Positions 1 through 64,000 of a stretch of 64,000 nucleotides of DNA are shown here, piece after piece. This DNA comes from Lama glama. Its lineage: Eukaryota. The DNA is taken from assembly GCA_028534125.1 (NCBI GenBank), contig CM052850.1, positions 16,182,001 to 16,246,000 of the forward strand, in the 5' to 3' direction. A model generated the notes under the pieces. That model made no database searches. It was not told the origin of the DNA and saw only the letters and a program-made list of their open reading frames with translations. The first letter of the stretch is position 1. Each line of letters opens with the position of its first letter. The position numbers were made by a program, and so were the translations under genes.

Positions 1-81
1 GGGTCACAGACCAGGGGCTGGCAGAGAAAGTCGCTCTCTGCTGGTCTCAATAGCTTTGTCACATCCCTTCCCTGGGCACAG

Positions 82-2488
82 TGATCCTATCAGCAGGAGC
101 CCTGGCATTGCGGCGAGCGAGACAGGCCCAACGACGGGCACAGCAAGCATCGATGCAGCTGAGTAAGGAGCAGAAAGAGCTAGTCCAGACACTCCTGGGG
201 GCCCACACCCGCCACGTGGGCCCCATGTTTCACCAGTTTGTGCAGTTCAGGGTGAGCACTTACAGGATTCAAGCTGGAATGTGACAAAAAGGGTGCCCAA
301 GGAGGCTGGCCTGAGGGAGGGGGCTGTGTGCCATGCACCAATACAGAGGACGGGACTTCTCCGGAACCTCAGTGGGGCAGATTCCTCAGCCTAGAACCCA
401 TCCAAGATAAAGCTGGAGAGGCCTAAAGGGGATTCCTAAGGGGTGGTCGAGGGGGTGCCTCTTACTTAGGTTCTGATCTCTGCAGCCTCCAGCTCATCTG
501 TTCACCCATCACCAGCGCTTGCCCACCCTGGTCCCTGCACTGGCGCTGCTCACACACTTTGCAGACGTCAATACTTTCATGGTACAGCAAATCATCAAGT
601 TCACCAAGGATCTCCCCCTCTTTCGGTATGTGACCTCTCCTTACCTTTCAGGAAGAAAACACTCGTGAACTATAATCTGCCCCCGACCAAAAATAAATAA
701 AGTCACTGACCAAACTAACCCATCCCTCAGCCTTTCCAAAAGCCAGGTCTTGAATTCCCAGCTTTGTTTTTAAGTATCCAATCAGAACTGGGAGTTCCAC
801 TCCCTCTCTGAAGTTCAGGCTAGAGTCTGAAGTGCCGGTTACCTACTCCCCACAGGTCCCTGCCCATGGAGGACCAGATCTCCCTTCTCAAAGGAGCAGC
901 TATAGAAATCTGTCATATAGCACTCAATACCACTTTCTGTCTCCAAACACAAAACTTCCTCTGTGGGCCTCTTCGCTACACAATAGAAGATGCAGTGCAT
1001 GGTGAGATGGTGCTAGAACAGTAGAAGGCATCCCTTTGGTATGGTATGTGGCAAGGTGAACCAAAGGCTCCTAAGCCTTGTGTCTCCCACAGCGGGGTTT
1101 CAGGAAGAGTTTTTGGAGTTGCTCTTTGGCTTCCATAGGACATTGCGGCGACTACAGCTCCAGGAGCCCGAGTATGTGCTCATGGCTGCCATGGCCCTCT
1201 TCTCTCCTGGTGAGTATCCCCCAAAGCCCAAAAGCTTTTGTTTCACCACCTCTGCCCAAACTCCCAGCTCCCTGCATCCACCCATCCAAGCCTTAGTCTT
1301 CAAACCACTGGAATGGGTCTATCTCAGCCTTGGGTCCCCCCCTGTGCAGGCTACCCACAACCCCCAACCTTGTCCTGCCCTACTCCCTATCTTACAGACC
1401 GGCCTGGGGTAACCCGGAGGGAGGAGATTGATCAGTTGCAAGAGGAGATGGCACTGACTCTGCAGAGATACATCAAAGGCCAGCAGCCAAGTCCCCGGGA
1501 CCGGTATGGTGGGACTGGAGGCTATACCAGAGCAGGAACGGGTTAGGGAGACATTGAACTCAGGAAGCTTTTGCTGTCCTTTCTTTTGGGAAACCAGGGC
1601 CCTTGAAGGTCTAGTCCTTCCCTCCCATCTCATAGAGTTCCGGCATCCAAATTGCTCCTACTGCTATTTCATCTCACTTTTTCCATATTTTTTTATTCAG
1701 TAGAGATGCAAGGTAGTAGCTCATAGGCTCTGTATAATAGCATTCCTGAGATTGATGACATCCATCACCTCACCAAGCAACTTCTCCAGACTAGAGCAGC
1801 CTTTCAACAGTTTTGTTCACTCTCTTTCCTTGGCCCTTCCCCTCCTCTCCATTGGTCCAATTCCTTTAATTTTTCATTCCCCTTGAACTTATGGTCATTC
1901 AATTTCATGGCCAAAGCCAGTCCCTGTATCACAGTCCATGATCTATCCAGGCTCTAAGGTATGCTCCACTTCTATTCTTGCTTATTCCTCAATGAGCCCA
2001 CTCGGCCAGAAAAGGGATGCTTTATACCACAGAACACATCCACCTTCTGGAACCTGCTCTGGAAGGCCAGATCCTCCGATGCCACACAGTTGAAAATCTG
2101 GCCAAGTCTGGGGTTTTCTTCACGCTTGGGGCTCAGAGCTCTGGGTTCAAGAAAAATGGCATAGTGAAAGGAGTCAGTGTCAGAGGCCCCCTTGGGGACC
2201 TTTGGAACTTTTGGTACATTTGTCACACCAGAGCATATTTTCTAGTGTTCAGACCTAGCTTCACTGAGGGGTGGTTCAGGGAATCAGGGCTCAGGACAAG
2301 ACTCTCAGCTGCTTTATTTCCCTCCTCTTTCCCTGGTGACCCCACTACTTCTTCCCAGGTTTCTATATGCGAAGCTGCTGGGCCTGTTGGCTGAGCTCCG
2401 GAGCATTAACAATGCATATGGGCACCAAATCCAGCACATCCAGGGACTGTCCACCATGATGCCACTGCTCCAGGAGATCTGCAGCTAA
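82..2488 (+). CDS. NR1I3: Constitutive androstane receptor (CAR), hinge and ligand-binding-domain exons; 5' part lies upstream of the window
   Basis: GT-AG exons 82-251, 486-625, 856-1001, 1093-1209, 1398-1503, 2359-2488 (TAA) splice in frame. They encode ILSAGALALRR...PPAHLF...IIKFTKDLPLFR SLPMEDQISLLKG...LQLQEPEYVLMAAMALFSP DRPGVT...FLYAKLLGLLAELRSIN...MMPLLQEICS*, the CAR AF-2 end. Poly(A) variant ATTAAA at 2603-2608. Confidence 0.97.
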
Positions 2489-3312
2489 GGCCCAGTCCAC
2501 CTCCTTTCCCAGCCCACCTGGACACATTGGACTGGAAAGGGGAAAACGCTGGAACCATAGGTTGGGGCCAGTAGAAATGGAGCCCCCTGGTTGCAATGAA
2601 AGATTAAAGCAATAACTGCCTCTTCATGCAGTAATGGGGACAGTGAGGGGTCGCCATGGGGACAAAGTTGTTCTCTGGAAGCACAGAAGATGGGGAAAGA
2701 GGAAGCCCCAGGGCTAAGAGGTAAAGAAGCTGCTTCTGGGAATAGGTGAGCCCCACTTTCTGAGGCCAAAGATTTAGCCCTTCAGCCCTTCCTTCCCAGC
2801 CTTGGGAGACTCTGGGATGGAAAAGAGGATGGGGAGCTAATCCCATGCAGATTTTTCTGCTCTGAAGAGGAAGAGGCTAGGAGCTTTAATCCACAGGGAA
2901 ATGAAGGAAATGGGAGTGAGGAGAGGAAAATCAGCCAGACATACCCCTTAATCCTTCTCCCTTAGTCCAGAGCCACAAGAGCATGGGAAGATGATTCTGG
3001 GGCTGATGACAGAGTGGGGAGCCTCAAACCACTGCCTCAGCAGCTGCCCCTGCGGCAGCTCCAGTTCTGAGGAGGGCATGGTCCTGTCCCCACTCTGGCT
3101 CCTGGGCCCTAGAGATCACCCAGCAAGGTGGGCTCTGGGGAAGGGCCNNNNNNNNNNNNNNNNNNNNNNNNNNNNNNNNNNNNNNNNNNNNNNNNNNNNN
3201 NNNNNNNNNNNNNNNNNNNNNNNNNNNNNNNNNNNNNNNNNNNNNNNNNNNNNNNNNNNNNNNNNNNNNNNNNNNNNNNNNNNNNNNNNNNNNNNNNNNN
3301 NNNNNNNNNNNN

Positions 3313-5767
3313 TTCTCCAGCACAGCACCCACACACCAGTTACTATCCACCAAGCCTGTTGGGGAAGAGGATATAGACTAGGTTATTTAACAGCGCTTGG
3401 AGAAAGGGGTCGGCGGAAGTAAGGCGGAGCTTCCTTCCCACTGTCTCCCCAATCCCTCAGCACTTCTGAATGTCATCTAAATAAGCCTCACCTCTAAACA
3501 CCATGTTGGCCTGGGGCAGAGTCAGGTGGTAACCAAAGGAGAAGGTTGTGTCTTGTAGCCTTGTATTTGCCTCAAACTCCACTCCAACCTGAACCTGAGA
3601 ACCAAGGGGAAGGATGGGAGAGGGATCTGTCTCAATGAAGACTAGAGGAGTCCTTACAGGGCATCAGCAGAATGAAGGCATGCGTGAAATGTATGTGTCG
3701 TGTGGGGAGGAAGAACAGTTGGTCAGTAGGGCCTGTGGAGGGAGATCCAGAGCAACTTGCAGGTGTGGGGGATGGGATCAGGAGACTCACCTGTTCATTT
3801 GCCCTGTGGTAATAACTTGCATGGGCCCCACCTGATCCCACATTCAATGTAGCTACCCAGTGTACAGCTGTGAAAAACAAAGTACAAGAGAAAAGAAATG
3901 TTACTGTATTAGGACACAGGCCAGGAACCCCAGCCAAGCTCAGGATTTCCCTCCCCATCACTATTCTNNNNNNNNNNNNNNNNNNNNNNNNNNNNNNNNN
4001 NNNNNNNNNNNNNNNNNNNNNNNNNNNNNNNNNNNNNNNNNNNNNNNNNNNNNNNNNNNNNNNNNNNNNNNNNNNNNNNNNNNNNNNNNNNNNNNNNNNN
4101 NNNNNNNNNNNNNNNNNNNNNNNCACAGAGTCAGTCATAGAGATAGGACTGCTCCCTCACCTCAGCAGTCCCCACCCCAGCCTGCCCAAGAAGTTTCTTT
4201 TCTAATCCCTGAACTGTACAGACAGTGAAGAGGCAGAGCCAATATGAGCAAGTGGGCAGCCAAGATGAATAGAACCCTGTGCCAATTCCTCACCCGATTC
4301 CCCGATCAGGTCAGGATTTCCCAGGGTCAGAGTGGCTGTGTAGTCATCTCCCCGATACTCGCCATCAAACTGCCATGTCAGGAATTTGGCCTGCTGTGTC
4401 TGGGTAGGAACAGCAAGAAGTAAAATCTCTCTCCTTATTTAGGATCACTATAGCCTCTGCTCCTCCTCCTAGAGCCCCCAGGGCAGGACACTCATGGAGG
4501 AGAAAGAGGAAATGCTTCAGTGTCTGAAGGCAGGAACCATGGGTCACCTGGAAGACAGCCTTGGCTCGGAGCCGCTCTGCCAGGAGGAGCAGGACCTGGG
4601 CATTGAGGCTACCACTGCTGTCCATATCCCCTACCACAGTGGGGAACACCTGTTGAAGAGTGTAGACAGTAAGACTGAGCTGGGTGGCAGGATTCAGCCT
4701 AAATCCAAGTTCAGGATTTCTTTCGCTGTACCCAGCGCCCCCTGGTGGAGCCACAAAGACAAACTCTCAGCTCCTCCCACAGAAATGTTTCCCCACCCTC
4801 TCCCATTCAGAAGAAACCATTCTTCCCCATAACACACACATTTCCTCCTCCTCTACACCTGGGTCCCAGCTGGGATTTTTAGGGAGATAACCCAAGTGTG
4901 GGGAGCCCTCACCTCAGTGGGGCTAAGTTGCCAATCCCCTGCATAGGCTGCATGGAGGTGGTAGCCAGGCAAGCCCAGAGCACTCATGTGCACAGTGTGA
5001 GCCACCTAGAGAAAGAGAAATCAATAGAGGAGAAGCATTCCTGCTCCATTTCAATCCCCGTCCCACCCTTCATCTTCTCTCCACTCAGAAGGTCTTTTAA
5101 GGAACCCAAATATTCCAACATACACAGATTAAAAGCAACAAGTCCCACAGGCAAAGGAAGTAAAGAGAGCCCCCACATCCTCCCTCTTTGTTCCCTATAG
5201 CCTGGCTAAGGCTGGAGTACAAAGGGAAAGAGAAGGAGATCCAGGNNNNNNNNNNNNNNNNNNNNNNNNNNNNNNNNNNNNNNNNNNNNNNNNNNNNNNN
5301 NNNNNNNNNNNNNNNNNNNNNNNNNNNNNNNNNNNNNNNNNNNNNNNNNNNNNNNNNNNNNNNNNNNNNNNNNNNNNNNNNNNNNNNNNNNNNNNNNNNN
5401 NNNNNNNNNNNNNNNNACCCCAAGAAGTAGTCTCCCCTTTCAATCCCACAGAAAGTGCTTTGGAGAAATTGACCTCCTTTCAAGTCCTGAAACGGGAAAT
5501 TCTCCACTCCATTGGGGCACTTGAACCTCACTGGGGCTGGATGCCCCAGCTGTGATCTCCCCTTTTCTGCTCCGATCACTGGACATCCAGCACTCAAGAC
5601 CCTCCCCTTCTCTGCCCCTTCAACTTGAGACACACAAATGACAAGTTCTCACCTTTGCATAGCCGGTGCAGCTCATCGAAGCTCCCAGGGTTGGGAAGAG
5701 GTTCCTCTCGACGGGGGCTCCGGCGGGGCAAAGCACCCATTGGTGCTAGGCCCAGTGTGTTCCCCAT
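3313..5767 (-). CDS. TOMM40L: Mitochondrial import channel TOM40-like (TOM40B); two exons and the stop codon are hidden in N gaps
   Basis: Visible coding exons 5767-5653 ([38 protein letters not shown]), 5005-4913, 4649-4548 ([18 protein letters not shown]), 4399-4294, 3867-3791, 3594-3492 and 3355-3313 ([14 protein letters not shown], running into gap 3148-3312). Missing exons fit gaps 5246-5416 and 3968-4123. Non-coding first exon donor at 6119-6123. Confidence 0.95.
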
Positions 5768-6123
5768 TTCATTCCAGAGGACATGGGAGGAGCCTGGGTT
5801 GGCCTGGGAAAGGACTCTATAGCTTCCTCTACCCACCACGGGCCCCACCCCCCATTATCCGACTCCCCAGTCCCAGAAACTTCCACATGGTCCAACGCTA
5901 GACCTGGAACAGGAGGAGTGGGGAGAGAGGGCACTGGTGGGGAGTTTGAACCCCAGGCACACTCCCATCCCATCTTTAATTCCTCACCCCCACCTGTCAC
6001 CCCTGTCTCCTCCCCCAATCTCTAATCCTAGTCCCCGCCACAGACATCACCCAGCTTCCTAGTCTTTCTACTCTTCATTCCTAGGCCCCAAGGCGAGGCT
6101 TGCAATGGAGCAATAGCCCTTAC

Positions 6124-6500
6124 CTTCTCAGACCATCATGCTGCCCCTTTCCCCCCGGCACACCCCGGTCATCTTGATGGGGGCAGCCATCTTGAGTGAT
6201 GGCAGAACTGCGGCTTCACCCTGCATTCCCAGCGTGGCCATGAACGCCATCTTGGAACCGGGCGTAAGAAAAGATTTCAAAGACCCAACCCTCCCTTGAT
6301 TGTGCGCCGCCCAATCGATTAAAAAAAAAAAAAAAGCTGCCTCGATCTCCCAGGGGCCAATGGGAGAGAAGGAAGCAAAGGAATGGCAAACCTCGCATCC
6401 AGAGAGGTCTAACCCCGGCACTGCAGAGACAGGCGGGATTTGATAGGTCCTTAGACTGACTCCGGTAGGTGGCCTTAGATCGCCCTGCCTCTCCAAGGTC
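6124..6500 (-). promoter_or_regulatory. TOMM40L CpG-rich promoter / first exon with YY1-type motifs and CCAAT boxes
   Basis: GCCATCTTG (YY1 core AAGATGGC on -) at about 6186-6194 and 6246-6254; CCAAT at about 6311 and 6357; raised CpG; donor GTAAG at 6123-6119. Confidence 0.6.
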
Positions 6501-7279
6501 GGGAAAAACCTTTAAGCGTACAAGACACTAGAGGGAGCATCTTGGAGCTTGAGCCACTGAAGTCCGTTCCGCCACATAGCCTGGATACGTGTTTTTGAAG
6601 GGTGGCCCAGGAAACGACTGTGAAAACTTCTTTCGAACAGAACACTGCTTCATATCACTCCTGGGCGCACCCCACCCCCACCCCACAGGAACCCCTGGGG
6701 ACTCCTCTTCACAGTTCTTCACAGTATACGGTACACCTCCAAATGATTCCTAGTCTCAGGTACAGCTCTCTCGAGGAAAATGGAGCCACACTTCCCTCCT
6801 GGAGGTCTACACCTCTCAAAGTTCGGCCCCTTGTCCCCTCGATGGAATGGGAATAAGTGTGAGAGTTTGGGGTAGAGGAGCAGGGGCTGCAGCCTTAGTT
6901 CTAGCAGAACAAGTCCCTGAAACAGCTGACCCCTGTAGTTAATCCTTCCTTCCCTGATTCCCCAGGCAGAGTTGGCAAATAATATCTAGGAATACGGACT
7001 CCTGACTTCAAATGCACTCCACTACAAAGCCACGAACAAATTAATGGCATGCCCTTCAAGTACTAAGTGCTCCACAGAGAAATAATTGAAGATGGAGTAT
7101 GATTTCTTGGACTCTGGTCACCTTCCTCACTAGCACTCACATGTCCACTCCCATCTCTTAGGAATGTTCTACATACACTTGGAGGGCAAAACGATGAAGG
7201 ATACGAATTCTTCTGATATCTGGCTGATTTCACCCAAATGCCTTTGGCCTAGAAGTGTACTTCTGCCCTCCCTCACAGT

Positions 7280-8100
7280 CAGGGTTGGGATAAAGACTGG
7301 GGCCTTGGTCAAAGGGATGCTGTGGTCCCTGCTGACTCACATTGGCTGACCAATGATAGAACTGATAAGGTGATCCAAATGACCAAAGACCTCCCACCTT
7401 TATCCTTGGTGGAAGCCTCTCAACTCACCTTTTTTCCTGCCAGAGCACTCTAATTGGGAGGGGGAGGGCAGAGGCTGCTTTCTGAATTTGTTTTATTGGG
7501 GGTGGGCTGTGCTCATTTATCAGCACTCAGGAAGGTCATTCTTGGCTCTAGTGGTTTCTCCCTGGTCTCATTACACATTAACTTAAAAAGGGACAGAATC
7601 AATCAGACTTGCCCTCTGACCCAAGCCAGCATTCCTCTCACCCCTGCCCCTGATTTCATCTCCTTTCTTCTTTCTTCTGTTCCCCAATACCTCTCTGCCA
7701 AGTTGCAGCAAAAGGGGATTAGGGTTGGGAGCTGAAATCTACCCATAACGGAACACAGATACTAAGGGCTGAGGGCTTGATATGTCAGAGCTTTCCAGAA
7801 AAAAGAAAGAAAGAAAGAAACCCTAGAAATCCTGTTTCCTGCAGCATTCAAATCCAAGGACTACTAGCCTCAGCCTCAAAAGGAATGAATGTTGAATAGG
7901 CCTAAAGTATGCCCCCTTGGCATGCACTAAGGCCTGCACCCCCTGCCTCCCATCCAGTCCCCATGAGTCCCCCCACGTGCTTGTCCTCTCCTCCCCCATT
8001 TCTCCAGCTTGTTTACTCCAACATGGCCCCTGCCCCACTGGGCCCTTCCAAAGTCCTTGTCACCTGACATGGGGGTGGGGAAGCAGACAGATATATGGTC
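7280..8100 (+). promoter_or_regulatory. APOA2 hepatic enhancer and proximal promoter
   Basis: Resembles the human APOA2 regulatory elements as I recall them: TGATAA and GGTGATCCAAATGACC (about 7363-7384), J-site-like DR1 (7388-7410), HNF1-like TCATTACACATTAAC (about 7568-7582), E-box GTCACCTGAC (8059-8068), TATA-like ATATAT (8091-8096). Confidence 0.55.
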
Positions 8101-8343
8101 CCTGCCTCCCCAGTCAGGCCAGGCACAGACAGCAAGGACAGTGACGCCGACTAGGTACAGTAAGGGAGCAAGAGGTCTGGACAGCATCCAAAGGGGACCA
8201 GGTTTTAATTATGGAAGGGGAGGGAATCAGGTTGGTGTGGATATGTAGGTAGGGGTCCCTGGGGAGGGGCTGAAGCCCATTCAGCTTCAGTGTCCTCCCC
8301 TACCCCCAACTGTTTGCAGGCCACTTTCCCCACTGTTAACACC

Positions 8344-8640
8344 ATGAAGCTGCTTGCAGTGACTGTGCTGCTCCTCACCATCTGTAGCCTTGAAGGTGGG
8401 TGTGATACGGGGACGGGTCCCAGGGAGGAGAAGGTGCTTGGGTCCTAGCTGTTTATCAGTCTGTGCTCCTCTGCCCGGGTCTGGCAACCAGGGAGCTTAA
8501 AAGGAAAATCATTCCCTCTCTAAAGCCCAGAAAGCCCATCCAAAGACCTGGAGCTGGATACCTGTTTGGGGAGAGGGCTGAGAGCTGGGGCTGGATACTG
8601 GCAGAGAAATGGGACCCATTGTTGGGGACCCAGCTAAGAA

Positions 8641-8692
<52 letters not shown>

Positions 8693-9323
8693 TTCTGTGT
8701 GTGTGCAGGGGCTTTGGTTCGGAGACAGGCAGAGGAGCCAAGTCTGCAGAGCCTGGTCTCTCAGTACTTCCAGACCGTGACCGACTATGGCAAGGACCTG
8801 GTAGAGAAGGCCAAGGGCTCAGAGCTTCAAACCCAGGCCAAGTAAGTCTCAGCAAAAGGGGTTCAGGGACCAGCGGGCTGTGGAGAGAAAGAAGGGAAGC
8901 CGGGAGGTCTCACATAGTCTGAGCTCAGGAGTCGGGGTTAGGGAGGATGGGATTTAAATTGGAGAGAAAATTCCTTGATCACCCCATAGATCCCATGGAC
9001 CTCTTGGGCAGCAGGAACTGGGCTTTGAAATTCTATCTCTGGGGTCTGTTCCTCTGCTCGGTGGAGGGCTTACCTCTCCTCCTAGGAGCTTTGCCATTCC
9101 AAGACAGACCAAGCACTAGAGTCTGGGGACTTGGGTCTCACCTCCCACCACCACCAAGGTCCCTGCCAATTCTTCACGGTGACTTCTAATCCCTTACATA
9201 TCCAGGGCTTACTTTGAGAAGACACAGGAGCAGCTGACACCCCTGGTCAAGAAGGCTGGAACTGATCTGATTAACTTCCTGAGCAATTTCATGGACCTCA
9301 AAACACAGCCTCCTGCCCAGTGA
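8344..9323 (+). CDS. APOA2: Apolipoprotein A-II preproprotein, 100 aa
   Basis: Coding exons 8344-8395, 8709-8841, 9206-9323 total 303 nt: [100 protein letters not shown]. Non-coding exon 1 about 8121-8154; AATAAA 9420-9425. Confidence 0.98.
8644..8705 (+). repeat. (TG)22 microsatellite plus degenerate TG tail at the APOA2 exon 3 acceptor
   Basis: Perfect TG run 8644-8687, then TATGTTTCTGTGTGTGTG, then the CAG acceptor. Confidence 0.97.
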
Positions 9324-9940
9324 GATGTCTAGACCATTATCTTCCATCCCCAGCGGGCCTCTTGAATACCGACGGGCCAGACCTAGAGCTCCTTTCCCCA
9401 CCCAGTCCTTGTTTTCTACAATAAATACTGAAGGAGTCAAGTTGTGAGCCTGGTATGTTTTGGGGACTGAGAGAAATAGGGATAGTGAGGGAGGAATAGT
9501 GGAGAGAACAAAGAGAAATCTGCTTCTAACAGGAGATGGGTTTTGGTGTGGAGAAAGGGTTGAAAAAATAAATGATGGAAGTGACAACGTGGGGGTGCCC
9601 GTAAGTCTTCTCCAAATCCAAGGAATCTTCCTACAGTCCTGGGAACACCCCTGTTGGGGAGACTAAAGAGCCTTTGCCTTGGACATGGAACCATGAAAAG
9701 CATGAAGGATTCATGAACCAAATCCCTAGACTCCTGGAAGTCATAGGAAATGACAACACCCCTCAGAATTTCCTCTATCATACTATGAAGAGGAGAAAGC
9801 TTCCCAAAAATGAGCCCAAAGGTGTCACCCAAGGCCCCCTCTTCCCTTCTGAGCCAGAAGAACGTTGTGCTTCCTCTTATCCTGCAGTAAAAGATCTGGG
9901 TTTACTCCTCTCCCCAAAAGGGCTCTAATCCTTCCATTTA

Positions 9941-10048
9941 TTTTATTATTATTATTTTTTAATGGAAGCACTGGTACTGGGGATTGAACCCCAGACCTCG
10001 TGCATGCTAAGCATGTGCTCTGCCACTGAGTTTTACTCATCCCCCTAA
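9941..10048 (-). mobile_element. tRNA-derived SINE (Vic-1-like, camelid)
   Basis: Pol III B-box GGGTTCAATCCCCAG on -, AT-rich tail, TSD TAATCCTTC(C/G)ATTTA at 9926-9940 and 10049-10063. Confidence 0.85.
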
Positions 10049-11802
10049 TAATCCTTCGATTTAAAACCTCTCACCTAGACCCCCCTGTCTGGGGAACACC
10101 CATTCCAAGCTTCTCCCCCACTATTATCTGGGTGCTATTCTGGCCTAAGTTCTGGTAGCCATCTTAGAGCCTGGAACCAGTAGATGTGACAGCCACTTAA
10201 AGGCCTGACAGGTCTTCAACTTGGTAGACATGTGGGCCTTGAGAAACTTTGGTAGCTGTGATACCTGGATTAAATCAAAATGGAATGGAAATCAGGCTGG
10301 ACTGATGCAGGAAACTCACAATCCCAAAATGGGAAAATGAGCATTTTTCCAATAAAACTTTATTTCTACTCTATCTTTAAAATCGTTTCTTCCCTATCCT
10401 GGCTCATTTCTCATATCTCATCTGAAATCACCTTTTCCCAGACACCAGAAATGGCTCCAATTTCTTCTTTATATTAATCAGCCTCTTCAGTCTGGCCTTC
10501 AAGACCCTCACCACTTACGATTACTTTCTTCCCCTTTCTTTCTTGGTGTCTTTTTTTTTTCCTCACGTGGCAAAATGTGCAGGGACAGAGATATGTCTGT
10601 CACTTGCAAGATGACCTTGGACAGGTTAATTAACTTCAAAGAGCCTGAATTTACTCACAGGGTTAGTGAGTAGATCAAATGGTACAATAAGCTGGAAAAC
10701 ATATTGGAAAGTGTAAGTCACCATGCAGTGCAAAGTATTGCAAAGTATGGAGGCTTGCTGGGGTAAGCCTGGGGACTCCAGACCCATTTGGTCAGGGCTG
10801 CTGGGTCACAAGTAGGACTGGAAGCCTCTGATGAGTTTCAGATACTTCCAGGGAACCCTGCCTAGAAACAGGACAGGCATTGACAAGGGGTTTCCTTCAC
10901 TGCTCACCCATGTGTTCGGAGAAGCTGACCTCTTATCTGGACCAGACTTGTTCTCCTTTGCCTTACCCACCTCCAACCCCTACCTGGCCCCTCAGGTCCC
11001 TTTTGCCCCAGAATCCACTGAAAACTCACTGTTCTCATAAAGCCTTCCATTAGGAGTGTCACACAAGCTTTCAACACACCATCCCATTTGTGTGTTTGGC
11101 TTTTCAGCTATACTAATGCCTGTATGTGTGTATATTAAGAGCTGTGCTCACACTTCTCCCTGAAGCCCACTGTCATCTGGATTGGTGACTATTTGGGGTT
11201 GGACAGCCAGGCTTTCCCACAACCCAGCCTTGTTTCAGTTGTCAGACACAGGGGGCCAGGGTGGGTACAGAAGTCATTTCTTGGGTTCAAATGTCTCTGA
11301 ATGTGCCTAGACTCTCAATACATTACTTCCTGCCCCAGTTCCATGCTAGAGAATGAGGAGGTCCTTCCCCAAGTCACAGCCAACATTCATCCCTTAGTCA
11401 AGCAAAACAGCCCTGAAGTCTACTAACCTGTGAACTCTGAAAGGTCAGGAACTGAGTTTGCCTTACTCAAAATGTCTTCAGTATCCAGTCTAGACTAGTA
11501 GAGGCTGAATAAGTATATGTTAAATGAATGAATAACTAGAGTCCAGTCTGTGGTGGCTTTATTGATGACAGTTCCTTTCCATTGTTTAGTAGCAGTTGAA
11601 ATGGAGAAGAGGGGAAGGGTGGTGTAAGTGGGTGAGACTAGAATAAAAACATTGATGAAGAGCATCTGAGGTCTTTGACAGAGAGGTGTCTATTAATGAG
11701 GGGTGGGGGTATAGGGTCATTACAGGGATAGGGTCAGCTGCCAACCATGAGGGCTGGGAGGAGAGTGGAAGAAGGATGTGTCCAAGGGCATCTGTTCTAA
11801 GG

Positions 11803-14698
11803 TTATTGTGGTGGTTTCTCATGCTTCAGGGTCTCATAAGTCTCCTGGTGCCGGGTGCTCAGGCCCTGGAGGTAGATGTCAGAGGATAGTCAGGAGCTTG
11901 AGTCCATCACAGGGCCCATCCCACCCCTACAGGCCCTACCCCTTCCAAAGGTCACTCAAAAGCCCACTCTTTTTTGCTGACTTCCTGGGACTGGGGTAGG
12001 GGGTTGCGGAGGCAGCTTCACTCACCGTGTAAACACCATCTGATTTCTGCAGAGGCAAAAGGGACAAGGCATTAGAGCTCACACCTCTCACAGGGCCTCT
12101 CAGCATCTTCTCACCACCCAGGGAAGTCTCTGGCCAGGGGTGGCCCCCTTGGACCAGAGGGTACTGACATGGATACTCTGGGGCATGAATGCACATTTGC
12201 CCACATGGCTACAAACACATATACATTCAACATACAACTCTCTCATGTACTCATTGTCACACTACACTTGACTCTTCCTCATCACCTGCTGAATATTTCA
12301 CTTGTGACTTGGCTAGGTGGCAGTGTAGTTAGGAGGAGGTGGGAGGGGGACCTCAGAAGCTTATACAGATCAGCACCCTAGTGTCATGTTCCTACCCCCA
12401 GAAGCCACAGACCTCAAGGCTAAAGCCCCAGAATGGCTGAGAGTTTGAAAAATTGTTGAAACCCAGTGGAGGGAGGTTCCATACCTCATAGCTGGCTATA
12501 GCTGCTTTTCGCACCTGGAGCTGGGGTAGGGGAAATATCATTAGTACAGGCGAAGTTAGTGGCCCATCCCCCTTCCCTCCAAACTTTGTAGGGGAACCCT
12601 TTTACTCCCTCTCCTTGAAGCCCTGCTGCCACCACCCTCCCACTTCTCATTCCAAGCCCTCACCCCACCCTGCCCCAACCTTACCTTGAGTCGGCAGTAG
12701 AGCAGGGTGAGGACAATACCATACAAAAACAGGATTGCATCCAGTATATAGCAAAGCTGGGGTTCTCCCAGGGCCGCTGAGGGGATAGAGGGTACCCGTG
12801 GGGTCAGGGGCAGCAGGGAAGATCTGGGACTCAGAGGAGAGAAGGAAAGGGCTCTGGGAGATAGGACAGGGCCTGGAGGGGCACCCTCCAAGGGAAGAAA
12901 CTTCATCTTCCTCTCTGGATTCCTATTTCTCTCACCTTTCCCTCTTTTCCCTCACCCCAGGGTGAGGGTAGGACAGAAAGTGTGAAGGGTTCTGTCGTGA
13001 AGGAACTGATGGGTACTGAGAGCTGAGGACTTCCTCCTCAGCCCCGAACCCTCTTTTTAGCCCTGTGGGTTCCTCAGGCACCATTGAGCACTCCATAGTC
13101 CTCAAGGGGCCCATTTGAGTTCACTGAACTAAGACTAAAACCTCAGCCTTCGAGGGGTAGTGGGGGGCGGGCAGTGACAAATTTCAGAGACGAAACCACA
13201 GGAGTGTCTCTGCTAAGTCCTGTGACCTGTGGCTGAGGGCTGGACAGGAAGGATGTGAGCTGGGGAAGGGAGGGAAGGCAATCACTCTATTATTGGTCAT
13301 CTAGCCTCAGCCACATCACTTTCCGTCCTCCTACAAGACACTTAAATATATAAAAACAAGATGTCACTTTCCTTGGCTTTATAGCTACCGATGGCTCTGC
13401 ACACAGGCTGAATGTGTCTTAGCCCAGGTTCAGGAGAATGACCACAAGCTGTATGGATTCCGGCTCTGAGTACTCTGCCCTGTTACTCACTCACTCTGGG
13501 CCACTGAGAGAGGAAGTTTTGTGCAATTAAAAAAAATCAAATAAGGTTTGAGCTCCAGCTTCTAACAGCTCCAACTCTTTATCAGAAGAGCTCATGGGCG
13601 TGTGACTGGTACCCGTATATAGTATGTTTTACTCTGTGGCGCTCTTTCACACACAATATTGCATAAATCTCAAAACTTCCCTGTGAGGGAAAGAAACGTC
13701 ATCGCCATTTTGTAGGTGATAAAACCAGGGCTCAGAAGAGCTAAGTAGATTCGGGCCAGAGTTAAGTGACAGAGCTGGAACTCAAATCCAGGTTTTCTGC
13801 TTTCAAAGTTTGTGCCATCTCTTTTCTGCCTCAGTGCCCCAGGTTGCTCATCTCAGGGCAGCAGACTGGCCGCTTACTTAATCCTTTTCCCCACCGTCAC
13901 AGCTGGGCTGGTGGAATTCCATCTCAGTCCATCTCTTTTAATTTCCCCACTTTCCCTTAAGTTTCACTAACCCCTTCCTCTCCAAACCTCAGCTGTAACT
14001 ATCCCTCTTCAAAACACAGACAGACAACTCAAAGAGAGCAGCAAGTGAGATTTCAGAGGGTGAAGCCTCAGAGCTGAAGGGACCTTTCCATTTCTGCCTC
14101 AACTTCTCAGCGGATGCTCGGGTCTCTAGAATTGGGCATTGTACGCTGCCCACCCTCGTATCAGCTGTTGACGTGATGGGGTTTCTTAGTGATGACCCAC
14201 AGAAGCAGCAATGAAGTGTTTTGACTATCCTTGCCTCACTCCTGAAGACAAGGGCAGGCCCCTGCTTTCCTAAAAGGGACTTAATAAATATTATTTAACC
14301 AACTAGAGATCAGCTCCCAGTGGGCATGACCAAAGGCACCCCACAGAAATTACTGACCATGGGAAATGGAGTTTTCCCCAGACCAGCTTTTTGTATCATA
14401 CCACCACTCCCCTCCTCTGCCAAACTGAAGCCTTACACGTACATCAGGCCTGAGAAAGCAAGAAGGGGACAAGAAAGGCAGAAACTATGATTCCTGTACC
14501 CTGAGGACTGGATAGGACAGACTCCGGGTCTCCGTGCCCATCTAGCCGGGGCCAGCCTTCCTCCGTCTGTCCCTGCCTCGGCCGTCAGACACAGGCCCTT
14601 GACTCCCACCCTGTAGCCCAGCTCACTGTCCCTCATCAAACCCTCTCACCTGCTTGTTCAACCAAAAGGAGTAAGAGGAAGACCACTGCTGGAATCAT
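11803..14698 (-). CDS. FCER1G: Fc receptor common gamma chain, 86 aa
   Basis: Exons 14698-14650, 12776-12685, 12520-12485, 12046-12026, 11865-11803 total 261 nt: [98 protein letters not shown]; AATAAA on - at 11558-11563. Confidence 0.98.
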
Positions 14699-15491
14699 CT
14701 TGGGCAGGGGCTAAGTGGCCGTGAGCTGGGATCGGACGCTCTGACAGCACTGCGCAGCTGTGCTCTGCCAGCGAGCAGCTCCCTGACCACAGTTCCCCCC
14801 TTCCTGCCACGCCTTCCCCCAGCTCTGGCCCCTTCCCCTTCCTGCACTAGAGACCGGGCGGCTCCCGGAAGGACCAACTAAGGGAGCTAAGAGACCTGGG
14901 TTCTTATGCCTCTGTCCTTCAGTGACCAATCCCCTGCTACCAGGGAAAGAGGGGGCTCCCATGTTTGGGAAGCCCTGTTCATTGACAGATCCATGATAAA
15001 CTGCCCCTCGAGATTCTAAGACCCCACAATAGCCTGCTTCTCTCCCATCTGGAACTTTGTACCCAATCTTGATTTGAGTTTACCAATTAATGAGGGCGGG
15101 AAGGGTTGGGGAGGGGGGGAAGGGAGGGGAAAACAGGAAACGAGGAATAGAGAAGTGGAAAGGCAAAGAGTCAGAAAAGGGGGCGGAGATGAACAGGAAA
15201 AATTGCTAAGGACTGAGTCTAACAGAGAAGTGGACAGTTAACAAATACTCATCAAGTTTCCCATCAAAGTGAAAGACAATAAGATACTGAGAAAGACATA
15301 CCAGACGTCTGTGCATGGGGCCAGAAGGTGGCTAATTTATTATAATTTCTCTTTTTTCAGTACATGCACAGAAAGCCTGACAACTAAGCATTCATGTACG
15401 TGTACACACACACACAGAGGCCCATTTCCAACAATGGACAGACTCCGCAAACGATGCAGGCAGGCAGGGAGATCCAATGCTGTCCCTCTGC

Positions 15492-24150
<8,659 letters not shown>

Positions 24151-27100
24151 TAGCCCTGCTCTCCTAAGTTAGCGCCAGACTTTGCCAATAACCTCCCTGT
24201 CCCTCAATCCAAAAGATTTGGAGCAGGGAAAGCCAGCTAATTTCCAGATGGCCTAAATGGATTGGGAAAGGGGTCCCAAATGGGGCTGGGCGGGTCTGAG
24301 AGCTCCAGCCAAACCAAAACTAAAAAAAAAAAAAAGTAGGACGCCAAGGCCACCAGCATTGGGGCCGGCTGCCAGGGTGTGCAGGAGCCACCTCACCCCA
24401 GTTGAGGAGAGAAGATCCCTTATGGGTAACCCTGATATCTGCCAGGCTTCCACAGAATTACAAACCCAGGCAGTGGCTTGCACTCCACTTCCATCCTGGG
24501 TCAGTCTCTTTTACCTCATATCTTTCTGACCTGGCCTCAGTCCCCGCCAACGGCATAGAACCACTAGGAGTCTGATCCCAATTCTGTATGAAAGAGACAA
24601 AGAAGACTTCTCCAGCCTTGGAGCTAGTTCCTGTTCTCTCCCTCTGTCCCCAAGCCCAGCTCCAGCTGGGCCACCCGTTTAGTTTGCACATCCCTCCCAC
24701 TTGGGGCCTGGAAAGAGGCCTTCCCCAGATCTCCCCTAGACAGGGTCCCTGTGGCAGGGTGGAGCAGACAGACCAGGAGAGTGGCAGAGACAGAATTCTT
24801 AGCTGCAAAGAAAGAGAGCAAAGCCAGACTTCTAGCCTGGGAGTTGACCTAATGGGAACTGTACCAAAGGGTGGGGCCATATCCCTGGCTGCGGGAACTG
24901 ACTGGAACCTGGGTAGGCTGGGAAGTCCCCACAGAGCCAGACAGAGGCCCTGCCCCCCTGCCCTCCTCATTCCCCAACCTCTTCCTGGACCTTCTCTCCC
25001 TCTATAGTTGGAACACAGTGAATACGGTGATAGCGAGGGAGGACAAATGAGGAGAACTGCATCTATTTGCCCTAATCCATCCTGGAAGAAGTCAGGACAG
25101 ACTCTGAGCTGCTTGGCCCAGGGGGCAACTTGAGCTGCAACTAGGGTGAGGGATCCTGGGGGCTGTCTAGGACACTGAATCTTTTGTGCCTTCTCCTTGC
25201 TGCCAGCACCCCACACACACACTGCTGTTGGGACTCTAAGGCCCTTTGTCTGTCACTGCTTAGTCACCCCCTTTGTCCTCATCTCAGTTAGGGGGGTGGA
25301 AAGGGGCAATAAGAGTCCTCTGGTGATAGCTCCTCTTGCCCCTGCCCCTTCTGGTCTCCCATCCTTTGTCTGACTCCTGCAGCCCCAACCCCCTCCATTT
25401 AGGACTAGGGTCAGGGCATGTGGTGGTCAAGAGGTGGGTCTAGCAGTCAGAAGTGGGTGGGTGATACAGGAAGTGATGGACACCAAGGCAGGTATTAGTG
25501 ACCTGAGCAGGAAGGGAGTGGGAAAGGAAGTACAATGGCGGATGTGATGTGGAGCACAGGAGGTGACAAGGCAGAGAGTGAATAGAATGGGGGCAGGGGC
25601 AGGTGGTCTGCCTCCGGGAAAGGAAAGTGCTGACTGTACTCTCCTTCCTGGGGATATCCTGGGGAAAGGAGTGGCCATAGCATGGGGTGAGCAGAAATTG
25701 CCCCTACTTCTGAACCCTTTACTTCCTTGCCTTGAGAGTCCACCCCTAAGACTTTGCTGATTTCTCTCCGGTCCAGAACCAAGGGAATCATTTTGCTTCC
25801 TTTCCCTAACACTGCCTCTTCCTTCCCAAGCACTCTCCCCATCCCAGGCACTGGGTTTCTTTTTCTCTCAGTACCCTGATTTTTCTGTGAACACAGTGCT
25901 GCATACACCCTCTCCCTGTCCCCTGGGGAATGAGAAATAAAAGATTACTAGACATTCCAGGAACTGTAGGGTTCTTGCTGGGACAAGGTGGAGCCAAAAA
26001 AGGGAACCAGGTGGGGATTCCCTCCTTTGTATTGACACTGGGTTCCTGAGAGGGAGAAAATCATTCCTGTGCTGGGGACTGTCTGACTTTAGGCTGGAGG
26101 AGGGTTCAGGGCAGTTGGGAGTGGGTAGGAGCAGGGCCAAAAGCCTGGGGGAAGCTACTGGGAGCTGGGCCAGAGAAATGGGGAGTCAGGAAGTGGGAAG
26201 GGGGAACCCTGGAGGGAATGGAGGCTTAATGGCTGTTTGGGCTTTGGAGGGGGTGGGGAGTGGTAACTTAGGAAGGGGGAGCCAGAGGGAGAGAAGAGAC
26301 ATTAGGGAAGAGGATGTACCACTCTGGATCTTCCTTCTATAAAAGGAAAAGTTATTAACCCTTCCTGCCTTGTCCTCTGCCCACTCCATGTGCCCATTCT
26401 AAGCAGACTCATCCTACCTTTGGGCAGTACACTCCCTGGTCACTGTCTCCTTGCCTGCCCCCACTCCCTGCCTCCTGTACTCTCTCCAGCTTCTTGGTCC
26501 CATCCTGAGCCATGTCAAACCACCTCCTTTCTTTGTTCTGCCTTCCTGGATGCTTCCTTACCTGTTCCCCACCCTCTTTCCCTAGCAGCTCATTCAGTTC
26601 CCTCAGCCCTGGAAACCAGCCTCTAAGGGCAGAGGGCAGCAGAGGGATCCCTGAGAAAAAGGAAGCCGTGCCAGGTTAGATAGTGAGAGCGAGAATTCTC
26701 CTGGGACCATGGTCCTTTCTGTGCGTATTGGTTGGGCCCTTTCCCTGACTTCCTACCCCTCCTGGGGCTCTGTCCCACCAAAAAGGGAAAGAGACAGTTG
26801 AGAGCCGACAGTAGAGTTTGGGAAAAGGCTATGTCATCAGCTGGCCCAGTGCCTGTGATCCATCCGGCTGCTAGAGATTCCCCTCCCCTGGGCAAGTCCC
26901 ATTTTTTTTTCAAAGGAAAACAAAAATTAGGAGTTTGGGAAGCAATGAGACACTCATTTGAGTCCTACCAACAAAGCTCCTGGCTGAATGGCTTATAGCT
27001 CAGCCAATCGTAGCAGCTCGATACGATTAAAAGAGCTGGCGCGGACAGAGGCTGGGAAGAACCCACAGGGAGACCCACAGAAACACAGACACAGGAGAGA

Positions 27101-27487
27101 GAGGAGGAGAGAGACAGAGACAAAGGCTTGGCGGCAGAAGGAGGCAGAGAGAGGGCAGGCACAGAGCAAAGGCAGACAGAGTCTGAGAAAGTGCAGAGGG
27201 AAAGGGCCGAGAAGCTGCAGAAGACACGGGCAAGGAGAGACAAAGATCCAGGAAAGGGACTGTGGGAGGAGAGTTTGGAGGAGCCAGACAACTAGGCACC
27301 TCTCCTAAGCCTAAGAGCCAAGTTTTCTCCATCTCCTCTGAAGGTCCCCAGCCCCTCTGAAAACTCTGCTTCTGACCCTGGCATGAGTCCGAGCCCCCAG
27401 GCTACAGAGAGGAGCTTTCCAAAGCCAGGGCAGGGAGGACTTGGTGCCCAGACGGCCTCAGTCCCTCCCAGCTGCAGCACCAGTGCC

Positions 27488-30400
27488 ATGTCCCGGACGG
27501 ACTCGCATCCCGGGAGGGGCTTGGCGGGGTGCTGGCTGTGGGGAATCCAACCCCGCCTGCTGCTCCCCACTGTGCCCGTCTCAGGGCTGGTGCTGCTGCT
27601 CCTGCTGCTGCTGGCCTCCCTCCTGCCCTCAGCCCGGCCGGCCAGCCCCCTTCCCCGGGAGGAGGAGATCGTGTTTCCAGAGAAGCTCAATGGCAGCGTC
27701 CTGCCTGGCTTGGGCGCCCCTGCCAGGCTTTTGTACCGCTTGCCAGCCTTTGGGGAGACGCTGCTACTAGAGCTGGAGCAGGACCCAGGCGTGCGGGTTG
27801 AGGGGCTGACGGTACAGTACCTGGGCCAGGCGTCTGAGCTGCTGGACAGGGCAGAGCCCGGCACCTACCTCACTGGAACCATCAACGGAGATCCGGAGTC
27901 GGTGGCATCTCTGCACTGGGATGGGGGAGCTCTGTTAGGGGTGCTGCAGTATCGAGGGACCGAACTCCACATCCAGCCCCTGGAGGGAGGCACCCCTAAC
28001 TCTGCCGGGGGGCCTGGGGCTCACATTCTACGCCGGAAGAGTCCTGCCAGCGGCCAGGGCCCCATGTGCAACGTCAAGGCTCCTCCCGGGAATCCCAGCC
28101 CCAGCCCCCGAAGAGCCAAGGTAGGCAGCCCTGGAATCTGTGTCCTGTAGTGTCCTCCTGCCATGTATGTCCTACTGACCTCTATTCACCTTCTCTCCAC
28201 CCACTTTACTTCTGGCTATTCTGCTTCTTCCCTCCCTTCTGCCTGCTTTTTTCTCTTTCCACTAGCGCCTTTCCTGGAAGGCTCTGGCTTCTCCCTGCCC
28301 CAACCCTTCTCCTAGCCAGACTGCTGATCCCAGGGGGCTTCCCAGAGGTGGATCAGAGACTCTGTGCTGGGAATGACCACTCCACTCCCTATCCCCACCC
28401 CACCCCTGCTGGCCATGGCATCCTACTGACACAGTCCCCAACAATGAAGCCCTCCTAACAGCCCTTTGGCCTTGACTGTTTTCTGTGCCCCAAATTTGAT
28501 TTTCACTCCCATCACTAGCTAGAGGAGTGAGGTTTGAGGCCCAGGGAATTGGCCTCTGGATTCGGATGCTGCCTTCAAAATTGTCCTGGCACACTGCAGA
28601 CTAGGGCAGGAGTGGACAGGGGAAGAAAGGCATCCTGAACCCCCTCCTGGTCAGTCCCCTCCCCACACTGTGNNNNNNNNNNNNNNNNNNNNNNNNNNNN
28701 NNNNNNNNNNNNNNNNNNNNNNNNNNNNNNNNNNNNNNNNNNNNNNNNNNNNNNNNNNNNNNNNNNNNNNNNNNNNNNNNNNNNNNNNNNNNNNNNNNNN
28801 NNNNNCGCTGAGATCTGGCCCTGGCCCTAGCTGCTGACTGAATTGTTCCTCCCACCACACAGGGCAGACACGTTGCAGCCCAGCCTTCTAGCCCCAGTCC
28901 TGCAGGCCCCAGCCACACTCAGGCCTGGGGGACCCCAGAGTCCCTCCCAGAGGCAGTCCCAGCCGCTTTTCACCAGGGGGGCCCACATAGCCCTGGGACG
29001 TGGCATCCCCATCTCTTCCCCTTCTTAGAATCAACAGATAATTTCTCAGAGTAACCACAAAAGCCCTGGGATTTGGGGTTGAGGGGAAGGCCCAACCAAG
29101 ACCCATCAGGAATCCCGTGGGATGGATATATGTGGACCAGCTGTCTCTGCTGAGTTCCAGACCCAGGAAGTAGGGGAGGGGAAAAGTGATCCACGGGTCT
29201 GGGATATTTCAGTATCTTCCACTATTTTTTCCTCTCCAGCGCTTTGCTTCACTGAGCAGATATGTGGAGACTCTGGTGGTAGCAGATGACAAGATGGCGG
29301 CATTTCATGGTGCAGGGCTAAAGCGCTACCTGCTGACAGTTATGGCAGCAGCGGCCAAGGCCTTTAAGCACCCCAGCATCCGCAACCCCGTCAACTTGGT
29401 GGTGACTCGGCTAGTGATTCTGGGGCCGGGTGAGGAAGGGCCCCAAGTAGGGCCTAATGCTGCCCAGACCCTGCGCAGCTTCTGTGCCTGGCAGCGAGGA
29501 CTCAACACCCCCGAGGACTCGGACCCTGACCACTTCGATACAGCCATTCTGTTTACCCGTCAGGTGAGGCCCTAATCAGCACCACAGGCCATGCACTGCA
29601 GGACTCCAAGAAGCACCACTGCATCAACTGTGATGTAAATGGTGCCTCTGGAGTTGTTCAGCATGGTACCTGGCCCCAGACACTCTATCAATGCTTTCTG
29701 GGCCCTGATGATGCTGGGTACTCAGTGCCCAGGTCCCCAGTAATCTGGATCTCAGCCCAGTGGACCCTGGTGTCTTGGTTCCTCATGCATCTTCCATGAT
29801 CCCTCTCCACAGGACCTGTGTGGGGTCTCTACTTGTGACACTCTGGGCATGGCTGATGTGGGCACTGTGTGTGACCCGGCTCGGAGCTGTGCTATCGTGG
29901 AGGATGATGGGCTCCAATCAGCCTTCACTGCTGCTCATGAACTGGGTACGTTAGGGGTGTGGTCATGGGCCACCTGTAATGGGTGAAAGAGGTATCACAG
30001 GGTGAGGTGAGGAGACAGTGAGCTCACCAGGGTGCAAATGGGAGTCATAAAATGTTTCTTCCTCCTCCCCAGCCCTAGGTCTGGGGCCATTATCCTTTTT
30101 CACTCTGGGTATAGACAAACATTTAGATTTTTCTATTAAATGAGATGATGTGTAGAAAGCTACTGTGAACTCTTTGTGTGTGTTTGTGGGAGGAGTGGTG
30201 CAGTATTGAGAGAGAGATTATTCACAAGAGTCAGTGATGGAGTGGGTGGTGTCAGGGCTGGGATGCTGGCTATAAGAAAAAGTGGGTAGGGAGAGGCCCT
30301 GAGGGTATGATGGGAGGAGGTGAGACAGAGTAATGAGGGCTAGATATTGAGAAGCCCTCAGAGGATCAGAAGAGGATTTCGGGCAGGGTGGGATGGGGAA

Positions 30401-33400
30401 TGGATCTGATCATCCAAAGCTGCAATCAGGTTTATGATGGGCCTGCAGCCCCCTGAGGTCACAGGGATGAGACCCTTGGACTATAACAGGGTCTCTGGTT
30501 TCACAGGCCATGTCTTCAGCATGCTCCATGACAACTCAAAGCAATGTGTGGGTCTGAATGGACCTGGGAGCACCTCTCGCCATGTCATGGCTCCTGTGAT
30601 GGCTCACGTGGATCCCGAGGAGCCCTGGTCCCCCTGCAGCGCTCACTTCATCACCGACTTCCTGGACAATGGCTACGGTAAGCAGACAGCACTCCCCTTT
30701 CCCTGTGCAGGACTCAGTCCCTGGCCCTCTCTGTACCCTCTCCTCTGCCACATTCCACATGGACTCCCTCAAAATTGACTCCCTCAAGTGTGCTTCCTTT
30801 GCAGTGTGGGATGGGGTGCGAAATGCCGCTGTCTTTGTGTGGTCCCCACTCGCTCTCTGAACCAATAGGACAGCTAAGGGAAGCAAGTTTTGGCTCAACA
30901 GATTTAGAACTGACCTTCTGAGAGCCAGAACTGTCCAACAGTAGAATGGGCTAGCTGTAAAAGCGGTGACTGCCTTGTCACTCAAGGTGTGCAAGCCTGG
31001 CAGGATGACTACTACTGAGCAGGGATGTTGATGAGAAGCAGACTCAAGAATTCTGTTGTTAGTTAGAATATGTAGGAAGACTCAGTGCTTTGAGTTCCTA
31101 TCCTGATCCTGTTCTTTAGATGTGTGTAGATGCGTGGCTGTGAGTAAGTGACTTTACCTCTGTGTAGCTGATCTGTAAAACAGGCATAATAATAATAACA
31201 ACCATAATTACCTCATAGATGTTGACCATGATTAAATGAGATGCTGTTGGTCAAGCATTTAGCCAACACAATCACATAATAAGCATCCACTAAACTGTAG
31301 CTGCTATTTAAAGCTTCTTCCAGCTCTAGGACGGGATTTTAGGATTCATCAAGCCCCAGGGAGCCCAAGGTTTCAGCTGGCAATCAGCTGGCACCCCTTC
31401 AGCCAACTGCTGACTTNNNNNNNNNNNNNNNNNNNNNNNNNNNNNNNNNNNNNNNNNNNNNNNNNNNNNNNNNNNNNNNNNNNNNNNNNNNNNNNNNNNN
31501 NNNNNNNNNNNNNNNNNNNNNNNNNNNNNNNNNNNNNNNNNNNNNNNNCGCCATTGTCCGCAGCTGCCGCCGCCCTGTGTTGCCCTCTGGTGCTCTGGCC
31601 ATCTCAACGGCCATGCCATGTGCCAGACCAAGCATTCACCCTGGGCTGATGGTACCCCCTGTGGGCCTTCACAGGCCTGTATGGGTGGCCGCTGCCTCCA
31701 CATGGACCAGCTCCAGGACTTCAATGTGAGATCCCAGGGCAAGAGTGGAGCAGAGGGCCTCAGGGAGTGAGGACTGGCCCCAAGCCGAGGGAGTATTTAT
31801 CCCACTCTTCCATTCTGTCTTTCTGTAGATCCCACAGGCTGGTGGCTGGGGTCCCTGGGGATCGTGGGGTGACTGCTCTCGGACCTGTGGGGGTGGTGTC
31901 CAGTTCTCTTCCCGGGACTGCACGCGGCCCATCCCCCGGAATGGTGGCAAGTACTGTGAGGGCCGCCGTACCCGCTTCCGTTCCTGCAATACCCAGGACT
32001 GCCCAACTGGCTCAGGTGAGGAGAGGGAGGGATGAGAGCCCTTGGGAGGGATTGGTAGAACAAAGAATTGTCCCTTGAGTTCAAGGACCAAGGAGGTGTT
32101 GACTGTCCCTGCTGTTGAGGGTAGTGACTTTACCCTTCAGGAACCTTTCCTGGCAGTCTGTGGGGAAGAGAGGTGCCATGCTGTCCAGGGGTCTGAGAGG
32201 CTAGATGGAGGGGCTGGAGAGGGCAGTGGAAAGAGAGAAGGGCTCTGACTGTCCATTTTAACCCTACAGCATTGACCTTCCGTGAAGAGCAGTGTGCTGC
32301 CTACAACCACCGCACTGACCTCTTCAAGAACTTCCCAGGGCCCATGGACTGGGTCCCTCGCTACACGGGTGTGGCCCCCCGGGACCAGTGCAAACTCACC
32401 TGCCAGGCCCAGGCACTGGGCTACTACTATGTGCTAAAGCCACGGGTAAGGGCCCCCAGATCCTGTCTGTGCTCACACACTGCCCAACAAGCCCTCTACT
32501 TTTTGATTGCAAAGATCCAAAACAGCAGCATTGCTGGCATTCCCACAGCCACGCCCAGCCAGCCTAGGGGCCCACTCAGACTTCTTTGTCCATGGGTATT
32601 TGGAAAACAAGCCCTAGACTTCAGATAAGTTGCCAGTTTGGCAGCTCTAGCCTGTCCCATTCCCCTTGGTTTCTTTTTCTCTGTCTCCCCATCTTCCAGT
32701 GCTCCATTCATGAGAATGAAATTGTGTGGCCTTTTGGGCAAGTCTTTGACCCTCTTTCCATGGGCTCTTCTGTCAAATTACAGTGGTAGCCTCAATGAGC
32801 TTATGGTTGGCCAGTCCCTCACTGAACAGGCCTCTTGGAGACAGTGATGTCCCTGCACTCCCTCTCTGTGGTAGGGCCGTAGGTTGAGGCTGAAGAAGGA
32901 ACAAGCCTAGCAGTTTTGCAGCCTTCACCCCATCCTGGGTAGAATGCCTATAGGTTGGCTGCCCTCTAGCGTCCAGCCAGGATGGTACCACCAAAGTTTA
33001 GGGCTTGGTGTTGGGACTCAGACCTGCAATTGGCGTGTTGGCTTCTCCACTTGCCAGCTGTGTACCTTTGGGCAAGCTCCTAATCTTTTCTAAACCTCAG
33101 GGTTCCATCTCTACAAACCTCAAATAGTGGTTGTGAGGTTTAGATAGCATTTAGCACAGTGCCTAATTCATACTGAGTGCTCTGAAAATGGTGGCTTTTA
33201 CCATTATCATTATGATTATCATCCCTTACAGTGGCTAGGGTTCCCTCCACAGTCCATCCACTTCCCCTCTCTGATAAGATAATGGTCTTGTTTGGCTTAC
33301 CAACCCCTTTTGACTCAAGAAGACCCTTTGCATCACTCCTTCTCTCTTCCTCAGGTCGTAGATGGGACCCCCTGTTCCCCAGACAGCTCCTCGGTCTGTG

Positions 33401-34406
33401 TCCAGGGCCGCTGCATCCATGCCGGCTGTGACCACATTATTGGCTCCAAAAAGAAGTTTGACAGATGTATGGTGTGCGGTGGGGATGGTTCTAGCTGCAG
33501 CAAGCAGTCTGGCTCCTTCAGAAAATTCAGGTTCATTCACTGTTTCCTCCTCTCATCTTCCTGGACATTATTCTGGGCCCTGGGTTACAGAGGTGAACTC
33601 AGCACTGTTTAGCCTCTCAAAGAGCTTAGCTACAGTCTAGTGGGGGAGACAGATAAGTAAGCAGTTGTAGCACAGTGTGCCACCTGTTCAGAGGTGTCAG
33701 CCTGGGCTGCTGTGAGGGCCCTTGTGGGCATCAGGGAAGGCTTCTGCAGGAAGTGACTTCCCTCCTGGAGGAAGAGTACAAATTGGACAGGCACCAAGGG
33801 GCAGCAGGTCTAAAGGCCCAGAGATAAGAGGGAGAAGGGCACGTTTGCAAGTAGCTCAGATCTAGGCTGGACAGATTATATCTGCACACACATATACACA
33901 CATATAATCATACAAACGGCTCAGAAAGGCTGAGAGGATTCAGGAAGATGCTGAGTTCCCCTCTACTCCTTCTACACAGGTACGGATACAACGATGTGGT
34001 CACTATCCCAGCAGGAGCCACCCACATCCTGGTCCGGCAGCAGGGAACCCCTGGTCTCCGGAGCCTCTACATGGCCCTGAAGCTCCCAGATGGCTCCTAT
34101 GCCCTCAATGGTGAATATACGCTGATACCCTCCGCCACAGACGTGGTACTGCCGGGGGCCGTCAGCTTGCGCTACAGCGGGGCCACTGCAGACTCAGAGA
34201 CACTGTCAGGCCATGGGCCCCTGGCCCAGCCCTTAACGCTGCAGGTCCTGGTGGCTGGCAACCCCCAGAACGCACGCCTCCGGTACAGCTTCTTCGTGCC
34301 CAGGCCAGCCCCTTCGACGCCACGGCCCACGCCCCAGGACTGGATGCACCGCAAGGCGCAAATTCTGGAGATCCTCCGGCGGCGTTCCTGGACGGGCAGG
34401 AAATAA
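27488..34406 (+). CDS. ADAMTS4: Aggrecanase-1 (ADAMTS4), about 837 aa
   Basis: Exons 27488-28120, 29240-29563, 29813-29945, 30507-30677, (start in gap 31417-31548)-31725, 31829-32015, 32270-32445, 33355-33530, 33980-34406. Features: signal peptide, PMCNV cysteine switch, RRAKR furin site, [12 protein letters not shown] zinc motif, TSP1 [17 protein letters not shown], spacer ending WTGRK*. Confidence 0.97.
29585..29675. mobile_element. Small palindromic hAT MITE, MER91-like, in ADAMTS4 intron 2
   Basis: Imperfect inverted arms ACTCCAAGAAGCACCA..CATCA / TGATGTAAATGGTGCCTCTGGAGT. Family name from recall. Confidence 0.45.
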
Positions 34407-34831
34407 CCTCACCATCCCGGCTGCCCTTCCTGGGCACCGGGGCCTCGAACTTAGCTGGGAAAAAGAGGAGGCTCTGCAGCTGCCTCACGCGGAGACACAG
34501 TGGGAGAGGGGCTGTGAGGGTGAGCCCCGCCCCCTTCTCTGCCCTGATGCGCAGGCTGGCCCTGCCCTGGTTTCCTGCCCTGGACGGCAGTGATAGGTGG
34601 AAGGGGCTGGGAGACAGTCCCCTATCTAAACTGCCCCCTCTGCCCTGCTGGTCACAGGAGGGAGGGGGAAGGCAGGGTGGGCCCCAATTGTATTTATTTA
34701 GTATTTATTCACTTTTATTTAGCACCAGGGAAGGGGATGAGGGCTAGGGTCCTGGGGAAACTGACTGCCTGCCCTCAGGGCCCTCACCCCAGCTAGGAAA
34801 TCCAGGGTGGTACTGATAGGTGCAAGTGATC

Positions 34832-34857
34832 TGTGTGTGTGTATGTGTGTGAGAAAA

Positions 34858-34897
<40 letters not shown>
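34832..34897 (+). repeat. Compound (TG)n microsatellite in the ADAMTS4 3' UTR
   Basis: Interrupted TG run 34832-34851 and a perfect GT run of about 18 units at 34861-34897. Confidence 0.95.
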
Positions 34898-34901
<4 letters not shown>

Positions 34902-36773
34902 TCATCCTGCCCAGCTTTCCTCTCTCTGAATTTTATTTTCTGGGAAAGGAATATTTTCAGGGAGTAAGGGATTATCATGTTTTTTAAATATAAATTGAAT
35001 TCTGCTATTTATATGCTCCTTTTGGAGTCAGACAAATGTGGGTTGCACCCTGGCTCCACATCTCTGAACATTTGTTTCCTCATTTGACAATAATAATACC
35101 TCCCTTGTAAGGATTAAATAATGTAAATAAAGAACTAGCATAATGCCTCGCACTTGGCAAGTGCTCAACAAATGGCAGCTGCTGTCAGTTATTATCACCA
35201 CCCTACTGTCCACCTCCACCGTCCATGGCGTCTGCAGTGCATTTGGAGGTGGCAGAGACCTGTGTCACTGGTGCCTGCCCTTACCCCCAGGCTCAGTTCC
35301 TTTGGTTGGGAGAACCCTAGCCTGGATTCCGAGGGACTGTGAGTGAAAGGACGATTCTGTCCCTGATCTCTGGAGTCTCCCAACCACACGGAGATGGAAG
35401 TGTAATAAACACTTGGCTACAAACACGATTTATAAGAACATGAAGGTGCAAAGATAACAACAACAACGACTTTAATACAAACAAGTGCTTAGTAATGAAA
35501 GTTCTAGTTGAGGGGATTTGGTGGTGGGGAGCTGTCGCAGAAGGAGCCAATGTGTCTGAATCTGAGTTGGGGTTCAGCATCTTATTAGCTGGTAGTGTTG
35601 GGTAAGTCACGGATGCTGAGTCTTAGGTTGTCCATATGTGCAAGGGGGGCTAAAAATAGGACCTGTTCCCACAGGGTTGTTCTAAACAAGTGTTACAGTA
35701 TTTTCAAAATAGTGGAGGCTGTATCCGAGTGAGAGGTTACCCTCCTAACTACTGAGTGACTGGCTCAGGGTCCCCAGAATCAAACAGTGTAAACCCAGCA
35801 GACTTCTTTGAAGATGCAAGGTTAGAATGGAATTTAATAAGAGGAGTAGGGGATAGGAAGTGGGGAAAAAAAGGCACAGAGAAGGAATTAAGATGAGGGG
35901 GAGCCAGCTGTTCAGTGGTGGCAAAACACCTGAAGGGCAGAAGCTGCTAGAAACAGCTCTACTTTTCCTTCTGAGCAGGTGAATTTCCTTAAGAAAGAAC
36001 TTGGGCAGTCCTGTGTGTGTCATGGAGGGAACAGTGTTGGACAAGGGTGGCAGGTGGTTCCTGCAAGAATTTGTAGTCCTGAGTGGCAGTAGCAGGACTG
36101 CTAGGGATTGGGAAGGGCTAAATGTGAAGGTGAGGGAGGATCTATAGGTAAAGAAGACTTTGAGGTAGGAATGGAAGAGGGGACATGGGAGAACTAGAAG
36201 TGCTCCACTCTGCTGTCATAGCTCTTAGCTGGGCTGCCAAACATTGCTTGGGCTCTGGTGCTGGGGCTAGGAGGTTAAGATAGGCCATGGAGAATATAGT
36301 GGTTGTGTGCACTATGCTCACTGGAGCTGGGCTTTGCTGATGAAGTTCTATACCAGGCAGTGTCCTACACAGTTCTGTGACTTTATACCACCCAGCATGG
36401 CACTTACTCTCTTGGCAGCCCTGGGAACGGGGCCACCCCCTACTCTGCTTAGCCTCTTCTCTTCAGTCTGCATGGCCCCTACTGCTGTGCTGGGGCCCTG
36501 GCCCTTCCTCCTGTCTTCCTACCAGCCAGGCTAGAGGAGGAAGAAACAGGAGAGTGGGACAAGGCCAGAGTGATCTTCAGCTGTTTCATCTAATTAACAA
36601 AATTGGGCCCTCAGTAACACGGTTACAGACCTTAATACTATGAACTCATGGTACAGTATGCAGAGCTCTGTGCTGAGTAGATGTGAGGCTACAAACACAA
36701 ACAATATGACTAAAGATGCTCACTGCAATCTGGGGGAAGGTTTTGTACCCAAAGAGAAAGAATGGACAATACA

Positions 36774-37251
<478 letters not shown>

Positions 37252-39763
37252 AAAGAATGGACAGTACAAAGAACTGTATGATGAGGGTAAATTGTACTGT
37301 GTAGAGACCAAACCCTGGGCTTAATGGGCTATGAGGGTTAAGGCGACTGAGTCTTGGGCTGGGCCTTGAGGAACAGGTAATCATGATAGCCCTTCTTATG
37401 TTTCTTTAGTGCTCAGGGTAATTCACACTTTGTAAATCACTTCCACACATATATCTTAAGGGAAAGCCCTTTACTCACTGAGTAGGGTTCTGACTGCCAT
37501 GAATAAGATTTTCCTAGAGGCCACCTGTGTGATTAGGGTGGATGGGTGGTGGTTCACAATGAAAGAGGAGACAAGAGAGAGACAGCGCCTCAAAGAGAGG
37601 TGATGGGCATCCTGGTCCTAAATCCCAAGTGAGGCCTAACCCCTTTCTGGAATGTTCTGACCCATACAACCCTTCCCAGACCCAGGCTATAGCCTGCCTA
37701 ATATCCTGATGTCAGGGGTCCAACAAGTTCTTGCTATGGATGTGGGGAGTGCATACATCCCTGCAAAAGCCAAGATGAGCTCTGTCTCCCCGGTCTGTCT
37801 ACTTACTGCCTTCATGGCCCTGAGCTGAGGTGTATAAGCAGAAGCAGCAACAGGAATAACAGGAAGGAAGAAGGCACCGAGACAGTCCAAGTATCTGGTC
37901 CTTAAGGGAACAAGAGAGAACTGGAGAAAGAAGACTGTCAAGAGAGCAAGGGCCAGGTCCCTGGAGAAGTTCAAGCAGAGACAGACCACCATTTTATGTG
38001 ATGGCAAATGTGCCTGTGTGTTTGAGGTGGGGGAGGAGACTGAAGCAAAAACTGTGAGTTGGGCCAATTTCTTTAAGTTCTTTCTGTCCCCTAGATTCTC
38101 TGCTTCTGTGGTCAGAGCAGAGGAAATCTGGGCACTTATCCAACCACTATTTTTGTGGTAGGGGTGGGAGAGCCAGCATTTCTGGGGGAGCTGTGGAATG
38201 AGCTACTCGTTTACACTTCTACTCCATCTCTAGCCCCACTTCTTTAATCTCTATATAGTATTAAAGTATTTTGTTTTCTAAAATATCAGATTGACAGTAA
38301 GTGACAAAACCAGCACCTCATTGGTCAGGTTGTGTGGGGGAGGAAGGGGGAAGAAAGTGGAATTTAATGTATTAACATTTTGTTGGCTAAAAGGATGTTT
38401 CTGAACAAATTGAACACCTTCTCCATTGACTATTGCTGGGGGGAAGCCAAACTCATTGGCAGCAAGAGGAACCAGCTGACAGCTGGGGGAAACCACCAGT
38501 TCTAAAAATGCTCAAAAAGAAGTGGGGGAGGGGAGGGGCAGCAACAATACTGTACAATTTCCTCAGACAAGACCTTATATGGGAATAGGCCCAGAGTACC
38601 TAAGTAGCTTTAGGAAGGAAAGGGAGGGAAGGAAGTAGATTTAAGGCATCCCTCACAGCCTTTGGGCAATGAGCAACAGGTCCTACAAACCCAGTAATAT
38701 ATAAGTACACAGTGACACACATTGACATATATGTGTCCAACTTTGTAGAGATATATTAGCATATTCTCTTGATAATGTAGAGGTGATAAGTAAGCATTGA
38801 GAAGCTGGAAATACGAGAATTGGGGCCTGAAAATGGGTCAGAGGAAATATATTAATTGACCTAATTTCCCAATGAGAATGAACAGTTCATCCCATTTATT
38901 TGTTAAATAAGCCATGAAGTTATAAATGAGAATCAGATCATGTTCTCACAGTATCTGAAAAGGACACAGATTTTTGGAGTCAGACTGAATCTAAGATTTG
39001 CAATAGCTGAGATGTAATGATGTAATCTTAAACTACTTGATCTCTGGGAGCCTCAGTTTCTTTACCTATGAAATGGGTATACTACTACCTGCCTTTTAGA
39101 GAGGTTGTCAGAATTTAAGAATATAATGATGTAAATGCTTGGCCCTGTGTCTGGCTTCTAGTAAGTGTCAATACATGTTGATTCTCTTCCCCTCAAATCT
39201 CTTCCTTTCGCTGTCCACTTCCCACTCCTGCATTAGCATTAGAAAATAATTATACCAAGGAACTTTCTAGGTCAGATGTATGATGGTTTCTTTTGTAGAG
39301 TTTGTGCCAAAAATTCTGGATTACATTCAGTGTTGAAAAAAGGGAAGGCAAGGTCTCCGTCCTCAGAGAGTACACAGTCTGGTGGTTGAGACAGTCAGTA
39401 AGACAAAAATTCCAGAACTGAGTTCTAGGTACCATGAGTGAAGGGGCATAAAATATGGGATCATAGAAGTGTTCCCGGAGGAAGTGTCTGCCTCCCTTCT
39501 AGAAGTAAGCTGTAAGACCTCCTGGTGAGTAGGATAATAGTGGAAGAAGAATTTCTGCTTGCTGGGTCAGCTCCTGGGCTCTTCTCTGTTATGCAAAATC
39601 AAAGTCAACTGAACAAACTTGAAGCTGGAGGATAGTACTGTAAGGAGCTGAGTAGGGTTAGAAAGGGTAGTTTTGGGGAGAAGCTACCATCTAGGTGGAA
39701 AATCTGGAGTGGAAGAAAGAGGATTTTAAAGACCCTGGACTGTGCATTAAAAGTGCTCCTTTT

Positions 39764-39904
39764 GGAGAGGGTATAGCTCAAGTGGTAGAGGACATGCATC
39801 CTTAGCACGCATGAGGTCTGGGTTCAATCCCCGGTACCTCCATTAAATACATAAATAAATAAATAAACCTAATTACCTCCCTCCCCCCAATGATAATAAT
39901 TTTT
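39764..39904 (+). mobile_element. tRNA-derived SINE (Vic-1-like), full length
   Basis: GGGTATAGCTCAAGTGGTAGAG, GGGTTCAATCCCCGG, (AAAT)n ACCTAATT tail; perfect 13-bp TSD AAGTGCTCCTTTT at 39751-39763 and 39905-39917. Confidence 0.9.
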
Positions 39905-40742
39905 AAGTGCTCCTTTTAGTGCCTCCCCCCTCCCTTTCCCCTTCCCCATGCCTCTGATGTTTCCTTGAGTAACTGAGGTAGAGATTTAAATTATTTTAAA
40001 TTAGTTTTTTATTACTAGACAGGGTTTCTTCTATTATGTTGTGTGTCATGACTGGGCCTCTAGGGGCCTCAGGATTTATTCAGAATATAGAAAGACAGGA
40101 TGTTGTGGTGGAAACCAGCAAATTAGAATTTACGTTTTCAAGAACATAGCAGTTCTAGGTGATGATTAAGCCCAGGGTGTGGCCAGGGTGAAAAGGAGTA
40201 GAAATGAAGGTTCTTGAAAATAGGGAGCTTACAAATGAATGCAGGGTAGTTTTCAGCAGTTGGTAGATAGAGATGGGGGATAGAAGGTGAAGGTCAGTTT
40301 TATAAGAATAGACACCATGGAGGAGCAGAGGCTAAGAGGGAGGATCCTCTAGGAGAACATTTCAATTTTCTGTGTAAGTCTGTCTTTTCTACTACATAAC
40401 ACAGTGAGACCCTCAAAAAAAAAAAAAAATCAGGACTTTTACTTGGCTCCTACTTTGTCCTCAAAATTAAAACTATTAAAATATATGCTGTCTGCTGGCC
40501 CTTTTCCATAATTGTCAGTAATTATTACAAAACTCCTTAAGTAAGATGGGGTTCACTATACACATGAAACCCAGAGAGTATATTGCTCAACATCATCCTG
40601 CCAGNNNNNNNNNNNNNNNNNNNNNNNNNNNNNNNNNNNNNNNNNNNNNNNNNNNNNNNNNNNNNNNNNNNNNNNNNNNNNNNNNNNNNNNNNNNNNNNN
40701 NNNNNNNNNNNNNNNNNNNNNNNNNNNNNNNNNNNNNNNNNN

Positions 40743-40852
40743 ATCAGGTTTATTTACTTATTTATTTATTTAACAGGTGGCACTGAGAATTGAACCCAGG
40801 ACCTTGTGCATGCTAGGAATGCATTCTACCACTGAGATATACCCTACACACC
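40743..40852 (-). mobile_element. tRNA-derived SINE (Vic-1-like), tail runs into an N gap
   Basis: AATTGAACCCAGGACCTTGTGCATGCTAGG...CTACCACTGAGATATACCC matches the other three copies. Confidence 0.8.
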
Positions 40853-41529
40853 CTGCTATTTTCCCCAAACCCAGTATTATCTAATTTTGAGCCTCCAGTC
40901 ACCTCAAACTCATTAAGTCCAAAGCTTAACTTGTCATCTCTACTATTTCCCTCAAACATGCCTCTTCTAAGTTTTGTTTCTTATTAAATGTTGCCACCAT
41001 CCACCCAGTGGTCCACGTTAGAAATCTGGGAGTCATCTTGAAGTCTTCTAACTTCCTGACTTGGCATATCTGGTCAGTCACTAAGTCCTCTTTGCCTCCT
41101 GTAAGTTCTTAAAGGGGTCCACTTCCCTCTCATCCCAATGATATTACCTTATTTTCAGCTTCAACTCACTCCTGGATTTCTGCAGTAACCTCCTAAATAG
41201 GTCCCAGCTTCCAATCTTAACCACTCCAGTAATGCTCCATATTTCCACCAGAGTAAACTTTCTAAAGTTCTGATCATACCACTCTCTGTTTAGAGGACTT
41301 TAATGCCTTCCTCTTGCCTTCAGGATAAAACCCAAATTCTTTCCATGTGGTTTGTGGAATCTCTCATTATCCAGCACCTATTTACCTCTCCAGTCTCATT
41401 TTTCACTATTCCTCTCACTCTATTGTTTAGCCTTACTGATTCATTTAAAAAATTTCCCCCATTCCCCAATTTTGTCCTCATTTCCACACTTTTGCACTAT
41501 AGTTGCCTCTGTCTAGAACATTATTCATC

Positions 41530-42194
41530 TGTTAAAAAATAATTTTCAGAAGAGAGTAAAATTATGACTCTCACACTGTTAAAGAAAAAAATTATTCTGA
41601 TAATTTAAAATGGTAAGAAAGACTTTATTTGGGACTACTGCAATAGGTGCCAAGACTATCCCAATCAGAGAGAGACTGTGTTCAACTCTGAATACAGTGA
41701 GGACAAGTAAATATTTATAGCCAATGAACAGAACTTGAGTCAGTGAATGGAAAATTACATGAAAGGTAGGGAGATTCTTGCTAAACCAACTTGGAATTCT
41801 TGCCAAAGGCAGGCCAGGGTGATCAGAAATTAATGGTGGTGGTGGGCATGGGGAGGGGACAGATTCTCACTAAACTGATTTCCCAGGATTCTTGCTAAAA
41901 ATGGCTACAGGCCCAAAGGTTAACTGTTGCAAAAGGGGGCTCAGGGGAGCCTGCCTAAAGTTTGGCCAAGGAGTTTTCGTCAATACCATATCAAAATGAA
42001 CACCTGTTAAAAGATTTTATTTAACTCATGAGGAAACCAGTAGATGTTATAACTGGTTCAAAAAAAAAATCTAAAGAACAGACACATTTACAGATCAGGA
42101 ATACAGAAACCAACATGAAAATAGAGGCAAACTATTTTTTCCACAATGTGGGGAGTGGGGAGCAAGTAGGGGTTGATTGAACCCCTATCTGACA
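41530..42194 (-). mobile_element. ERV1-class solo LTR (LTR37-like) interrupted by a second LTR
   Basis: On - it starts TGTCAGATAGGGGTTCAATCAACCCCTAC and ends ...TTAACA (TG...CA termini). It sits inside old L2-like sequence (about 40860-41529 and 42300-42490). Family from recall. Confidence 0.5.
41577..41982 (-). mobile_element. ERV1-class solo LTR (MER31-like) nested in the previous LTR
   Basis: On - it starts TGACGAAAACTCCTTGGCCAAACTTTAGGCAGGCTCC, has AATAAA near its 3' end (41624-41629) and ends TTTAACA; near-TSD ACAC/ATAC. Confidence 0.55.
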
Positions 42195-42899
42195 GGACAG
42201 AATTTCATGTGGATCAGTTACCTACACAGAGCTGTAAAATAGCTACATAGAAACAGACTCCTATAAAGCAGAAGGATAGCTAAGTCGTTCAGATTTCCCG
42301 TTAGCCATCACTTCTTCTGGAAAACCTTTCATGAACCTCCACTCGTGAATGAGGTGCAATTTCTGGACTATCATATTTATCACACTATATTGTTTACATC
42401 CCCCACCCGCCAACACATAAGACCATAAGGTTTTGAGGCAGAAACTGCAAGTAATTCAAGTTTCCTCGGTGTGAACATCTGTTTCTAAGGAGCACAGTAT
42501 GCAAAGTGGATGGTAGAAGCCACAAGATAAACATATTGCAAATTCATGAAGCGTCCATTTTCTGCTAATATCTGAGGAAACCCATTTTTACATTAAAGCA
42601 GAAGCTGCCCTTCCCTCCACACTGATTTTTTTCCTTGTTTTATTAACTAGCCGTTACAATTTCAAAGCCTGAGGGATACAAAAATGCGCCAGAGCATTCT
42701 GCAACGATGTACACTGAGCAAGAAACAACTTTGATACTAAGTGGCACTAGGTCGCAGGGGAAGCCACTGACACACTGGGAAGGGGTCTCAGCCCAGACTG
42801 GGGTGATTCGGGAACATCGGCCTCTTGGTCAGTCTTGGCACCAGGAAGGTCCTGGTTTGCGCTGCTGTTTTTACAAGTCTGAAGGGTGGTAAATGAAAC

Positions 42900-43260
42900 C
42901 CCACTAGAAGTCGGTCCGGTGGGGGTGAGCCCCCGAGCTACCTCCCGAGGGGTCGAGCCCCTCGCGGCCTGCGGCCTTGCCTCATCCGAACCCGGCTTGG
43001 CTTGGCCGCGCTCGGTCACCTGCCTCCCGGATGCCCTGCGCTCGGACCTGCGCTCCGCCGGCCCTGGGCGGCTCCACCCCAAGGCCCCGCCTCGTGACGC
43101 GAGGCCCCGCCCCCGCAGCGCCCGCTTCCAAGATGGCTGCAGCGGTGCCTGCCCGGCTGTCGGAGTGGCGGTGACGACGGGAAGCAGAAGACCAGGTATG
43201 TGGGCTGGGGATGGTGGGATGAGAGGCCCAGGAGAAAGGTTCGGGCGATCGGGAAGGTGA
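42900..43260 (+). promoter_or_regulatory. B4GALT3 CpG-island promoter and non-coding exon 1
   Basis: GC boxes CCCCGCCCC; TGACG half-CRE within inverted arms GCCTCG..CGAGGC (about 43089-43105); YY1-like CAAGATGGC at 43129-43137; donor AG/GTATG at 43195/43196. Confidence 0.7.
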
Positions 43261-44529
43261 GAAGTTTTGGCTAAAGGCTGGAGACAACATTAAGCAGGCA
43301 GGAGGACCTAGGTGCAAATACGGATAGAGGCCGGTGGGCTCACATTGCAAGATAGGGCAAACGCAAGAGGAGGTTGGGGTGGGATGAGGGTGCTCCGAAA
43401 GAACTGGGCTGTAACCCCCTGCAGCGCGCTGACCACGCCCCTCTAGGTGAGCTAATCCAGGTACCTCTGACAGGTTCTGCCTAGCCCTCCCTCTCTCTAT
43501 CTCATTTCACCAATAACCCTGATCCCTACTCCCGCTTGAACTGGGGAAAGGTGGAAAAAGGTAGAGGACGCCACCCCCACCCTACTCCGCCCCGCGCTCT
43601 AGGCTTGTTTGCTTGCAGCTCCCAGGTGGTCACGCTCCCTGCACCTGCGGAGCTAGCTTCCAGAAACGTGAAGAACGGAACGTGGCCTGTTTCCTCCACC
43701 TCCCTGGGTTCTCTTGAGGCCACTCACAGCCTTGTTGTGCCTGCCTCACCCCTTGGCGAAAGTAATGTCTCCAATAACTGCCCTGTCCCCACTCCAAACA
43801 GGTTGGTCCTGTTGGGATGGGGGATGGTTAAATACGGAGTGACTCTGACACACCACAGGGTAACCCGGAGGAGAGGCCAGGGACCTAGCAAATCCTGCTC
43901 CTCCCCTTTTCTTTCCAACCAGTTTCTCTCACTTCCCCAGCTGGGAAACCGGCTTCACCCTGATCCTAATTTCTGCCCCTCTGCGTGTGGCTGGTTATCG
44001 TTGACCACCTCTGTTCCAGCTGGTCCCAAGATCGCTGTTGGAGTTATGGATGGAGCCTTTCTCTGTCCTCTGTGACATTTCCAATTTTAGATAATGTCTC
44101 ACATCACTGCTCCCCCGGGACCCTCTGGAGCCCCCATGATCCTGAAGAAGACACCTTGAATCTAGGTGAGTCTATCCCCCTCTAAAACTGGAAGAGAGGT
44201 TCTCCAGAGAATCCTCTGAAATGGCCTTGGGACATGATGTAAGCATTCTTGGGGGTGGGGACTGAGAATAGACGGCCAGAGCAGTTTGAGGAAGGGGTGG
44301 AGGAGAGTGAAACTTGGGCTGGAAGTGACAGGTGGTAGGGCTGCTGGTGGTTGCATTCTATTTCTTTCTGTACATCTGTGTGCTCCATTCTGTGACTTTG
44401 TTCTTTGCCACTTTTTCCTCTTTACCCCTGGCACCACCTTCATTCCTACCTGATGATCTCTCTGTTGGTTTCCTCTCTTCCTGCCTGCCCCAGAACTCTC
44501 CTCTCTCCCTCTCCAGACCTTACCCCAGG

Positions 44530-47500
44530 ATGTTGCGGCGGCTGCTGGAGCGGCCCTGCACATTGGCCCTGCTTGTGGGCTCCCAGCTGGCCGTCATGAT
44601 GTACCTGTCACTGGGGGGCTTCCGAAGCCTCAGTGCCCTATTTGGCCGAGAGCAGGAGCCAACATTTGACTATTCTCATCCCCATGATGTCTACAGTAAC
44701 CTCAGTCACCTGCCTGGGGCCCCTGTTGCCCCAGGAGCCCCTCCAGCTCCTCAAGGTCTGCCGTACTGTCCAGAACGATCTCCTCTCTTAGGTGAGTACA
44801 GAAGGAAGGCAGAAGTGAAGGGAATACCAAGGTGTGGGGGCAGGGAGGCTTGGACAGGCATAGGATGGCAGGAGTTGGTCTTAGAACAGGAGGTTCCTTG
44901 TAATTGGAAGGTGGGCAGAGGTTGGGATACAATGGACTCTGAATTTGGGGGGTTGATTAGGCTCTTAGGTTGAGCCACAGCTTTCCATTGCCTGCTCATT
45001 TATGGGCTCTTCCCACCTCGGGCTAGGAATTACTTCTTTTGTAGACAATCCCTGGTTTAGTTGTTAGTTGGAGGTCCTTCTGTTCTCTCCATTTCCTAAC
45101 TGTAAGCTTCCAACCTTGTGAGGTAGGAGAGACTTCTGGAATCCTAAAATAAGAAGGTAGGTTGGGTAAGGAGCCTGCACCTTCCAGACTTTGCAAAGCT
45201 GTCCCAATGATGGGGAACCCAAGGCTTTGTGAGATTTCTGAAAGAGCCCTTGGGGAAGCAGAGCCCCCAAATCAGACTGCCAGGGACAGTTCTCCTTGCC
45301 CCTCTAGTCCCTGACCTTGCCATTCCCTTCCGACAGTGGGTCCCGTGTCCGTGTCCTTTAGCCCAGTGCCATCGCTGGCAGAGATTGTGGAGAGGAATCC
45401 GCGGGTGGAACCGGGGGGCAGGTACCACCCTGCAGGGTGTGAGCCCCGGTCCCGAACAGCCATCATTGTGCCCCACCGTGCCCGGGAGCATCACCTACGC
45501 CTGCTGCTCTATCACCTGCACCCGTTCCTGCAGCGCCAGCAGCTTGCTTATGGCATCTATGTCATTCACCAGGTACCCCCAAACCCCGCACCACTCTGAC
45601 TTTTTTTTCTTATAAGGAAGCCTCAAGTAAATTCCACTCCACTCTCAAATAATGGGTCACTGAAGTAACTTTAAGAGGTCAGACTGTTGAATGTGGGAAT
45701 GCATCTAGCACTGCTCTGCTAACATGTTAGCCCCATCTCTCTCCTTATTCTGCTTAGGGTATTCCCACTGTCCTATAATATTTTCATGATTTTTCCTCTC
45801 TTGAATTTGGAATTGTGCAAATTTGGAATTGGATAGATATGGGCTAAAATTCTACTTCTGCCATTTGTTCCAATATGTGACCTTGAACAAGATACTTAAC
45901 TCCCTAAAATGAGGCAAAAAGCAATAACTAATATACCACCTGTTTCACATGGCTGTTGGTTGTCAGGATTAAATGCTGAACAGCAGCGTAAGTCGGGCAC
46001 ATACTGATACTCAATTTTTTTTTTTGTGGAATGAGAAAAGGAAAGTTTGTCTTTCTCTTCATTCTCTTGGTCCTACATCCCACTTTGATTTTCAATCTCT
46101 TTTCACTTTATACTTCTGCCCCCTCTTCTCCATGCTACCTATAGACATTGTTTGGTCCTCCTCCATTATCTTTCAGGCTGGAAATGGAACATTTAACAGG
46201 GCAAAGCTGCTGAATGTTGGGGTGCGGGAGGCCCTTCGTGATGAAGAATGGGACTGCCTGTTCTTGCATGACGTGGACCTCCTGCCAGAGAATGACCACA
46301 ATCTGTATGTGTGTGACCCCCGGGGACCCCGGCACGTTGCTGTTGCCATGAACAAGTTTGGATACAGGTAGAAGGCATGAGAGGGTACTGGAAGCAGGGA
46401 AACCCACCATCCAGTGGAGGAACTGAGGGGATTGTGGGTAGAGATGTCTCCTCTAGACTTGTGGAATCCAAGGATCTTTCTCTCCCCAGCCTCCCGTACC
46501 CTCAGTATTTTGGAGGGGTCTCGGCACTCACTCCTGACCAGTACCTGAAAATGAATGGCTTCCCCAATGAATACTGGGGCTGGGGTGGTGAGGATGACGA
46601 CATTGCTACCAGGTCAGACTTCCTGCCACCACCTCCCTTCCTCACCCTAGCCTGGCTTCCTGTCCCCTGAGACCACCATGACCATAGCCCTTTACCATTA
46701 ACCTATAGCTCCCTGGTCCTGCCCATTCATCCCCCTGAGTCTTAGTCTACCTAGGCTTTGCATGCTGCTCTCCATTCTCTTATCCTTCAGGCTCCTAGAT
46801 CTGATTAGTTATGTTCCTAGGAGAGAAGAGAAGATGAATAGGCTATAGTATCATGGGATTCTGGAGCTGGAAAGGGGCCTAGAGACCGTTTAGTGCTGCC
46901 TCTGCTAGGATTGCGTCCAGACCACTTCCTGTGGGGCTGGGAAAGGAGGGACTCTGCTCCACATAGCCCAGAATTTTTTTTTTTTTAAAGTCTGTGCCAG
47001 TGGCATGATGCCAACTCATTTTTAGCATGTGAAACATTTTGACCTTCAGCCTTGGCTGACCCAGTTTCATATCTGTGGTGTGAATACTCGGGCTTGGTAT
47101 GTTGGATCCATTGCCTTTCCTCCCACTTTGTCCTCTTGAGGTGGCATCTCTCTGAATTCTTGTTCTCTGTATGTGTGTAAAGCACCTAGCAATTTCTAAA
47201 TGTGTATATTCTCTCAGTACCTTCCCAGGCCATCTTCATTTGCTTCTGTGTCAAAGTTGGAGCTTGTTTCTTACAGATCCTGATTATTTGGTTCCATTTC
47301 TTTTCTTAACATGGGGGTGGGGTGGGGAAGGGGAGGGCACAGGAGTGAAGAAACTCAGTCACTAATCTAAGTAAGAATCGCTGAGCTTGGGTTAGCAATT
47401 CCCAGGCTTGTCCTATCTTTTTGACAAAATGGCTCCTCTCAGTCCTTCACGGACCACAAGGGCAGCTCCTGGGAGCCATTTAGGAAAGGAAGATGGGAGG

Positions 47501-48303
47501 TGCAAACCTACCTCTGCCAATTGTTTAAAGGCCCCAGGGTACCTGGCATTAGCCCTGAGGATTTGGATACAACGAGCTTTTTCCATTCTCTTCAGCCACT
47601 TCCTTCTTTCTGTTTAACTTGCTCTCCTCTTCCAGTACTTGGCTTTTTTTCTTTTTTTCGCCTAACTAGGAATAGCTGTTCTTTGTGTACAGAACATGCA
47701 ACCCTTTCTTGCTGGCCTTAGCTCTTCTTGCTCACCTGTCAGCAGCTTTCCTCCACTCTGGATCCTCTAAGGTGCCCTCATTTTCCCATAGGGTACGCCT
47801 GGCTGGGATGAAGATCTCTCGCCCCCCCACATCTGTGGGACACTATAAGATGGTGAAGCACCGAGGAGATAAGGGCAACGAGGAAAATCCCCACAGGTAG
47901 GAAGGGAGGACTGCCTGGGAATTGTTACTGGATCTTCAGGATTCTGTACCTTAGTCAGGTGGCTCCTAAAGGTCACTAGATTCTTGGCTTTTCCTTTCTG
48001 GGTCTTAGTCTCCAATATCTAACCCTCAGATTTGACCTCCTGGTCCGTACCCAGAATTCCTGGACGCAAGATGGGATGAACTCACTGACGTACCAATTGC
48101 TGGCTCGAGAGCTGGGCCCTCTCTATACCAACATCACAGCAGACATTGGAACTGACCCTCGGGGTCCCCGGATGCCCTCTGGTCCCCGTTACCCACCTGG
48201 TTCCTCCCAGGCCTTCCGTCAGGAGATGCTGCAGCGCCGGCCCCCAGCCAGGCCTGGCCCTCTGCCTACTGCCAACCACACATCCCCCCACGGTTCACAG
48301 TGA
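44530..48303 (+). CDS. B4GALT3: Beta-1,4-galactosyltransferase 3, 396 aa
   Basis: Coding exons 44530-44791, 45337-45572, 46177-46367, 46490-46612, 47792-47896, 48030-48303 total 1191 nt. Motifs [15 protein letters not shown] (DXD), [18 protein letters not shown] exon 44020-44165; AATAAA 48785-48790. Confidence 0.98.
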
Positions 48304-48977
48304 CTTCTTCCTGCCTATCTTAATCATGAAACTGAATCAGAGAGGTTGTATTCTCCCCACCCTCAGCTCCTCACTGCTCTTAGAGGGTTTGTGGGGGAAC
48401 TGAACTCTAGTGCTGTGCTGTGGGCAGAGGCCTCTCCTCACTGCTGAACTGGAGCTGAGCTCCTCTAGCCCTGGGGGGTCCCTATTTCTAGGGTCACCTG
48501 CCAGGGCTTATGACTGTGAATCCTTGATGTCATGATTTTATGTGATGACTCCTGAGAGTCCCCTGCCCATGGGGTAGGAGCAGGGCTGGACCCCAAATCC
48601 CTTCCTCTTCCATGGAGAGAAGAGTGATCTGGCTTCTTCTGGGACTTCTGTGAATATTTATTCTATTTATGGTCCCCAGGAAGTATGTCTGAAGGAAGCC
48701 CCTCCCTGGGTACTTTGTGCCAGTGCTGGAGTAGCTCCCTCTTCTGGACCTGGCTCAGGAGGCTGGGATTTTGATATATTTTCTAATAAAGGACTCTGTC
48801 TCACCTCTGTTCCTGCTTTCTGCATCCCAGGCACCCTTTGCCTGTCTTTGCTCACCTACCCCTCCTTATGCCCGTAGGTGACAGAACAGCCAGACCAAGC
48901 TAAACTCCAGCAACTTTTATTTTCATGGGTAAGAGAATCCCCACCTGTAGGAGGCAGGAAGATGTGGGAATTGAGGA

Positions 48978-52400
<3,423 letters not shown>

Positions 52401-53783
52401 TCACTGCTTTAAGGAAAACTAAGGCAGAGCCAGCGGATGGGCTGGTGGAACTGTGAGCTCCCTGTTCAGGGCCCAGGACTTACCCAAAGAGAGAGGCGAG
52501 AAAAATGAGGGGGAAAGAAGAGGTACAGGTCTCAAGACAAACCCAGCCGGCGTTCCGCGGGGAGGGGGATAAGGACCACACCCATGCTATCTTCCCGCGC
52601 AGGGTTCGGGGCGCCGACCGGCTGCCTGAGTTCGGAAGCGCTCTCCCTCCCACCCCTCACTAGGCCTAACGTTTTCAGTTCGCTGCCTCCGCCCCCAACC
52701 TTTTCGGTCTCTCTGACTCCCCGTCCACTTTATTCTCGCGGCAAGTTCCAGAACCTACTTTTTCTGCTTCTGGATTGGTGAGTCCTAGAAGGTCCCGGAT
52801 CACATCCACCAGTGAAAATACTGAACTGATAGTGGCTCCTCCTCCCGCAAAGGCGGAGAGATAGCGGCTCTGCGGCGCTGGAGGTAACTGGTTCGGTGCC
52901 GGTTTGGAGAGAGTGGCCATATCCAGCACTGCCCTCCCCTCAGGGCTGGAGTGACGAGAGCTAGATCCTGGTTTGCATTCCCCAGCTCAAGCTTCTCAAG
53001 CCCAGTTAGGGTGAGAACCCTGGAGGAAGGGCCCCATGAGCTTTCGTTGTAGGGAGAGTAGATAGGGACACTCGAGGCTGGTCTGTGGGGAGGCAGCTCC
53101 ATAAACAGCTCCTTGATGTTAGCAACAGCCTGGGCCTACGGGAGCTAGGGCCGCCCGGCAACGTACTGTGTTTGTCAACAGGGGTCCTTGGGTGCCTCGC
53201 TCTCGAGGGGCAGCCCCCCTTTGCCGGCAAAACCCGTCGACCCAGTGCCTGCACTCTAGTTCCAGGCTTCCCCGCAGCTTCACGAGTCTCAAGCTTGCCT
53301 TCCCGTTTCCTCCCACGTAAGCCTTAGCTGCTTGGGCAAACGTTGGCATCAGCGTGTCCCTGTCGGGCACCGTCGTCCCCAATCCCACCCACAAGGCTGA
53401 GCGGCGCCCCATCTGTTCAGAGAGGAAACTGAGTCCCAGGAAGACTCCAATTCGGCCCAGTTCTGTATCCCCACCCCCTACGCACAGATACAAATAACAG
53501 TATCTTTTTCTTAATAAATTTATTCACAAAAAGTGAGATTGTAGAGGGTCTGGGGGCTGTACACAGGCAGGGGCCTGGGGAGCTCTGTACATGGGGCTGG
53601 GAGACAAGGGAGCCTCCAGGTGGAAGGATACTTCTTAATAAAAAAAATAATGGGAGGTACCACCACCCCCTCCCCCCTCCCCGATTAAAAAGACACAAAA
53701 ATAGACGTCTCTGAGGTAAACGGGGAGCCTGGGGCTTAAGGGTGTTGAAAGGGTTTCACAGGTGCCAGGGCTTAAAGAAGGTG

Positions 53784-56700
53784 TTACAGGCACCGGGGTG
53801 GCTCCTGCATCAGTTGGTAGAACAGCACGTAGCCCTCACTGGATGCCACCTGGTTTTCACTGACAGGGGAGACACTAGGAAGAAGGGAGATGGGGAAAGC
53901 GGTGTGATCATTCCTGTATATTACCCCCTACCCACCAAGATCAACCTCCCAGCATCCAGGTAGTGATCAAGAAAGACCCCCCTCTCCTTTTACAAGGCAC
54001 TCTGTTCTCCTAGGGCTTCATATTACGGAAGGGTGTCAGGGCTGCAGCAGAAATGGGGCAGGAGTTGGATAGGAGGCTGCTCTCACCGAGAGTCATTGTA
54101 GACATGCCAGCCAGTCTGGCACCGGCATAGGGCTGTGTAGTGGCCATAGTGGACGCTGCCCGAGTGGTTGCAAAGGGCATACAGTTGATATATGGGGCTT
54201 CCTGTGGGGTTAGAGATGACCAAATTCTATAGTCAGAGCTGTTCCCCGCTCCCACTCTCTCCCTTCCCTTCATGAGACTCCTTAGGACCTTCCCTACCAG
54301 ACTCACCGACTTTGTCACTGGCAAAGTCCCCTAGGCTCAGTCGCTGCAGTGGAAAGTCTACACCTACTGAACTTTTCTTGATGGAGCCTCGGGAGGCAGA
54401 AAATCGATTAAGATCTAAGCTCTGGTTAAGGAGAATTTGGGAGGTAGAGGGCCTCTGAGGGCGACAGAGGTCTTGAACGTTGTCCACTCCCGTCCCTGAA
54501 CACACACTGGGAGCATGGTAGGGAAAGGTTGACTGGCAGGCTTTTCCTAAGGAAAACAATTCTCAAATGTCCAGCCTGTGCAAATATGGAGAATGAGGAA
54601 AAAGAATGGATGGGAGAAACAAAAATTTGAAGATTAGGATACGGAGCACGAGGATTCGGGGGAATCTCTGTACTGTCAACTTTTTGGTACTTCGTGTTTT
54701 CTGCCGACATCGGTCACACACCTGAATAAATGTCAAATAACACGCAATAAGGTTAATGTGATCCTCACCTCAACTGGCTTTTCTGACACCCTGACTTACA
54801 TATAAATTTACTATGCTATTACTTCTGTATCCTCTGCCTTTCTGCCCTTTGCCCTAGGAGTAGTAAGATATATCTGGAATTCCAACACAAACCCTGAGAC
54901 TTAAGTGTTTTTCCTCATACTAAGGCATCATGCAACCCCTTTTATCCATATGGAGCCCCCTCCCCAGGTCTCCCACCCTTACTATATCCCTTATGAACCC
55001 CCACATACTGGGGCATTCTCCGATTCTAGCTCTTCTTCCTTGGTGAAAAGGTTGAAACAATCCCGCAGAGACACCTTGCCCCCAGCAAATCCTTTCTGGG
55101 GGGAAAGGGGAATGAAGGGTCAGCATGTTCTGAATTTCCTTTTCCAACTCTTCTCAATTAATCCAGGCTTCAACTCTGCTCCAGAGACCCACAGGGTTCC
55201 CTCCCACACTGGGGGTGGGTAGGGTGGGTCACAGAACCCATGNNNNNNNNNNNNNNNNNNNNNNNNNNNNNNNNNNNNNNNNNNNNNNNNNNNNNNNNNN
55301 NNNNNNNNNNNNNNNNNNNNNNNNNNNNNNNNNNNNNNNNNNNNNNNNNNNNNNNNNNNNNNNNNNNNNNNNNNNNNNNNNNNNNNNNNNNNNNNNNNGC
55401 AGGAGAAACAGTCATTGTGGGATGCCTGAGATGCTCCCTTGGATTCCTGTCTCTTCCCACCCCTTTCTTTGCCTGACCCTTCCTTTCCCACCACCACCGT
55501 TCCTCCCAACCCCCTCACACCTTTTCCACATTTTCATCATCCAGTCTTATTTACATACCCCTGAAAATACTTATTTTTTTCTGTGAAGCCTGCACCCCGC
55601 CCCCCATGCCCTAATATCCCCCCATCACTTTGTCCCGTTCCATACCCACAATCTTGCTGTCCTCTCGCTCCAGGTAACGCTTCCACATTAAGTTGGCTCG
55701 GTCATCATCGCTACCACAGATCAAGGGAAGTGGGGAGCACCCATGAGATACTAGGAACACTGGGCACCCCCAACACCACTGAAGTGATCCATAGAGCCCT
55801 GTACCCCACCCATATCCCAGCTCCTTCTCTAAATTTCAAGAAAGAGTCAAAGGAAGAACATGCTGTCTTCCTCCATCTGGTTCAAACCCCTTAGGTACCT
55901 TGATGGAAATTATATCCTCCTCTGACAAGATGGTAACATCCCTAGCATTCTCCTCTGTCTCCATCTGTACCCCTCAGCCTCCCTCCTCCTCCTGCCTCTT
56001 CCTACTTCTGCACTGCTTCTCAAACCATTTTCTAAGCTAAGCATTTCCCTGGACCCTACATCTTCAATCTTGACTAGCTCAGTTCTGTGAAGGATGAATG
56101 GTGCTGATAAACTACTGGGGAGAAAAAGAAGGGGGAGCAATCTTACCTTAACTCAGGTTCTTCTAGCAGAGCCCCTCCGCGGCGGGGTGGAGAGGGAGCT
56201 GGACCACTGGCCAGGATTGGTGGAGCCCGGCGGCCTCGTCGGTTGATTTCAAGGTGTAGCCGCTCCATGAGGAGCTTCAGAAACTCTTGCGCATCCTGCT
56301 GGCTGCAGTCAGACGACGAGTGTGGGCAACTGACCTCTACCTAGATCTGACCACAGACACTAACTCCTGCCCAGGCATCAGTCCCCGCTTCCTAGATGAA
56401 GATCATCTCAAGGCTCAGAATGTTGCTGCCAGGGGCCCTGGTCGGCCCTACCCCAAAACATGGCCAGAGAGAAATCCCACACCCCAAGCTCTCCCACCTG
56501 TATCCAGAGAAGGAGGGAACGTATTTCTGGAAGACAGCTCGGAACCGAGTAGGATTCACAGCTTCGCAGGAGTCAGGGTGCCACAGGGCACCAATCACAT
56601 CTGCAAAGGCTATCGGGGTGGGAATGGGGAAGGGAAAGAAAGGTTAATGACTGGAAGAAGAAAGCAAGAGGAGGCTCAGAGAATCGAAAACAACCTCTAG

Positions 56701-58581
56701 GAAAGGAGGCACTGGGAAAAACAGATACAATTGACAGCTTTCAGGATTGGGGCCACCAGCACTGGCAGGTGGACGTACAAAGGGCTGGGGTAAAGAAGGC
56801 TTGAAAGGAGGGAGCAGGAGTTGTTGCCCCACCTTCAGTGAGCTCTTGGGCTCGGCCTCCTCCAGGCACCTCTTGCCGGAAGTCCCTTCTCAGACAGAAG
56901 TCCCGAAGAGGCCGAGTGCTGCTCAAACACTGCAGCACAGCATTCAGGAAGCACTGGAGAGCAGCAGAGACACTGTCATTATCTCTCCAGACCAGTGCCC
57001 AGGAAGAATTAGGAGAACTCCTTAAGCTCTCCTTTCCCATGCCTTCCCTAAGTTTCCTTCCCCACGCCTGCCCCAGCACCATTTCACATTCCTGTTACAA
57101 AAGACAGAAGAATGGCTCTTACCGTGTTCCCCAGATTTCGGAGGCCAACATGACCGGAGCCCAGAAGCAGTGTGTGATGAGCCTGGAAGGTCAGAGTACA
57201 GTCAGCAGGTTCCCATATATCCCACCCGGCACTTTAACCTTTCGACAGCATGCTGCCCACTGCCTCCCCAACCCCAGCCTTCATCCCCAAACTCCACACT
57301 CTCCCTCACTGGGTATTGGGGTCTCCCTACCTCACTGGCCATGAGCAGTAAGCCCATCACAGCTGAGTGTACCACGGACTCAGCCATGGCTGTCCCACCT
57401 GTTGCCCACTTACTCCTTTGCCCAGCTAGCCGGCGATACAGCTCCTGGGGCAACTCCCCAAGCACTGGCATGGTTGCCCAGTTGCTCCCCACCCCAACCT
57501 TGCTACCCCCAAGACCCCCTCCTGCACCCGTGGCCACTTCTTGCACCCTCTCCTGATGGCTCCAACTGCAATCAGCCTAGCTTACTTAGCTTGGGAAATG
57601 GGCAACCACACTAGCTCAGATGTTCTGAGCCCGCCCCTCTTGGGCTCCAGAGATTAATTAGGCCTAGGCCACATCCCAGGAGAGAAGGTACAGCAAGGGA
57701 AAGTAAGGGCCTGGGGACCCAAAGAAGAATTCCAAATGGTTGAGTTAATTCCCAGGGGACTGAAATGGCACATCATGCTGGGTAGTCACAGACAACCCCC
57801 GAAAAGGGCCTATGAGGCTCAAGGGTACTTAAGTAAGGGAGAGGAAAGTCCAAACTGCTGTAATGAGGGGTTGAAAAAGAACTTGGGGAAAAGGGGGAAA
57901 GGAAAGCCATATGATGGCAAGAAAGCTGGAGGCATGGAAGAACACGGGCATGGAAGACCATATGTGCTGGCAAGTCCTCACCATCTTGTCATTGGAGTAG
58001 AAAGGCTCAGAGGGCCGGGCAGATATCACGTGGAAAGGGCCATGGGAAGTAGGGGGCTCCGTCCGTATGCTGAGCAAGGTGGGGGGCCCAGGAAAGCCCC
58101 CAAGGCGGCGGAGAGAGGTGCTACGTCTCAAAGGGGGTGGCTCAGGCCGTAGAGCCAAGCGGCTCAGTGCAGCCCCTAGCTCTCCAGTGCCACGATGCCC
58201 TCCCAAGGCAATCCCCATTGGACGCAAGTCTCCACTGCTCACAGACTTGGAACGAGCTAGGTTGGTCCTGGATGGGAAAGGCAGAGCCACAGTTGGGGGT
58301 GGTGAGCCAGGCAGGGGAACTCCATGATCTGCCCGAAGCGGGCCTCTGGGACGGGGGCCTGAGGTCCGTCCCCGTCCCAGCTCCAGTTTCTTGAGCCGTT
58401 CCTCAGGGGGACCTGGCCTGGGAGGCAGAGGTCGTAACATAGGGTTCGGCCCAGGGGCTGGGCTTCGGCGCTCCTTGCTCCGGGCCCGAGAAGCAAATGG
58501 TAGCTTGGATCCCACTCCGGGCTGGACATTAAGAGGTGGCTCTCGGGTCCGTCCCAAGCGGTGCTCAGAAGCCTGGGGCAT
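53784..58581 (-). CDS. USP21: Ubiquitin-specific peptidase 21, about 565 aa
   Basis: Exons 58581-57982, 57182-57123, 56953-56833, 56609-56498, 56302-56147, 55710-55646, [one exon in gap 55243-55398], 55095-55009, 54721-54643, 54414-54307, 54201-54087, 53874-53784. Cys box GLRNLGNTCFLN, QQDAQEF, His box NHSGSVHYGHY, WHVYNDS. Confidence 0.97.
54415..54642 (-). other. U12-type (minor spliceosome) GT-AG intron in USP21
   Basis: On -: 5' site GTATCCT; branch site TCCTTAAC at 54432-54425, about 10 nt before the AG; no polypyrimidine tract between them. Confidence 0.88.
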
Positions 58582-59149
58582 TGTGGACACCACAGACTGG
58601 ACCTGGGAGGAGAAGAGAGGGTCAGTATTTGAATATGGAAGGAGATGAGAACATACGCTACCATACTAGTTTCTACACGTATGGAGGGCAGGAACCATGT
58701 CTATGATGTTAGTCACTGTATCCCCAGTACCCAGCATAGTGTTTGGCACAAAGTAAATACTTAGTATCCATTAAATAAATGAATTAATGAATGATAGCAG
58801 CCCAGGGCTTTGCCTCTTTCTACATTCCTCACCCTCTTCCTTCAGAACACAGCTTTACTGGAGAGCCAATAGTAGTCTCTATCTTGGCTGTCTTTATAAT
58901 CTAAATGCTCATGAAGGTCCCCCAAACCTGCTAGTCAAGTGGGATGTGCCCTGGGTGACTTAGGACCTCTGGTCAAATGAGGGTGTGGATCCAAGTCTAA
59001 CAGTCCATAAGACAGCATTCAATACTCAAACCCCTGCCCCTCCGGGCTGCAAATGAAGCCGACTGAAAGGGTGACTTGCGAATCACTCCCTCCCCCACCT
59101 CTGAGCTCCAAAGTGGTGTGGGGGATCAGGGGCAGAGGCCGGCAGGGAC

Positions 59150-59750
59150 GACAAACAATTCCCTGACCCCTAATCTCTGCACCTCTCCCACCACAGCAGG
59201 CTTAACCGGGTCCGCCCCCCTCGAGGGCAGAAAGGCCGAGGCCGCTGATTGGCTACGGAGTCCGGCGGCGTGTTCTCCGCGATCCATGGATGCTGTCGCT
59301 CCAGCCCAGTTCTCCCAGGCCTGCTGGGCTCCCCGCGGCTCTGCCTTGGTGGAGGGCGATCTCTCGGGTCTGGAGCAGTCCTCCCTCGGCATCCCCCCCA
59401 CAACGCCATAACGCCCCGGACCGTACCTGTCCCCCGGTGAGGCGGTGGGGGAGGCCAGCCGGGGCCAGGCGCCAGCTCAGGGCCACCCCCTCCTACCCTC
59501 GTGCAGCCCCCCTGCAGGCCCGGCTGCAGCTTTAGCAGCAGCTGTCGCCCAGATCTCTCCCGCCGCAGGGGCCGCCGCCATCTTTGTTGGTCCCGCCCGG
59601 CCACCGGCCACCGGCTTCACTGTCTCTCACAGCGCCTGCGCACCCACACTCGGAGTCCACCCACCCGCTTTCATGGCGCTTGCGTGAACCCGCCCCCTCG
59701 GCTCCGCCGCCGACACCATGGAAACACAGCCAACTTTAGGGCCGCCAGTT
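59150..59750 (-). promoter_or_regulatory. USP21 CpG-island promoter / 5' UTR exons
   Basis: Very high CpG; YY1 motif AAGATGGCGGC on - at about 59574-59584; candidate donors at 59426 and 59098. Confidence 0.7.
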
Positions 59751-60597
59751 CCCTGGTCTGCCCAGGATTGTCTTTAAATCATCGCTCCAAAGCAAGTCCC
59801 TAAAGTACAGAATACCATCGCTCCATCCTGTGGCCTTTAGGGATGTAGATATGACAATCATGGTATGGCCCTCCGACTTCCAGTACATATCATTCCCAGG
59901 GAGCAGGGGTGTGAATGTGGGAAGCTGCAGGGCCTGGATCCAGCCCACAGACCAGTGAAGTATCCACATAGGGTTGGAAAGATCCCTGGTGGGCAAAGAA
60001 TGTTAGCCCTGCAAACCCATTCCTCAGGCATCTTGCAGGCCAAAGCAGTAGGCTCCCTGCTAAAGGACAAGAGCAGAACTCAACAGCAGAGAGAGCAGTC
60101 AAGATTTCCTTTCATTCCCCAATTCCAGACCAGAGCATCCTCCAATTCCCTCTCCTTCCAGAACTAGTGTAATTGTACAGGTGCCTTGGGTCTCAGCCTG
60201 CTGACCGTTAGCCTGCTCACCCTCTATTAACTGACACCAATGAGAACCACAAGCCACTGAGGAATCAGCTTTTATTGATGAGTTATCTCCAGAAACTAAA
60301 AAGACTATGTATCCACTTTCAGTCACCCCCATCCCTCCAGCACCTTACACTGCTCCACCTGGAGAAGGGATATAAACTGTTTTTCAAGGCCCTAGTCTTT
60401 CCCCTCCCTGTGTAGCCCAACTCAGAAATTCAGTAGCAGTACTGTTGTTTTTTTCAGCAGTGTCTGTTGCAGCTACAATTATGGCTGAAGGGGTGTGGGG
60501 GTAAGCAGATAGGTGAGTAAGAAGAGTGATGCACAGGAAAATAGGAACGTAGTCTATCAAAGGTCCCTCTGTCCTGCCTCAGTGGCTCCATCCTTCA

Positions 60598-63359
60598 TTA
60601 GTTGCATTTCTCTTTATGCTGAATCACTCCTTTCTGAATCAGATCGGGGATTTCCACTGCCAGCCAAGGACCCAGCTGCAACAGAAGGGAGACCCTGTGA
60701 GATTACTACCACCCAATCAATACCTCTTATTCCACAGAAGCTCCTTCCTAGAGATATTCTAGGAGAACATGCCCAAAGGAGAACAGTTATTCCTTGTACT
60801 CTCAGTTACTTTTATTACACTGCTTAGGACCTAACCACTTCCCCCTCCTCCTCTGTATTCCAGACTTACCCCTAGAGCCATGAGATGAGCTAGTCCAAAC
60901 TTGGGCACGTTCCTGGCCCACAAAGGCTTAAAATGATCGGTCAGGCATATTTTGCCACCCCTGTAAGAGGGACAAGATGAAGAAGGTGTTGACATGCAAG
61001 GTATGCTGTAAAGCATAGCAGGTTCTTGGGAGCACAGGAAGACAACCAGTGATCAGAACTGAGAACAAGTTCAGCTAAGTGCTTTTGCCCAGGGTTGGCA
61101 GAAGACCTGGAGCAGCTCTAGGCCAACAGACTCTGGGAAAATTCCTGCCTTCCAGAGTTCTTCTCCAAGGCCTTCTTTGACCTTTTCCCATCTCCTCTTC
61201 AGTCCTACCTGTACATCTTTGCTGTTTTTCCATCCAGTTCAGGGACTGCAATTTCTGGAGCAGTAGTGGGATATGTGATAGGAATCTGGAAAAATTATAA
61301 AGCCTTAATGAAACAGAATCAAGATAGAAATGAACCAATCTAATCAGACATACACATTTCTTAAATGAAATGCTCTGCGAACTTCCCAAGCAGCATGTAC
61401 ATACCAGGATTCTGGACATGGAGAAGAGTAACTATAACCTACACTTGCTTCAAACTTCAGCCTTTCCCTCCCATTTAAAAAGTTTTCTTTGGTCCCTCAA
61501 AGAGGTTAGCTTGTGAATAATTACCTAATCCCTCCTGTTCTACTAACCTTCATATTCCCTACTCCATCATACTCACGTCAAACTCGATGTCAAACTCATA
61601 TTTGAGGAGGTCATGGATGTACCAGCATTTTCCAAACCACCTGTAACAAAGACCAAACCTCAGTCCAATCTTCACATTCTTCTAATACTCAAATGACACT
61701 TTCTTGGTTTAGGTGACCAGCCTGGGAGCCTCATGGGGTGCGAATTGGGGAACTCTGGAACTGTGACAGTGGAGACCAGAAAGGGAAAGGGAAGGCCTGG
61801 CAATGTGCTTTAGGACATCAAAATGCTCAAACTATGTAAGATCCCCACCCCCACACCTCCCAAGAGGGTCTGCCTACCGAGTCCCTTCCTTGTTGGACTC
61901 CAGTCGGAACCAATCATTGTCCGCATTCTTGTTGTTCTCCACATACTAAAAGCAGAGAATAAGGTCTTTGAGGGGGGAGTTGGGACCAAGGGCAGTCCCC
62001 ACTCCCTCAAAAGAAAAGTGTGTGTTTACTTCCTCTCTTAGTATGTTTACCCAACTTTTCTGGCATAAGTAAAGCTGAAGACAAATCTACATGGTAAGTA
62101 GGGGACTTATCCTGAGCAGAGAACAGAATGCTTGGGTTCCACTCAATTTAGCTGGCACAAAACACTTGATATTTTCTAGGTCCTCTTCTCACTTCTGATA
62201 GCGTCTGCCCTCATCCCACAACTCATTTTATGGTATATTCCTTCGCTGGAGGACCTCATATAGTCCTGGTTTTGACTAGCACCAGTATGCTGATGACTTC
62301 CAATCTTTATCTTTAATCCAGACCTTTTCTCAGAGCTTCAAACTCCATTATTCATCTGTTTACTGGAATTTCTAATTCCATTTCACAGGTACCTGAAATT
62401 CAGCATTTCCTCCTAGTCTTTCAGATCTGTTTCTCCACTGTATCAGTCTCAGGTGGCAGTATTAGCATTCAGTCAAAAACCAAGCCAAAAACCTGGGAGT
62501 CACCCTTGACCCTCCCTCTCCTTTACTCTACAAACCAGTCCTTTATGATGTCCTGCTGATATTCTGAATATTCTTCAAACCTACCTCTTCTCTCTAACTT
62601 CACTATAACTACTGAGTTTAGATNNNNNNNNNNNNNNNNNNNNNNNNNNNNNNNNNNNNNNNNNNNNNNNNNNNNNNNNNNNNNNNNNNNNNNNNNNNNN
62701 NNNNNNNNNNNNNNNNNNNNNNNNNNNNNNNNNNNNNNNNNNNNNNNNNNNNNNNNNNNNNNNNTCTTTTGCCTGGATTAATGACAGCCCCCTAACTTTA
62801 GTCTTATCCCTGTCAATTCTATTTTCCTCCCTACTTCCACTGTAACTGATCTAAACTCAAATCTTACCATGTTACTCCTCCACTTAAAATCCTTTAAAGG
62901 TATCCCAAAGCCTCCAAGATAAAATTCAAGTGCTCAAACCTATTCCTCAAGTCTTACCTACCACGCCCTGCCACACATTTGATGTTCTAACAACTCTGAA
63001 CTACTTGTGTTTCTTCACACATCATGGTGTTTCTAGCTTCTGTGCCTTTGCTTATGCCGTTTCTTTTGTCTTAAATGTTCTTCTCTTAGCCTCATGTTTT
63101 ATCAGGCTAACCTACGTGTAAGTATCAGCTCAAGCATTGCCTCTTCTAGGAAGACTTTCCTGACCAGACTCAAGCTGGATTAGGTATCTCACCTCCTGCT
63201 TCAAACATTCTAGCAATTTCTCAGACTCCCTTTCCCTCTTTCACCTTGTAAGGTATTATAATGATCTGTTTCTATCTACCTCGGTTGGCTCCAATTTATT
63301 TGGCCTTCCCAAGTGGTACTAGATGTACTATATATATATATATATATAGTACTATATAT

Positions 63360-63395
<36 letters not shown>

Positions 63396-64000
63396 AATGA
63401 AATGAATACATGCACCAGGAAAGCTGCTGGTCTTTGAAACAGAGACCACCGCAAGAAAGTCAAACTTTCTTCTTCCACAGAAGGGAGACTAGCTGAGAAT
63501 ATGGCTCATTCCTAACTACGAGCTCAGCTCCTCATCTCTCTGCAACTAATACCTGCTTGAGGTTTTAGCTTTAACGTGTATTCCTTCCTCAGGACAAGTA
63601 AAGGAGGTAGCAGAGAGAAGCGGCCCAGGACTTAGAGCATCAGGAATTCCTTTTGACCACCTCCCCTACATCCAGGAGAGCAAACATCTGGGGCCAGAAG
63701 AACACGTCATCTTCCAGGGCAGCCTATCCCTAAAATAACTGCTGTTTTTAGCCAGAAAGTCTGGTTCCACCGTGGTTTCTAACCTGAGTCTCTTCTACCT
63801 CCTCCCCTCCGCGCCTCCCGAAGCCCCTCAGCCCCGCAGTCGTCTAATGTCTATGAATTTGGAAGTTGAAGTTTAAAACCGGAAGCGGCTTCCACACGGA
63901 ACCGATTCGTAAGGACACCTGGTTGCCCGCAACCCTTTTGCGATGCGGTCCGCAGCAGAAGCACTACTGACCCGGATAAGAGACTGATACTCCTCCTTGA
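60598..64000 (-). CDS. UFC1: UFM1-conjugating enzyme 1; start of exon 1 lies beyond the window
   Basis: Exons 64000-63972 (KEEYQSLIR), 61945-61878, 61640-61577, 61285-61209 (..[11 protein letters not shown]), 60960-60870 ([14 protein letters not shown], catalytic Cys), 60675-60598 ([12 protein letters not shown]...KEKCN*). AATAAA on - at 60271-60276. Confidence 0.97.
62250..63285 (+). mobile_element. Ancient L2 LINE fragments in UFC1 intron 1
   Basis: L2-like motifs CCAAAACCTGGGAGTCACCCTTGAC, CATGTTACTCCTCCACTTAAAATCCTT, CTCTTCTAGGAAGACTTTCCTGAC. L2 3' ends also at about 11420-11535 and 58680-58795. Confidence 0.6.
63324..63392. repeat. Compound (TA)n microsatellite punctuated by GTAC
   Basis: GTAC(TA)n-GTAC-(TA)n-GTAC-(TA)n; both units are self-complementary. 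Confidence 0.92.

Follow-up and report, generated by a model that had tools for sequence, protein, structure and literature searches.

Why does the first exon of llama TOMM40L hold seven ATGs in a single reading frame, all of which run into the same stop codon? The exon lies on the minus strand of the window (the whole 64-kb stretch of DNA that was analysed), and its upstream open reading frame (uORF) translates from 6250 to 6128 into a 40-residue peptide followed by TGA (6130-6128). Re-translation and a list of the ATGs agree with an earlier note on this DNA: the in-frame ATGs at 6250, 6241, 6226, 6190, 6172, 6139 and 6136 are accompanied by no out-of-frame ATG inside the interval. The same is true of its placing of the TGA 4 nt before the splice donor, since exon 1 ends at 6124 and use of this donor is seen in a processed retrocopy of the gene (see below). 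On the spliced mRNA, the frame from AUG to stop lies wholly 5' of the coding sequence (CDS), and the retrocopy shows its last 14 codons and the stop joined to exon 2. The absence of out-of-frame ATGs holds for 6128..6250 but not for the whole leader, to which exon 2 contributes two such ATGs, 5784 and 5772. A modest CpG peak extends over 6200-6600. A pure ladder of seven ATGs was found in none of 100,000 dinucleotide shuffles of 6330-6124, the best of which had six (five shuffles), and in none of the 6,765 shuffles having at least seven ATGs. Moreover, the uORF is the only ladder of at least five ATGs among the 735 short single-frame ORFs of the window. The seven-ATG single-frame pattern exceeds local chance, and local chance is what the shuffles of this interval, picked post hoc, measure; they give no genome-wide P-value.

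The gene is assigned to the Tom40 family by its downstream exons, which match TOM40 in a PDB search (E 1.1e-12) and the Pfam family Porin_3, the latter below the curated cut-off. Its identification as TOMM40L comes from a row in a catalogue of human Ribo-seq ORFs, in which c1riboseqorf217 is a TOMM40L uORF of 123 nt and 40 aa that is classed as conserved and listed with one mass-spectrometry study (PMC10032668, supplementary file 2). Llama and human share the gene, both lengths, six of the seven Mets and a second uORF, which is 360 nt away in human and 362 nt away here; the llama uORF has one more in-frame ATG, at codon 4 (6241). By eye the two peptides are identical at 36 of 40 residues, including all of residues 12-40. 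The uORF is already known: it is a catalogued human ribosome-translated ORF seen in another mammal. For c1riboseqorf217 the catalogue gives PhyloCSF scores of -31.31 in primates and -352.47 in mammals, and 'conserved' there denotes amino-acid similarity in non-primate mammals, not conservation of the frame, a class that comprises about 4-5% of uORFs (PMC10032668). The catalogue row is silent on TISU/YY1 motifs, nested starts, the position of the transcription start site (TSS) and an in-frame splice form. Our literature search found neither a functional study of the TOMM40L uORF nor a repression experiment on it. The identifier c1riboseqorf217 had no match in main texts, and TOMM40L and TOMM40 are named nowhere in the main texts searched, including those of PMC13275300 and bioRxiv 10.1101/2025.07.07.663426. 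Among the matches listed for TOMM40L/TOM40B, nothing concerns the leader.

Table 1. Features of the TOMM40L leader and first coding exon (positions in the window).
Feature	Position	Strand	Evidence or remark
TISU/YY1-like element 1, holds ATG 6250 (Met1)	6243..6254	-	10/12 consensus match; Met1 in 22/22 relatives
40-codon uORF in TOMM40L exon 1	6128..6250	-	orthologue of human Ribo-seq ORF c1riboseqorf217; translation, 36/40 residues, relatives
Lineage-variable ATGs 6241 (Met4, absent in human) and 6226 (Met9)	6226..6241	-	13/22 and 10/22 relatives
Inverted pair of YY1-type cores (hairpin arms, one forward and one reverse core)	6186..6203	.	
TISU/YY1-like element 2, holds ATG 6190 (Met21)	6183..6194	-	11/12 consensus match; Met21 in 22/22 relatives
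Transcription start read as capped (C at -1, A at +1), 6 nt before ATG 6172	6178	-	retrocopy 5' end, single molecule
Weaker TISU/YY1-like element 3, holds ATG 6172 (Met27), A at +4	6165..6176	-	9/12 consensus match; Met27 in 22/22 relatives
Lineage-variable tandem ATGs 6139 and 6136 (Met38, Met39)	6134..6139	-	8/22 and 14/22 relatives
Exon 1 splice donor	6122..6124	-	junction in retrocopy
Second uORF, 19 codons, behind candidate upstream acceptor 5903	5829..5888	-	human equivalent: c1riboseqorf218 (23 aa, young class)
Acceptor of exon 2 seen in retrocopy	5793..5795	-	sets uORF in frame with main CDS, 30-nt open gap
ATGs 5784 and 5772, out of frame; their short frame overlaps the main start	5746..5784	-	
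First coding exon of TOMM40L, main ATG 5767 (Met-Gly)	5653..5767	-	reading frame; downstream exons match TOM40

Which parts of the ladder last can be read from 22 related peptides (8 clusters, without species labels), which homology, representative and cluster searches recovered from public assemblies. The earlier note had made conservation of frame and stop a check on its reading. The distance from Met1 to the stop is exactly 40 codons in human and in 20 of the 22 relatives, a figure that is biased upward, like that for the core, because a search by protein similarity favours intact frames and a shared core. The other two end at codon 37 with an altered tail that fits a one-base loss late in the frame, after the third of the motifs described below; frameshifting indels had been named in the note as counter-evidence, and in these two peptides this is borne out in part. 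Met1, Met21 and Met27 are present in all 22 relatives (the column of Met27 lies inside the registration anchor), whereas Met4, Met9, Met38 and Met39 are each present in only some of them (Table 1). Met6, which llama lacks, is found in 8 of the 22. All seven llama Mets recur in a single relative, and the number per peptide is 7 here, 6 in human and 3 to 7 elsewhere. This speaks against the ladder of seven designed steps that had been proposed. Since only Met1, Met21 and Met27 persist in all 22 relatives, we regard the motif ATGs, not the ladder, as the lasting part; three promoter motifs together with drift account for most of the seven steps.

We compared the changes in the peptide with neutral simulations of eight rows (the query and seven cluster representatives, with the frameshifted P0022 left out) on a star tree, with substitutions and without indels. 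The 34 alternative amino-acid states split 18 / 4 / 12 over codons 1-11 / 12-31 / 32-40, and the simulation expects about half of the changes in codons 12-31; four or fewer fell there in 0 of 1,500 sets under each of six settings. This low variation was read from protein, in which constraint at the DNA level and at the peptide level are not separable for codons 12-31. The changes have a mean BLOSUM62 score of -0.38, compared to -0.39 to -0.47 in the neutral simulation (P 0.33-0.46), and judged from these sequences the amino-acid changes in the uORF peptide look neutral. A search of 1.84 billion representatives returned two matches, one orthologue-like peptide and one 588-aa tandem-repeat protein. 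The latter was rejected as a repeat-inflated artefact and left out of the counts of relatives (1 of 24 stored proteins). A pattern scan of metagenomes for host DNA likewise gave two matches, both due to chance and inside a bacterial operon that, by eye, we take to resemble the sodium-pumping NADH dehydrogenase cluster.

The three lasting ATGs all sit in the 7-mer CAAGATG. By-products of YY1-like CAAGATG motifs were the alternative that the earlier note had offered for three of the ATGs, and exactly those three are kept in every relative. The window holds 12 minus-strand copies of the 7-mer, four near the promoter and three in exon 1. The fourth, at 6544-6538 (-), is found about 290 nt upstream of the uORF and in a different frame, and the stretch around it is partly recognisable in the N-terminal extension of one related peptide (P0005). 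Scored against the 12-letter TISU consensus, SAASATGGCGGC, the three elements reach the matches given in Table 1, and the remaining upstream ATGs match at only 3 to 8 of 12 positions. The 8-letter core AAGATGGC (PMC2518114) is present on the sense strand at 6253 and 6193, in the elements with 10/12 and 11/12 matches; element 3, with 9/12 and without G at +4, is TISU-like only. TISU is described as lying at +5 to +30 from the TSS, as bound by YY1 and enriched in mitochondrial genes, and as initiating without leakage from short leaders; in 36% of the genes that carry it, the CDS begins elsewhere than at its AUG, and for these the authors postulate inhibition of the downstream AUG (PMC2518114). 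Reverse YY1-type cores directly precede motifs 2 and 3, the second of them at 6176-6180, and such pairing is found nowhere else in the window. Four of the five motifs, as well as the mapped start at 6178, fall within the low-variation block of codons 12-31. Elsewhere in the window, stronger CpG-rich kilobases are found at 23001-24000, 52001-53000 and 59001-60000, and two of the three carry a minus-strand AAGATGGC core (23756, 59584) and are perhaps further TISU-type promoters.

The inverted pair at 6186-6203 had also been put forward as a hairpin. The hairpin exists and folds at -9.6 kcal/mol alone, but in the spliced leader it is weakly paired (probability 0.23-0.28), and shuffled sequences fold at least as well as the five leader models (z +0.28 to +1.77). 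For these reasons it was rejected as a functional RNA element.

A self-search of the genome identified four small contigs that match only the last 56 bases of the exon part of the query. All have the same 5' flank and stem from a single processed TOMM40L retrocopy, which is about 94% identical to the gene. It is found on contigs G000:C782255 (162-781) and G000:C94543 (1-2004), and further contigs with the same flank look like alleles or assembly bubbles. The retrocopy begins at 6178 and joins donor 6124 to acceptor 5793. Its 3' end, which lies on a different contig connected by sequence overlap, carries an A-rich remnant and, after it, 14 bp that recur directly before the 5' end (a target-site duplication, TSD), and between this TSD and the gene sequence stands one G where the genome has C. 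It thus shows intron loss, a poly-A remnant, a TSD and an extra 5' G, as expected of a full-length L1-type retrocopy. The extra 5' G of full-length L1-mediated insertions is described as reflecting the cap (PMC11702581); no passage on a cap G was found in PMC13756887. Because of the TSD and the extra cap-type G, we take 6178 to be a genuine capped start at a pyrimidine-purine initiator. A main TSS 3' of most of the ATGs had been named beforehand as an argument against the ladder, and this is borne out in part, in that the sole mapped start lies downstream of four of the seven uORF ATGs. It bypasses the two best TISU matches and leaves a 6-nt leader before the weakest element, whose ATG stands at +7 and whose motif begins at +3, with the TISU window being +5 to +30 and the start being a single mapped one. 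Such a short leader is associated with leaky initiation (PMC13219423). The retrocopy moreover joins 5653 to about 5005 and 4913 to 4399, junctions that imply a source mRNA without internal exons and out of frame. The 6178 transcript may be atypical, because it represents a single molecule in which internal exons are skipped. Leaders longer than the 6178 form are implied in human, since in the catalogue the human ORF begins at the first ATG.

With the 5793 acceptor, ATG 6250 and the main ATG are 153 nt apart and in frame, and the uORF TGA is the only stop between them. Read-through is usually linked to a C-led context after the stop codon; here the base after the TGA is G. The candidate acceptors 5803 and 5903 are out of frame and leave gaps of 40 and 140 nt. 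Acceptor 5903 has 18 pyrimidines in the 20 positions before its AG and would also be used in llama. The human counterpart of the ORF behind it, c1riboseqorf218, is catalogued as primate-young, yet a 19-codon version with the same start is present in the llama window. Closer to the CDS, the out-of-frame ATG 5772 has G at -3 and lies 5 nt upstream of the main ATG, with which it could compete for initiation; the retrocopy retains 5772 and lacks ATG 5784. N-myristoylation needs a Met-Gly start, and the next in-frame ATG after the main one, at 5740, is a second such start. The TOMM40L protein is reported to be N-myristoylated (PMC4550359). At the other end of the gene, exon-like sequence on the + strand (window 1-1700) approaches the TOMM40L 3' end, with a poly-A signal near 1695 (-). 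This + strand gene is presumably NR1I3, arranged tail to tail with TOMM40L.

Our preferred explanation, to which we give a probability of roughly 0.6, is that three forward and two reverse YY1-type motifs span the start region and that the ATGs of the forward motifs open one frame, translated in human, which likely lowers TOM40B in cis and whose peptide probably has no job of its own. Read from the sequence, YY1 would bind the motif cluster and support dispersed initiation. The dispersed starts would each meet a different TISU-like AUG first, which would result in a uORF of 40, 20 or 14 codons with the same stop, and TOM40B would be made by leaky scanning or by re-initiation over the 30-nt gap (or over 40 or 140 nt if 5803 or 5903 is the acceptor). 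Re-initiation is generally better after shorter uORFs and over longer gaps. Leakage should be favoured in transcripts that begin at 6178, with 6 nt of leader ahead of the ATG of the weakest motif (PMC13219423). Additional in-frame ATGs would arise and vanish nearly free of cost, because they feed an existing stop, and this would account for the seven in one frame in llama. A more ambitious form of this explanation, which we regard as doubtful, is a TSS-proof uORF. Here, the three TISU/YY1 elements would be held in one frame so that each start cluster supplies an AUG close to the cap that leads to the shared stop; the promoter used would set the length of the uORF (40, 20 or 14 codons) and the acceptor used would set the re-initiation gap (30, 40 or 140 nt), so that the bases that recruit YY1 would also dial the amount of TOM40B and the use of Met1 versus Met10 as its start.

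The explanation that competes best is a pure by-product: selection would act on the promoter motifs or the start region only, the motif ATGs would share a frame by chance (about 1 in 9) and their translation would be tolerated, without any tuning. We consider this possible, though a good deal less probable than a cis-acting uORF. It fits the facts that the motif ATGs alone are kept in the relatives, that conservation maps to the motif block, that the only mapped start lies beyond four ATGs and that two related peptides are frameshifted. Moreover, in the simulation start, stop and open frame all survive along a single lineage with a probability of 0.51-0.69 (substitutions alone), and because an intact frame is that likely by chance, a few intact relatives selected by the search are weak evidence for selection on the frame. 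However, the stop stands at the same codon in human and 20 of 22 relatives despite fast change in codons 1-11 and 32-40. Dipeptides compatible with an ATG in the +1 frame occur in none of 20 distinct blocks (the +2 frame being invisible in protein) while the in-frame Mets turn over; one-step routes to a new ATG are fewer out of frame (8, 4 and 4). It also seems unlikely that a 40-codon uORF translated from a TISU-like start would leave the CDS unaffected.

An improbable reading is that of a functional microprotein, either the 40-residue peptide or its 20-residue C-terminal form, perhaps at the mitochondrial outer membrane. The human copy is classed as conserved at the amino-acid level, with its one mass-spectrometry study (PMC10032668), residues 12-31 hardly vary, and llama and human do not differ over residues 12-40. 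The invariant block, however, coincides with the DNA motifs, and the strongly negative PhyloCSF (-352 in mammals) together with substitutions that are no more conservative than neutral ones argues against a microprotein, which the earlier note had considered as well. The peptide furthermore has no Pfam match and, among the 1.84 billion representatives, no relative beyond apparent orthologues. Slightly less probable still is a latent N-terminal extension, in which read-through of the TGA on the 5793 form would lengthen TOM40B by up to 51 residues: the in-frame 153 nt with one stop and the junction seen in the retrocopy would allow it, but the in-frame placement has a prior of 1 in 3, neither 5803 nor 5903 would keep the frame, a G follows the TGA, the longer proteins include no fused one (weak evidence; one of three candidates matched, ending at the same stop), and the extension would lose the Met-Gly start of N-myristoylated TOMM40L (PMC4550359).

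As a catalogued, conserved human uORF found in another mammal, the finding matters little, and it belongs to a large known class. Exon 1 is also a clean test case for the postulate that TISU elements whose AUG does not begin the CDS are strong translational brakes (PMC2518114), with three elements in one frame before a little-studied Tom40 paralogue. If the choice of TSS and splice site tunes this brake, the locus would show in compact form how one and the same DNA motif controls both transcription and translation of a mitochondrial import gene.

How does this uORF compare with known systems? A constrained frame without a coding pattern of codons is common among human uORFs, of which 45.8% are described as ORF-constrained and 2.5% have a PhyloCSF above 10 (PMC13275300), and a CRISPR screen concludes that the essential uORFs mostly act in cis (bioRxiv 10.1101/2025.07.07.663426). 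The TOMM40L uORF resembles the regulatory uORFs of these studies that are conserved in frame and have a non-coding signature (ORBL, PMC13275300; CRISPR screen, bioRxiv 10.1101/2025.07.07.663426), in that its frame, start and stop are apparently kept and its PhyloCSF is negative. For this class of uORFs, a cis role would be the default reading. Compared to TISU, the downstream YY1 element (Elfakess and Dikstein 2008, PMC2518114), llama has the AAGATGGC core twice and a weaker third copy, all in sense orientation. As described there for TISU, these copies are in a mitochondrial gene and apparently near a start site, and they fit the 36% class in which the AUG is not the CDS start. None of the three copies reaches 12/12, unlike a perfect TISU. 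Finally, in contrast to the single elements described in that paper, the llama exon has three copies in one frame, with a shared stop and interleaved reverse cores.
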